63,998 bases of DNA, filler included, from Asterionella formosa (GCA_002256025.1; 7 parts of 7 records of this genome joined end to end with filler, not necessarily neighbours in it); one strand, 5' to 3'. Positions 1-63,998 are shown, numbered from the whole stretch's first letter. The notes: a model not told the origin generated them from the letters alone. Translations and numbers: made by a program.

Positions 1-124
1 CACCGGTGATCAGACCAAAAAAACCGTTGGTGATACACAAAAAAAAACCAAACCGCCATTTTTGTATCATATTTCGGCGATGATACACCAATGACAACAA
101 ATAACAGAATGATAAGAACGGCCC
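1..124. mobile_element. Right end of a PIF/Harbinger-type MITE-like element (truncated by window start)
   Basis: Ends ...ATGATAAGAACGGCCC followed by TTA. A similar end recurs at ~37424-37442 (ATGATAAGAACGACCC-TAA) and 42489-42507 (ATGATAAGAGTGGCCC-TAA). Positions 1-35 also resemble 42411-42445. Confidence 0.55.
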
Positions 125-127
125 TTA

Positions 128-166
128 GATCATCGCCACCGCATCGACCAAATGCAAAGCCAATCG
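128..166 (+). mobile_element. Harbinger-type left terminal inverted repeat
   Basis: TTA|GATCATCGCCACCGCATCGACCAAATGCAAAGCCAAT is the near reverse complement of ATTGGCTTTGGTATTTGGTCGATGCGGTGACGATGCTC|TTA at 11111-11151. Confidence 0.65.
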
Positions 167-265
167 ATTTTGCGGTTTATTAGTAGGAAACTCCCTGTGG
201 TTTTTACAACCCTAGCGATGTTTTCTCCGAACTAGGGTTAAGCTGGGGCCGCAACCTTAAACTAT

Positions 266-533
266 GAGATTTCTGGAATAAGGAAGGAGTCTTGAAACTC
301 AAAATTGCGATTGGGGGGAAAAACTCCCAATCGAAAAACCCCTTCTCGTAGCAAGGTTCGGAAACTGGTTTTTTCAGAAAATTATTCTTTAAAATTAGAT
401 TTTGATAACAATGAAATTTATTGGCCAGCGCGAAACCGTTAGAATTTTCTAAATGTCTAAGTAATAATACCGGGGAGTCAAATATGAGTGCTTGCCGGCG
501 CCGCGTTCCATTTCGGCAAAATGACCGCAACTT
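266..533 (+). repeat. Dispersed repeat; inverted diverged copy at 55679-55961
   Basis: For example CCGGCGCCGCGTTCCATTTCGGCAAAATGACCGCAAC matches GTTGCGGTCATTTTGCCGAAACTGGAACGCGGCGCCGG in reverse. Colinear similarity runs over ~270 bp. Confidence 0.75.
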
Positions 534-734
534 GCAGGTTTAACTGTAGGAAAATCATTCCTTTAGAACTCTTACATATGCTGTAGTCCTAGGTACTTGT
601 AACATCCAATTTAATTTAACGACCTCGATACGTGTGGTCCACATAATTCTTCATCGTCTTTAATTTGCTGCTCAAAAGTATTGAGAGCAGGCAGGGTTTT
701 CCGTACCTGAAATTCCAATAACTGAAAAGGAAGC

Positions 735-1327
735 AAGTCTTCTCAATTTCACTTCGTCTGTAGCCTACGGTAGTAGCAACATTTTTTCAGTAGGTAAGGA
801 AAAATTCTAAATCCATTCCGGAATTTTGCTTATACCGGAATACCGGTACCAGGTAACTCTATGTTACATATCGTTATCATACTAAAATGACCCTCGGGGT
901 CATTTTTTTTTTTTCTAAACTTCCACCTTCTCCTACATAACGAAAAATTACGGACCAACGGCCGATAGTTTTCCAATAAATACACTGGATAAAAAGTATA
1001 AGAGCTCGTAATTTCTCAAAATGTCCTCATCAGTCATGAAACGTAAGATATTCATAAAAGATCCATCCTGTATTCTAAATAGAATATATTCAATCATAAT
1101 TAAAAATATATGACATATGATATGTGTAACTAAAAATATTGTTCGTACATACACAAAAGCCCTTTCATCACTACATCACGTATATGGTGAATATAATATT
1201 TAGTAGTGTATACAAACATATCCTGTATGACTGAAAAAATTTCCGGCATGATAGTGATGACAATGAATTTGGAGCCTGCATGTAGAATTCAACGACAGAT
1301 GGTAGAGACTCAAGAATTACAAACACG
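735..1327 (+). promoter_or_regulatory. Duplicated upstream region of kinase copy 1 (homologous to ~3831-4478), including hairpin AAAATGACCC-TCG-GGGTCATTTT at 884-906
   Basis: Shared blocks: TTCCGGAATTTTGCTTA, AAAATGACCCTCGGGGTCATT, GCTCGTAATTTCT..AAATGTCCTCATCA.TCATGAAACGT and CAAGAATTACAAACAC. Confidence 0.7.
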
Positions 1328-1397
1328 ACCCCAAAGAAAAAGACTTCATCGTATATTCGATAAAAACAACGAAATAAACAAAAACAAAGCAAACACG

Positions 1398-2907
1398 ATG
1401 AAAAATTCAATCATTGGTTCATTGTTCGAAAAGAATGATGCTCCAATTATGAATAGGCATGGCGCACGAGTAGCATTCCTTGAGAATGGACGCTGTCCTG
1501 ATCATCCAGACATTCAGCTTCGCAAAAAGAATGCTTTTGGTGTTTGGAAGACTGTGAAAGACAGCTGCCCTCATTGCGATCGTGAACGAATGAATACACA
1601 AGGGTCTCCTGCTCCAACGTTTCCGATGCCTGTCACTTCAATTTCGTCTCCGCCTGATGCGATAAGTGCAAACCAGATCTGCAATTCATCAGCAGCCATG
1701 ACAACTCTGCCAACAACAACAAATGATGATCATCTTCCTTCCCCTGCAACTCCAACACCAAGCTTTAGCAATTCATCTGATCCCATTTCTGACGGTTGGT
1801 TCAAAATGAAGGAAGCTATGGAGAATGAGAATTCCAGACCAATCGAGCTTCCTGTTGAATTCATTTATAGTTGTACAAACAACTTGAATGTTACCAAGAA
1901 ACTTGGTCAAGGAGCTTTTGGTGCTGTCTACAAAGGCGAGTATGGCAATCGGGTTTTTGCTGTTAAACGTATCCTTGATGGCATCGCTGTGAAGAAAGAT
2001 GAGTTGCTTGAAAAGACTGCCCCTTACCGTACAAATGTTAAAACTGAATTGGAGGTGAGCTCATTCGTGGTATCAAATATTTATGTTTTCAAGACTTTAT
2101 GTTTCTCATTCTACTGTCATACTGTTTTAGGCATTAACGAGGTTCCAACACCCCAATATTGTATCCTTGTATGGCTATCATTTGTCCCCTGATTCGTCTA
2201 ATCAATTCCTTGTATATGAGTATGCATCCAAGGGTTCTCTTGATAAATTTTATGAGAGTGAACGAAATAGATCATGTCTCTCGAGTAAGATCCGATTTCA
2301 AGTTATGTTCGAAATTATTTCTGCCATCCACTTCCTTCATACTGATACAAAGGATAACTTCATTCTGTATCATCGTGACATAAAATCGGCTAATATCTGG
2401 CTTTCAAATAACTATACTGCCAAACTGATTGATTGTGGCCTTGCCAAGTTTGTGCCTGTCGATGACTCATTTTCTACCAATGCAATTTCGAGCGCAGTTC
2501 GGAATTCATCCAATGGTGTAGTCTTTGGGACACCTGGCTACACATGTCCATTTTATTCAAAGGGAGGTAAAACATTTGAAGCATCATGTGATGTTTACTC
2601 ATTTGGGATTGTCATGATTGAGCTTGTGACAGGCTGCCTTCAAAATGATAGGACAAAGTTGGGAGATTTCTCTGAATGCTACTTCCCAAATGATTTTGAT
2701 GGAACTCCAGCAGAGGCATTGAAATTGGCAATTCCAAAATTGGTAGAGGATGCTGATTCTGAAGCAGAATGGGAAGATGGAATTCTGTTCTCTGTGTGCT
2801 CATTAGCCATTCGTTGCATTCAGAAGAATCGCGAGAAAAGGCCAAAGACTCTTGAATTGGTTAAAAAGTTGGGTCAACTTGCAAGGCCAACAGATCATGT
2901 TGAGTGA
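1398..2907 (+). CDS. IRAK/Pelle-like Ser/Thr protein kinase, copy 1, with N-terminal CxxH...CxxC Zn-ribbon-like module. Exons 1398-2054 and 2131-2907.
   Basis: Kinase motifs GQGAFGAVYKG, FAVKR, HRDIKSAN, DCG, GTPGY and DVYSFG. A phase-0 GT..AG intron at 2055-2130 joins TELE to ALTRFQHPNIVSLYGY. The N-terminus is CPDHPDIQLRKK..W..CPHC followed by an S/T/P linker. Confidence 0.85.
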
Positions 2908-4575
2908 TGTGAATCACCACAAATGATAATTGCCTTTGACAATCCTAACATGAATGAAAGCATTTAACAATGTGTTTTGTGTGCCAACAATTCTACTTTG
3001 TGGGAATTGCAATGCAAAGCTGATATAGGCATTGTTATCGAAAATAAACATACTGCAAAGTTCTGTAGTAATGATAAGTATATGAAGAGCCATGAAGATA
3101 GAGACTCTCAAGGGGAAGGTGTTGGAGGTTATAAAGACTCCGGGTAACATTGAGAGTCTGATGAGTCAAGTTGTAAAATGTTTCATGGGACTGACAGTGG
3201 GATCAAAATTAGTTGGAGTAGAAGTCTTGAATTGTATTTGGTAAGATTGAATTTTTACAGGATTAAGTTTGGCAGGACCAGTTGGCAAGATTGATAGTTT
3301 AGATATAATTACAATTAGTTCACAATCTGAGAAAACTTGACTTGAGTAAGGTAGTCTTTGGAGCCCTTCAACACAGTATGTTACCCACATATTGACCCAT
3401 TGGGACAATCGCATCGTGAAACATTCCTTGAATTGTGCACAAAATCGCTGGCATTGAATGCAGGACAATTGGCAGGAGGTACACCCATTGACGAGTTTTT
3501 AGCTTTGCGAATGGTGCAAGTTGGGTGATGGTGCGTGCAAGAGTTTCTATCTCATGTTGCTTCAAGAAACTTCGCCAGTCACCTGCCGCTTCGCTTACAG
3601 CCAGCGGTCCCGCTCTTGACTCTCTATGGCGTATTTGCCTCCTCACGGCCGACAACGAGAATGTTGCAGCTCAATCAATGAAAGATCTCCTTGCTGTGGT
3701 CATGTGGACCATCGTCTGCCGCTTCTGAACAGATGCAGATTGACAAAATAGATGACTATCGTTAATGAAACAACACAGATGCATTCATGATAGCGGGTTG
3801 ATCGTGAGACAGAAACATGGTACCAGTAAGCAAGTCTCACTTTCACTTTGTCTGGGAGGCTTTTGTATCAACATTTTTTCAGTACGAGTGGAAAGGGAAA
3901 AATTCTCAATCCATTTCCGGAATTTTGCTTAGCAGAATACCGGGTAAGCTAAAATGACCCTCGGGGTCATTAATCTATGTCAAAAACTAATAAATGTACC
4001 TGTAGTACTGATACCAGTGTACCAGTACACTGTTTGTATAAAAAGTGTAATTAATACTAGCTCGTAATTTCTGAAAATGTCCTCATCAATCATGAAACGT
4101 TTTCATACAAGAAGATCCATTATATGTATTCAATATAAGTTTATATTCTGATATGAAATATTGATAAATATCGCTAGATGATATGTTTGACTAACAATAT
4201 TGTTTTTTATCATTTACACAAAACCCCTTTCAACACCATATTTTATTGCTCATATATTGCACATATCACGAAGGGCATATGTATGTATGTACAAACAGAT
4301 ATGATCATGGACAAAAGTTCCGGCATCATGGTGATGACTGAAAATAAAGCAATTTAGAGCTCTCATGTAGAACTCAACGACATCAGTTGGCATAAAAATA
4401 TATCTCAAGGACACTTTCGGTTGGTAGAGAAATTATTTCGGGTACTATGATGGACAGGAGTCAAGAATTACAAACACTAACACATGCAAATTTTGCAGGA
4501 GAGAGCGCGACAAGAATTTCGCAAGGTATACATAAAACAAAATATTTTTTGATGAATAATATTTTTCACTCCCCC

Positions 4576-4641
4576 TAGTTCAATCGTATACATACCGGTA
4601 GTTCAATCGTATACATATTGGTAGTCCAATCGTGTACATAC
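4576..4641 (+). repeat. 23-bp tandem repeat x3
   Basis: TAGTTCAATCGTATACATACCGG / TAGTTCAATCGTATACATATTGG / TAGTCCAATCGTGTACATAC. Confidence 0.8.
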
Positions 4642-4892
4642 GATCATCATCATGCATCTTATGTAGCTATATGTACTACATATTGGTACCGATTTTATGA
4701 GGGTGGACAAAATTTCCGGCATCTTCCATATATCATGTGGGAGGAATGAGTTGCATCGTAGAATTCTACGACAAGTGGTAGAGACACTATTTTAGCAGAA
4801 TTCAATCACGACAACGATAACGACAACGACGACAAGAACCAAACAAAGAAGTCGCACGAATAAACCTCATTACATTCAAGACGACATTGACA

Positions 4893-6444
4893 ATGCTAAA
4901 AGCTTTTCGTCGAAAGAAGGAAGAAACAGAATTGGAGAAATCTGTCAAACGGTTGAAAGCGAATGATCCAAGTTTGACTGAACTTAATCTCTTTAAATAT
5001 TCAATTGGTAATGACGTAGCCAAGGCCATTGCAGAGGCTCTCAAGGTCAATACTGTCTTGACTACACTTTCTCTCTTTAGTAATTCAATTGGTGATGAAG
5101 GAGCCAAGGCCATTTCAGAGGCTCTCAAGGTCAATACTGTCTTGACTACACTTAATCTCGGAAGTAATTCAATTGGTAAAGTTTTACTATATGAAATTGA
5201 AATACTGGTTGATACAAACAAGAACCGCATAGCAACAGCAGCCAACACAACTGATTTCATTTCTGAAGGTCGATCGAAAATGAAGGAAGCTATGGACAAT
5301 GTGGATTCAAGACCAATCGAGCTTCCTAAGGAATTCATTATTAGTTGTACAAACAACATTGCTGCCTTGAAACTTGGTCAAGGTTCTTTTGGTGCTGTCT
5401 ACAAATGCAGGGATGACAATCGGGATTTTGCTGTGAAATGTATTCATTTCCATTTAGTTTTTTTGGAAGATAAGAAAAAAGAAATTATTAAGAGTTTTGA
5501 AAACGAATTGCAGGTAAGCTCATCCGTAGTATTATCTATTACAGGTTGTCTAAGTCTTTTATGTTTCTGATTCTTCCATCATACTGTTTCAGGTATTAAA
5601 GAGGTTCCAACACCCTCATATTGTAACTTTGTATGGCTATCATTTGTCCCCTGTTTTCTCTGATCAACACGTGGAATCTGATCAATACCTGGTGTATGAG
5701 TTATTATCCAATGGGTCACTTGATACATTCTATAAGAGTGAACAAAAAAGATCAAGTCTCTCAAGTAAGATCCGACTTCGAATCATGAACGAAATTATTT
5801 CTGCCATCTACTTTCTTCATAATATAAAACCGGATGGCCACACTCTGTTTCATCGTGACATCAAATCAGCTAATATCTGCCTTGATCAGAACTATACTGC
5901 CAAGCTTATTGATTGTGGCTTAGCCAAGTTTGTGCCTAAGGGTAGTTCAGTCAAAACCAATCCAATTCCTTCCTCAGTTTGTTACACAGCAGGTGATGGA
6001 ACATATGGGACACCTGGCTACATATGTCCATTTCATCTTAAGCCTAAACCATTTGAAGCAGCATGTGATGTTTACTCGTTTGGCATGGTCATGATTGAGC
6101 TTGTAACAGGCTGCCTCCAAAATGATAAGACAAGGTTGGGAGATTTCTCTGAACGCTACTTCCCAAATGATTTTGAAGGAAATGCAGCAGAGGCAGTGGA
6201 GGAGGCAATTCCAAAATTGGTAAAGGATGTTGATCCTCTAGCAGAATGGGAAGATGGAGATCTGTCCTCGGTTTGTACATTAGCCATTCATTGCATTCAG
6301 AACAATCGCACAAAGAGACCAACAACTAATGAATTGGTTGAAAAGTTGTGTCAACTTGTAAGTGCCACAGATCATAATGGGGGATGTGAATCACCACAAA
6401 TGACAACTGCCTTTGACAATTTTAACCTGAATGAAAGCACTTAA
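4893..6444 (+). CDS. IRAK/Pelle-like Ser/Thr kinase, copy 2, with N-terminal RNI/NLRC3-like LRRs. Exons 4893-5513 and 5593-6444.
   Basis: 28-aa LRRs (SIGDEGAKAISEALKVNTVLTTLNL; 84-bp period at 5001/5085/5169) with an RLKANDPSLTELNL cap. Kinase motifs GQGSFGAVY, AVK, HRDIKSAN, DCG and GTPGY. The phase-0 intron at 5514-5592 is at the same position as in copy 1. Confidence 0.85.
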
Positions 6445-6446
6445 CA

Positions 6447-7400
6447 ATGTGTCTTGTGTGCCAAGATTCTACTTTGTGGGAATTGCAATGCAGAGCTGAT
6501 ATAGGCAATGCAACAATTATCAAAAATAATTATAGTGAACAAGTGAAGTTGATCAGATTGTACCTTTATAATTATTTTGAGCTAGTTAGTCTAACACGTC
6601 CCAAACAACCATACAGTGGAAATACTGGAACAATGAATGTGAATGAAAGTACTGTACTATATCTTGTGTTTGGCAAAGGTTCTACTTCTGTTTCCGTGTG
6701 CAAAGATCATTTCACATGCAGACAATGCTTTGAGGATCATGTCTATATGCATCATGGTGATATGACCATTTAGTGCCCAATCAATGGTTGTGACAAGTTC
6801 TTTTCTAATACAGACATGATCCAGAGCCAGATCTTGTCTAGCAACCTGTATGACCTTCATGTGAAGAAACAAGATGAAAATGAGAAATGGTCCAAACTCT
6901 TGCAAAACCAAAAAGAATTTCTGGAGAAGATGTCTCATCTAGACTCACGAGTTACAAAGGCCATTGCTAATCTTACTGCTGGAGTAGAGGCAATGTATCC
7001 CATAATTGTCTATATTGTACCACTCAATGAAAAAGGGGAACCAATCTGGAAATGGCCAAAACTTTGGATAAAAAACGAAGTTCAGATATTCTTTGTTTGT
7101 CAGCACTCAGGCGTTGATTTTTAAGAAGCCTGTTTTACTATGCATGTTACCAGGAAGTGGGTGACAGATGTTGCACCTGCTATCAGATGTGCTATGTTTC
7201 TTCTAAAAGTTGCAGCACCTATTGGTAAAATTTCAGCTGGTATTGATTTTCCAATTCCAATGGAATCAATTGAGAAATTAGCCAATAAATTAATTAGTGA
7301 TCTCCTTAAAGACAAGCTTGATAAAATCTTTTCAAGCAAGCCTATTCTTGAGTTTGGATTGGAAGAAGCTAAGTCCTCCAATTGTTGGACCATCGTATGA
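6447..7400 (+). pseudogene. Decayed C-terminal extension of kinase copy 2: RING-like finger, coiled coil, TORNADO1/ROCO C-terminal-like region
   Basis: ORFs 6447, 6816 and 7140 share one frame broken by TAG (6771) and TAA (7122). It reads C-x2-H-x2-C-x2-C...*CP-x3-C, then a heptad-like stretch, then YPIIVYIVP..W..QIFFVCQHS..KWVTDVAPAIR. Confidence 0.55.
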
Positions 7401-8400
7401 TAAAAATTCTGAAAATGCTCATAGGGAAAAGAATTTTGTTTCCTTTCTGTATTTTGAATATCATTTCTTATGGGTGGAGAAATTCCAAGGTTACTTTGTG
7501 ATCCAGTTTTCTCCCATCACAATATTTATTGATTTTGGGAACATGACGCACATCTAAGCTGCGAAATGCGCCCTTTTTCGAAATTTCGTCTACGTACCAG
7601 TGTAAATTATGTGGTACTTCACATGCATTAATGCCACTCTTCACGTAAAAAAGATTACTTTTAACGGTTTCATGTGAAATCTTAACTATTGCATGTGAAG
7701 TTTTCACAACGAATTTTGAAAGCAAGACTGAATTAGTTGATTTTCAAATAATTTATTTGAAAGTTCAACTAAGATCATGCTCTTGAGGCTAATTCAGCAT
7801 TCACGACATGCATCTTCCATTGTGAAATAGTAAGGATATTTGTGTTTTCTAATGTCATGCATCTGAGATCAAAGTTTTACAATTGTACACATCACATAAA
7901 GAACTCACGCATTTCCGGTAAAAAAGCTCACTCTCCCCATTTTTCATGTAATGTAGGATACTACCGGTACTAGGTAACTGTACTACTAGCTTGCTACTAG
8001 CTACTTCTGGTAGTAGGCAACCCAATATTTTTACATGATTATTATTACTCAAAATCAACACTGCTGGAATCATGTCTGCTGACAAGGATGACATTGTTTG
8101 CCAAAGAATATCTTGCAAGAATATCATGACGCTAACAAACATCTCTTTTATAAATATCCTGATGCAACAACACAACTTGAAGTGTAGATGGTGATGGTGT
8201 GAAATTCATGTCCATCTCCATGTTGATGGATCCTTCTGTATGCAAAATGAACCAGTATACAAAACGAGCATCACCATGTATGTATCAAATCAGGGAAAAA
8301 TCCATTTAGAAGAGTATCAACGAAAATTCCAACTATAAGTTTAACAAACCCTACCCTTTTATTGATAACCAAAACATAACAGTTACATAATTACAAAACT

Positions 8401-8984
8401 GTTAGGGTTAGGGAAAAGGGAAGACGCCTCTAGGCGTCATCCCTATGGAGCATCCAGCACTGTAGCACGCAGTATGACTAATCCTATAGATGGAAACTGT
8501 TATGAGAATGAATGTTTTAGTACCTGTTGTTTGTCTTTTGATATCAATATGTAGAAGTGCACTGTGTTATACTTACCAGAGTGATGGCCATGTAAAATGT
8601 TACACATTCTTATAATGTTATGCATGTCATATATATAATTTGCATTCTCGGGTGCGTCCTGAATGACATGGTGGAGTGGCAATATTTGTTATTACTTTTT
8701 GGTATGGTTTTGCAATTCCGTGGGCACGGTAACAGTTCCGGCATGATGGTACATCGATGATATGGTTTGAAAAATGGAATTGGTGTCGGTACGAAAAAGA
8801 TGTTCATGTCATATTTGAAAATGAGTTAGGGTCAGGGTTAGGGTTCGGGTTAGGAAAAAGGGAAGACGCCTCTAGGCGTCATCCCTATAGAGCATCCAGC
8901 CCTTCTAGGGCTGGCATGTTACTATAGCACAAAGTATGACTAATCCTATAGATGGAAACTGGTATGAGAATGAATGTGTTAGTG
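8401..8984 (+). repeat. Two direct copies (8401-8521, ~8826-8984) of a unit starting with telomere-like TTAGGG repeats and carrying GC hairpins
   Basis: GTTAGG...AAAAGGGAAGACGCCTCTAGGCGTCATCCCTAT.GAGCATCCAGC...GTATGACTAATCCTATAGATGGAAACT is present twice. Confidence 0.85.
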
Positions 8985-9195
8985 TGAATGCAATATCAAA
9001 AGATGAAATGCAAAATTATGACTACGTGATATATTATTCTACTGTAGGTAGGTAGGACAGACGGTTCAGCTGTAAACCACACTGACACCCCCCCCNNNNN
9101 NNNNNNNNNNNNNNNNNNNNNNNNNNNNNNNNNNNNNNNTTAATTAATTAANNNNNNNNNNNNNNNNNNNNNNNNNNNNNNNNNNNNNNNNNNNN

Positions 9196-9372
9196 TGGTT
9201 TGCTATGAAGGCTCAAGAAGCTATGGAGGAGATGGAGGATAGTTCAAAACCATCACGCAAAAAAACAAAGACCGGTTCTTTGGAGTCAGGCAGTTCAGTT
9301 GAAATAGATATTTCAACTTCTCGTTCATCATCTACTGATGATGAGGTTTCGATTCTAGAGACTGGACCATAA
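9196..9372 (+). CDS. 3' end of probable Harbinger accessory (Myb/SANT-like, NAM-associated) ORF, truncated by gap
   Basis: An open frame from the gap, WFAMKAQEAMEEMEDSS...ETGP*, converges on the transposase, the usual two-ORF PIF/Harbinger layout. Confidence 0.45.
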   Translation, partial: WFAMKAQEAMEEMEDSSKPSRKKTKTGSLESGSSVEIDISTSRSSSTDDEVSILETGP

Positions 9373-9494
9373 GAGTATTAAACTAGTTTGATTATAGTGA
9401 CATTACATTACAATAATCCTTTCATTATTGCTGCCAATCTAGAACTTGAACTTTACAGACTTAAAATATAAATCTAGAATCAAGTAATTATCTA

Positions 9495-10763
9495 CTATTT
9501 GTTCTCGTATTGAATCCACAAGTGCTCAATCAAATTGTTACGCAATTGAAAGTGTTCACCTTCACTCATGTAGTTCATTCTAATATTCTTGAAATCAAGA
9601 AATGTGTGTAAATTGTCATGATTCACGTTGTCAACCAAGAATCCATCCTGAATATTGTCAAATAGATATTCATTTGTATTTTCAGTTTCCCATTCATCCT
9701 CTATGATCATGTTGTGCAAAATGATGCATGCAATAATTACACTGTTCATAGCACCCACTGACCAAAGTTTACATGGAAGTGCAAGGATCCTCCACCTGGC
9801 CTGTAGAACTCCAAATGCTCGCTCAACATCCTTGCGCTGTGCCTCCTGACGCATCGAGAAATAACTCCGTTTTGGACCTTGTGGCTCTGAAATTGTCTTG
9901 ACAAATATATGCCAATTTGGGTAGATTCCGTCAACCAAATAATACCCCAGATTGTGTTGTTGGTTGTTGATGGCAAACTGTACTTTTGGAGTCCTTCCAG
10001 CTGACAAATCATGGAAAAACGGTGAACGATCCAAAATATTAAGATCATTGTTTGCCCTGGGCATTCCAAACCATGCATGCCAGAACCAAAGTCTACAATC
10101 AACCGTAGCTTCCAAAGCAATTGTCGCCACTCCTTCTTTTACTTGATATGCTCCTCTGTGTGCTTTGGGACAGTTTTTCCACTCCCAATGCATGACATCC
10201 AATGAACCAAAAAGACCCGGCCAACCCTTTCCTTCATGCAAACGTAGAATCATCTCAAGGTCCTCTTTGGTCAGAGCTCTAAGATAATCTTTCCCATACC
10301 TGTTGATTATTGCGTTACAGAAGTGTTGCAAGTTGTTGAGTGTTGTTAACTCTGACATCCTTGTTAAATCATCCAACTGATCAGCCGATGTTCCATAGGC
10401 TAACATGCGAAGCGCCAAGGTAAGTTTTTGGTGTGGCGAAAATCCCAGTAAACCCAAGGCATCCTTCTTCTGAGAAAAGTAAGAATCCGAAGAAACCAAA
10501 TCATCAAGAATCTTCTCAAACAACGAACGTCTCATCCGGAAGCGCCTCCTGAACATTGCTGACGAGTAAATCGGATTTTCACCGAAATAATCCTTTTTCA
10601 AAAGCTTGTCATAGTCTATCCGAAAACGATTGAGATTGGATGCCTTTCCCACCTTTGATCCTCCTCCCTTGTTTCTTTCTTGCTTGGCATTCTCGCGTTG
10701 CTTCCGAATATCGCGGAAGTGGAAGAAGCGATCGTCATCTGACGAGTCGCTATCATTGCTCAT
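9495..10763 (-). mobile_element. PIF/Harbinger transposase (Plant_tran / ALP1-HARBI1-like), intact 422-aa ORF
   Basis: FRRRFRMRRSLF, ALRMLAYG, GSLDVMHWEWKNCP, NNDLNIL, YYLVDGIYP and RKDVERAFGVLQARW. The catalytic D/D/E residues are present. Confidence 0.93.
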
Positions 10764-11110
10764 TTTCGCTGTGTCGAAACGTAAAAGTCATATTTATTGG
10801 TAATTATAAAGAAGCCACAATTCTCTACGAACAATATTCAAGTACATAGTTGTAATATTTTTTGATGGGCAGTACCAGATAGTACCGGTAGGAGTATTGC
10901 TACCTGTTTAAGAATAAGGTATGTATGCGGCTACTTTATGAATTAAAAGCGATACACACGAAACTACAGTCTACCTTTATTTCTATTGGCTAATAATTTA
11001 GGCGCGAGATTTGACTAATATAAGATTTGGTCGATGCGGTGGAAAAAAAAATTCGACTATTGATAAAAAAATTCTCGACCAAGTGACGTGTATTGATATT
11101 TTCAACTGCA

Positions 11111-11148
11111 ATTGGCTTTGGTATTTGGTCGATGCGGTGACGATGCTC
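11111..11148 (-). mobile_element. Harbinger right terminal inverted repeat followed by TTA target triplet
   Basis: ...GGTGACGATGCTC|TTA, with a subterminal copy ATTTGGTCGATGCGGTG at ~11025-11041. Confidence 0.7.
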
Positions 11149-11414
11149 TTAGAGAAAGGGGGTACATTTGAGCAATTGAACAGGAAACTATAGCAGGAGT
11201 CAAAAATTCCCTGTACAAACTTCTATTTCCTATGCAACTGATAATTGACAGAGGGAGTATGAAAGCTGAATATGGTACTGGCAATAACCATCATAACCAG
11301 GCATTCAGCATATGCTATGTACATTACATGTATTGCAGTCAAGTTACTGGACTAGACTACCAGGTACCTTCACTGCTAGGCGCAATAATGAATCTCAATC
11401 ATGAAATTTCCTTA

Positions 11415-13064
11415 CTACAAATGCTCGTAAAAGAGCTTCTCTATTTCATCACCAGGAGCCAAACCCTCTTGTCCATTGAGAAAATGGGGTCTTGTCTTGT
11501 TTTTGAGTTCATCCCAGTTTGGGCATGCACATAGGTGTCGGTCCTTGAGGTTTGGATCATTTACTTTCACATACATGTTACCAAAATCAGCTTCCATGGA
11601 GTAATCAAACAAAACTGGTATTCGAATCATGGACTGTGCATCAATTGTGAATGCCAGGGTCCCACGGTAATATTCTGCTGATAAGGATAGTGCTTCCCAT
11701 TTCTCGGGAGTAAATGTAGCAACAATGGCTATATCAGTAATCGCCATAGCCGAAATAACAGTAGGAGGTATCTCAAAAGTGCCAACATAAACACCATTGT
11801 GCTTGAATGTGCCTCGTCCCATATCAACTGCCACGTCAAAGTGATTAGGATTCATGACACTGGCGAGGATCTCAAAATTGCCTTCAATTGACAATGATGT
11901 CATGCTATCGACGAGAGACTTCCAAGCTACTGAATCATTGCAGATGTTATATTTTGGAATCTTGGGATAGTATCGAACCGAACAGACCGCAACGGCAAGA
12001 ATAGTGAGAACGTTGACAATGTAACACGCCCTGCATGCATTGAACAAACAGTCCATGTGTTTGGTGCCTCTACCTCTGGCACAACGCAACTGTGATCGAT
12101 GCAATGGAGGTTGCCTAGGATCCACGTCATGTAGCAGGTTGTAGTCGTCGGCTGACTCAACATCTTCGTCGCGCAAGAGGGCAGTGTTTTCACCGTTTGA
12201 CTCCAAGATTTCCTCAACAACTCCATCTTGTTGAGTTTCAACAGGAGTGGTTGACGGCAACTGCGGCTGTGTCTGGTTGTCCTGGGGAGCATTGTGCATT
12301 GCAGCCTCCACTAAATCGTCGTATGCTCCCTTGACACCTCCCGCAACACAAAACCCCAGAGTCGAACAACAGAAACAAATTGTACTAAGGAACAAAATGG
12401 CCAACATGGGACCAAAGCCCATCTCTTGAAACGTCATCGCACTGACAGCTACTGGTTCTTTTCTGCGGCAGCGATCATCCGAATAGCAATTCACACCCGT
12501 CAAGCAACCATAGATTGATCCGACCGCATGACACGCGTTGTCGCTACCACACCAGTGGCATCCAATTGACGACAATGCACATTCCCCGCAGTTTGTGTGA
12601 GCACCACAGCCCTTGTCTTCCTTGTGTGGTTCCGTCTTGTTTGCGCACGAAGCGCCTTCAAGGCATCCATAGTAACTGCCCTTTTCATGACACGCATTGT
12701 CGTGGCTACACCAGTGACACCAGCTCGAAGCCTTGGAGCACTCATCACACGACTTGTGGGTACTACACGAGTTGTCAGCCTTGTCGCTGTTTCCATCAAA
12801 GGGCCAGATGGAATATTCGAGATCGCCTCTTTGTTCGTGCAGGCCATTTGGTTGCTCGGTCAGCGAAGGGTGATCTGGAACGCTCGCATCACGAATCAGT
12901 GATTCGTAGTGGGACTGCTCAATGGCACTGGTGACAGCAGCGAAGAAAAACGTACTAATCAGCGACAGAAACAGCATTTCGCCAAGCGGTTTTGCTGACT
13001 TCTTCCGGGGAAGCTGCGTCGTAAGACGATGGTATCTCTTGGGTGTTTGACGAGCTAATACCAT
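11415..13064 (-). CDS. Membrane protein with PSI-like Cys-rich repeats, two further TM helices and a C-terminal LEA_2-like domain
   Basis: 549-aa ORF with an N-terminal hydrophobic segment, two C..C..CHWC..DNACH repeats, TM segments, and a ASVMNPNHFDVAVDMGRGTFKHNGVYVG LEA_2-type motif. Confidence 0.75.
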   Translation of the reverse strand: MVLARQTPKRYHRLTTQLPRKKSAKPLGEMLFLSLISTFFFAAVTSAIEQSHYESLIRDASVPDHPSLTEQPNGLHEQRGDLEYSIWPFDGNSDKADNSCSTHKSCDECSKASSWCHWCSHDNACHEKGSYYGCLEGASCANKTEPHKEDKGCGAHTNCGECALSSIGCHWCGSDNACHAVGSIYGCLTGVNCYSDDRCRRKEPVAVSAMTFQEMGFGPMLAILFLSTICFCCSTLGFCVAGGVKGAYDDLVEAAMHNAPQDNQTQPQLPSTTPVETQQDGVVEEILESNGENTALLRDEDVESADDYNLLHDVDPRQPPLHRSQLRCARGRGTKHMDCLFNACRACYIVNVLTILAVAVCSVRYYPKIPKYNICNDSVAWKSLVDSMTSLSIEGNFEILASVMNPNHFDVAVDMGRGTFKHNGVYVGTFEIPPTVISAMAITDIAIVATFTPEKWEALSLSAEYYRGTLAFTIDAQSMIRIPVLFDYSMEADFGNMYVKVNDPNLKDRHLCACPNWDELKNKTRPHFLNGQEGLAPGDEIEKLFYEHL

Positions 13065-14383
13065 GGTGAAGGGGTTGAATTCTTTCGTTTGTTCTTATTA
13101 CCTCGTTCTTTCACGACTCTTGCTTGAAATCGCGTCGATGAAGTATGGTACCAGGTAGGTACTGTACATGGTGGTACCAGTAGTCTACCCTGGTACCTGG
13201 GACATACGGAAAACGTGCTTGTACACATGAAAGTGAATTTTCTTTGATACCCGTTTCAAAATTTGTCACAAAAACTGAAGGCGTTATATGTTAACGTCCT
13301 TTGGGATGGGCTGGCAGGGGAAAATGCATGCATGCCGGCCTTCCCACCTAGGAAACTTTGAACTAAAGCAGGAAACTGACATCTTGCTTAAACTTAAGCA
13401 GCGAATGTCAATCTTGCTTAAACTTTAACAAGCAGCAAGCATGAGTCTTGCTTAAACTTAAGCAGCAATTGAACTTCTAAGAACATTAGGCTTAGGGATG
13501 TCTTTTTTCAGCCTACCAGTACCTGGTAGCAAGGTGGAGGGGAGCTTATGCAACAACAGTGTTCAGAAGTAAAATTCTCCTGGAAAACCTAAATGTTCCT
13601 GTCAGCCCATCAACTGTGATGTAGGACAACAAAAATATAATGAAAATGCAAAATATTTTTATTACATTACAGCTACTATTTTTACAAATAAAATAGTATG
13701 ATTCCTATATGGGAATTAGTTAGTTTTTATAGCAATTGTGGACTCAATTAAAATGTACTTAGAGTATGGTGACTTGGCTGGTGGTGGAAACAACAATATG
13801 ACAATTGTGCAACCCACTCCCAAGCTGTCTAAACCCACTAAACCACACATCCTGTTGCTTTACCATCGTACCATGAGGATGGGTAACCATCTAGTCCTCA
13901 TAGGCATCCCTAACTAAACCCTTAAAGGGCTTGTTTACTCCAATGTCCAAAACTTGAAGTTTTGATGTGTAGCCATCACAAATGTAAGCCAGAGCTGTGC
14001 CACAATCCTGAATCACATTGAGACTTGGCACCATTAAATGCACCTTAAACTCATCCATTAGAAGGTAAGTCGCTGACTGCTAACTTCAACTTGATAATGT
14101 CAAGCAACCTACTTTGTACACAGGAAGAGACCAACTACCGGTACTGGTGTACAAATCATGTTTACTTTTCATATTTGAATAAGGATGGAAACGCATCTTT
14201 TCGTTATTGGGATAGTAAACGCAATGCCTTTTATGTTCATACTACCGGGAGTAACAGCACAGAGGTACCTGGTACTCCGTATATGAAAAAAACTGTGAAA
14301 TGGACATTGATGCCTGAAAAAATAATTGCTATCTACTTCTTTATATTTCTACCATGATGTACTATCGTAAAAATGCTGACTTC

Positions 14384-14531
14384 AGCTTGCTGACTACTGA
14401 CTGCGGACTTCGTTTTGCTGACTGCTGACTGCTGGCTTGGCTGATTCGCTGAAAATTTGAAAAAATCGCTGACTGCTGACTGATGATATGAAATCGCTGA
14501 CTGCTGACTTCAACTGCTTGCTGCTGACTTA
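14384..14531 (+). repeat. Degenerate (GCTGACT)n array
   Basis: Multiple CTGACTG/GCTGACT units. Confidence 0.7.
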
Positions 14532-15750
14532 AAGTTCATTTTGACAAGAAAACGACTAACGGCTTAACGTCGATGTAAACAACTATTTAAAGAATAACGT
14601 AGTAGCGCAAAATTCAGGGGTTCGACAATTTTTGGGGGTGTACCCCTGCCTCTTCTCGTATGTGAATCGATGAACAGAAAATGAGCAACCTGCACGCTAT
14701 GTGCGCTGATTACCGGACCTTCCAGTATACATGTAAGCCAGTATATTAGTAATATTAATGCTATGTTTATGCTTCCTACATTCTAAGTAGTTGTCAAGAC
14801 GGCATCCTACGTTATGGTAACTTCGGAATAAAGGTACCAAAACTTAATGCATTTAGGTAACTTATTGGGATATGGGCAGAGAATCCCTGCTGGGTTTTTC
14901 ACTCCCATTACCATGGCTTTCTAGATTTACCAAAACACAAAACACAGTTTGATTCTTGTTTTGGTCCACCATTTGCAACGGCCTTAGTCCTATGCTAAAT
15001 GTGAACCAAAACCCAAAAATGTAATTTTATTTTGGCTTTGGTTCAAAAGACGGAAAAATCATGCTAAAGGTTTATGGTAAAACCTAAACGCTGTCAGCCA
15101 CCCATTGACAGGGACATCGGATAATAAAAATATTATTAAGAACGTAAAAAATTAATTTCAGACCAAACTTACAGATGAAATGGTATGATTTCATTTTGGG
15201 AATTAGTTATTAGTTTTTACCGCAATTGTGGACTTATCATGATTGTCAACAATAAATATGTGTCTGGGACAGGTGGTAACAACGAAATGACAATGATGAT
15301 ACAATGATTCGAAAAAGATAAAGAATTAGGTTCCAGATGTGAAAGATAGTGATGTTGTAAATATAAGTCGATGAGAGATGCTGCTGGCAGATCGCGAAGA
15401 GAAAAGGCATAAGGAGCATGGAAGGAGCAGCAAACGAACGCATCACCATGAGAATGACTATTCATCACCAAGCAAACAGCAAACCCCAACCATGATGGAT
15501 ATGTCGATGCTCAATTTTCAAGCAGCACAAACTTGAAATGGAAAAACTGATGAGATTGTTGCTCATCTTGATCTATATGAGAGATTCAAGCACATACTCC
15601 CTGAAGGCAGATATCTGCAGCTATTTTGAGTTGTTTCGATAATCTAACTTCCCTACAAACTTATGATGTCGTTGAGAGTACAAGTATTTTGACTGACAAA
15701 AGTGTTGTCAGTGCAACAAGTGTCTTTGGAAATGAGCTCACTCCAACAAA

Positions 15751-16270
15751 TATAGCAGAAGAATCTGCATACGAGCAGAGTGAGAAAGATCTTGACCGGT
15801 CATTCCAGGGCAGTACTGGTACTGGAGCGCGCAAGAGTAGGCGCCATATGTTTCAACATGGTAGCGGGCTCGTTAGTACAAGTGATACGAGGAAGTACGT
15901 GAAAACCAGAGGTCGACAGTTCGAGTCCTCAGCAAGAACAGAAAGAAAAGAAAGAGAAAAGAAAAACAGAGACGAAGAAAACGAGAGGGCACTATGAGAA
16001 TTCCTGTAGGAAAGGATGTGTCGAGCATACACATTGGGATGATGTGGTATGTCGAGCATCAACAGGGGAGGGTGTCAGAGTGTGTCTGTTAGGCTGTTGA
16101 TGTCGACAGGTGTCCGAAGACTAGGTAGTCTGAGGAATGTCTAAACGGGAATAGACAGGATTTTTATAGCAGAAGAATCTGCAGACGAGCGGCGTGAGAA
16201 AGATCTTGACCGGTCATTCCAGGGCAGTACTGGAGCTCGCCAGAGTAGGCGCCATATATTTCAACATGGG
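15751..16270 (+). repeat. ~110-bp direct repeat (15751-15862 and 16165-16270)
   Basis: TATAGCAGAAGAATCTGCA.ACGAGC...GTGAGAAAGATCTTGACCGGTCATTCCAGGGCAGTACTGG...GAGTAGGCGCCATAT.TTTCAACATGG occurs twice. Confidence 0.85.
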
Positions 16271-17353
16271 ATTGCCGGCACGTGGTACCAGGGAAGCGGT
16301 CTGGTACTGTGAACAGACGAAAGAAACGGAAAATCAAGAGCAATGCCTTTTAAACTTTATGCCTCTGTGTCGATCGTGGATGTTCCTCGGTCTTTAGATG
16401 GCATCGAAGTCCATCCCATGTACCGGTATCAGTTATAGTATAATGATGAATTCAAATATTTGTTGCTGCCAAATGATTTATGGTCGGAAATAATTTCTCG
16501 CAGACAAGAGGAGGAGGACACCGTCCGGAATGTCGATGTTGTACTGGGTACACTTGACACTCCTACCAGGTATAGATGCGACCTATCAACAGCAAGTTGA
16601 AGCAAGGTGAGAAACGTATGTTGCTTTGTTTCCCTTCACTAAAACCGTCTTCTAAAGCAACTCCAATGTACCGTATGTTTGTACGAGCTACCAGCGTGCC
16701 CCAGGTCGTAATCTTCTACCTAACAACGATACCAGCGGTACGACCTGACTTATTCATGGTGTAGTTAGTAATGTACTTGTAATCCATAGCAATAATTTTA
16801 ACACTCATTCCATACTGTACATGCAAATATTTTCTACTACGACCGGTATGCTTATGTAACGATATGTGAGTAGCCTTGACCTATCTACACTTGTCAAGGT
16901 GAATACTTGGACGGGTGGCAACCCTGGTACCTACTCAATCTTGGTCTAAATGACCACAACTGAGATGCCTGCCTAATATTTCGCTTCCAGGAGGTTCTAA
17001 TCTTAAATACATAGAGTTTACAGTCATGATCTCCGAGATCGGACATTCGGTCATCGATCATTTCTATTTTGTGACGTTTATGGTTTTGTCGGCGATACAT
17101 ATGTTTACAAGAATGTCCGATCTTTCGCATTTATTTCACACACAACTATTTATTGTAGCAGTTTATTTGTTTTAAACGGCGACAAATCGATTGTTTTGAA
17201 TCTTATTTGAAGGTCGTTGCTGCAAACATACGATCACTTCTTTAAGTTTCCAAACTGACAGCAGTCGTTCATTCAAAACGAAATATTGGCCCACTGCAAG
17301 ATCTCAAAACAAACTCACAATAAGTAAGGTATTCTCCTTCATCAATAGTAGTC

Positions 17354-18286
17354 ATGAACCTTCTGGTTGCTCTGTTGTTGGCATTTTCAACAGTCAGTGC
17401 GCATACCGTTCCGCGTGTTTATGATGGAAGAAGAACAGTAGTGGATCCTAATTGTTGCTCCTATAACTTGAAAGACTGCTATTATGCCTCGAAGGACGCC
17501 AATTGGTGCGCTATGACTTGGCAGAACTGTGTGAAGTGTACAGGCTCGTGGATCAATCCTGCAAATCGCACTACATGCATTCCTCTTTGGGGTGACTGTA
17601 CAAGTCTTCCGGAAAGTTTAGAACGTACCGTCAACGATACATGCTGTGGACAATCTACCTGTACGCGAGTCACCCAGTGGTACAAGCAATGTCAACCTCC
17701 TCAGTTCTGTTGCTCGTGGGATTTGGCTTCGTGTGGCGACAGCAAATGGTGCAACCAAAATGCACAGAATTGCGGTGTCTGCAACGGCTTCTTCCTTGAC
17801 CCAAGCACTCGTCGATCATGTACTCCTCGCTGGACTGGATGCACTGCATCAAGTGAATGCTGTACTGGAGGAGTTTGTGTTACTGATGCAACTGGCTGGA
17901 AGTATTGCGATGTCCCTTTGAATGGTCAACCAACTCTCCCTCCGACCAATGCACCTCCATCAACTCTTTCGCCAACCAAATCACCAACTCTCCCTCCAAC
18001 CAAATCACCGACTCTTCCTCCAGCCAATACACCTCCATCTACTCTTGCACCAACCAAATCACCTACTCTTGCACCAACCAATACACCTACCCTTCCGACT
18101 CCTCCGACCACATCTCGTCCAACAACAAAGCCTACAGCATCCCCTACTGGTGTACCCATAAATTTTGGACCTGTTCCAGCAGGCCCTTTCATCACTGTTT
18201 CCTCTACAAGAATCACTATCCCCAATCCAGCAAATCCTGTTGTCTCAGGTAGAACGCTGTGTCCTCATCTTGACACTGGTATTCTC
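17354..18286 (+). CDS. Secreted Cys-rich protein with CBM1-like modules and P/T-rich linker, 3' truncated by gap
   Basis: Signal peptide MNLLVALLLAFSTVSA, two CCS.L..C..WC..QNC..C.G modules, a CBM1-like WGDC...TC...QWYKQC segment, and PTKSPTLPP repeats. The frame is open into the N-gap. Confidence 0.75.
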
Positions 18287-18927
18287 NNNNNNNNNNNNNN
18301 NNNNNNNNNNNNNNNNNNNNNNNNNNNNNNTTAATTAATTAANNNNNNNNNNNNNNNNNNNNNNNNNNNNNNNNNNNNNNNNNNNNACCTGGTACTGGTA
18401 GCTCACCTAGTACACACCACTGCGATGATACTTTGAAGTCAACCGGCATCAGGTACCAGGGTACCTGGTACCAGATATGTGCATATTAGCAATACACATA
18501 GCGGGAAATCAACCAAATATGTAATTTTCATAGTTTATCATAAGTACAGTTTCTTATTATTTTAGGAGCCGTTTCAAGCGACCACTTTAAATTTCAATCA
18601 CATCATCTATTTGATTTATGCATGATCCCAGTGTTTGTCCCATTAATATTGGTTAGGAGTTCCTCACTTTTTCCTCTTGCTTCGCACAATTTCAATTTTC
18701 GCATCAGAATCAACTGACGAAACTGTAAGTCTCGACAGCTGTCCCCTCCATCGTGGCAACTAAATTCATGATATCTCATGTTTGCTAGACCAGCCGGGAA
18801 CTGTCTACAGGTTCAAATCGTTGTAACACTCGCTCCTGCTCACTCTCTAGCCTGTTTTGTACATAACAGCATATTTTCTTCAGTTCAATTTCGAAATATA
18901 ATCAAAATCTAGAATATTTGCTAAAAT

Positions 18928-19998
18928 ATGATATCCAATCATTCTTCTCTGCCTTCTGATGTTCTCCGAGAAAATGAGTTCAGGGATAATAAACCCCTGT
19001 TACTGTCGCAGTTGACAGTAAACAAGACGCCTGAATTTGCAGTTTCTGATTTGGACGATGTCAAGGATGATGAAGAATTCGAAGGTGAAGACGTCTTTGG
19101 TGTCAGCAAAGAGGAGCTTTATATCATTCGAAACAAGCTTGCGTCGGAATTTCCAGAGGATTACGAGTACTTGAGCGATGGATACATACTTTCCGTCGCA
19201 TCAAAGCCTTATTCGAAAGACCCTACTGTTCGCAGACCTCTTGAATACTCTCAGAAGAAGCTTAATGATGTCATGAAGTGGAGAGAGTCAGAGGATGCGG
19301 TTGGGATTCCAGATTTCGTCAAGCTTGCTAATGGTCCAGATAATTCTGTCGTAGCTGTATGTTTCCCCGAGCGCTTGACAAAAGCGAAGGCACTAGCAGC
19401 TTCTCTCAACAATGGATCTATTTACTTCCATGGAATGACTAAAGATGGAAAGCCTGTCATGTGGATTAGAACCAATCGCAAGCCTTGGTTTCCAGATGTT
19501 GACGCTGATGCCAACGCTCTCATTCTCCTTGCAGATGCCGGAATCCGCTGTATGCCCAAAGGTATCACCGACTTCGTTGTGATCGCCGACTCGAGCTCTC
19601 CACCCCCACCAAATCCGAATTTTATGATCAAGATGCTCAAGGCCTTGGTAAGGGGCTACCCCGATCGCCTTGCTCTACTTTGTTCTGCTCCTGTCTCCTC
19701 AATTGTCCAATTCGTCATGAATTTGCTTTTGCCCTTGATGCCCGGCCGACTTGCTTCTAAGGTTGTCCTGTTGGATATCGAATCAATGAAGATCAAGTTG
19801 TCAGCATTGATGGAGAATGGCGCAGATGATATCCCTAATTTCTTTGGAGGAAATTGCAATCATGATTTGTTGTATCCTGTTGAAGGCAAGTGTCCAAACC
19901 GAGGGCAAGGCTCTCTCAAGTTTGATTACTTTGGGATGGTGGAGCGTTTGGAACATACGAAGGCAGATTGGGAAGCAAAGCACGGTGAAGCCAAGTAA
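18928..19998 (+). CDS. CRAL-TRIO (Sec14-like) lipid-binding protein
   Basis: 356-aa ORF with IYFHGMTKDGKPVMWI, FVVIAD, RGYPDRL and IPNFFGG motifs. Confidence 0.8.
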   Translation: MISNHSSLPSDVLRENEFRDNKPLLLSQLTVNKTPEFAVSDLDDVKDDEEFEGEDVFGVSKEELYIIRNKLASEFPEDYEYLSDGYILSVASKPYSKDPTVRRPLEYSQKKLNDVMKWRESEDAVGIPDFVKLANGPDNSVVAVCFPERLTKAKALAASLNNGSIYFHGMTKDGKPVMWIRTNRKPWFPDVDADANALILLADAGIRCMPKGITDFVVIADSSSPPPPNPNFMIKMLKALVRGYPDRLALLCSAPVSSIVQFVMNLLLPLMPGRLASKVVLLDIESMKIKLSALMENGADDIPNFFGGNCNHDLLYPVEGKCPNRGQGSLKFDYFGMVERLEHTKADWEAKHGEAK

Positions 19999-20301
19999 GC
20001 AGGGAAAGCAAAGAATTAAGATTATTAACTGCAAGCAAACGAACGGCACGGTTCAATCACGATAAGGTATGTTGAAGATGCACACAATGTAGTACACGAC
20101 ATAAAAAGGGGGATAGCCTAATAGAGAAAAGTAGCAGGTGAATTGTGTATAGCAGTTTTGTCATTTATTAGCGTTAACAGTGGGATAGATTGGAGGGTAG
20201 AACCAGAAATATTAGAAAAAGAAGTAGACTCAGTCGAACGTTGTTTTGTTTCCTTGAAGTAGTGGACGAGCGGAACCATCCGATGAGAGATGCCAGTGAG
20301 A

Positions 20302-21312
20302 TCATCGTCGTGATACCACGTCGGCAACTCGTTGCAAGAAAGTCGTAATTTGATCCCGGTAATGAACCATGCAATGGAAGTATATCCAAGCAACTGAAAT
20401 AATCATCACGAAAGAAAGAAGTGGATCGTCCATTATCCCAGTCCGCTCCAAAGCAGCTCGGTATCGCCGAGATCCCCGGCGTTTATTGGGCTTGGATTCC
20501 TGTACACCATTTGCGTCGCACCATTGAGCATGGGCTCTGTTCGCGAATGACTTGAGATCACCATATCCTCCCCACTCGGCACAAGTGGTTGACTGCAAAA
20601 CATCTTGAACAGCGTCTGTCTCTGAATCTGCGAGTCCCAATAACTCATCTGGATGAGAGCAAGTCAATCCCACCAAAGATCGGCTCTCTCTATCATGATG
20701 TCGCCTCGTTTTGCTCCCTACGCCCATCGCTTCCATTATTAACTCCATTCCAGGTGCTGCTCGAACATTGTTTGCAACAGCTACCGTAATTCCCTCCACT
20801 AGAGTCCGTAATTCTACCGCCTGCGCCACATGTCGGGCAAGCGACTCTGCCACATTAACTTGCGCTCGATATCGTCGGTGCTTGGCAGCGTCATCCTCCT
20901 CACTGGCGGTCTCTGGGACCAGCGTGTCGATGACCAAGTAAAGTCTCGTGTCTTTCGACGAGGAATCTTTGACTTGCTGAATGTAGTCGCGGATAATGCT
21001 TTCTACAAAGACTCGAACGCTAGAGACCATTTGCGGTCTCCACAGAATGTAGAGCACACAGAAAGGTGGAAAGCTTTGACACTCACTGTTTTCACTAGTT
21101 GTTTCTACGGTATCCTCGGTTTGATCGCAAGCGAAATCGCAGAGGAAGAGAGTCGAATGGGTCATTTGCTCGATTTCACTTAGCATATAGAACCGTTCTG
21201 CCGAGTAGGTTGGCAATTGCTGTGTGTTGATGACTGTGACAGAGAGGGACTCGCCATCTTCTTTCATCTCCTTTGGCTTGAGTAAGCACGATGAAGAACC
21301 TGAGCGTCTCAT
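20302..21312 (-). CDS. Hypothetical protein with C-terminal TM anchor
   Basis: 336-aa ORF with coding-like composition and a hydrophobic LLSFVMIISVAWIYF segment near the C-terminus. Confidence 0.65.
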   Translation of the reverse strand: MRRSGSSSCLLKPKEMKEDGESLSVTVINTQQLPTYSAERFYMLSEIEQMTHSTLFLCDFACDQTEDTVETTSENSECQSFPPFCVLYILWRPQMVSSVRVFVESIIRDYIQQVKDSSSKDTRLYLVIDTLVPETASEEDDAAKHRRYRAQVNVAESLARHVAQAVELRTLVEGITVAVANNVRAAPGMELIMEAMGVGSKTRRHHDRESRSLVGLTCSHPDELLGLADSETDAVQDVLQSTTCAEWGGYGDLKSFANRAHAQWCDANGVQESKPNKRRGSRRYRAALERTGIMDDPLLSFVMIISVAWIYFHCMVHYRDQITTFLQRVADVVSRR

Positions 21313-22278
21313 CTGATTGATTGCTATATTGATCAGACCGCGTCTTCTGTAATTGCAGGGTCGTTCGTGAAGCGACTAATCAAGTGAAGTATCGGTAATA
21401 ATAGAAGCAAGGGAGGATGAACATCAAGGTGAAGAATTAGACGAAGGATCATCCTAACTACGCTATACGTATGTATACATACCACGCGATATGCCATATC
21501 GGTATGATCAAGTAGACGAGATTAAGAATCAGCCCATGTGCATGCGCGAGGTCAACTCCCGACAAATAATTGCTCAGGTCTGTACGTCGTATGTGCCGGA
21601 AAACATCCAGGGAGGGAATCAGGAATCTGTGGCTGCAACCCTTCACATATTTCACTATGACGTTAACCTGGCATCTGGTTGGTGTACATACTGTTACGTA
21701 AGAGTATGGTACCTGGTACCTATATCTGGTGCTGGTACCAGGTACCAGCTAGCTGGTACCCCTAGTACAGTAAAGAATACCTGTACATACACCGGTATCA
21801 TGTGGCAGCAGGATCGTCGTCAAGAACGCGCAGAATGGTGATCGTTCCTGAGCTACGTGTACTGGTCGTATCAGATATATACCGGTAGGAGTTGCTACTC
21901 CATCGTATACTATCATAGCTACACAGTACCAGGTATGCACTGCATTTTTTCCAACCCGAGCGACAGCAAACAAGAACAGAAAGCACGCTGGTGAGGAGAG
22001 AAACGTAAGGAGGAGTGCCAGGGTACCAGGTACCTACCGTATTCTGTACTCTACAGACATCGTGAGACTACCGGTAGACTAAACTAAACAACGCACTGGA
22101 ATTGTAGGGCTTTTCATAGCGGGCTTCGATCAGAATCGGTAGCATTCGAATCATTCCATCACACCTATCCAATTTCACCTTGCTGAAGAACAAACCAAGC
22201 GACACCAGAGAATCCTCAACCTCACCTAATCGTCATACCGTTACTTAAGCTACCAAGGTACCACTTCTCCCCTTTCAA

Positions 22279-23217
22279 ATGGAGCGATTGCAACAGCTGA
22301 TGCGCGGCATGCCAGGAGGTGGCCTCGGAGGAGCAGGAGGAAGTGGCGACTCGCCGTCACCGGATTGTGCGGAGAAGGTCCACGTCTCCTCGTTGGCACT
22401 CTTGAAAATGCTCAAACATGGACGCGCTGGTGTGCCTATGGAAGTCATGGGTCTCATGCTGGGTCAGTTTGTGGATGATTACACGATCAACTGCGTAGAT
22501 GTCTTTGCCATGCCACAATCAGGAACTTCTGTAAGTGTGGAAGCAGTCGACCCTGTCTTTCAGACCAAAATGTTAGACATGCTTAAGCAGACAGGGCGAC
22601 CGGAAATGGTTGTTGGATGGTATCATTCTCATCCTGGATTTGGGTGCTGGCTCAGTAGCACGGATATAAATACGCAGTCATCATTTGAAGCTCTCAACAC
22701 AAGGGCTGTAGCTTTGGTGGTGGACCCGATTCAGTCTGTCAAGGGAAAGGTTGTGATTGACTGCTTTAGATTGATCAATCCTCAGCTGATGATGTTGGGA
22801 CAGGAACCTCGTCAGACTACCTCCAACATTGGACATCTTCAGAAGCCTTCCATTCAAGCGCTAATTCATGGCCTCAACAGGCACTACTACTCTATTGTCA
22901 TTGACTACCGGAAGAACGAGCTGGAAGAGCAAATGTTGATGAACCTGCACAAGAAAAATTGGACAACTGGCTTGTCAGTTGGACGATTCGAAGATCATCA
23001 AACAGAGACAGAAAAGATTGTAGACAAAATGTTGAAATTGACCAAGGACTACAATGAAAGAGTTCAGCAAGAAGAAGGCAAATCTACGGAAGAGATCTTG
23101 GTAGAAAATGTTGGAAAGATTGACCCCAAAAAGCATCTTGAGAGTCATGTTTCCGATTTGATGAGCTCGAACATTATCCAGTGCCTCGGAACTATGCTAG
23201 ACACAGTCGTCTTTTAG
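22279..23217 (+). CDS. RPN11: 26S proteasome lid deubiquitinase RPN11 (PSMD14)
   Basis: [26 protein letters not shown] and the JAMM motif [15 protein letters not shown]. Confidence 0.98.
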
Positions 23218-23521
23218 ACGGAAGTCGGGGTATCGAGCCTAAAGCTATGAAAAGTAACACTCGACGTCATCTAGCGCATCGACCAAGCATGCGTTAGCAG
23301 TGTAGATGTATTTAGCATGCATTCGCTTCATTTGCTCTATCGTAAGGAAACAAAGCGTACATTTGTTCGATTCTGATCGGATATTTTGTGGTTGTCGATG
23401 TAGTCACAGACAGCCGGGGATATTGCCTCCGATGGTAAGATTCAGGAGTTTCTATCAATTTAGTTAGACCCTATGGTAGGCGAGCTTCGTTTCATTAAGG
23501 ATTTCTTCACAGTCGATTACA

Positions 23522-25045
23522 CTAATTTTTCTTCCCTCCCTGGACGTCGTACATGTACTCTGCATACTCATATAACCGTAGATCCAGTCGATTCTGGGCA
23601 AGCATAAAATTGTAAGCTGCGGTCCCTTCAGCGGGAGATGGCAATGCTTCACTACTTAGAGCCAAAAGATCAGTTTGGCAAGTCGCCACACCATCAACAA
23701 GTAATGATGACCATCCAAAGTACCCATGAAACCGAGCCATGCTTTCCTCAATTCGTCCCACCAAACCGACAACAACCTTTCGTCGTATGATTTCCATAGC
23801 AACATATAGGTCAACGTCCGTCAACAATGCATCAGTCCCCTTGCCAGTAAGACCCCTCACCATTTCGTTGTTTGGCAAATAGTTGGCTGCATAGTCTGAA
23901 AGAGACATATCGGCAACAACGGGATTAGAAATTTTGGCGCTGTTGTATTGACTCATTGCGCGTTGGAGAGGATGACGCAAGATAGTAAAGATTCGTCCTC
24001 TATTGGAAGGATTAAAAATCGTGGCTGTTTCGGGAATGAGATTTGTAAAGAAAACCTCCGCCATCCCCGATTTGACCAAATCTAGTTCCTTTGCTCGTTG
24101 GATGCCTTCCACAGTGGTAGAGTCGATATTGAGAAAACGAATACCTGTGTTAGTTTGCATGATGCGAAGCGACTAGAATAGAAAGCATAATAAGATTAGA
24201 GAAATGTAAAGTAAGCAAGTCTTTAAACCTTCACATCAGCGATTGTGTCGTACCTTGTCGTCGTTGCCAACGCCATCCCCGGTGACTTCAACAAGTCCTA
24301 AGCATAGACCCAGAATACGCTCAACAACCTGACCGCCAGCTTTGGGGATTTGCCAGAAAACTGGCAAATCTGTTCGTTTACCTGCTGGGAATGGAATTCG
24401 CCAGTCTGCCATATTCTCCATTTCCGCAGACAAGATGATGTTCATACTCTCCAAATCTGGAAGTGGAAAGGTTCCATTGTAAGTCGGATAGTTCCCCGAC
24501 GAAACAGGAATGCCAGCTGATGTCGGAGCTCCTTTGACTAACGTTGTTCCAGGAGTTAGTCCAATCGTATGCTTGGCAATACTCTGTCCTGACTTTCCCC
24601 CTCCAACAAAGATAGCCAACAAGAGAGACGCCACAAGGCACAGCAGTGCAATGAGAGCACGAAGTTTGGTACCTGATTTTGCTTTTGCATTTGCCGTCAA
24701 ATTTGCTCTGCTCATGGGAGTGTCGGGGCTAAAACTGACTCTCGACTGACTTGCCACTGAATCAGTACTTCTTATCTGCCTTCTAGAACTTCGAAGGGAT
24801 GACTGCAAGTCGTGGTTGGAAAAGGGGGCTGGCTCGTCCTGCCAAGTGTCGTCCAACTGCCTGCTACTTCCTCCTGCTATCACCGGGACGGGCGCAAGGT
24901 CCTCGTCGTCTTGTAGAGTATCATCGCCACCTCCAATCAACTCTGCGTGCTGCCGAATAGAACTTTTGAGCGCGTTTGCGTCTTCAATTTGCCAATCGTC
25001 AAGAGAACCATAGGCGTTTTCTTCGTCGTCCTTAACCTTTGTCAT
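23522..25045 (-). CDS. Type II membrane sulfotransferase-like protein. Exons 25045-24254 and 24172-23522.
   Basis: TM helix, 5'-PSB-like PVFWQIPKAGG and 3'-PB-like FTILRHPLQRAMSQY. An in-frame GT..AG intron lies at 24173-24253. Confidence 0.75.
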
Positions 25046-26061
25046 GTTGAAAATCAATAAGTCAATTGTTCCAATTGAACGGAACCTGGTATTTTCTTTG
25101 ATATGGGAGGAGGGTGGGTAATGTATGGATTGAGGTCGACTTTACATAGTTAAGAATAAATAACAATGTAGAGTCATCATCGTCAAGATATTGTTCCTCT
25201 GCTCCAATGAACACGTTTTGTTTCATCTTACCGGTAGTCTACCGGTATATACACACGTAAATTCTCTATCAGTCATTTGCTCCACCGCTATGGGTAGTAT
25301 ACTGGTAGTAGCAGCGTACCGGTATCACATCTTAAAATTTTACGCACAAAATAAATCAGTCAGTGAGTGTCGTGGCATTTTTGCACAAGACAAATCAAGA
25401 TGCTTGCTGTACATATGCCTGTATAGCGTTCACCACTATGACTCCTGAAACAAACGAAGACGAAGCAACCTGACGACGAATACTGTATATACCAGCGGTT
25501 ACTGATTTCATTTGTACCAGCACCAGGTACTCCTATGTACTACTGTATGTACCACACATACGACACTAGCATGAACCTGAGGTTGTTGGGTTGTTGGCCA
25601 ACTGACGATGGTCCGAAAGCCTGTTGGTACCTGGAACCTGGTACCAGGCAGTATGCCTGGCACCTGGTATCTTGTAACAGTACCAGGGAGTACCTCCTAA
25701 TCGGTAGACTGGTATTATCAATGGGGTCTTTCATTTCCCACATGTAGAACCCTTGATGTTTTCAACTGGCATATGTAATGGTGGTCGCTCATCGGGCAGC
25801 CAAATGACCATTTGAATCATTTTACAAAGGCTATCTTGTTCCCTCCTACATTTCGACCCTCCTCCTGGGTGGTACCAGGTAGTGAGAAAAATGCCAGTAT
25901 TAGCTATGAATGTCTGGTTGCATGTTCAAACACATAGCGGTACATACCCGTATATCATATGCCAGACATGTACCGGTAGTTGCTAGCCGGAGGTGATTTT
26001 GTTCATGAACCGGTATTCGACTCGGCCGTTTACCGAAACCGGATAGTGCGATTCACCGACC

Positions 26062-27097
26062 ATGACGAAAAAGCGACCCAGCTCATTTGTTCTCGGCAGC
26101 TTGCTGCTTCTGTCTACTCTCTCTTGCTCACATTCTCGTCTAGTAGGGCATTATCAAAGTAGAAAACTGGACCAGTATCTCGACTTTGAAGACGAAGCAA
26201 CAGAAGGAGGAGAAGGAGAATGGGGCGATTACGAAGGTGACCCGTTAGATCCCAAGCCGAATGAATTTGAATATGACGATGATTCGACATCAAATGGGAA
26301 AGGAAGCAGTGGCACTTCGAGTGGCGGACATAGTTGGGGGAAAACAGACGACGAATCAAGTGGCTCGGCCAGTGACGGTGGAGATTCCGAGTCTAGGGGA
26401 TCGACTGGTGCCTCAAATAGCGGTTTTCCTGGCGGTTCAAAAGGATCTAGTTCCGGTCAATCTGGGGGTTCAAAAGCATCTAATAGCTACTCCGGTCAAT
26501 CTGGGGGTTCAAGAGAGTACAGCACCAATCAATCAAAAGGTTCTACAAGTCATTCAAACAAGGAACCGTCTGGAAATGGTGGTTATGGTGGCTCCGGTGG
26601 TGGAAGCAATGGAAGGGGAAGTAGCAGTTCCTCACATGCTACTGGTGGAGTCTACTTTCAAAATTTCACAGAAAAGTTGAACGTGAAAGTACCCCTTATT
26701 CCAGTTCTTTTTGTATTTCTTCTATTCTTCTTTCTTGGGATGCTCTTTACTGCCTGTCAATTTCAAAATAACCCCGAAGGAGTATTTGTGAACTGTTGCC
26801 GACTTTCTATGCACATTACTGCCTGCGTTGGCAAGGTGTAAGTTAGGAGAGAACGTACCTTTGCCATCCTTGCCTCATAATTGCTCACACGTTTTCAGTG
26901 CTTTCAATCTCTACCATTGTCGACTTGGAGAAATTCCTCCAATAGTATTTGCCATGGATGATGCTGACGATTTGACGGACGATGAATTGGAACGAATGAA
27001 GCTGCGACCTAACCTCGAACGAGCACTGGGAAAGGAACACTCCAGGGTGCTTCAGCGGACTGAGATGGAAATGCCAAAGATTAAAACTAGGGTATAG
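26062..27097 (+). CDS. Hypothetical single-pass membrane protein with Gly/Ser-rich ectodomain. Exons 26062-26837 and 26899-27097.
   Basis: Signal peptide, G/S-rich tract and TM LIPVLFVFLLFFFLGMLF. A GTAAGT..CAG phase-2 intron at 26838-26898 joins the two ORFs. Confidence 0.7.
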
Positions 27098-29199
27098 TCT
27101 ATGGATTCTTCTCGTGGAGATGTTTCATAATTTATTTTCCAGGGCATGCAGCTTTGGAAAACTACATGATGGCGTCATTGTGGTAAGTATAAAGGTCCAT
27201 GGCGACCAGAAATCTAGGAAACAGTGCATGTCCAAGTGGAAGGAATATTTGACAATCAAAACTTGATCTTCTGACAAGGAGTGTCACTTGTTCATAATAT
27301 ATATGAATAATGCTATTACCACCCTCAAACCAATGGAGACTACATATTGTACCTGGTACAAGCAAGTTGCTGTCATTTTGCTGAAACCAACAATGTGGTG
27401 CTGGACAGGCACTTATGTTCATCATACTATTATCTACATTAGTTGACAGATAAGACTAAAGTATTATGNNNNNNNNNNNNNNNNNNNNNNNNNNNNNNNN
27501 NNNNNNNNNNNNTTAATTAATTAANNNNNNNNNNNNNNNNNNNNNNNNNNNNNNNNNNNNNNNNNNNNAATGTGGCCGTAATGGCGGTGCACAGACGCTT
27601 GTTCCTCTTTTCTTCTGTATCAATACCAGCACCAACAATATTAGTAAAAATACAGGGATCATTTGAAACGCCCCAATAACGGAGAAGTTTATCAACATAA
27701 TTGGACTCATTTCGACAACCATTGCTGCTGTACGACATTGGAATCAGCTATTGATTGGATAATGGTTCTGGTACCCTCGTAAATATTTTACACTTCTTCG
27801 GAGTGGCGAGAACATATGTGTGGGACAAGCTACACAACGTATTTATAAGCTACATAAATATATCGGTCACTCTGTGGAAACTATGTATGAGGCAATGGGG
27901 TTAGGCTGTCCTATGTAAAGCCTCTGATGTTGCCGATAAAGAGATTTCTTAAAACAATGGGATAGTACATTGTTATTTAGCAAAGTTACAATTGTTATTT
28001 TGAACCTCCTGCTATTCAAGGTTCATGTGGTGCTACTACTATTTCCTGAATGAAATGAAGCTACTTCCTGATTAGTGATGTTGCGGCTCTAATGTTAAAG
28101 CATACAAATGTGCTTGCCAATAGCTAGTCAATGAGAATGAAAGACCCATGATAAATGCCATGAGCAAGAAACTGCGCCGCCATCTGGTCCATCTTCACTT
28201 TGATCCACATCTCATCTCGAAGAACAGATTCGAAATACGGATCGATGTTTGCAAAGGGCGAATTATGATCAAAAGGTAGCTACTATCTTCTTGATTTCGG
28301 TTGGAATTGGAATCGGGTATGGCCTTCAATGCATCGCTCGTTCTCCAATTCTGTCGTATAAATTTACCAAAGCTTTTGATTTCGAGTTACAAACAAACAA
28401 TCAAAATTCGCCAGCATAATTCCCCATCAATATCGAGACCATATCATTCGTTATAAGACTGAGATCATTGTCGTCCCTGCAAGAAGGTAGCTTGTAACAG
28501 ATTCAACGAACGCACATGGCATGTAGGAAATTCGATTACTGATATGCGAATGGAGAGATAATGACGAATACTACCGGTACAAGAATTGGATCAAAGCATG
28601 TACCGGTAGAGCATTCAAATCGGAATGGCAACAAGGAACGCACCCTTGTTGCACAGAATTCATTCTGATAGCATCATCAGGTACAAGGTTTACATACACG
28701 TCAGGTGATCTGTGTAAAGTCATAACCTTGCTTCGCTAAAACAATAATTGATCAAAGAGCAACAGCTATTGATCAATCAAACAACGTATCAATACATCAA
28801 AGCATTTGGTTAGCAGATTAGTTTTGATAACTAATATATATGACTTCTATCTATGCATAACCTGACATGTGTAAGCAAATAATCTGACAAAGAAATTTGA
28901 ATGACCACACCAAAACGATCATTGATATATCAAAATTATCATCAACATAACACAACATTTGATCAATATATCAACAATTTGGATTAACCGATTAGATTTG
29001 GTAACTAATATATACGAGTTCTTATATACGCATAACCTAATGTGTGTATGCTAATAACCTGACGTACAAATTTGATTGATCATACAGACACTCCCATTGA
29101 TATATCAAAATTATCATCAACATGTCAAAATATTTGAATAATCAATAATTTTTTAAACGTATGCTGAGTAAAACATTAGATCTAATGGAAAATCTATTC

Positions 29200-29700
29200 A
29201 CAGATGTAAATATATCAAACATTGCGTGGCCATTTTCCATGTTGTACTGCACACAAACACACACAGCCTCAAACACAGCTCTATGTTTGGCCACTCCACG
29301 GCGGAATCTCTCATCAAGAATATCGAATTTCTTATTGCGCCCATTGAAGCTTTTCATGACAAGCATGAGCATTTTTCTTAAGTGTGTTAATGACAGGGCT
29401 ATCTAGGGCATTGCGAGTACTAATCTGCTTTTCACCCCCCCCTGTACCCTTCATCACCAATAACCATCCTTTTCCCAGCAGGAATCTTGCCCTTGAGTCC
29501 ATTGTCTTAACGAAAAATTGTAATATCATGATGAGCCAAAGGAAAGGGACCATTTACCCAAGCTAATTGATCATTGAAGATTGAAATCCCAAGCTAATAA
29601 GCCAATCCAGGTTTGTTCAACTATTTTGAGTACCATGAAGCACTTAGCTCCGTTCGAGGTTCATATATATGACTGTCAACTGTAACAATGAAGATTTCTT
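29200..29700 (-). pseudogene. Decayed DDE_Tnp_4 (PIF/ISL2EU-like) transposase fragment
   Basis: Broken frame VTVD...WYSK*LNKPGLAY*LGISI..LAWVNGPFP..HDITIFR*..IGDEGYRG...HE/SFNGR..FDIL.ERFR..KHRAVFEAVCVCVQYNMENG. Confidence 0.75.
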
Positions 29701-30107
29701 CCTTCTCATCGAAATTCCAAAAAATCTAGAAATGCAGAATAGGCAGGAACATCAAAAGTGTAATTTGTACCAAATCAAGTCTGCCATCAATCAATATGTT
29801 GTTACAGTTTCAATGTGTATGGCCGATGTCAACTTACCTTTGTCTCCTATTCCAATTAAATATTCCCTGATACCTGTGGCTATATATTTCATACATAGTA
29901 TAAGTGTCATCTAAAACCATGCTGCATCTAAGGTCTTGTGTTAAGGAAAATGTAAAATATAATTTGTTTTACAGTACTTATGCTGTCATGAGTTGCTTGC
30001 CACGTTTCATTCTAGTTAGCGGCTATGTCCACATTGCCACCACTGCTAGCGATGACAGGATACATACTTCTCATTATCACTTTCAATTGTTGCAGGTTTT
30101 AGCTTTC

Positions 30108-31628
30108 CTACACCACGTATCCTGTAGAGTTGTTGTTTCGCTTACGGAGTGAGCGTCGCCCTTCACAAAAAATGGCATCACTGCCACACCAACCAAATTG
30201 ACTGCAGCACAAGGTGGAGTCAGGGCAGTTACCGTCACCCCTTGCACCATTTCCACATGTGCCAGCAGTGGGTGTAGGATCACTAGGAGGTGCTGAACCA
30301 CAGTAGGCTTCACCAATACCACACCAGCCAGCTTCACTGCAGCACAAAGAGGGGTCAGGGCAATTTCCGTCACCCCTTGCACCATTTCCACATGTGCCAG
30401 CAGTGGGTGTAGGATCACTAGGAGGTGCTGAACCACAGTAGGCTTCACCAGTACCACACCAGCCAGCTTCACTGCAGCACAAAGTGGGGTCAGGGCAGTT
30501 TCCATCACCCCTCTGGGCATTGCCACATGTACCAGCAGTTGGGGGTGTAGGGTCACTCGGAGGAGTAGGTATATTGGGTCCCTGATTTGTGCAAGTGGCG
30601 GAAGTTACTGCACTGACCGGAGTTGACCATTCAGTATTAGTGTCATATTCACTCGACCAAAAAAATGCTCCTCCATTGCATGAATAGGCTTCCTTCAATT
30701 TATTCATTATATCCGCTGCTTGGTCTCCATTAGAATTAAAGTTTGGACACCCATTAATGCAAAACCCAAACACTACCTTGGTCGGATCACCTCCAAAGAA
30801 GTTATCCACAAGGCCTTTATAGTGTGCAATAGTCGATTGCGGGAAATCTGTGCTTGTTCCACTAAGTCCATTTGCGATAGGATTTGCGAAACCCATGTAA
30901 TACTGGACATTGAGGAAACTGAGTGAGGATGAAACACTTTTGAGAGCTTCATAGTAGCTTTTGCCTGGTATCAGGTCTCCATCTCGGGGCGTATGAGAAA
31001 CAATACTTCCATCGGGAAGACTAGCACGAAGGCCAGTTGTGATCTTCTTGAGAAAGTCCTGTTGTGCCGTTGTTTCCGTATAGTATTCATAATCGATATC
31101 AACACCATCAAATCCTTGATCTCTAACGATATTATTGAGTTGGCTGACAACCGAATCTTCTTTGCCAAAGCAATCATCCCAACATTTATTTCTTTGCGGG
31201 TCTTCCCAGGTACCTCCCATGCCCGCTCCACCAAATGATACTACCACCTTTTTACCTGCTGCCTTCCACGCTGCCACAAGCTCGGGTTGAGCTTTATTAT
31301 CACAGACAACAATAGGGGTAATCGTGCAAGTGCGGTCGCAAATGTTTGCATCTTCATTGTAAACATATGTCGCAGCAAAAGACAGCATGATATGCGTATA
31401 TTGAGCTGTTTGCTCTGCTGTTGGACAGGGTTTCCAGCCAGGCACATAAGCAATTAGGCGACTATCGGTCTCTTGCATTTGAAGCACACGGGAATCATTC
31501 TCCCAGGCATCCTTGTCAGAAATCGGAAGGACGCTGCTACGAAGATTTGTTTTTATCATGGTTTCTTTCACTTCATGTCCCTTGGTTGGAACTGATAACA
31601 AGCAAGCCAAGAAGGCAACTGCTTTCAT
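30108..31628 (-). CDS. Secreted GH18 chitinase with three C-terminal hevein-type (CBM18) chitin-binding repeats
   Basis: Signal MKAVAFLACLL (an upstream start is possible), VVVSFGG and the catalytic FDGVDIDYE. There are 45-aa repeats CGN..RGDGNCPD..LCCS..GWCG..C with a 135-bp period. Confidence 0.9.
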   Translation of the reverse strand: MKAVAFLACLLSVPTKGHEVKETMIKTNLRSSVLPISDKDAWENDSRVLQMQETDSRLIAYVPGWKPCPTAEQTAQYTHIMLSFAATYVYNEDANICDRTCTITPIVVCDNKAQPELVAAWKAAGKKVVVSFGGAGMGGTWEDPQRNKCWDDCFGKEDSVVSQLNNIVRDQGFDGVDIDYEYYTETTAQQDFLKKITTGLRASLPDGSIVSHTPRDGDLIPGKSYYEALKSVSSSLSFLNVQYYMGFANPIANGLSGTSTDFPQSTIAHYKGLVDNFFGGDPTKVVFGFCINGCPNFNSNGDQAADIMNKLKEAYSCNGGAFFWSSEYDTNTEWSTPVSAVTSATCTNQGPNIPTPPSDPTPPTAGTCGNAQRGDGNCPDPTLCCSEAGWCGTGEAYCGSAPPSDPTPTAGTCGNGARGDGNCPDPSLCCSEAGWCGIGEAYCGSAPPSDPTPTAGTCGNGARGDGNCPDSTLCCSQFGWCGSDAIFCEGRRSLRKRNNNSTGYVV

Positions 31629-32966
31629 ATTGTTATGTCCAACAAACATTATTATCTGTATGGGTTTTTCAATGGAGGTTAGGTGGTTTTGTGAGAGGCT
31701 TAGCTTTTTCAATGAAGAATCTTTGGTTTTGTGAGATTATATGGCTAATGGTTATTAAATTCTACGAAGTACAGGATTGATGATGGCCCCATTGAAGGGA
31801 TGATGTATGACTTAATAATCATGACCTGTATGAACCATATCATGAGTGAAATAGTTTGATCTGAACAATGATTACATGTGCGACTTGACTACCTGGTTTT
31901 GCCGGTACCTGGTATGGTACCATGTAGTAATATTGAGTACGGTACCTGGTATCGCTACATGCATAATATATGGTAAGGTATGATGTCGAGAACTACTGTA
32001 TGAATTATTTGTGAGTCATTGGTCTGTTTCTATTTATAATACGGATGTTTCAATCATGTGGTAACATCGTAATATTTGACATCAGCCATTGTACGACTCG
32101 ATCATGACTCGCGGAAGGATGATACGAATGCATGATGGTGGGGGATGATGAGTTGCATTTCAGTTTTAACGGACAGTTTGACATTTACGTAGGTCAGATA
32201 TGACCAGGGTACATACAATATCTTATATTCCGCACACGAGTGAACCACAGGACGGAATCCAGAATCCGTTCATATGCCATACTTGATGTCGAAATTAACA
32301 GAACGACATCATTATTTCTATCATATATACATATTTAAAAATAAAATTTTGTTCAAGGAGCATGGTGATATGGTACCACCTAAAAACTGAGAGTCATACA
32401 AACTTTCAGTTGTGTACTGATAGTCGTAACAAAATGGGATAATCACACGGTTTGAGACAAATATTTGTAATAGTATAAATCTGTATTAGACAAAGTTCTT
32501 CCTGTGCATGTAAGGAACAGCATTGTTCGTACTTGAACACTGCAATCTCGTACCAGTTCTTTAGTTAAAGTAGCCCAAAATTGGCTGTCGACGGTTTTTG
32601 GTCCAAATCAGTTTTACCCCATTGAGCCTGCATGACTTTTTCAACACATAGGAGAAGCTGAAGCTATATAAATAATTAGCTTGTTTCAAGACTTTTCGTC
32701 CGCATCATTACTATGGCATGTTTGCGCCATTGCAATTAAAGTTGTGCGCCATAAAAACTCGTTTATTTAGAGTTGTTTAAGCGCTGGTGCGCCAATAAAT
32801 AAACCTTATAACCTAGTGGTACCTGGTACTGGCATGATAGACTACTAGTAAACCAGCACTGCGGCTGGTATGCATGACATAAAAACAAGCCTACAAATCC
32901 AACTTGTAAGTTTCACAAGCAATATACAATTATTTGCGGAGTCATCGTTGAGACACTATAGTCATC

Positions 32967-35900
32967 ATGTTGGCAGACCAAGGAATGCTAACTCCTCGCT
33001 CATGAAACGGAAATTGAGCAGCCAAACCTCAACAATGAGTTAGAAGCTATCAAGGCTAACAACGGAGGTAAAATGCCATATGGCACTATTTCTAAAGTGG
33101 TGGAGGCTGGGAAATGATTGCTCCCATGGCTATCAATTAATCATGTCAAGTACCAGATGAAGAAGAACAAGAAATTATTAATGAGATTTACTCTAGTACT
33201 ACTACATCGACCAGCATGTTCTCAGCTGCTAGGGGTAATGCCGCCTCGTCCTCTCTGACTTTTGCTTCCCTTTCCACAATGTCGACCAGTGACTTTAATG
33301 CTCCTAGGAATCTTGCCCCCGCCATCACCACCAATTATGTTGCCTCACCAGTAGCACCAGCAACCACCCCAGCAATTGATTTATTTTATTTGTTTCAAAC
33401 ACAGCAGAACAAAGAGGAGGGTGTTGGTGAGATATCATTTGATAGCCAGCTAAATGAGCTGACAAACGCAGAGCAGAATGACACTCACAATATTAAACAT
33501 ACATGTGAGAATTTTGGTGAGGGCGAGATGAGAACAACAGATGCAGAAGGCAGTGTTAGTCAACAAACAACCAGCACAATAACCGGAGGAAGACCAACGG
33601 GTGCCACTGCAGCTGCTGTATGAGATGTTGGGCAATGACATGAAATTGCCATGAGGAAAATATGCGATTTGTATGCTGTTGCTCAAGAAAATTTCAAAGA
33701 TGCCAATAGGCGAGTAAAAAATGGAACACTTGCGATGATCATAACAGAAGCAAAGGCAAGGAATGGGCTGCCAGAAGAAACTTTCATGAATAGAAGCACA
33801 ATTGTCAACAGAGTCTCACAAAAAATGGGGCACCAACATGGAAGGGTAAACCAATGCTTGCAATAGAGCCGTACATGGTGGAATTGATTCATCAACTTGC
33901 CTGAATGCGAAATCCTGTATCTGTCAGTGATGGTCTTCGACTTGCCAACTCCTTAATATCTGGAACTAAAATAGTAGACAGGGTCAATTCATGGAGACAA
34001 ACTCATTCTTCTGAATACCGATCAAATAAAAATCCGAAACTTGGAATGGGTTACTGGAGAGGGTTCATGAAAAGGAACAAAGAGTTAGTGAACCGCTAAA
34101 CAAGGTGTCAAATTTGAAAGCAAGAGAGCCGATTGGTGCACTTACAATAATTTTGAAGCAATGTATGAGCAAGTGTACAAGGAGATGGTTGCGGGAGGGA
34201 TTGCTGTTGATTTCCCAAAAAAGGAATGCTTGAATAAAGAAGGAGTTGTGGTACTTAAGGAAAAGGATGCATTGGGACTCCAGATAATTTGATTTGTCCT
34301 GACCGGCTGCTTTTTGTTGACGAGGAGGTGGGATCAAACACATCTCAAACTAAAGATGGCAACAATGTGGGGGGAGAGTTATTTCTCTGTTGAAAGGGTG
34401 AGCGACCACAGCAAAGATCGGCACATAAAGATGCACACTTTACCGTTATTGGGTTTACAGCTGCGAATGGGAATCCAATTATGAGTGCCATCATTTTTGC
34501 TGCTAAGACTCTCGAAGATGAATGGGTACTTGGTCTTGATCCATTTGCAGAGTGGGTGGGAAAAGATGAAAACGACTTGTTAGCGAACAGTGGAAAGAAC
34601 AAAAGGTACCGGCAAGGACCAGTGTGCACAGTTGATGGAGTCAACTTACCTACTTACTGTTGTGCCTCTGAAAATGGAAGTATCACAGCAGAGCTACTTG
34701 TTGGAATGCTTGCACACATGAACAAAACCGGATTTTTTACATGGGACACTGGCCCACCACCTTTCTTAATTCTTGATGGTCATGGAAGCCGTTTTGACTT
34801 GCTCTTTCTTTAATACATCAATAATCCTGAGCACAATTGGAATGTCTGCATTGGTGTTCCATATGGGACCTCCTACTGGCAAGTCGGTGACTCCACTGAA
34901 CAAAACGGTTGCTACAAGATGGCCATTACAAAAGCGAAGCAGGAACTACTCACCAAGAAAGCGGGCCATCGTCAGGAAATCTCACTCAATAAAGTTGACA
35001 TTGTCGGAATAGTAAGCACTGCATGGGATGAATCATTTGGTCAAGTTACCTCCAACAGGACTGCAATTGCCAACCGAGGATGGGGCCCACTCAACTATAA
35101 TGTTCTCAATCACTCTGAAATCCAACTTACAAAGACAACATTGCAAAATGGCACCCAAAACAACAACACTGCAAATGCTACTTCTCCCCAAGAATTAAAT
35201 CTGTCAGATGGATATGCTGGCACTCTAGTTGACGGTGTTGTTGAATACAGGAATCGTGAAGATGCTCGAAATGGAATTGACCTTGATGCCCAAGCCCATC
35301 AACACAAGGAAACTGCCCAAGCCCATCTCGACTCCCACAAGAAAAGAATCGCTGCTAGCCTATTGTTGGCATCTAATGGCATTCATGCTCTTGGACCAAA
35401 TATGCTTGCATCTGCAATGGTGATAAATAGAAAGGCAGAGGAACTGGTTACTGAGCGTGAAAACAAAAGGCAGCATGAATTTATGAAGCTACAGAACAAA
35501 TTTATGGCTCTACGGCCGCGCAGCCAACAAGCCTGAGCATATGCTGTCACTTCCTGAAATTAAGATCCTTGTGCTATGGTTTCGACGCAACGGAGATTTC
35601 CCGGCACCACAAACAAGACAAGCCCTCCTACTTACCCGCTTGGGAGAGACCTCACACCAAGGAGACCAGCACCAGGTGCCAGCAGAAGAGGTCACAACTG
35701 CTGTGGTTCTTGCTGCGAGTCCCATCCCCCCTACTATTCTCCCCCCTTGGCCTACAGTTGACAATTGTGCTGACACACAAGGGGGAAATTGACATTTCAG
35801 CCGCACTGCCTTGCATGCTTTGGGTGAGGAAGAATATGAAGGGTGGTTGAGAGGAGGAGTATGAAGGAAGCGATGAAACAAGGAGGCGGAAGCGGATCGA
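32967..35900 (+). mobile_element. Degenerate pogo/Tc1-mariner-like (DDE_1) transposon, many stops/frameshifts; ends not defined
   Basis: Fragments GYWRGFMKRN, FVDE.VGSNTSQTKDG, HFTVIGFTAANG, ENGSITAELL, FLILDGHGSRF, IGVPYGTSYWQVGDSTEQNG and AIANRGWGPLN. Confidence 0.8.
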
Positions 35901-37114
35901 GGTGGAGGCGAAGGTGGAGAAGCAAACAAGCAATCAATCAAAAAGTTCTCGCTTGGCTGACATCTGTCATAGTAGTAATACCAAACCAATAGCCTGATGT
36001 AAGCAGAACACTAATTAGTGACGAACGTAAATAATTCCTAAATTAATATATATCAAGAAACCATCATCAAAACAAATGAAGGTAAGATTATTGACACAAA
36101 AACTGAAATAATATTTGAGTAAAGGGCAAACGCATTATTATTTAAGGTTAAAAAAATGAAAACAATTAATAATAAATGGGTAGATGTTGCAAAGGACAGA
36201 TAATATTGTGGCAGGAAACAGCTTTCGAGTCAACAATAGGGTAATCGAAACCAGAATTTGAATATAAAATTGTCTTCAGGTACGTAGTAAAAAATATGTA
36301 TTGATAGTCATACAAAACGACCAACAATTACATGAATGTTTGAGGGATGCAGTTCATGAACAATGACCTTCTCAATGGCGGTCACAATTTCAATATCCCA
36401 ATATGCACAATTGTCCATTTCATTACAATTGTCCCTGTACTGATTCTCTGACAATTTAAGGGAATACTCATTCCTGCAATATTGACGTACTTCTGAGGGG
36501 GAGCGAGAGTATATATTGTAGTAAAGCTTATGTGACTCCAAGCCCAACGGAAGTGGGATCCGGAAAAGCGAATCAAATACTTAGCAATTCACGCAGAATG
36601 GGCAGGTGAAACACTTTAAAGGTGATCGTTGAAACATTCCANNNNNNNNNNNNNNNNNNNNNNNNNNNNNNNNNNNNNNNNNNNNTTAATTAATTAANNN
36701 NNNNNNNNNNNNNNNNNNNNNNNNNNNNNNNNNNNNNNNNNCTAGAAATCTACGCGAATTATGTATATGGACTACTATAGTCAATTGTATTTGTACATGT
36801 ATTTGTTGTAGTCACGTGATCATTTTCGTATTCTATTGCCTAGTACGTGCTGGTCGAGTGATAGTAGAATGTACCGGTAGTGACAGCCAAAGCCAAAGTA
36901 TTTGCACAGCTACCGGTAGTATATGTCGTAGTCACGTGATCATTTTCGTATTCTTTTGCCTAGTACCTTGTCATCAATTCCCGGACCAGGTACCAGGGTA
37001 CCAGGTACCTGTAATTAGATACCGGGTATGTCTCTATGCACATGACTCAATCTGTTCAATTCTCGACTCAGTGGTTTTCGTTCTTTGGTGTTGTGCCTTA
37101 ACGTAACCACACAC

Positions 37115-37442
37115 GGCCGCTATTATGATTGTATTGTGCTTCTTTGATGCACACCATAATAATTTTTGTGTATATTACGTATATGTCAATAAAAGTACTG
37201 CCCTGCAGGCGTATTTTCGGTTATTTTATCAGTCACAACGGAAATGATACCCGCGTGAAAACGTCAGTATCACTGATACCGTTTTTGAAGGGGGCAAAAA
37301 AAGGTATCAATTTTGTATCAATGATACAAAATTGATACCATCAAGTTACCGTTGCTGATACCGTCTTTTGATACCAACCGTCATTTTTTGCCCACAACCC
37401 GGAAATGATACAGCAAATTCGGAATGATAAGAACGACCCTAA
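37115..37442. mobile_element. MITE-like relic related to the 1-124 and 41586-42504 elements
   Basis: Right end ATGATAAGAACGACCC-TAA, internal TGATAC motifs, and a weak left TIR CGGCCGCTATTATGATT. Confidence 0.4.
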
Positions 37443-39276
37443 TACATGTGGTTCAAGTATGGATGGCGTAATTTTACAAGACCGACATGCTGCAGCTGAT
37501 CAGGGGCAGGTGAGTAAATTCAATTCAACCAATCAGAATATGTGTAATGATGCGGGAACTTACCCTGGAGTCTTTTCGGACAGAGAATTATTCAGCAAAA
37601 CATACCTACGCAAGACTCTAAGTCTACGAGAACGTTTTTGCACGTACTAATTCCGATTCCAATATTTTAGCGAGCGACTGTTGAAAAAACCGATCGGGTC
37701 GACTTTTTGGAAGAGGATTGCTCTACATCTACGGAGGTTTCATGACGATTAAAATAGATAGCAGCCGTGTACCCTATAACGTCAGGAGTTAACTTCTGGA
37801 GAGAAGTGGGAGTTATGTATCGTAGATTTTTTGAAAAGCTTCGTAGCCCCTTTTTTTGACTATTTTTGCGTTAGTTACGAATCTATGATACATAACTGCC
37901 ACTTCTCTCCAGAGATGGGGTCCTTACCATATCTGTATATAGATCATACCCCTAAGTCGCGAAATGACAGTATCTAAGCATATGCAAAGTGGTCGTAATG
38001 GTGAAAACTAATTTTACCTTTAACTATTTTATTTACTTGTACGTGATGTGTGGATTGAGGTACATCATAAAAAATTTTGGGAAAGAACGAACCTCGCAAT
38101 TTGTAACTGCGGGGCCGTAACCTTAAGTACCGGGTACCTGGTACGTACTTCGAGTACCACCAAAAAACTGAGTGTCAATTTTTGAAAAAATTTGAACTGA
38201 AAGTCAACGTTAAAACGAGTAAATTCAGTAAATTCATGTTTTGGACGAAATATGCTAGATGCGAACATAATTATTCAGGCAATGTTGTAGCGATTTATAT
38301 ACTAACCAATAATAATCGTGCTTTGAACATGTCAATTAGGTTGTGTTACTTCCGTATTTAGTCCTTGCAGTTGACGAGAAATGGAATTAAAAAGATAAAT
38401 AAGTTTTTTATTNNNNNNNNNNNNNNNNNNNNNNNNNNNNNNNNNNNNNNNNNNNNNNNNNNNNNNNNNNNNNNNNNNNNNNNNNNNNNNNNNNNNNNNN
38501 NNNNNNNNNNNNNNNNNNNNNNNNNNNNNNNNNNNNNNNNNNNNNNNNNNNNNNNNNNNNNNNNNNNNNNNNNNNNNNNNNNNNNNNNNNNNNNNNNNNN
38601 NNNNNNNNNNNNNNNNNNNNNNNNNNNNNNNNNNNNNNNNNNNNNNNNNNNNNNNNNNNNNNNNNNNNNNNNNNNNNNNNNNNNNNNNNNNNNNNNNNNN
38701 NNNNNNNNNNNNNNNNNNNNNNNNNNNNNNNNNNNNNNNNNNNNNNNNNNNNNNNNNNNNNNNNNNNNNNNNNNNNNNNNNNNNNNNNNNNNNNNNNNNN
38801 NNNNNNNNNNNNNNNNNNNNNNNNNNNNNNNNNNNNNNNNNNNNNNNNNNNNNNNNNNNNNNNNNNNNNNNNNNNNNNNNNNNNNNNNNNNNNNNNNNNN
38901 NNNNNNNNNNNNNNNNNNNNNNNNNNNNNNNNNNNNNNNNNNNNNNNNNNNNNNNNNNNNNNNNNNNNNNNNNNNNNNNNNNNNNNNNNNNNNNNNNNNN
39001 NNNNNNNNNNNNNNNNNNNNNNNNNNNNNNNNNNNNNNNACAATAGAATTTTACGATTCCCCTGAATTCTCAATGGAGTCAAATTGGGAGGAAAATAGAG
39101 GATTAGCATACAATTTTCAGTCTGAAAAGACAAAATGTGTTGTAAGTGCCCTGGTACCAGGGTATCTTCGAGTTTGCACATGTAAAGTGCTTCATGTGAC
39201 GTCATTTTCATAAGAAGTGTTAAGTTTAGAAATCATCAAATGCCACTTCAAAAATGCACGAAGAAACAAATATATG

Positions 39277-39557
39277 CATGAAAATGATTGCACGAGAAGC
39301 AAACAAACATCGAAAAATTCGACATGATGTTTAAAAGCAACCAAAGACTGAAACGTAAATCGAAAGGTAAGACTTGACAATGACGAGCAGGGAGCATGAT
39401 AAATAGTGAAAGAGAGCATGAAAAATGATTGCACGAGAAGCAAACAAACAACGAAAAATTCGTCATGATGTTTTAAAGCAACCAAAGACTGAAACGGAAA
39501 TCGAAAGGTAAGACTTGACAATGACGAGCAGGGAGCATAATAAATAGTGAAAGAGAG
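39277..39557 (+). repeat. 140-bp tandem duplication
   Basis: CATGAAAATGATTGCACGAGAAGC...GTGAAAGAGAG at 39277 and 39417, near identical. Confidence 0.9.
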
Positions 39558-40639
39558 AATGGGTTAGTAGAAAATTCGTGTGAAAACTTGTCATCGCATG
39601 TTCAGTAACAATTGTCAACTGACGCTTGCTAGGTTGTTCCTGTCATAACGAAATCTATGAAATGTTCAAATCGGGCCTGGAGGAGCAGAAATCAATGCAT
39701 AAATCGATTTGGAGTGATTGGGTGTTGGAATGATTTTGACTTGTGGTGGCGGAGGTGTTGGAGTAGCAACAGCTTACTAAAAAGTGGAGGTTTGGTGGTT
39801 GGGGTGGTGCAAACTGCAGGTAGTATCATCTGGCATTACTAGGAGGAGCAGGATTTGTCGAAAAATTTACTGGCTGATTTGGGCAGTGCTGGTGGCTTGG
39901 TTATTCTAGGATTGCAGGGTTGAGTAAGATGATAGGATGAAATGGATTGAAATCTTGTTGGGTGCTGGCGGAGATGTGTTGCTGACATTGTTCGCATCTG
40001 GAGAATTTGCAATTGTGGCTGGTGTTTCGATGAAAGTGGCTTGCTAGGATTGGAAAAAAGAAAGGAATGGTGTAAGTGTGGATAGATTATACCTTGACAT
40101 AAACAACAACAATCAACTGGCAACATACCTCACCTCATTGTACAAGCTTGTTCGACCAGTGATTAGTGAATTATTGGCAGCATCAGGACTAGGAGGAGTA
40201 GCAACACGATGGAGTGCTTTCATCAAAGTTCTAAAGAGAAAGAAATTTTTATTACAATTAGTATGATTGAACATGGCGGGAACAAGTCAAACATGAAAAC
40301 AACAATCAACAAGCAAATACCTGTCCACTCTTGCTTGTGAGTTACGAGTTAATGCAGAACACATAATGTCCTGGCTACTCTGATCAGTTCGAGATAGATC
40401 ATTGGGATTGATGACTTTTCGTTGTCATTGTAGATGATAATATAAAATGAACAAAAATGACATTGTGATTAGAAGACAATGTAACACTACACCAACAAAT
40501 GAGCACTAAAACTTGCTGCCAAGATCTGATTTGAGATAGTAGTGTAGGACATGTAGAATATACTAGAGAATTATATATAAAAATTAACGGTTGATCATCA
40601 TATCTGACGAACGCTTTGGTTGTACTGATAAATCACAGA

Positions 40640-40870
40640 GTCCAAAAGGTCATACCCCTGCTCCTCCAAGAAATAATGTTTTCATAGTATCTGAGGCATT
40701 GCATCATTAACGCCCACAACTTCACTCTCTGTGGAGGCCTTTGTTTTGATTCTCTCCTGCCTAGTTGATGTACTGTAGAGTTCCCCTTTACACAGGGTCA
40801 AGGCTGCTCCGGTGTGGCTTTTCACGTCTGGATGCACTGCAAATGATGCATCAACCCACCACTAACTAAC
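40640..40870 (-). mobile_element. Ty1/Copia RNase H relic
   Basis: The minus frame reads WVDASFAVHPDVKSHTG...STESEVVGVNDAMPQIL*..FLEEQGY. Confidence 0.8.
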
Positions 40871-41585
40871 CCGCACATCTCATTAGGTGTCAGTCCGCCA
40901 GTTTCTCCAGGAATCAATTGTGGCGTGCGGTTTTTTATCGAGCTCTCAATGGCCCGGGTTCATGTACATATGTGCCTCAAAAGATCCAGCAAGGATAGAA
41001 CAAGGAGAGATGGAATGCACCAATTCCTCGAACCATTTGTACTCCCCTATTTCTATAGGCAAGTTTTCATTGTGCTACCTGCCAACAAGACCTATGCTTC
41101 CCTATTTTTGTTAGCATAGGTGAGTACCCAACCACCTTTCGAGAAAGGTGATAGTCTTAGCCGCAGAGTTAGTAGGGGAAATCCGACCGCCTAGGAAGGC
41201 GACACAAGTTCAGGTTGTAGGGGGAAAACCCACTTGTTCTTGCACACCAGGCAAGAGCATGCAGGATGGTAAGGATTAAAAAATTGCGGAAATCGAATCA
41301 CATAACCTCAGATCAAAGGCAACGTGCTAACCCACTAACCCATTTCCTTATAACATATATTATTTACATCATTCGGTTCGAAATAATTTTTTAATTGGAG
41401 GTGCTGGCGTGTTCTCTGGAGAATTATCGGAGCTTGTGCTTCATGATTGGCCAAGACATAAAGTTTTGTTGCAACTATACCGGATCAGAGGGAGTACATA
41501 TTATGCATCCTGTTCTTTGCCTGCTGCTGCTCGACGCATACAGTTACAGTAGGAGTACCTGGTACCACTTAAAAACTGTATAAAA

Positions 41586-42504
41586 GGGCCATTTCTTATC
41601 AGTCGTCATCGGGTATCACTTCATTTGAAAATATTTGAAAATGTATCAGTAATGGTAACTCGATTTGAACAGAATTTCATCCATTATCCACATAAAATTT
41701 TATTACCGATTTGAATTATTGTCTATCGTGATCTAACATGGATCTTCAATGGCGACAGGCCAGAGACATACATCTAAATATATAAAAGCATTAAGAATAT
41801 CCATATACATAACAGCCGGAAATAAAAAACATCATGTCACGTAGTTTGTGTATACATGCTACTTGGAGACTCAACAACATTTTGATCCCAATGCATAGAC
41901 CATGTTGATAACTGGCCATTTATCCATCGAAATGACAAACGAGACGCTGCGCCCCCTTTGAGGTCGAATGTATCATTGTATGAACGATGCAATTGAAAAA
42001 TGAGTATACAAATACCTTTAAAAATTTCATCAATACTCGTCAATTTATATAAATGCAGATGAATCTATTGATTTCTTCCAGCAACGATTAAAGATATGAC
42101 TAATAATACGACTAAAACGATACTATTAAATGACATAGGGGCCAGCAAAAGTGGTGTGAGGGTAGAATTTGAATTAGAGACACCATTTAATTGCAGTAGT
42201 GGTGTCAACGTTTTCATGTTGGGCTGTGATGCTGATGCTGATGCTAATTTTCAACCACCAATAAAAGTGGAAATATTTTAGTGTGATGCTGGCGTGTATA
42301 CAGTTAGTTTATCATTGACAACAGCTATGATACACAGCAATCAATGGCTGTATCGCTGATACAGCATAGATCAGGAATTCAAACAGTGCATTAGTGATAC
42401 ACCTATGATACACTGGTGATCAGGCCTAAAATCCCGTTGGTGATAGAAACCGCTATTTTCGAAACAAAACCCGACGACTGATGACAAAATGATAAGAGTG
42501 GCCC
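41586..42504. mobile_element. Non-autonomous PIF/Harbinger-like element (~920 bp)
   Basis: Imperfect TIRs GGGCCATTTCTTATCA / TGATAAGAGTGGCCC, followed by TAA on the right. Shared TCAGTCGTC subterminal motif. Confidence 0.55.
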
Positions 42505-43825
42505 TAAGACACCACTACGACGACTTCTGAACTGCATGGCCACCGCTTAACGGAGTAAAGACACGGATTGACATTAGTTTGCAAGATACGCAAATTGTTT
42601 TTACGAAAGAGTTGTTCAGATTTATTTAGACATTTTTTACTTACCGGTACATACTTGTATTTCCGCATTTTGTAGCTTGTTAATTATTTATTACGTCCCA
42701 TCCCAACGATTGCCATCGAGGCGAAATTGCGAAAAATGGATATTTTCACGTTTACTCTATTCAGTTGGCATCGCCTTTTCCATACATACCTGTCCCGGTA
42801 AGTAAATCTGATTTGTACTGCCTTATTATGTATGTATGTTGATGATTACATATCTTGTCTTGACCATGATGGTGAACTTATTGGAACACATTTCTCATCG
42901 AAAATTGACAATAAACTATTGCTATTTCGATCATGTATATCTAGTGTAACATAGTAGATGAGGAATTCATTCATTATTAAAAATTTGCAGTAGTGTTGAC
43001 AACAAAAATGGAAATTGCCACAAGAATTTGTTTTCGTTGTCGCTTTCTCAGTTTTGAGGATTCGAACAAAAGAGAGACATCGTTGCGTCTGCGGTGACTA
43101 GCTTAATAATTGTTATTAGAAAATTATTTCATTCTTCTCTACAAATAAATGGGAAAGCTTGAGCGATAGAAATCTCGGAGAGGGTGGCAACATCTCATAA
43201 TACAAGAAAATACCTCAATGCATATTTTGGAACTGACTATCATGTACATACTAATAGTTGTGGTTAATGTTTCTATGGAATCGTGAGCAGGTTATTTTGA
43301 AGTTCAATAAAGAGGGTTCCAAAATTTGATCTGTGTTGCTTTGCTACTTCAGCCAAGGAAATCACCAAAAAGCAGTATTGAATCAGTTTCTTTGTTAATA
43401 CTTTTTTGTTTTCCTTTCCTTAAATGCAGGGCTGAACGAATTGATTCTATACAGATTATTGCAACATGAGTTCTGTTCAATGATGAATGCATCAACTAGC
43501 TAGTGTGAAATTATAGGGTACTGACTGTATTTTACTCACACACAGAAGCCAAAGTTGGAGAGTTGTGATGAAGAAAAGGATGAGACTGCTTGGAAAGAAA
43601 AGTAAAGTGCATAATGGCTGCATTATGACTGCGTTATAGATTCAGTTGTTTTTATTTTTAAAATGTTACTATGAATAGTAGAAAGTCTGCAAGCTTGAAT
43701 GATAACATTGATGCAGATCCAGCTGTTTTGTTTGATGCTCATATAACTGTATCTGTAATTCAGCAGTCAACAACATGAAATGTGGAGGCAAAATAATTGA
43801 TTCTGGAGGTTGAGCGATTTAGTAC

Positions 43826-45526
43826 TCAAAGATCAGCATCAAATCCATCGGTTTCGTCATGGCTGTCATATTCGCTCAAATCACTCTCAACTGGATCGTC
43901 TTCAACAATGGCGTCATCCAACTCGGCTTCGAATGTTCCTGCATGGTAGAACGTACCCCATTCCCCGGCATCCTGCATGCCCCCCAGAAGATTCTGTGGA
44001 GAGTGTGATTGAGAAATCTGCTGTGAAATCTGCTGTGTATTGTGTCGTTGAGTGTATTCGATCAGAGCGCGTCGATATTCAGCACTAAATGGTGTAGGCC
44101 CAACAGATTGTCTTGCGTTGATCAAGTCCTGCAACACCAATGGTCGATATCCTTGTTTTTGTTTCTGATACCTTGCCTCACGGAGAGGCCCTGATTGAAC
44201 CGCAGTCTGCATAATCTGAACCAAGTCACTGGGTGAGTACCCCTCGGTGGATCCTACGATTCCATTCAAATCCATGGACTCATGCGGGATTTTCTGGAGG
44301 AGCGCCTGGAGTATCTCCAACCTGGCCGGTGCCATGGGAAGTCCACAGAAGTATGACTGTGGCATACGCCGCAGGACAGCGGCATCCACATCGAAGGGAC
44401 GATTCGTAGCGCCAACTACCAAGATTTCCTGGTTGTGCTTACTCACTCCGTCCCACCACTGCAGAAATTCCGTCTTTGATTCTCGAGAAACGTCATGCTC
44501 GTCTCCTCGCCTCTCTCGAAAGAGCCCATCAAGTTCATCCAGCAACATGATACAAGGACTTAACTTCTCGGCCAGCTTCCACAAGGCCCGAACAAGGATA
44601 TTGGTTTCGCCAACATACTTTCGTAACAGTGTTGATGGCGTAATCATGAGACATGGCATTCGTGCCGTTGTTGCTAGAGCTTGGATCAATAATGACTTTC
44701 CGCATCCTGGCGGGCCGTAGAGCAAAATCCCCGGTGAGCTAGCCCCAAGAACACCAGCGTAGGGGTGTTGATCAGGACAAAAACGCATACTAGAGATTCT
44801 ATTCAGGAGGGCATCTTGGACATTCTCAAGACCTTTGATTTGAGTCCACAGTTGGTGAGGGGTATAAGACGGCGGAGTATACAGACTTATCTGCATCAAT
44901 TGCATCTCTGTCTTTGTCAATCCCAGTAGAATACTCTCCACCGACTTTCCTGAGTCGTTGAAGAGTGGGATTCCAGCTTGTTGTAGCTTGCTTGCAATAC
45001 CGTACGTCGGCGATTCGTTCCATTTGTTGGCTTGCAAGTCTTGAAGTGCTTGTTTAATAGAATTTGAAGCAAGAATTGGGTTTTCATTGCCGCCATTCTG
45101 CTCCAGTTGAAGGTCTTCCAAAACGTCGGTCGCGGCCTTCCACAAGCCCTTGACTAGATACCAGCCCAGCAAGAACTGCAGGCCAGTCAGCGAGAGTTTG
45201 GCCAGATCTGTTGACTGCAGGATCGATGTCAAAGCTGCCGTTGCAATAGAAGAAGTTCGTGATTCTATGTATGGGCTGATCTCGTTGCTAGTAACGGTGT
45301 GTTCGTTGAGTTGTGTGACGGTTTCTGCCATCGAAGTGGTCGTCGCCGCTGCAAGCTCGTCGAGGGGCATGGCGCTCCTGTCTATCTTTCCTTTCGGCCG
45401 TCGTAGTCTTTGAAACCATTTCATAGGTTGTTGAAGCGACGATCTGGGCTCCAAATTGCTTTCTGCTTGCACAAGAAGCACGCCAAGAAGGGCAAGGCGT
45501 ACTGTCGACACCATTATCGTTTGCAT
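43826..45526 (-). CDS. MSP1/ATAD1-like AAA+ ATPase with N-terminal signal-peptide-like leader
   Basis: Walker A GPPGCGKS, pore loop KYVGE, Walker B LLDELDG, SKTEFLQWWDG, and SRH GATNRPFDVDAAVLRRMP. Confidence 0.85.
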   Translation of the reverse strand: MQTIMVSTVRLALLGVLLVQAESNLEPRSSLQQPMKWFQRLRRPKGKIDRSAMPLDELAAATTTSMAETVTQLNEHTVTSNEISPYIESRTSSIATAALTSILQSTDLAKLSLTGLQFLLGWYLVKGLWKAATDVLEDLQLEQNGGNENPILASNSIKQALQDLQANKWNESPTYGIASKLQQAGIPLFNDSGKSVESILLGLTKTEMQLMQISLYTPPSYTPHQLWTQIKGLENVQDALLNRISSMRFCPDQHPYAGVLGASSPGILLYGPPGCGKSLLIQALATTARMPCLMITPSTLLRKYVGETNILVRALWKLAEKLSPCIMLLDELDGLFRERRGDEHDVSRESKTEFLQWWDGVSKHNQEILVVGATNRPFDVDAAVLRRMPQSYFCGLPMAPARLEILQALLQKIPHESMDLNGIVGSTEGYSPSDLVQIMQTAVQSGPLREARYQKQKQGYRPLVLQDLINARQSVGPTPFSAEYRRALIEYTQRHNTQQISQQISQSHSPQNLLGGMQDAGEWGTFYHAGTFEAELDDAIVEDDPVESDLSEYDSHDETDGFDADL

Positions 45527-45914
45527 TGTTCTCTTGAATTGTTTTATTTTTGTCTTTTACCGGTTGTCTATGATTCTATTCTAATACCTGTTTGTACCGG
45601 CAAGATAGGCATCCTGTAATGAACACGGAAGTGTTCAGTGAAAAGTATGCATGATATACTGTAAAGCATTTAAAATGACGATTTTCAATACATATATATG
45701 ACATGATCTATGTAGACTGCCATCTCTTTTATGGTTAATAATAAATAGACTTCCTCGAAGGTCCGGTATTGCACGTTTTATGCGCACCTTTTCAGTTTCG
45801 ACTCACTAAGAACNNNNNNNNNNNNNNNNNNNNNNNNNNNNNNNNNNNNNNNNNNNNTTAATTAATTAANNNNNNNNNNNNNNNNNNNNNNNNNNNNNNN
45901 NNNNNNNNNNNNNC

Positions 45915-46706
45915 TCCGGTGGTAGTCAGCGTTCTCGTGACTACGTTGAGCTCTCAGAAGCAGACAACCACCGTTCCGAAGAGTATAACGTTGGTCGGCC
46001 GCTAATTCGCACTTACCACCACCAACAAACGTTGAACTTACCGAGTGGTGCACCCCAAGCTGCTGACATTTCTACTTTTGATTATGACAATGTTGTGGAA
46101 TTCGAAGATGATTCCTCAATCCATTCAGACATTACTGGTTTGACAGGAGCCTTTGCGACGATCATCATGCAGGAATCAGATTCTTTATCAGACGAACAAG
46201 CCGATGTGGCGCCATTGACGTACCCCAAGTATGATCCAGCCATGTCTAAATTCGCAATGATGAAAGCCATGAACAAGACGGACGTCGCTGCTAGTTACAG
46301 AAAGTTGAAGAATGACAGACCAACTGTTCGCTTCGGCACTGTCCAAATTCGTTCCTTTAATCGAATCTTGGGTGATAACCCGTCCACCACTAGTGGAGCC
46401 CCTATCAGTATCGGTTGGAAGTATAAGCAATATCGTCCACTGCCCGTGAACGAATATGAAGGACGTCGAGGACCTACCCGGCCTTCACAATTATTGGTCT
46501 TGAATCGCGATACTCGAGAAGGCATGCTCCTCGCCTTGGGATACTCTAAATGGGAGATTGCAACGGCTGTTCGATGTAATTTGAAATGCAGAAATAAGCG
46601 ACGGCAGACTGTCCAGAATTTGCGGGCTGAAGTAGTGGAAGAAACGATGGAATATGCCGTCAAGGGCGTAATGCGCTTGTTTGGAAGGAAGAAGGAGATG
46701 AGTTAG
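45915..46706 (+). CDS. Hypothetical stramenopile/diatom-type protein, 5' truncated by gap
   Basis: The frame is open from the gap and contains the recurrent diatom motif VRFGTVQIR...LGDNPS..SGAPISIGW...RE..L...GY. Confidence 0.7.
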   Translation, partial: SGGSQRSRDYVELSEADNHRSEEYNVGRPLIRTYHHQQTLNLPSGAPQAADISTFDYDNVVEFEDDSSIHSDITGLTGAFATIIMQESDSLSDEQADVAPLTYPKYDPAMSKFAMMKAMNKTDVAASYRKLKNDRPTVRFGTVQIRSFNRILGDNPSTTSGAPISIGWKYKQYRPLPVNEYEGRRGPTRPSQLLVLNRDTREGMLLALGYSKWEIATAVRCNLKCRNKRRQTVQNLRAEVVEETMEYAVKGVMRLFGRKKEMS

Positions 46707-47238
46707 CTTATCTTAGATTACGCTGAACGAAGAATATTTATCGCACAGAATAGGCCCTACCGTAAATACCATGCATTGAAACTAGGTGTCCTTTATATTC
46801 ATCCACGATTTCCAATTGGTGGTCGTACGATCACTGTCTCGGTGATAAAACAACCAAGCACGAGCTTACGCACAGTTGATATTGGCACCACAAACGTCAA
46901 TAAAAGAAAAACAATGAGCCTTAATACTTGAAACTAAATTTCTATAATGATTTGCTCCCTAAGCAACATGCCCGATGCGATGATTTTTTAGCAACGAAAG
47001 CGACGTTTCGTGGAAGCATCGAAACAAATAATGAGCTGTTCGAACAAAAGCATTTCCATCGCTCGTGGAAAAATGATATGCTCCAAATGCTTGGCGAAGT
47101 GTCCTGAATTGGCTTGCTCAAGTGATATGAAATTGTTGACATGGAAAAAGCTGCTCCAACAGCCGAATTTAAATATATGGACAAGCTGTAAAAGATGTGT
47201 ATACTTGGTAAGATAGAGGTTGCAGCAATACAAAAGCC

Positions 47239-48464
47239 TCAGTCAATGTCGAGGATATATCGTTCAAGGTGCTTCCAAGTTTCTTTCGTGGCAATCTTTT
47301 TTACCAACAGTCCAATCCGTCGCCTATCCACGTGCGAATAGTAGTCCGAGTAGCTGCCCTTTGCAGAAAATTGGCGAGGAGCTCGAGCTTGAGGGAACTC
47401 CATGAAACGAAGAAGAGACTCTATTGTTTCATCAAAGTGTTCCTCGAAATCTTCGTACAGAAGTACTTTTGTTTCAATCGAGAACTTTTCCGTTAAAGCA
47501 AATGCCAAGTTGTGCCATTGAACAAACTTAAAGACTTCGCCATGGCAGGGAGCTAGCTGAACAGCTTTGAGCAAGTCGTATTCAAACGTTTGGAATTCAT
47601 CAAGTTCGGAGTCTTTGTCATTGTCCGCGCACCATTGCTGAAAGCCTTTTGGATTGTCCGGGTATTTCGTCAACCATTCGTCATTTTTCTTCTGGACGAA
47701 ATTCTTCCTCTCGTGATGAAAGCGAGAAACGATATTGCTGAACGGGTCTCGAATGAGATGAATAGCTTTTTTAACCCATGCCACAGGATACTGAAAGCCT
47801 GTTCTGTGATCTGCTTGTGGTATCCGCGCAGTAGTATTCCGACAAGCAATTGCAAAATTCTCGAGAGTTTGCATATAGCCACTAGGGCTGCATTTCACGC
47901 AACGAGATCCACAGTGCGTCTTTACTAAGACGTACTTTGGAGGCAAGTATCGAATTGTGCCAAGTTCCCCTGAAAGTCCTTCCCAAAAAGGACCTTCCGG
48001 GTGACGAGGGTAAATACTCAATGAATATCTGCCCTTCGCAGTAACTTCAGCGCCATAGTTAGTTGCCGTAGAATAGTTTGAAGCTTCCTCCATCGTTGTC
48101 ATGGTATAGGAAGTTCCGGAATTGGGAAAGCCTGGAATGGCCATGAACCGGAACGAAAGCGCGAAATGAGTTTGACGTTGGAAAAATGGAACGTACACAG
48201 ATCCAACACACGACGATCCTTACTCATCAGCCAAACAATCTGAGGACTAAACTCTCCATCCATTCCTTCCCAGAAACTAAGCATGGGGTCTGATCGAACC
48301 CCCATTAGGGTGTTACCTTGGGCAGCATTGGATCGATTTGTGGAATGGCGATCCAGCTTTGTCGACAGGAAACCCAGAAGGCAAAGAAACAAAACTGTTA
48401 TTACATGTGGGAATTTAATTGAGGGCCTTGAATCCGCCGAGCCTTTCTTCGGAGAAACTGCCAT
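47239..48464 (-). CDS. Type II membrane sulfotransferase-like protein. Exons 48464-48224 and 48131-47239.
   Basis: Splicing the GTAAG..CAG intron at 48132-48223 rebuilds WLMSFPNSGTSYT (5'-PSB). Also VKTHC, HLIRDPFSNIVSRF, YEDF and an N-terminal TM helix. Confidence 0.8.
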
Positions 48465-51326
48465 GGTCGGAATGTATTGCACGGTAATCGAACTACCGGT
48501 GCCGGTACCGGTGGTGATTGCCACTTTCTCAGATGTGATTCAAGGGAGTACGATGCAGGGACCGAACCAATGTGAGTTAGACTGTCGATATACCGGTAAG
48601 CATTGTATGCTCGCTATACTTTCATTCCCAAATACCGGGTATAACAGTACCCGGGATGTACATTAGACATTCTACCTGGTTCCAGTAAGTGGGATACCAA
48701 TGCACAGGTAGATACTGTACCTGGTACCTGGCATTCCCTGTGCGTAAGTATTGCTACCGGCAGCTACCGGGATGATCATCACATTAGGCTGGCTGGCTAG
48801 CTAGCTAACTACCGGTAGAGGCAGAATTGATCGGGGGCTTGCTCCTGTTGCACGACCAACGAGGTGCGCCATACGTAAGTAGTCGCCAGCAGTGCTTCGT
48901 GCAGGTCCTTTCCATGCTTTCATGCACCCATATTGCTCATATAACGGTCTATGATAGGTCTATTGTAGGTACTAGTACCTGGTACCAGCCATACCAGGTA
49001 GGGTAGGGTGATGTGACTACGGGTACTCCGTACATGAAGTATTTTTATACTCGGAGGAGCATGCAGTACACCAGTGAGGAGTACAACAAAAATACTTATG
49101 AAAAGTAGAGGGATCGCGAAGCAACCCAGTTTGTCTCCTCGTCATGACACCAAGAATCAGCAATTCCCACTCCAGCTATTGTCTTGCCCTTCGGGTACAC
49201 TATGTAAGTGTGTCCATGTGACCACGTGACAGCAAATTGGAAAGTCACCTTCAGACATAATCTCGACTCTCCAGCAGGTCCTCCATCAATTGTTCTTCCT
49301 CAGAACCTTCGACAACATATAGCAACATTTCCACTTCATGTCCGATGGTTGATGTACTCCTAGAAATGCACTCTGGCATGTTGAAATTGTGTCCCAAAGC
49401 CCTATATTGCTTTCTTGTATCCTGTAAGGACACGTCAGGGACCAAATAGGCTGTAGATATGAACAACAATGTTGCAGTAATCGATTGGAATCATTCCTAA
49501 GAGTTTTAGTAGAATCATGGGTTTTATTGGAAATGTAGATTGTTTTCGAATTCTGGTTTTTCTCTGGTACCATATTCTTTCTTGATTCATTTGATTCAAT
49601 ATGTAGCAGGTAATTTATACCGGGATTTTTCTATCCTAAAATAATTTCTCCAACGCGGCAGGCAGTAAAAATTGGAATAATCCTCACAATGAGGGAATAT
49701 TTGACAAAGACAGCATGGTTCAAAGATATCTTTTCTGATCCCGACCAGGATATTTTTTGTTCCAGGCGCAAATGTGGATGAAGGTGGCAATCACTCAACT
49801 TTGGTCACTGGCCTCCAGAGTGTGGGATGAGCAAAATGAAGTAGTCCATCAAAGAGCCAACGCACATATAGCTAGCTCTATCTGTATTTGATGTCAAGAT
49901 CACAGATTATTATCTCAAACAGCAGACCATAAGTACTCTTGATTCCCACTTGTTTAGTCAACCTCTTCAGGACATGCTTCCAGCATGAATAGGCACCAAA
50001 CGCAGATTTCTGGAAAAAGCAGAGTTTCTATTTGTAGAATCCACTTGCGTGGCGAAAAGTGGCCAAAGGTATATAAATTGGTTCTATCCCAGCCACTATT
50101 CCCAGAGATTCGAGAGATCATCGCCCACAACACTCCATGTGGCCATCCACAACCAACATCCCAAACACAGCCCACATCTTTCATTACAGGTTGAAAAACC
50201 AGGATACAGACTGGAACATAAGATTCAAGCACAGCATAAACTACTAGCTAACCCTTATTCTCATTTGAGAGAGGGCATCCACCCCTTCTCCCCGCATGCC
50301 ACCAGCACCACCAAGTGTCACCACATCTGTTGGGTTGATCCATCCATGGCAGGTTGGTTTTTTCTTCACGAAAACCCAGGCTGAGTATGCCAGGAAGCGC
50401 TACTACAGCTATCCCACCCATCATAGAATAGTAATACTAAGGCGCTTAACAAATGATATTATTAATTTGTACCAGTGGGAGTAGATCACACTCCTCATGG
50501 AGTGATATAGACAGCTACTGGTATGTACATATAAATTGAGGAATTTGTTTGTTGTGTTTAAGCAAAATATTGCTTGAAAGTAGAGCCCATTTGCTCAAAC
50601 TTAATTAGTCCTCAGTACTTTGACTTGAAATGATACGTCTTCAACATCTATTTTTTCCGAAATATCTGAATATATCGAATTTTGTCCTCTAATGATTATT
50701 TCGGCTAGTAAGTGCCCAACATTAGAAGTTTTGAACTATGATTTCTCAATGGATGCTAAGCTGGGAATTATTTGCCAGTTCTGGGAATGAATAACACAAA
50801 GAAGCAATACTACTGCAACTTGCAGCATTAGAAACTCTGCCTCAAAAGGCGAATGGTGCCTTGTGCTTTGTCCTCAATTACAAGTCTAAAGCTCAGAAGA
50901 GTAGTTGGATACATTTTGATGAATGTAAATCGATGAATGTCTTCTACTTTAGAATCAATAAATGCCATGTCAATAGTCTGCTTTTCTTTTGTATAGAGGA
51001 TCAATAGCAGGCCTGTACTACTTTTAAGTGAGTACTTTGCACTTTCCACCAAATATTTGATTTCCTGACCAAACAACTAACGTTACCCTGTACATAACAG
51101 TCCCACTTTCCAACAGAGCTACAATTCCCTTTAAACTTGCAAGTTGAAAAATTCTATTTTTTTTCAGAAATCATCCAATTTAAACGAGATTCAATATGCT
51201 GGGAGTTCAGCTCAGTGCTGCATTGATCACGAGGCCCGGGCTTTGACATTGCCAGGTATAGCAAAATGAAGTGACTTGTAAGTCTAGTCCGGGGACAACA
51301 GTCATGATGGCGCTGGTACATCTGCC

Positions 51327-53969
51327 TTACGCTGGGGACACTTCTGCTGATTGAGCATCATCGTCAACATTTATGGTATACACATCCTCTTCACCCTGTT
51401 GGTCTGCAGCCGATGGATCCATAGTTCTCTCAAAATCCACGAGACGCAGCGTCAGCTTCGGGCCATACATGCAATGTCGGTCGACCCACAATTTAACATT
51501 GCGCAAAAGGGAGGGGAGGGGCATGAGAAGAACATTCTGCTTCTGAAAAGATGTATTCTTTGTATCTGTTCGCATCTCCAGATAGTCCCAGATAGAATGG
51601 GTTCTCTGCCGAATTCCAGCGACAAGCTCGCGCTCACGTTCTGTATCACAAAGAAGGGTCCCGAAACGGCAAGAATACACATTTTCGCTCAAGACAAGCA
51701 AGTACTTGGTATTAAATTCAAAGGCTTCAGGGTATTGATTGACAATTTGATATACAGCATCTAAGAATTGAATGAAAATAGGAGAGATTTGGCCGTCATC
51801 GTTGGAAGGGTTCTCTCCACGCCCTTCTCCATGTGAACATCTGGTATGGAAAGGATGACCAAAGGACATAAAGTCCTTTTCAATAAGAGTACTAAATCCT
51901 TCTCGAGTTCGATAATATGGGTCCAGGAACAACTGGGCCAGCGCTACAACCTGCGATGTTCGATCCCATCCATGCGAGCAATGGACGAAAACGGGGACTC
52001 GGTAAACATGAATCCAGAAAGCAGCTTCCCAAGACGCCGACAAGATCAATCGCAAATGAGAAAGCCACTTGGTATCCTCAACGAGAGACATCCATTGCAC
52101 ATCATTGGTTGTGGGTGACATGCATACGTTTGAAAGTTTCTGATAAGAGTCACGAACCGCATGAATGTTCCCGATGTTGCAGAACTGAATAGTAGATCCG
52201 GGGTAATAGGTGGTGTTCTCGTACCCGTATCCACTCGTGCGATTAGCAATAGCTGACGCCCGGGGTCGTAAGTCCAAAATTTTCAGCAAGCCAATTGATC
52301 CATCCAGGGAAAAAGTTTTTGGATCCGCAGCCCCTGTCAATTGCTTCAGTACATAGGCTGAGAGGACAGGCGGCTGTTCTGACCGTAAAGCATTCGCGGA
52401 AGCCGCAGCGTCCATAATATGCTTTAGATAGAGTTCATCGTTGACATTACGATTTCCTTGTAGACCAACTTTTGGTTGACTCGCTCTCCAGAGCGACGCC
52501 CCGTCCATTCCATTGGACCAAGTCATGGAGGGAAGGCGTTGCTCGCTTCTAAATGCAGCACATTGACGGATTACGCGTGCTGAATCTGGATTTCCTTCCG
52601 GCAATGACGTGGGGCCGACCAAGATGCATGGGTAGCTCATGCATAGTTGATACTGGGCATTCAGTTGCGTGTAACAAGCCCACGGCGACGGACTCATGTT
52701 TCCAAACTGTCGGTAATACTCCGCAATGGCATCAAACCGCTTTTTTGTGGGGGGTAACATGATTTGCTTCTTTCCAGTCTGGTCGACAACTATAGATCCC
52801 ATGACTTCTCCACGTTTAGATTCAAAGGCAAATAGATACCCCAGATTACGACGCCCTGGGAATGCGTAGGTTTGGATGGACTCGTGAACTCGTAAAGTGT
52901 CTGAGTAGGAAGGTGTAGTGAAACGCAACTGGCGGCCATTGTCTTTCCTGAAGAAATAATTCAAAGGATTAAGCGCGTTGATAACGGTGCAAACTTAATT
53001 AGAAATCCGTTAAAGTAACCCAGACCAAAATCATGAAGCTTTTACTTACCCGTGAATCACAAGGCACATCAAAGTTACATTTTGTGCTGTGGTATAAACA
53101 CTCTTTTCTACTCCCGCCATGCTCCCCAATGGCATTTGCAAGAGACTTGGTGGCGTCGGGAGGGTAAACCAGGGCGGACTTTCCACAACACACGACGCTG
53201 TGCAGAAGAGTACGACTCTATAGTAAGTCATACAACAGCACCACATGCTCCCAGGTGGTGTGGGATAGTCGTATCCCGATGAGTCTGACACGTGCAAGAG
53301 ATTAGTGAGGAACATTAGGACACGTTCCCCAGGAAGGAGTTGACCAAGATGTTTATCTAGCAGACGCATTTTCTGTTCATTGTCTAGTTCAACTATTGCC
53401 CGTGGAGTCGAGAGCAGCTGTGTGGTGTAGGGAAGAGTATTAATGGAGTTTGTCTGTTGAATCGCAGCAGGTTGCACAGTTTGTGTCCCAGCGGCAGCGT
53501 TAGCCACATTGTTGGCAGTCTTCATAGCGAAAATCGCTACAGAATTGGCAAATCCAGAGGCTTTGGCCTTGACATCTGCCAAACTAGGTGCTTGGATATG
53601 AGCGCCTGACGATCCACGAACCACTTCATCTTGAAGTGGATGAATTGTTAATCGGTTTCCATTGAGGCTTTTTGTGACTGCATCTTCGTCAAGAGCCGCA
53701 GTGAGAGGATCTTTCTCTTCGCTAATCAAATCAACTTCATTCAGGGAACCTTCTGGAAGGGACGACTCTTTGTCGTCGCATTCGTCATCAGAATCAATGG
53801 CAAACCCTCCAATGACCATTGAGTCTGAATTGGACGTTGCTGGTGGTGGTAGCAGCTCCTCCTCTTCCTCGGATAGCGTGGCATTCATAAGTGCTTGAGC
53901 TTCCTCTAGGATATCATTCGAAGAGGTCTCAGCTCCAAGAGGGGCATTGTCAAGGTCGGCAGACATCAT
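51327..53969 (-). CDS. Myotubularin-family phosphoinositide phosphatase. Exons 53969-53050 and 52947-51327.
   Basis: LCMSYP, FRSEQRLP, SQPKVGL, NIHAVRDS, P-loop VHCSHGWDRT, FGHPF, SPIFIQFLD and FEFN. The phase-2 intron at 52948-53049 gives VIHGKDNGR. Confidence 0.9.
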
Positions 53970-54137
53970 GGTACTGCAAATCTCCTTACTTTAGAAAGGT
54001 AGGCTAGTGCTATTTTCTTCTTCGTTCGTTATTCGCAGCATTGAAACAGTAAAAAGCCCACTGATCAATCGACGAACTGCCGGGAGATTGATGACGGAGA
54101 ATCAATGCATGCGCTATGAAAAATATCTTGGAAAGAA

Positions 54138-54310
54138 GGGTACCTGGTACCAGGTACAAGTACCTGGTACCAGGTATCCCGGTGGTTTCCATCAGGTACC
54201 TGGTACCTGGTACAAGGTAGTCTCCATCAGGTATGTAGTAGGTACCTGTTACCAGGTACCTGGTAGTCTACTGTTACCTTACCCGGTACCAGGGTTACCA
54301 GGTACGTAGA
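54138..54310. repeat. Low-complexity palindromic (GGTACC/CCWGG) array
   Basis: Repeated GGTACCTGGTACCAGGTAC units. Confidence 0.85.
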
Positions 54311-55082
54311 TATACCGGTATTCGATGCTCACATCTGTCGTCGTAACATAGCAGGAGGTAACAGACCAGGGTAGACTACCGTACGTGGTACCAGGGACCT
54401 GGTTCTGCACATCTGTAACCGTAGACTGCGAAGGAAAATACCGTAGCTACAGCAGGTACGTACTGTAGACAAATTGGACTACCGGTATCGAAAGGTGACA
54501 GCATCAGTACCGGTATGTGTGTCACTCCTACCACAGACAGAATACAGGTAAATTACTGTTAAAGTATTACCTTTTGTATAGATCTATATCGTTAGACAAA
54601 GAAGACTATAGACAGAGACGTTCGTTTCTCTTTCCGTTTCTATATTCTTATTGTGAGTTTACTAATCTAGTTTAGGTTGTTCTGTTTGAACAAAACAAAC
54701 GAACTATTCTCCAAATGCTGTTTTGCATTTCTAGGAACATACAATCATAGATAGACCCATGTCTATCTCACACTTACTGATCATAGGTATTTAACCATGA
54801 TCATTCATTTCAAACTATCGGTCTTCCGAAATAGCTTATATTGTCCGGCTCATTGTAGTCGGAGTAGCAAAGTATAATGTGTGGTTGATGAGAGCTTGGT
54901 ACATCAAAGTGGACTCATTCGAATCGTTTGACTCGTTTGACTCCGAGTCCTAACTACGTAGATGAGCTCACTTTAACACTCTNNNNNNNNNNNNNNNNNN
55001 NNNNNNNNNNNNNNNNNNNNNNNNNNTTAATTAATTAANNNNNNNNNNNNNNNNNNNNNNNNNNNNNNNNNNNNNNNNNNNN

Positions 55083-55305
55083 CTTGTCTCAATGCTCTTG
55101 ATGCATGCCTCCTGCCTCCCTTCAATGCTTGTGAGGATGCATGCCTCCCCCGCTTCCCTTCAATGCTCTTAAGGATACATGCCTCCCGCTTCCCTTCAAT
55201 GCTCTTGAGGATGCCTGCCTCTCCCCCGCTTCCCTTCAATGCTCTTGACGATGCATTGCATCCTGCCTTCAAATCTCTTGATGCATGCCTCCCGCCTCCC
55301 TTCCA
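55083..55305 (+). repeat. ~35-38-bp minisatellite next to gap
   Basis: About six units of TTCAATGCTCTTGAGGATGCATGCCTCCCGCTTCCC. Confidence 0.85.
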
Positions 55306-56264
55306 CTCAGATTCTGAAACTCATCTGACTTCATGCTGCGAATCCCATTTCCTTTTGATCTGATTCTATTTTTTCTATCTTGATTTCCTAATCATAACAA
55401 CAATGAGAAGGAATTACTCGCTTGTTAGCCATGTTTTGTTTATTTCTCAACACTGCAGTCCCATTTTAGCTTGCTCCACTTACCAGAAATCGATAATTAA
55501 GCCCCTCAATTAGCGGGAGTCATACGAAATTATTCATATGGTACAAATCATAAAATATTTACCAGTAGATGAATCGCTCGAATCAATCTTTATGATTTAC
55601 AGATCATAGAAACGAAAGAGAAACGAATGTCTCTGTCTAACGATATAGATCTATCCAATAAAGGTGATACTTTAACAAAAGTTGCGGTCATTTTGCCGAA
55701 ACTGGAACGCGGCGCCGGAAGGCACTCAAATTCAACTCCTCCGGTAATATTACTTAGAAATTTAGAAGATTCTAACCATTTCGTGCTGGCCAATTAATGT
55801 CAAAAATATCAAAATCTAAAAATTTTGAAGAAAGATTTTCTGAAAAAAGTTTCCGAACCTTGCTCCGATTGGAGGGGGTTCGATTTGGGGTTTTTGAATT
55901 GGGGGGGGGGGTTCCTCCCCCGTCACAATTGAATGTCAAGACTCCTTATTCCAGAAATCTCCTCGTTGTTCTTCATCTACATTATTTAGTATACTACCGG
56001 TGTGTATGAATGTACAGAAGTGCAAACTACAAGCAAACCGGTATGATGTGCATCATATGGTCAATGTATCATCGTAGCTATGTTCTTTATTCAATATTAC
56101 GCATCATGCTGGTGGTGATGTATGCATCAATGTAACCCTATCGTGATATCACATTATCATCTTATCAATCAATCAATGTTGATTGGGAACTGTCTTCTGC
56201 ATCTTACTATGGAGTATGATATTATAACACGCACTTTAGTAGCTAAGTCACTGCTGTAATGTAC

Positions 56265-56790
56265 ACAAGTCGACAGTGTATGTACACACATGCTAAGCAG
56301 GTTTGAGGCATGGTTCCAACGAGCAAATGACGATATGGGTACCAATTTTTCCAGCGGCAAACCACAATGATGAAGGACATTTGTCCTTCTATTGATGAGG
56401 ATGACACGGACACCGACTTTTCCAGGAGCAAACAACAAGGAAGAGAGCCACTTGTCCCTCTATTGATGGTAACAAAGATGCGGACAAGCAAGTTCAACAG
56501 TGAATACAAGAACAACATACCAATGAAAACAAGTCGACAGTGTGTGTACGCACACACTAAGCACCTCGTTTGAGGCAACGGACAGTTCCAACAAGCAAAT
56601 GACGATACGGATATCAAATTTTTCCTGCAGCAAACTACAATGATAATGATGAAGGACATTCGTCCCTCTATTGTTGATGATACCGATACCGGGCGGGTTT
56701 TCCATGAGCAAACAACAATGAAGAGAGGCACTTGCTTTCGCTCTCTTGATGGTATCAAAGATGCGGACAAATTCAATATTTAATACAAGT
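56265..56790 (+). repeat. ~264-bp diverged tandem duplication
   Basis: ACAAGTCGACAGTGT at 56265 and 56529, with colinear downstream similarity. Confidence 0.8.
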
Positions 56791-57871
56791 GCAGCATGCA
56801 AAATGCGGAAACAAGCGATATGAAAAAGAAATTGTAATCAGAATCATTCTATAACTTTAACCATGTGGATAGCAGTCTGCTACATTTTCGTATCTCCTTC
56901 TATGCTGAATCTCAATAGTAGATGTAGTATCATGTGAGAATTGAAAATGTCAACAAGAACAAGTAGAATGTGGTTGTTTACAAGTTGATTTGCGAGATTG
57001 TCATGCTGGTGGTCAACGAAACGGATTTACTATTTGCGCTGGTGTGTGTGCGGAAACATTCCGAGTTCGAATGATTTCTTCTCTGTAAACTCTTAGTAAT
57101 TGAATGATTATGAACATAGGTTCTGCACTCATGACAATTACTCAAAGATATAATGATCACTTGACCAACAATTGAAGACTTAATCGCAAACAATCATTCC
57201 ACTTGTCATTGCTAGTATTTCCTTGTTGTTGCAAAAATCGGAGTGATGACGGATGGAAATGATGGGCCAAATTACATTACTTTAGCTAGCTGGTACATTA
57301 TCCTACCAAGAAATTCAAATACAGGAATCTAATAGAAACAATACAAATAATTAAATATACGTAGTCAAAATTTGCTTTGTTTAAAACCATGGAAACTGCT
57401 CCAGCTGTCTCACTTGCTGTTGTTGTTGTAGCGCTGTTGAACAAGAATGTATGCATTTGTTGAAATTTTATTGAAGCATGCAAACAAGTTGCATGCCTTC
57501 ACACAAGCCTGGATTGTTTTCAATTGATGCTGTTGATATATTTTATCAACTTGTCCCATTTGAACTAGTTATCTTTGCTTTTTCCAAACTTCTCACAAGT
57601 TACCATGCAACCACTATTTATTGCAAATCAGTGCATTTATGAATGCTCCATCATCGTTTTGGACTTTATAGCTAGTCCAGCATCAAGCCCTTTCCTGTGC
57701 AAGCCACTTTGAGTCATTCCAGATATGAATGCAAGACTCTGGATGCATTGATTTTGTTGGTTGCACAAACAGCTCTTGTTAATAATCAGCCTTCTTTGTG
57801 AGTGATAGTGCAATTCAGATGCAATATTCATGAGGTATGTATTACGCCAATGAGCTCAAGTATTCACTGTC

Positions 57872-58015
57872 GAGCTTGGTGCTGGGACTCATTTCTGTTG
57901 CTGGAATTTTCCATATTGGAATCAAATTGTGAGCTATGCATTGTGAGCTTGGTGCTGGGACTCATTTCTGTTGCTGGAATTTTCCATATTGGTATCAAAT
58001 TGTGAGCTATGCATT
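57872..58015 (+). repeat. 73-bp tandem duplication
   Basis: GAGCTTGGTGCTGGGACTC...GAGCTATGCATT at 57872 and 57945. Confidence 0.9.
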
Positions 58016-58597
58016 AAACAAATTGATTCTGCCTGGTAAGCAGTCAGATTGTATGGCAATCCACTAAAACGATTTTTTAGTTCAAATAAATGGAGGCATA
58101 CTATATGCATTTTTGGACACATATGCAAAAGTGTAATGGATCTAAAGAATGAGCAAGCTTGTATTATTAAATTACCGTAACAGAAATGAAGTACAGTGCT
58201 GGCTGAACAAGAAATCCAGAGTAACGGCCTAGTGGTGGTACCGTTATGTTAGCGGGATAGCATACCAGTTCAACAGCCCCAAAAATGATACATGTGCATA
58301 ATGTGTGGGGCCGGAGCAGTATTGCAACTACATGCAGATCAGGCCAATCAAATGGAGGTGTAACTTTACATCGACCAAAATTATTAATATTTATACGGAA
58401 GCAGGCCCTTACAATGAAATTTTTTGTTGGTTTGGAGATTTTAGGACTAAAAATTCTGGCACACGACTACTATTGCAATTATGACGTTTCAACTAAGTCA
58501 TTCATTCTGATTCCGATATTTTGGAGACCATAGAAAAGGCCGATTTTGTCGAATTTTGGGATGATCATAGCTCAACGTCGGCTGGGTCTGAAGGGGA

Positions 58598-58765
58598 TTT
58601 ATATATATAATATGTATAATATATATAATATTTAAAAAATATATATATTACATATATTACATATATTATATATATATATATAGGTATATATAGGTAAACT
58701 TCAAATAGCATAAATATATATATATATAATATATATAAATATATATATATATGATATATATATAT
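58598..58765. repeat. Imperfect (TA)n microsatellite
   Basis: Long TA-rich run. Confidence 0.9.
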
Positions 58766-59538
58766 CGCTGGGTAACTTTCGCGCCCTTGCCAACCCAATC
58801 CTCATAAAAGATCCTAAGTAAAATTCTCATATTTTCGGCAAGCCCCGTTCCCATTCATTCAATCGATTGAATCCCCCGAAACACTCGCTTCCTCAAAGCC
58901 GGCGAAACTCGCCATACAAATCAAAATTCCGTCTAACACCTTTCTTTGGTGCAATCAATTGATGTCACACTGGCTGGAGCTAATATAGAACGTCCTGAGG
59001 ATCCTTTGGGATTGAGTGAAGTCCGCTACATGGGCATTCTGATCAGTTCAACTTTACAAACTACTCATTAATGAACGTAGATCGTACGATAAATCAGCCA
59101 AAATGTTGGAGAATCATACGGGAATAAGCTGTATTGTATAAGACACAATAAATGGATCAAAGATCATTGCATATTCAGGTAAGTTGAGCGAACTGCCCTG
59201 AAATAATATTTAATTCATATATGTTGGAGTTTGGCTAAAGTTCAAGTGAAGCGAATAGGTTGACCTGAGATGATTTGTTACCCATGTCAGAATATTCAAG
59301 TTAGCCTATCGATGTCGACAGTTTTCCGACGATTTCATAAATATGGTCTATCTCTATTCACCTGTCAACATCAAAAGCCAAAAATTTTTTACCTGTCGTC
59401 ATCAACGGCCTAACAATCACATTCTGACAATACACAATATGTAAGAAATACGTTAGGAACTAAGTAAGATTGACATCTTGACCTGAGATAGTATTAAATC
59501 ATAAAGAGTATATAACTCTACAATTGGAGAATCTGTGC

Positions 59539-62500
59539 CTGGTGTGACAGCATTTCATTTCACTTCAAAGGAATCAACACAAAAAGACGCTTGGCCCATA
59601 TTGACCTCATCACTACTAAAGGTGGCAATAGAGGATTTGAATCAGGAAGATCTTCCATCTGAACAAGAAGCTTTTTAGCTACAAACTACTGGTATCCAGT
59701 TCGACTCAACAACAGGTAAACCGCCTGATTGGTGAAGACCGTCTAGCCTTATATGGCCTAGTCTTGGACCATTGGACGATAATAATTGCTTTTTTATATC
59801 AGCAATGAAATCATCGGCTGGCAAACACTCATGGTTATACACATACTGCAACTGGATCCGAGAAAGACAATGGTCATTGTATCCGGATATGTGGTGAGTT
59901 TCCCACTGCTGCTTGCATTTTTCTCGTGCTGCTACCACTGACTCCCATGTATGATAATTCAAGTGTTCCACTGCTGCTTGCATTTTTCTCGTGTTGCTAC
60001 CACTGGCTCCCATGTATGATAATTCAACAATCAACAACTGACCTTCAATGCAATTTTGCTGGCGTCATTCATGATATATAAATGCTGATTGTTTGACTGA
60101 ATTCATTGGTACTAGTATTATTATAATTCTTCTTCTTGCTTGCCTTGAAAGAATCAACAGAGAGCGTTACTTTTTCGCTGATGATCATTCCTGCCACAAT
60201 GCTTGGATTGCTCCATTGCATTCCAGATTGTAGTAGTTTTTGCCTCCGGTTCTTCTGACAGAACCACATGAAGACTTCGTCTTGGCTGCCTTTCTTTCTT
60301 GCTGCACAGTTTCAAATCGTGCTGCATGTATTTTTTCGCTTTGTTTTCTTTTCCGTTTGAATTGCACTTAGTATGATATATTGATACTGCATCGTTGTTC
60401 TGTCGCTTTTCCTTTTATCCAGAAGGATTCTTTCAGATGTGACAATTACCATTCCACATTGTTTGTAGACATCTTTCATGTCCATATATTGTCACTCCTT
60501 GCATTTGTGGACCAGTTTGATCCAGGTTCCATAACAAATCTTGAGTCAGAGACACGACTGCTTTGAAGGTCACTGCAAGGCTGACTGGGCCATTGGATTT
60601 TTCAGGAAAGCAGGGCGGAGAAGGATGCGGACCCAGTGCAATGGATCGGAAAGAAACCGTGGTTCTGGAACAGTTAGTGGAAGACATCCTTTGTCTGGGT
60701 TTTTCCCCACCAAACTTAATTAGTTCTAGGCCATTCAAATGCAGGTTGTAGAGTTCGTAATTCCTCATAGTGACCATTTGGAGACAGCTCAAATTGTAGA
60801 ATCATCATCACAGATGATTGTAGAGTCTAGATAACATTGTATTTCGTAATGGCATCAACCATCATTGTCACACCCGCATCTGGTTCCATTGCCTTCGAAC
60901 TTCCAGTTACGTGATCAGCTCCATAGGTTTCTTGTAAATATATATATATATGTTGCACACATTCTATAGACCTTTGATTTTACTCTATATAGTCTCTAGT
61001 ATCTTTCTCATGTAGCCCACCAATACAGAATGCAAATCCACTTACGGAGACTGCACATTTTTATTCCCACTGGATCCTTGCTGCTGCCCGCCCATATCAT
61101 GAATTAACAGTGAGTCGTGGCATATTTAGTACTGACAAGCATTAAGTACCAGATTAGAGTGTTCCACCACTTGAAATCTTGTCCTTTGTTAGCCAAATAA
61201 GCCAAAAACATGCCACCTCACTTCTAAAGGAGTTTGATTTGACATCTATGTAGGTGTATTGAAATAATAAATTCTATTTAAATGAATGAAAATAGTAAAA
61301 TAAACTAATCACTACTAGATTTGTAGCGTTTAGCACCAGGTTGGAAGCCAGTGCTTACACTTCGTTTGGGTCTTTGTTCTTCAAAAGAGATCGAATTCCC
61401 TTCAAACAACAGTCAGGAAAGTTGCATCCGAACACCTTTTCCAAATGGACCAAAGAAAACTCTGATTAAACATTGATTGTGGGCTCTTGATGATGCCATA
61501 ATGCCTTCATCCTTCATCAACCTGGTAATAATGGATCACCTTCCAAAAACTTCTCCACCAACTCTTCGACTTCATCCCATCGGCACTGACTTTCAGGTGG
61601 GCAGCAAAAATCGCAGCACTCGCAGAAGATGTGATCCTCACATCCCTCCCTCAACATCCGACTCAACAATCAACCGGTCTTGGTAGGAGCAGGTAGGACA
61701 ACTATCATGATTGTACATATGCAAATAAAAGCTATCATATTTCCATGATGCATCATAGGATTGTGATCATCTGATCATAATTTTTCGTTATATCATCTAA
61801 TAATTTTGGTAAATGCCCTTGTAATTTAAAAATTGTAACCCTTTTAGTAATCAAAGCAACACAATGCAAATGTTCATGTTGTATCAATGTGCCAACGACT
61901 CCCAAGAGCATACAGTAGTAATTCAAGGGAGGTCGAGCAGGCACTTAAAATTAATTGCATTGAAGGTCAGTTGTTGATTGTTGAATTATCATACACGGGA
62001 GCCCAGTGGTAGCAACACGAGAAAAATGCAAGCAGCAGTGGGAAATGCACCACTAGCTAAATGGAGAGCAAAGATTTAAGAAAGCAAAAGGGCAAGCAAA
62101 ACTGACTCCATGATGCCAAAAATGCCCAAACACTGAACTGCTGAAGTCGCCAAGGCTGCTTGATTAACTGTATTTCACATGTGCTCTTCTTGGACTAAGC
62201 AAGCGGAATTGGTTTGATCGCACTTGCAGCCAGACCAGATGCAATGTGAATCCTCTCAAAGCAAAAAATATGCCCCTTTTTATGTGCACTGTTGATTGAT
62301 GCGTGTTCAGCTCTGAATGGAGCCGTCTTCTTGCATTGAAAAACCGCTTGAGTGATGATGATAGAAAGAAGCATAGCTGATGACTGAAAACAGAGCGTAT
62401 ATATAATTATAATCACGTTATTGCATGCACCATATCAAAACATGATCATGCTTGTTGTTCCACATCCTTTGACTCAACTGACTCAATAATAGTCTTGTTG

Positions 62501-63156
62501 TTATGGAAATGGCAGATTCCTCAACCCATGAGGCCTCGTTTTGCAATCTCTCCATCAGAAGTACTCCACAATGAGCCCCTGCTAGCGATGGTGAGAAACG
62601 CGCCAATTGGAACTGTTCAGGACAACCAACAATTGAAATTAGCTTACAGTTCTTTGTTCAACAAGCAATTTTCCATGTTGACTTTTCTTGTTACGGAAAA
62701 TGTCGAAAAATTCCTCGATACACAGCTGTTGGGCAATCTATAGTACCTCCTGCCTTTTTAAGCACAAGCTCTAGTTGAATCAGCATGAAGTCAGATGATG
62801 ACACATATCCGGATACAATGACCATTGTCTTTCTCGGATCCAGTTGCAGTATGTGTATAACCATGAGTGTTTGCCAGCTGATAACTTCATTGCTGATATA
62901 AAAAAGCAATTATTATCGTCCAATGGTCCAAGACTAGGCCATATAAGGCTAGACGGTCTTCACCAATCAGGCGGTTTACCTGTTGTTGAGTCGAACTGGA
63001 TACCAGTAGTTTGTAGCTAAAAAGCTTCTTGTTCAGATGGAAGATCCTCCTGATTCAAATCCTCTATTGCCACCTTTAGTAGTGATGAGGTCAATATGAG
63101 CCAAGCGTCTTTATGTGTTGATTCCTTTGAAGTGAAATGAAATGCTGTGACACCAG
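59539..63156. repeat. Long inverted repeat: 59539-59893 vs 62802-63156, plus 59899-60055 vs 61953-62045
   Basis: Near-identical reverse-complement arms of ~355 bp and a second ~90-bp arm pair. Confidence 0.9.
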
Positions 63157-63998
63157 CAGGTGTCCCTGTTCTGTGTGTTTTGGCCTTACTATGCATGGGT
63201 AGGAATACCGATCAGTGCGCTCAATCCTTGTTTTACTTGAATGTGGTGGTATGGCGATCTTCGCCACAATTACACCTAACCAGTGGTTGAATAAAGCAAT
63301 GACAGCAAGATCTCAGGTGATAACAGGTCAACTGGGCGAGAAATGGGTCTGATAAACGATTTTAATTTCGAATCATTACCAAAAATGTGATATACAATGA
63401 CAATGAATGAACAACTAGCGAACAAAGAAAGGAAAGCGAAAGTGCAACGATCACAATTTATAATGAAATATTACATGTACTGTTTGCTGGTAACCATTGA
63501 AGGTATACTAACAATAATATGTATAATGTGTACCAACGATACTATACATATATATTGTGTACCCATGGTACCTACAGACCATATGTTGACAGTTAGATGG
63601 ATATAACACCGAACAATTTGTGATCTTGCCAGGTGAGAATTATACAGCTATTCATGGGATTTTCTATGACTCAAAAGAAAACTTTGATTCCACAACCGCT
63701 GATACCCTTTCCATCAATCTGCTGTAGGAGTATATATCAAATCTCTAGCATCAATACTGATATATTCAACATTCACTGAAGCTGAACAAGATCAAATGCG
63801 CCATGACATTATAATATTATTTATATATAAAATATAATTATTATATAAAATGTATGCTATTTCAAGATTTGGAAAGATCTTGACAAATGGCAAGATGACA
63901 GGATAGAAGGCAATGTTGGCACAACAAATCAAGCAGACCCCATCCACAGCATTGAGAATCTGGTGAAACAATTCAAAACACACCGCTCTGCCCTCGAT

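Follow-up and report, generated by a model that had tools for sequence, protein, structure and literature searches.

A tandem pair of soluble RLK/Pelle(IRAK)-like kinase genes in the diatom Asterionella formosa, probably truncated and N-terminally exchanged

Plant receptor-like cytoplasmic kinases (RLCKs), as exemplified by BIK1, PBL2 and RIPK, are soluble proteins carrying neither a transmembrane (TM) helix nor a signal peptide. Loss of the R in the HRD motif is linked to the signalling kinases of pattern recognition, and Arabidopsis KEG is built from a RING, a kinase, ankyrin repeats and HERC2-like repeats. In diatoms, transmembrane leucine-rich repeat (LRR) proteins with a TKL-type kinase are mentioned for T. 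pseudonana and P. tricornutum in passages of PMC3019232, a paper that reports finding no IRAK-like kinase in T. pseudonana. The two genes described here, g1 and g2, lie in a window of 63,998 nucleotides of Asterionella formosa (GCA_002256025.1), that is, the whole stretch of DNA that was analysed, and their spliced products of 477 and 490 aa resemble the plant RLCKs in being soluble. An initial annotation of the DNA had noted the lack of a signal peptide and a TM helix, in agreement with a hydropathy scan, used here in place of a dedicated predictor, in which the N-termini were polar, not hydrophobic, and the highest 19-residue Kyte-Doolittle mean (1.45) fell inside a kinase C-lobe helix. On the same scan only, a membrane receptor kinase was rejected for both genes.

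The description of g1 and g2 as a tandem pair with a common phase-0 intron and closely similar kinases was fully borne out (Table 1). By BLASTP, the spliced products share 224 of 361 residues (62%, E 5e-148) from residue 124 of g1 and 117 of g2 onwards, with all gaps in frame, while the introns sit at the homologous codon, after ELE in g1 and ELQ in g2, and are themselves homologous (55 of 76 aligned bases, 72%). At the nucleotide level, BLASTN aligned 1774-3055 with 5248-6537 (78.4% over 1312 columns, E 0), and the similarity continues for about 150 nt past both stop codons, a continuation absent from the initial account. The upstream DNA said to be common to both genes was recovered as two BLASTN blocks, 728-846 with 3825-3943 (78%, E 7e-18) and 1003-1297 with 4059-4382 (69%, E 2e-24), with similarity extending to about 1327/4478 in a MAFFT alignment. 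A start-proximal element was found three times in a three-way alignment (1236-1309, ~4310-4400 and 4706-4785), and its position suggests a promoter element.

Table 1. Features of the g1/g2 locus (positions counted in the window)
Feature	Position	Strand	Evidence and remarks
Shared upstream block, copy 1	728..1327	+	Non-coding, presumed g1 promoter region; BLASTN and alignment
Start-proximal conserved element	1236..1309	+	AAA.TTCCGGCAT ... GTAGAATTC.ACGACA..TGGTAGAGAC; ~90 nt 5' of g1 ATG
g1 exon 1	1398..2054	+	ORF and splice sites; P0259 Cys/His match; RNA-library contig 1712-1865
Contents of g1 exon 1			Cys/His module ~1494-1577; S/T/P linker ~1593-1781; kinase N-terminal extension and N-lobe from 1774
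g1 intron	2055..2130	+	76 nt, phase 0, GT..AG; removal alone restores frame
g1 exon 2	2131..2907	+	Remaining kinase, TGA 2905-2907; Pkinase E 6.3e-26
Relic behind g1	2908..3055	+	Kinase-to-finger linker and finger start: CESPQM..NESI-TAA-QCVLC..STLWELQCK
Shared upstream block, copy 2	3825..4478	+	~400 nt of inserted DNA separates the block from g2
Start-proximal element, third copy	4706..4785	+	~110 nt 5' of g2 ATG
g2 exon 1	4893..5513	+	Three RI-type LRRs ~4953-5204; kinase N-terminal extension and N-lobe from 5248
g2 intron	5514..5592	+	79 nt, phase 0, GT..AG
g2 exon 2	5593..6444	+	Remaining kinase and linker, TAA 6442-6444; Pkinase E 6.2e-29
Relic behind g2	6445..6537	+	Zinc-finger start; 1-nt deletion relative to g1
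Decayed family C-terminus	6540..7400	+	Kinase tail, linker, RING1-like finger, coiled coil, domain X

The glycine loop, beta-3 Lys, alpha-C Glu, HxDxKxxN and DxG that define a eukaryotic protein kinase are present in both products: in g1 as GQGAFG (170), FAVK (187), TELE (216), HRDIKSAN (300) and DCG (320), and in g2 as GQGSFG (162), FAVK (179), ENELQ aligned to the g1 TELE, HRDIKSAN (294) and DCG (314). Both carry DCG in place of DFG and CPF in place of APE. An alignment of 26 family kinases shows the H, D, K and N of HxDxKxxN conserved in 26, 25, 25 and 26 sequences, respectively, and the D of DxG in all 26; DCG occurs in 22, and APE is represented by CP(W/F). Since g1 and g2 keep every catalytic residue, their products would most likely be active soluble kinases. 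In a sequence search of the PDB (best 60 of 69 matches), rows 1-47 were all plant RLK/RLCK or IRAK1/4 kinases, with E values from 5e-19 to 8e-15, followed at row 48 by the first other kinase, CTR1, with NEK2 at rows 59-60. A structure search with the C-lobe gave Z scores of 6.0 for BIK1 and 6.2 for IRAK1, and among database proteins, plant RLK-Pelle kinases (~30% identity) ranked after diatom and metagenome matches. By its sequence, then, the predicted g1/g2 kinase is nearest to those of plant RLK/RLCK and IRAK. The initial designation as IRAK/Pelle-like can be kept insofar as these kinases are the nearest among solved structures, but no death domain was found in g1 or g2 with Pfam, including their N-terminal parts at E values of up to 10, and therefore they are not IRAK/Pelle kinases in the strict sense. 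An NLR/STAND receptor was likewise rejected, as neither NACHT nor NB-ARC was matched by Pfam in g1, g2 or 51 relatives; P0254 has a weak AAA_16 match beside CHAT, the single such case among the 51.

Ahead of the kinase, the two N-termini are unrelated, as had been claimed. That of g1 contains C33-x2-H36 ... C57-x2-C60, followed by a 63-residue linker with 33 S/T/P, and its sole Pfam hint is a weak match to HMBD (E 0.068); P0259 retains all four residues (C, H, C, C) at 51% identity. In g2, residues ~21-104 form three 28-residue repeats of the RI/NLRC3 type (Pfam LRR_6, E 7e-12), a repeat that Pfam does not find in g1, and two of them are 87% identical in DNA (4974-5093 with 5058-5177, BLASTN). 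The same LRR type precedes a related kinase in P0233 and in the metagenome locus L002. Similarity between g1 and g2 had been described as resuming abruptly at ~1775/5250, and the onset is indeed abrupt because the BLASTN match starts at 1774/5248; however, the LRR-kinase relatives L002 and L003 retain a linker homologous to that of g1 from ~1667, so that the abruptness is due in part to loss of the S/T/P linker in g2. When the fronts of the relatives were tabulated at the 'D.IS.G..KMKEAM' boundary, ankyrin repeats, RI-type LRRs, Kelch repeats, a second kinase domain or nothing were found. In P0009, P0023 and P0036, the second kinase domain is fused directly at 'ATDFISEG..KMKEAM', and the downstream module of P0009 is 86% identical to that of g1. 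These data support a family in which a single conserved kinase core is preceded by differing N-terminal modules, and with it the modular character that the initial annotation had proposed.

The usual form of this family comprises a variable front, the kinase, a C3HC4 zinc finger similar to the RING1 of RBR proteins, a long coiled coil, and domain X, of ~200 residues, for which no structural match was found. In tblastn, 20 of 28 relatives match 6546-7382 of the window with their C-terminal extensions. In a separate comparison, 28 of 259 proteins reach at least position 520 of a 588-position profile of kinase, finger and X. Nine of these profile matches are from outside the set used to build the profile, among them the ankyrin-fronted P0137, P0142, P0189 and P0201, the Kelch-fronted P0245, and P0223 with an unknown front of 720 aa; the LRR-fronted P0233 was part of the building set. 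The eight ligand columns of the finger are conserved, and in a structure search against PDB representatives, the ten best rows were all RBR RING1 domains (Z 6.5-8.2; ARIH2 8.2, RNF144A 7.8, HOIL-1L 7.6, parkin 7.0 and HOIP RING1 6.5), with HHARI and RNF144A in the top Foldseek rows, weakly (E 0.04 or worse). No IBR or RING2 was found with Pfam in the 51 relatives scanned, and therefore the family, in spite of its RING1-like fold, does not belong to the RBR E3 ligases. It is large and fast-evolving, apparently undescribed and apparently restricted to diatoms. The context beyond the kinase (finger, coil and domain X) had been missed in the initial annotation.

Relative to this usual form, g1 and g2 are, judged from their reading frames, C-terminally truncated. 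A TAA precedes the zinc finger in g1, g2 and the metagenome locus L004, at a place where P0052, P0008, P0025, P0079 and L001 have a sense codon, and g1 and g2 retain, behind the stop, just the beginning of the finger. Compared with the full-length relatives, g1 has in addition a TGA ahead of the common TAA, and P0052 and P0008 align through both stops in tblastn. The relic behind g1 is 88% identical to its counterpart behind g2. Further downstream, the remnant of a family C-terminus (51% identity to P0052 over 257 aa) contains an in-frame TAG (6771-6773) and TAA (7122-7124), and its first two zinc-ligand Cys are replaced by Y and F.

Taken together, we regard it as rather probable that g1 and g2 are tandem, truncated, N-terminally exchanged and soluble RLK/Pelle(IRAK)-like kinases from a fast-evolving diatom family of cytosolic serine/threonine kinases. 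Their ancestor would already have lost the finger-coil-X part, as the break inside the finger and the TAA just ahead of it suggest; the truncated unit, including its promoter, would then have been duplicated in tandem (78% nucleotide identity today), and recombination among paralogs would have exchanged the N-terminal modules, the three g2 LRRs bringing along a start-proximal element of their own. The small N-terminal module, whether the zinc-knuckle-like CxxH...CxxC or the three LRRs, may choose the binding partner, and the products may act in the manner of plant RLCKs, perhaps next to full-length paralogs or competing with them. A sensor or immune role could be proposed for them by analogy.

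Such a role is at the centre of the view taken in the initial annotation, in which the family consists of cytosolic immune or surveillance receptors whose variable fronts detect pathogen or danger signals, relayed by the kinase; finger-coil-X would also take part in full-length members, g1 and g2 being variant sensors or decoys. We consider this unlikely, although the kinase type is that of plant and animal innate immunity, the variable fronts consist of ankyrin, RI-type LRR or Kelch repeats set on a core that stays constant, and the R of HRD is missing in 6 of the 26 relatives. The tandem genes, mosaic-looking paralogs, pseudogenes and high dN/dS seen here are also the usual signature of birth-and-death receptor evolution, but rapidly evolving families serve mating and cell-cell recognition as well, and the high dN/dS extends across the whole kinase instead of the repeats alone. 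Moreover, both genes are without the C-terminal half of the family, and they are small for sensors, because the front of g1 is a 28-residue Cys/His motif and that of g2 consists of three LRRs.

Between g1 and g2, the kinase has a dN/dS of 0.86, and in the 14 family pairs computed the ratio ranges from 0.59 to 0.97, far above typical kinases and compatible with decay; with values near 1, diversifying selection therefore competes with relaxed constraint or decay as an explanation. Among the 25 best-supported coding variant positions in g1 and g2, selected from the best 40 of 196, 23 are non-synonymous. One could accordingly regard both genes as non-functional relics, that is, copies disabled not long ago within a tandem array that is decaying, with incidental transcription. 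The common premature TAA and the extra g1 TGA fit such a reading, as do the adjoining pseudogene remnant (dN/dS 1.04 against L005) and the damage in other family loci, namely one in-frame stop in L001, three in L005, and at least two frameshifts in L002, whose contig is labelled 0.67x coverage. It is nevertheless somewhat less probable still than the immune view. Under random substitution at the observed divergence, a frame of this kind stays open in ~2% of trials per gene, and the simulated chance of both remaining intact over the whole divergence is ~0.001 (~0.1%), yet the frames of 477 and 490 codons are intact with every indel in frame and every catalytic residue present. In addition, the closest g1 relatives, P0001-P0003 (85-92% identical), stop at g1's own TGA codon, the g1 Cys/His module is kept in P0259, and contigs from a polyadenylated library match g1 exactly.

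This RNA evidence consists of assembled contigs with a likeness of at least 92%, from libraries that can also contain DNA. For g1, the polyA library X7 has contigs free of mismatches at 1502-1741, 1712-1865, 1899-2052, 2314-2601, 2621-2819, 2795-3016 (which includes the g1 stop) and 2992-3303. At the g1 intron, for which no joint is listed, RNA contigs depart from the stretch at 2052/2055 and 2129, and in g2 a splice joint 5510>5590 (cut +3) occurs in contigs from two studies (X7 and X10). In g1, the X7 contig 1712-1865 spans the junction between N-terminal module and kinase; in g2, the contig 5191-5303 from another study spans it with 5 mismatches, and the listed g2 pieces carry mismatches and may stem from paralogs. 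It is highly improbable that the differing N-termini stem from chimeric assembly within a repeated gene family and do not represent real genes. The region does belong to a multi-copy family, 9,801 of 30,436 DNA-run contigs can be placed at two positions of the stretch, and DNA contigs link g1-like with g2-like segments; yet both junctions are spanned by these RNA contigs, LRRs and kinase follow each other as in g2 in the independent metagenome contig L002, and P0259 carries the g1 module independently.

Viewed as truncated, soluble kinases, g1 and g2 find their closest sequence counterparts, and with BIK1 also the closest structural one for the C-lobe, in the plant RLCK kinases (ScRIPK 1.3e-18, PBL2 1.6e-17 and BIK1 1.7e-16 among the best 60 of 69 PDB matches), which likewise stem from larger receptor-type relatives through loss of other domains. 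They differ in lineage, in the DCG and CP(W/F) of this diatom family in place of DFG and APE, in fronts (Cys/His knuckle, RI-type LRR) that are not RLCK modules, and in full-length relatives that have finger-coil-X and not an ectodomain with a TM helix. The kinases of IRAK4, IRAK1 and Pelle are similar (IRAK4 2.3e-16, IRAK1 1.4e-15 in the same 60 of 69), and the stretch ahead of the glycine loop (IELPVEFIYSCTNNL..KLGQGAFGAVYKG) resembles the lead-in '..EL...TNNF....G.GGFG.VYKG' of IRAK4 and plant RLKs; in contrast to IRAK4, IRAK1 and Pelle, g1 and g2 have no Pfam death domain. With the RBR E3 ligases (ARIH1/2, parkin, HOIP, HOIL-1L and RNF144A) the likeness is confined to RING1, the family finger having C3HC4 spacing and ending in 'CP..GC', whereas Pfam finds no IBR/RING2 in the 51 relatives, and g1 and g2 are without a whole finger. 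KEG, compared by description only, also combines RING, kinase and ankyrin in one polypeptide, but its domain order is different, the family lacks the HERC2-like part and KEG lacks domain X. Finally, the transmembrane kinases with LRRs in diatoms and oomycetes likewise join LRRs to a TKL-type kinase in stramenopiles, although they are membrane receptors and their LRRs are extracellular, whereas those found here are RI-type LRRs in soluble proteins.

The more notable outcome of this analysis is an undescribed family architecture together with a domain of unknown fold, g1 and g2, the two spliced kinase genes near the start of the window, being shortened derivatives of this family. Relatives were collected by a search of 1.84 billion representatives, and Pfam scans were carried out on 51 single-kinase relatives. 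The kinase was the sole recognised domain in 35 of these, many of which carry an unannotated extension of ~300 residues behind it. Ankyrin repeats were found at the N-terminus of ten relatives (one a weak match, in a protein with CHAT), RI-type LRRs in one (P0233) and Kelch repeats in another (P0245); a C-terminal CHAT and a Pfam-detectable RING were each present in two. A literature search, covering articles without their supplements, found no description of a kinase-finger-coil-X family. For Thalassiosira pseudonana, one paper reports that no IRAK-like kinase was detected (PMC3019232).

The extension aligns to positions 6546-7382, just 3' of g2, in 20 of the 28 relatives tested. In four database or metagenome proteins (P0052, P0008, P0025 and P0079) and one metagenome locus (L001) the kinase is continuous into this extension, and all five carry the C3HC4 finger C.LC..ST..S.C.DHFTCQQCFE.HV...G.MTI.CP..GC. 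Beyond the finger, P0052 has a long helix and the conserved domain CP.IVYIVP...QIFFVCQHS...VT.KWV..VAP.IK...LLKVA. In the P0052 model the finger is closest to RBR RING1 domains (Z 6.5-8.2 for the best ten matches), and the top Foldseek matches are RING1 too, but weakly; Pfam found no IBR or RING2 after the finger in the 51 relatives. A C2H2 zinc finger, indicated for P0052 by ZBTB20 (3.5e-08) and YY1 (1.3e-07), was discarded, since the His pair is missing and the fold fits RING1. An Atlas search with the finger-X part gave RING/IBR leads with a best score of 0.81, scores below 0.9 being leads only. Domain X, the C-terminal domain of ~200 residues, was modelled alone from the metagenome locus L006 (pLDDT 81.5, pTM 0.77), and the predicted structure had no match by Foldseek (best E 0.29) or among 48,161 chains (best Z 4.8), a result that does not prove a new fold.

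With a kinase+finger+X profile, 28 of the 259 stored proteins reached at least position 520, four of them fronted by ankyrin repeats, one by Kelch repeats and one by LRRs. A metagenome scan with g1 alone returned no loci, and the scan with the alignment returned 20. The modular N-terminus is real at the family level, where ankyrin, LRR and Kelch fronts occur; this part of the swapped-sensor interpretation in the initial annotation stood, but that annotation had missed that g1 and g2 are shortened members.

The coordinates of both genes and of the other features are collected in the table. The two genes lie head to tail, both on the + strand, and have phase-0 introns at the same kinase codon, the introns being 72% identical to each other. 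Their products are 62% identical across 361 residues (E 5e-148), and all gaps between the two coding sequences preserve the frame. The similarity sets in with the motif D.IS.G..KMKEAM, at residue 124 of g1 and residue 117 of g2. In the DNA, 1774-3055 and 5248-6537 match at 78.4%, the intron and ~150 nt past both stops included. Upstream, 728-846 pairs with 3825-3943 and 1003-1297 with 4059-4382, the alignment extending to ~1327/4478. No further copy of the unit was found within the window. Given the protein identity, the intron and the DNA and upstream matches, the similarity is far beyond chance, and the gene models and alignments confirmed the earlier description of a tandem pair with common upstream DNA, a phase-0 intron and similar kinases. 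For a possible mini-exon farther upstream, at the conserved ATGTCCTCATCA (1021), no support was found, and copy 2 does not keep its GTAAG donor.

Features of the window, with positions in window coordinates
Feature	Position	Strand	Description
g1	1398-2054 + 2131-2907	+	477 aa; 76-nt GT..AG intron
g2	4893-5513 + 5593-6444	+	490 aa; 79-nt GT..AG intron
Remnant	6540-7400	+	rest of family C-terminus, one frame; 51% identity to P0052
PIF/Harbinger-type transposase ORF	9495-10787	-	430 aa, looks intact; Plant_tran 1.1e-79, DDE_Tnp_4
Cys-rich ORF	17324-18334	+	runs into N mask; weak Toxin_12, 9e-4
GH18 chitinase-like ORF	30108-31736	-	Glyco_hydro_18 8e-13, Chitin_bind_1 1.7e-21
Inverted repeat pair	260-533 and 55679-55967		~290 nt, 77% identity

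In the DNA 3' of both genes, the linker and the beginning of the finger are still encoded (..NES-TAA-QCVLC..STLWELQCK), and the TAA in this stretch occupies the position of a sense codon in relatives. The homology ends within the finger, at a position shared by both copies (3055/6537); g1 has an extra, earlier TGA, and g2 lacks 1 nt right after the TAA. The metagenome locus L004, whose identity to the 3' end of g2 is 88-93%, has the TAA in common, and the three closest relatives of g1 stop at g1's own TGA, so the short form is no private accident. In the remnant, the decayed family C-terminus behind g2, the first two zinc-ligand positions hold Y and F, whereas L004 retains C and C; stops occur at 6771 (TAG, Q or R in relatives) and 7122 (TAA), and dN/dS against the metagenome locus L005 is 1.04. 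Beyond it, 7575-8029 is 84% identical to L004 875-1345, and 6784-7574 is missing from the L004 contig, which points to further deletion of the remnant in this related locus. An 80-nt intron at 6358-6437 (GTAAGT..AG) joining the g2 kinase to the finger frame was not adopted, P0052, P0008 and L001 being continuous there, and no joint for it occurs among the splice joints listed. An alternative genetic code, with TAA and TAG as sense codons, was dismissed in view of the long standard-code ORFs elsewhere in the window and of stops placed at ordinary sense codons of the relatives.

Both products match Pfam Pkinase (6e-26 for g1 and 6e-29 for g2). Among named proteins, kinases of Fragilaria crotonensis come closest (43-54% identity), ahead of plant RLK-Pelle proteins at ~30%; unnamed metagenome proteins reach up to 92%. 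In a sequence search against solved structures, the best 47 matches listed were plant RLK/RLCK or IRAK1/4, with CTR1 in position 48. The catalytic residues are complete in g1 and g2, the family motif DCG replacing DFG and CP(W/F) replacing APE, and are retained in 25-26 of the 26 family kinases aligned (A3). Within A3, the HRD Arg is lost in 6 of 26 (to C four times, H and G), and the DFG position reads DCG in 22 and DYG in four. The nearest solved kinases, RLK/RLCK and IRAK, agree with the earlier IRAK/Pelle-like label, but the death domain is absent from g1 and g2; on sequence they are therefore placed with the RLCK-like kinases of the broader RLK/Pelle/IRAK group and not with IRAK/Pelle proper.

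The front of g1 displays C33xxH36 and C57xxC60, then a 63-residue linker with 33 S/T/P. Pfam matched no family to this N-terminus, and the best hint, HMBD, was rejected as its identity since the E of 0.068 misses the threshold. Searches with it found nothing among longer proteins and one protein of similar length, the metagenome protein P0259, in which the module is kept (51% identity across 72 residues, all four Cys/His present); the best Atlas score was 0.78, below 0.9 and hence a lead only. The front of g2 consists of three RI-type repeats of 28 residues (LRR_6, E 7e-12), and two of these arose by a recent 84-nt duplication, at 87% identity. The LRR dN/dS between g2 and L002, 1.46 over 95 codons, is unreliable owing to frameshifts in L002 and to the register of the repeats. 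A hydropathy scan gave no sign of a signal peptide or TM helix in either protein: no hydrophobic stretch lies outside the kinase core, where the maximum 19-residue mean is 1.45.

A start-proximal element (AAA.TTCCGGCAT ... GTAGAATTC.ACGACA..TGGTAGAGAC) lies ~90 nt upstream of the g1 ATG, with other copies at ~4310-4400, in the displaced old g2 upstream block, and ~110 nt before the g2 ATG; a fixed-spacing pattern recovered one of the three copies, since the spacing varies among them. The third copy implies that the LRR exon of g2 brought its own start region, which fits its acquisition by recombination with an LRR-fronted paralog. The junction at 1775/5250, described initially as abrupt, is sharp between g1 and g2, but the LRR-kinase relatives L002 and L003 keep an S/T/P linker homologous to that of g1 from ~1667, so the boundary is in part a linker deletion in g2. 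In the relatives P0009, P0023 and P0036 an entire second kinase is joined at the D.IS.G..KMKEAM boundary. Mosaic paralogs are hinted at by DNA contigs that change from one type of segment to the other (g1-like and g2-like), though the short sides of these contigs make the hint a weak one. In the ORFs of P0009, P0023 and P0036 one kinase runs straight into a second module at the same motif, and other database proteins, including the multi-kinase P0121-P0127, contain 3-7 kinase stretches at ~30% identity; all of them could be either genuine poly-kinases or tandem genes that have been merged.

Our reading is that g1 and g2 are not dead copies but coding genes whose constraint is weak or diversifying. 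Under simulated random substitution at the observed divergence the frame stays open in ~2% of cases per gene and ~0.1% overall, and in-frame gaps, the catalytic residues and the Cys/His module conserved in P0259 likewise stand against dead copies. The opposite view draws on a kinase-module dN/dS of 0.86 between g1 and g2 (dN 0.247, dS 0.289) and of 0.59-0.97 across the family (14 pairs computed out of 21), on in-frame stops or frameshifts in several relatives, and on the 23 non-synonymous changes among 25 coding-region population/paralog variants in a selected list. Contigs from X7, a polyA RNA library made from the sample that also gave the best-matching DNA run, matched g1 over 1502-3303 in seven pieces with 0 mismatches; one piece includes the stop and another spans the module-kinase junction. 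The g2 intron is removed in RNA contigs from two studies, all of this RNA evidence being assembled contigs to which paralogs at least 92% alike or DNA carry-over may contribute, for g2 especially. The X7 bins at 700-1153, 3878-4785 and 6602-7500 lack contig cover and were set aside as indicators of transcription start or remnant silence, missing cover being no evidence. Between the genes, 3056-3877 has RNA contigs continuous with the g1 3' end (2992-3303, 0 mismatches) and ORFs with no Pfam match, and very many DNA-run contigs map there; given this mapping and the continuous RNA cover, the interval resembles either a repeated element or an extended 3' UTR.

Other features were also observed in the window. 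The PIF/Harbinger-type ORF sits ~2 kb past the kinase cluster in window coordinates. The GH18 chitinase-like ORF has a hydrophobic N-terminus along with three chitin-binding domains of type 1, and its target could be the diatom's own chitin or chitin-walled parasites. In the Cys-rich ORF the N-terminus has a hydrophobic stretch, Cys-rich units are repeated and the tail is rich in Pro/Thr. Paired 44-N runs with 12 bases between them occur at 9096-9195 and at six more sites ~9.17 kb apart, and a 627-N gap at 38413-39039; these N runs are masks or assembly gaps, not biology.

To our knowledge, the perception of parasites (chytrids, oomycetes, viruses), bacteria or mates by diatoms is largely unknown. 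What has been defined is a candidate signalling family whose modular grammar is clear, whose C-terminal domain is uncharacterised and which shows signs of evolving very fast; it comes with specific gene models, a profile and predictions that can be tested. A role as immune sensor, argued by analogy, is doubtful, and the label is not yet warranted for g1 and g2, which are shortened forms. It is a tentative and rather unlikely reading that the family constitutes an undescribed class of cytosolic surveillance proteins in diatoms, in which a swappable recognition module is combined with a kinase of IRAK/RLK-like type, a finger resembling RING1, a coiled coil and a domain X of new fold. The modules would be ankyrin, RI-type LRR, Kelch or zinc knuckle, the family's evolution would proceed through birth-and-death, gene conversion and the exchange of N-terminal modules, and g1, g2 and other truncated members would act as RLCK-like relays or decoys. 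If true, such a family would represent, in a major algal lineage, a kinase-centred counterpart to NLR-type immunity.
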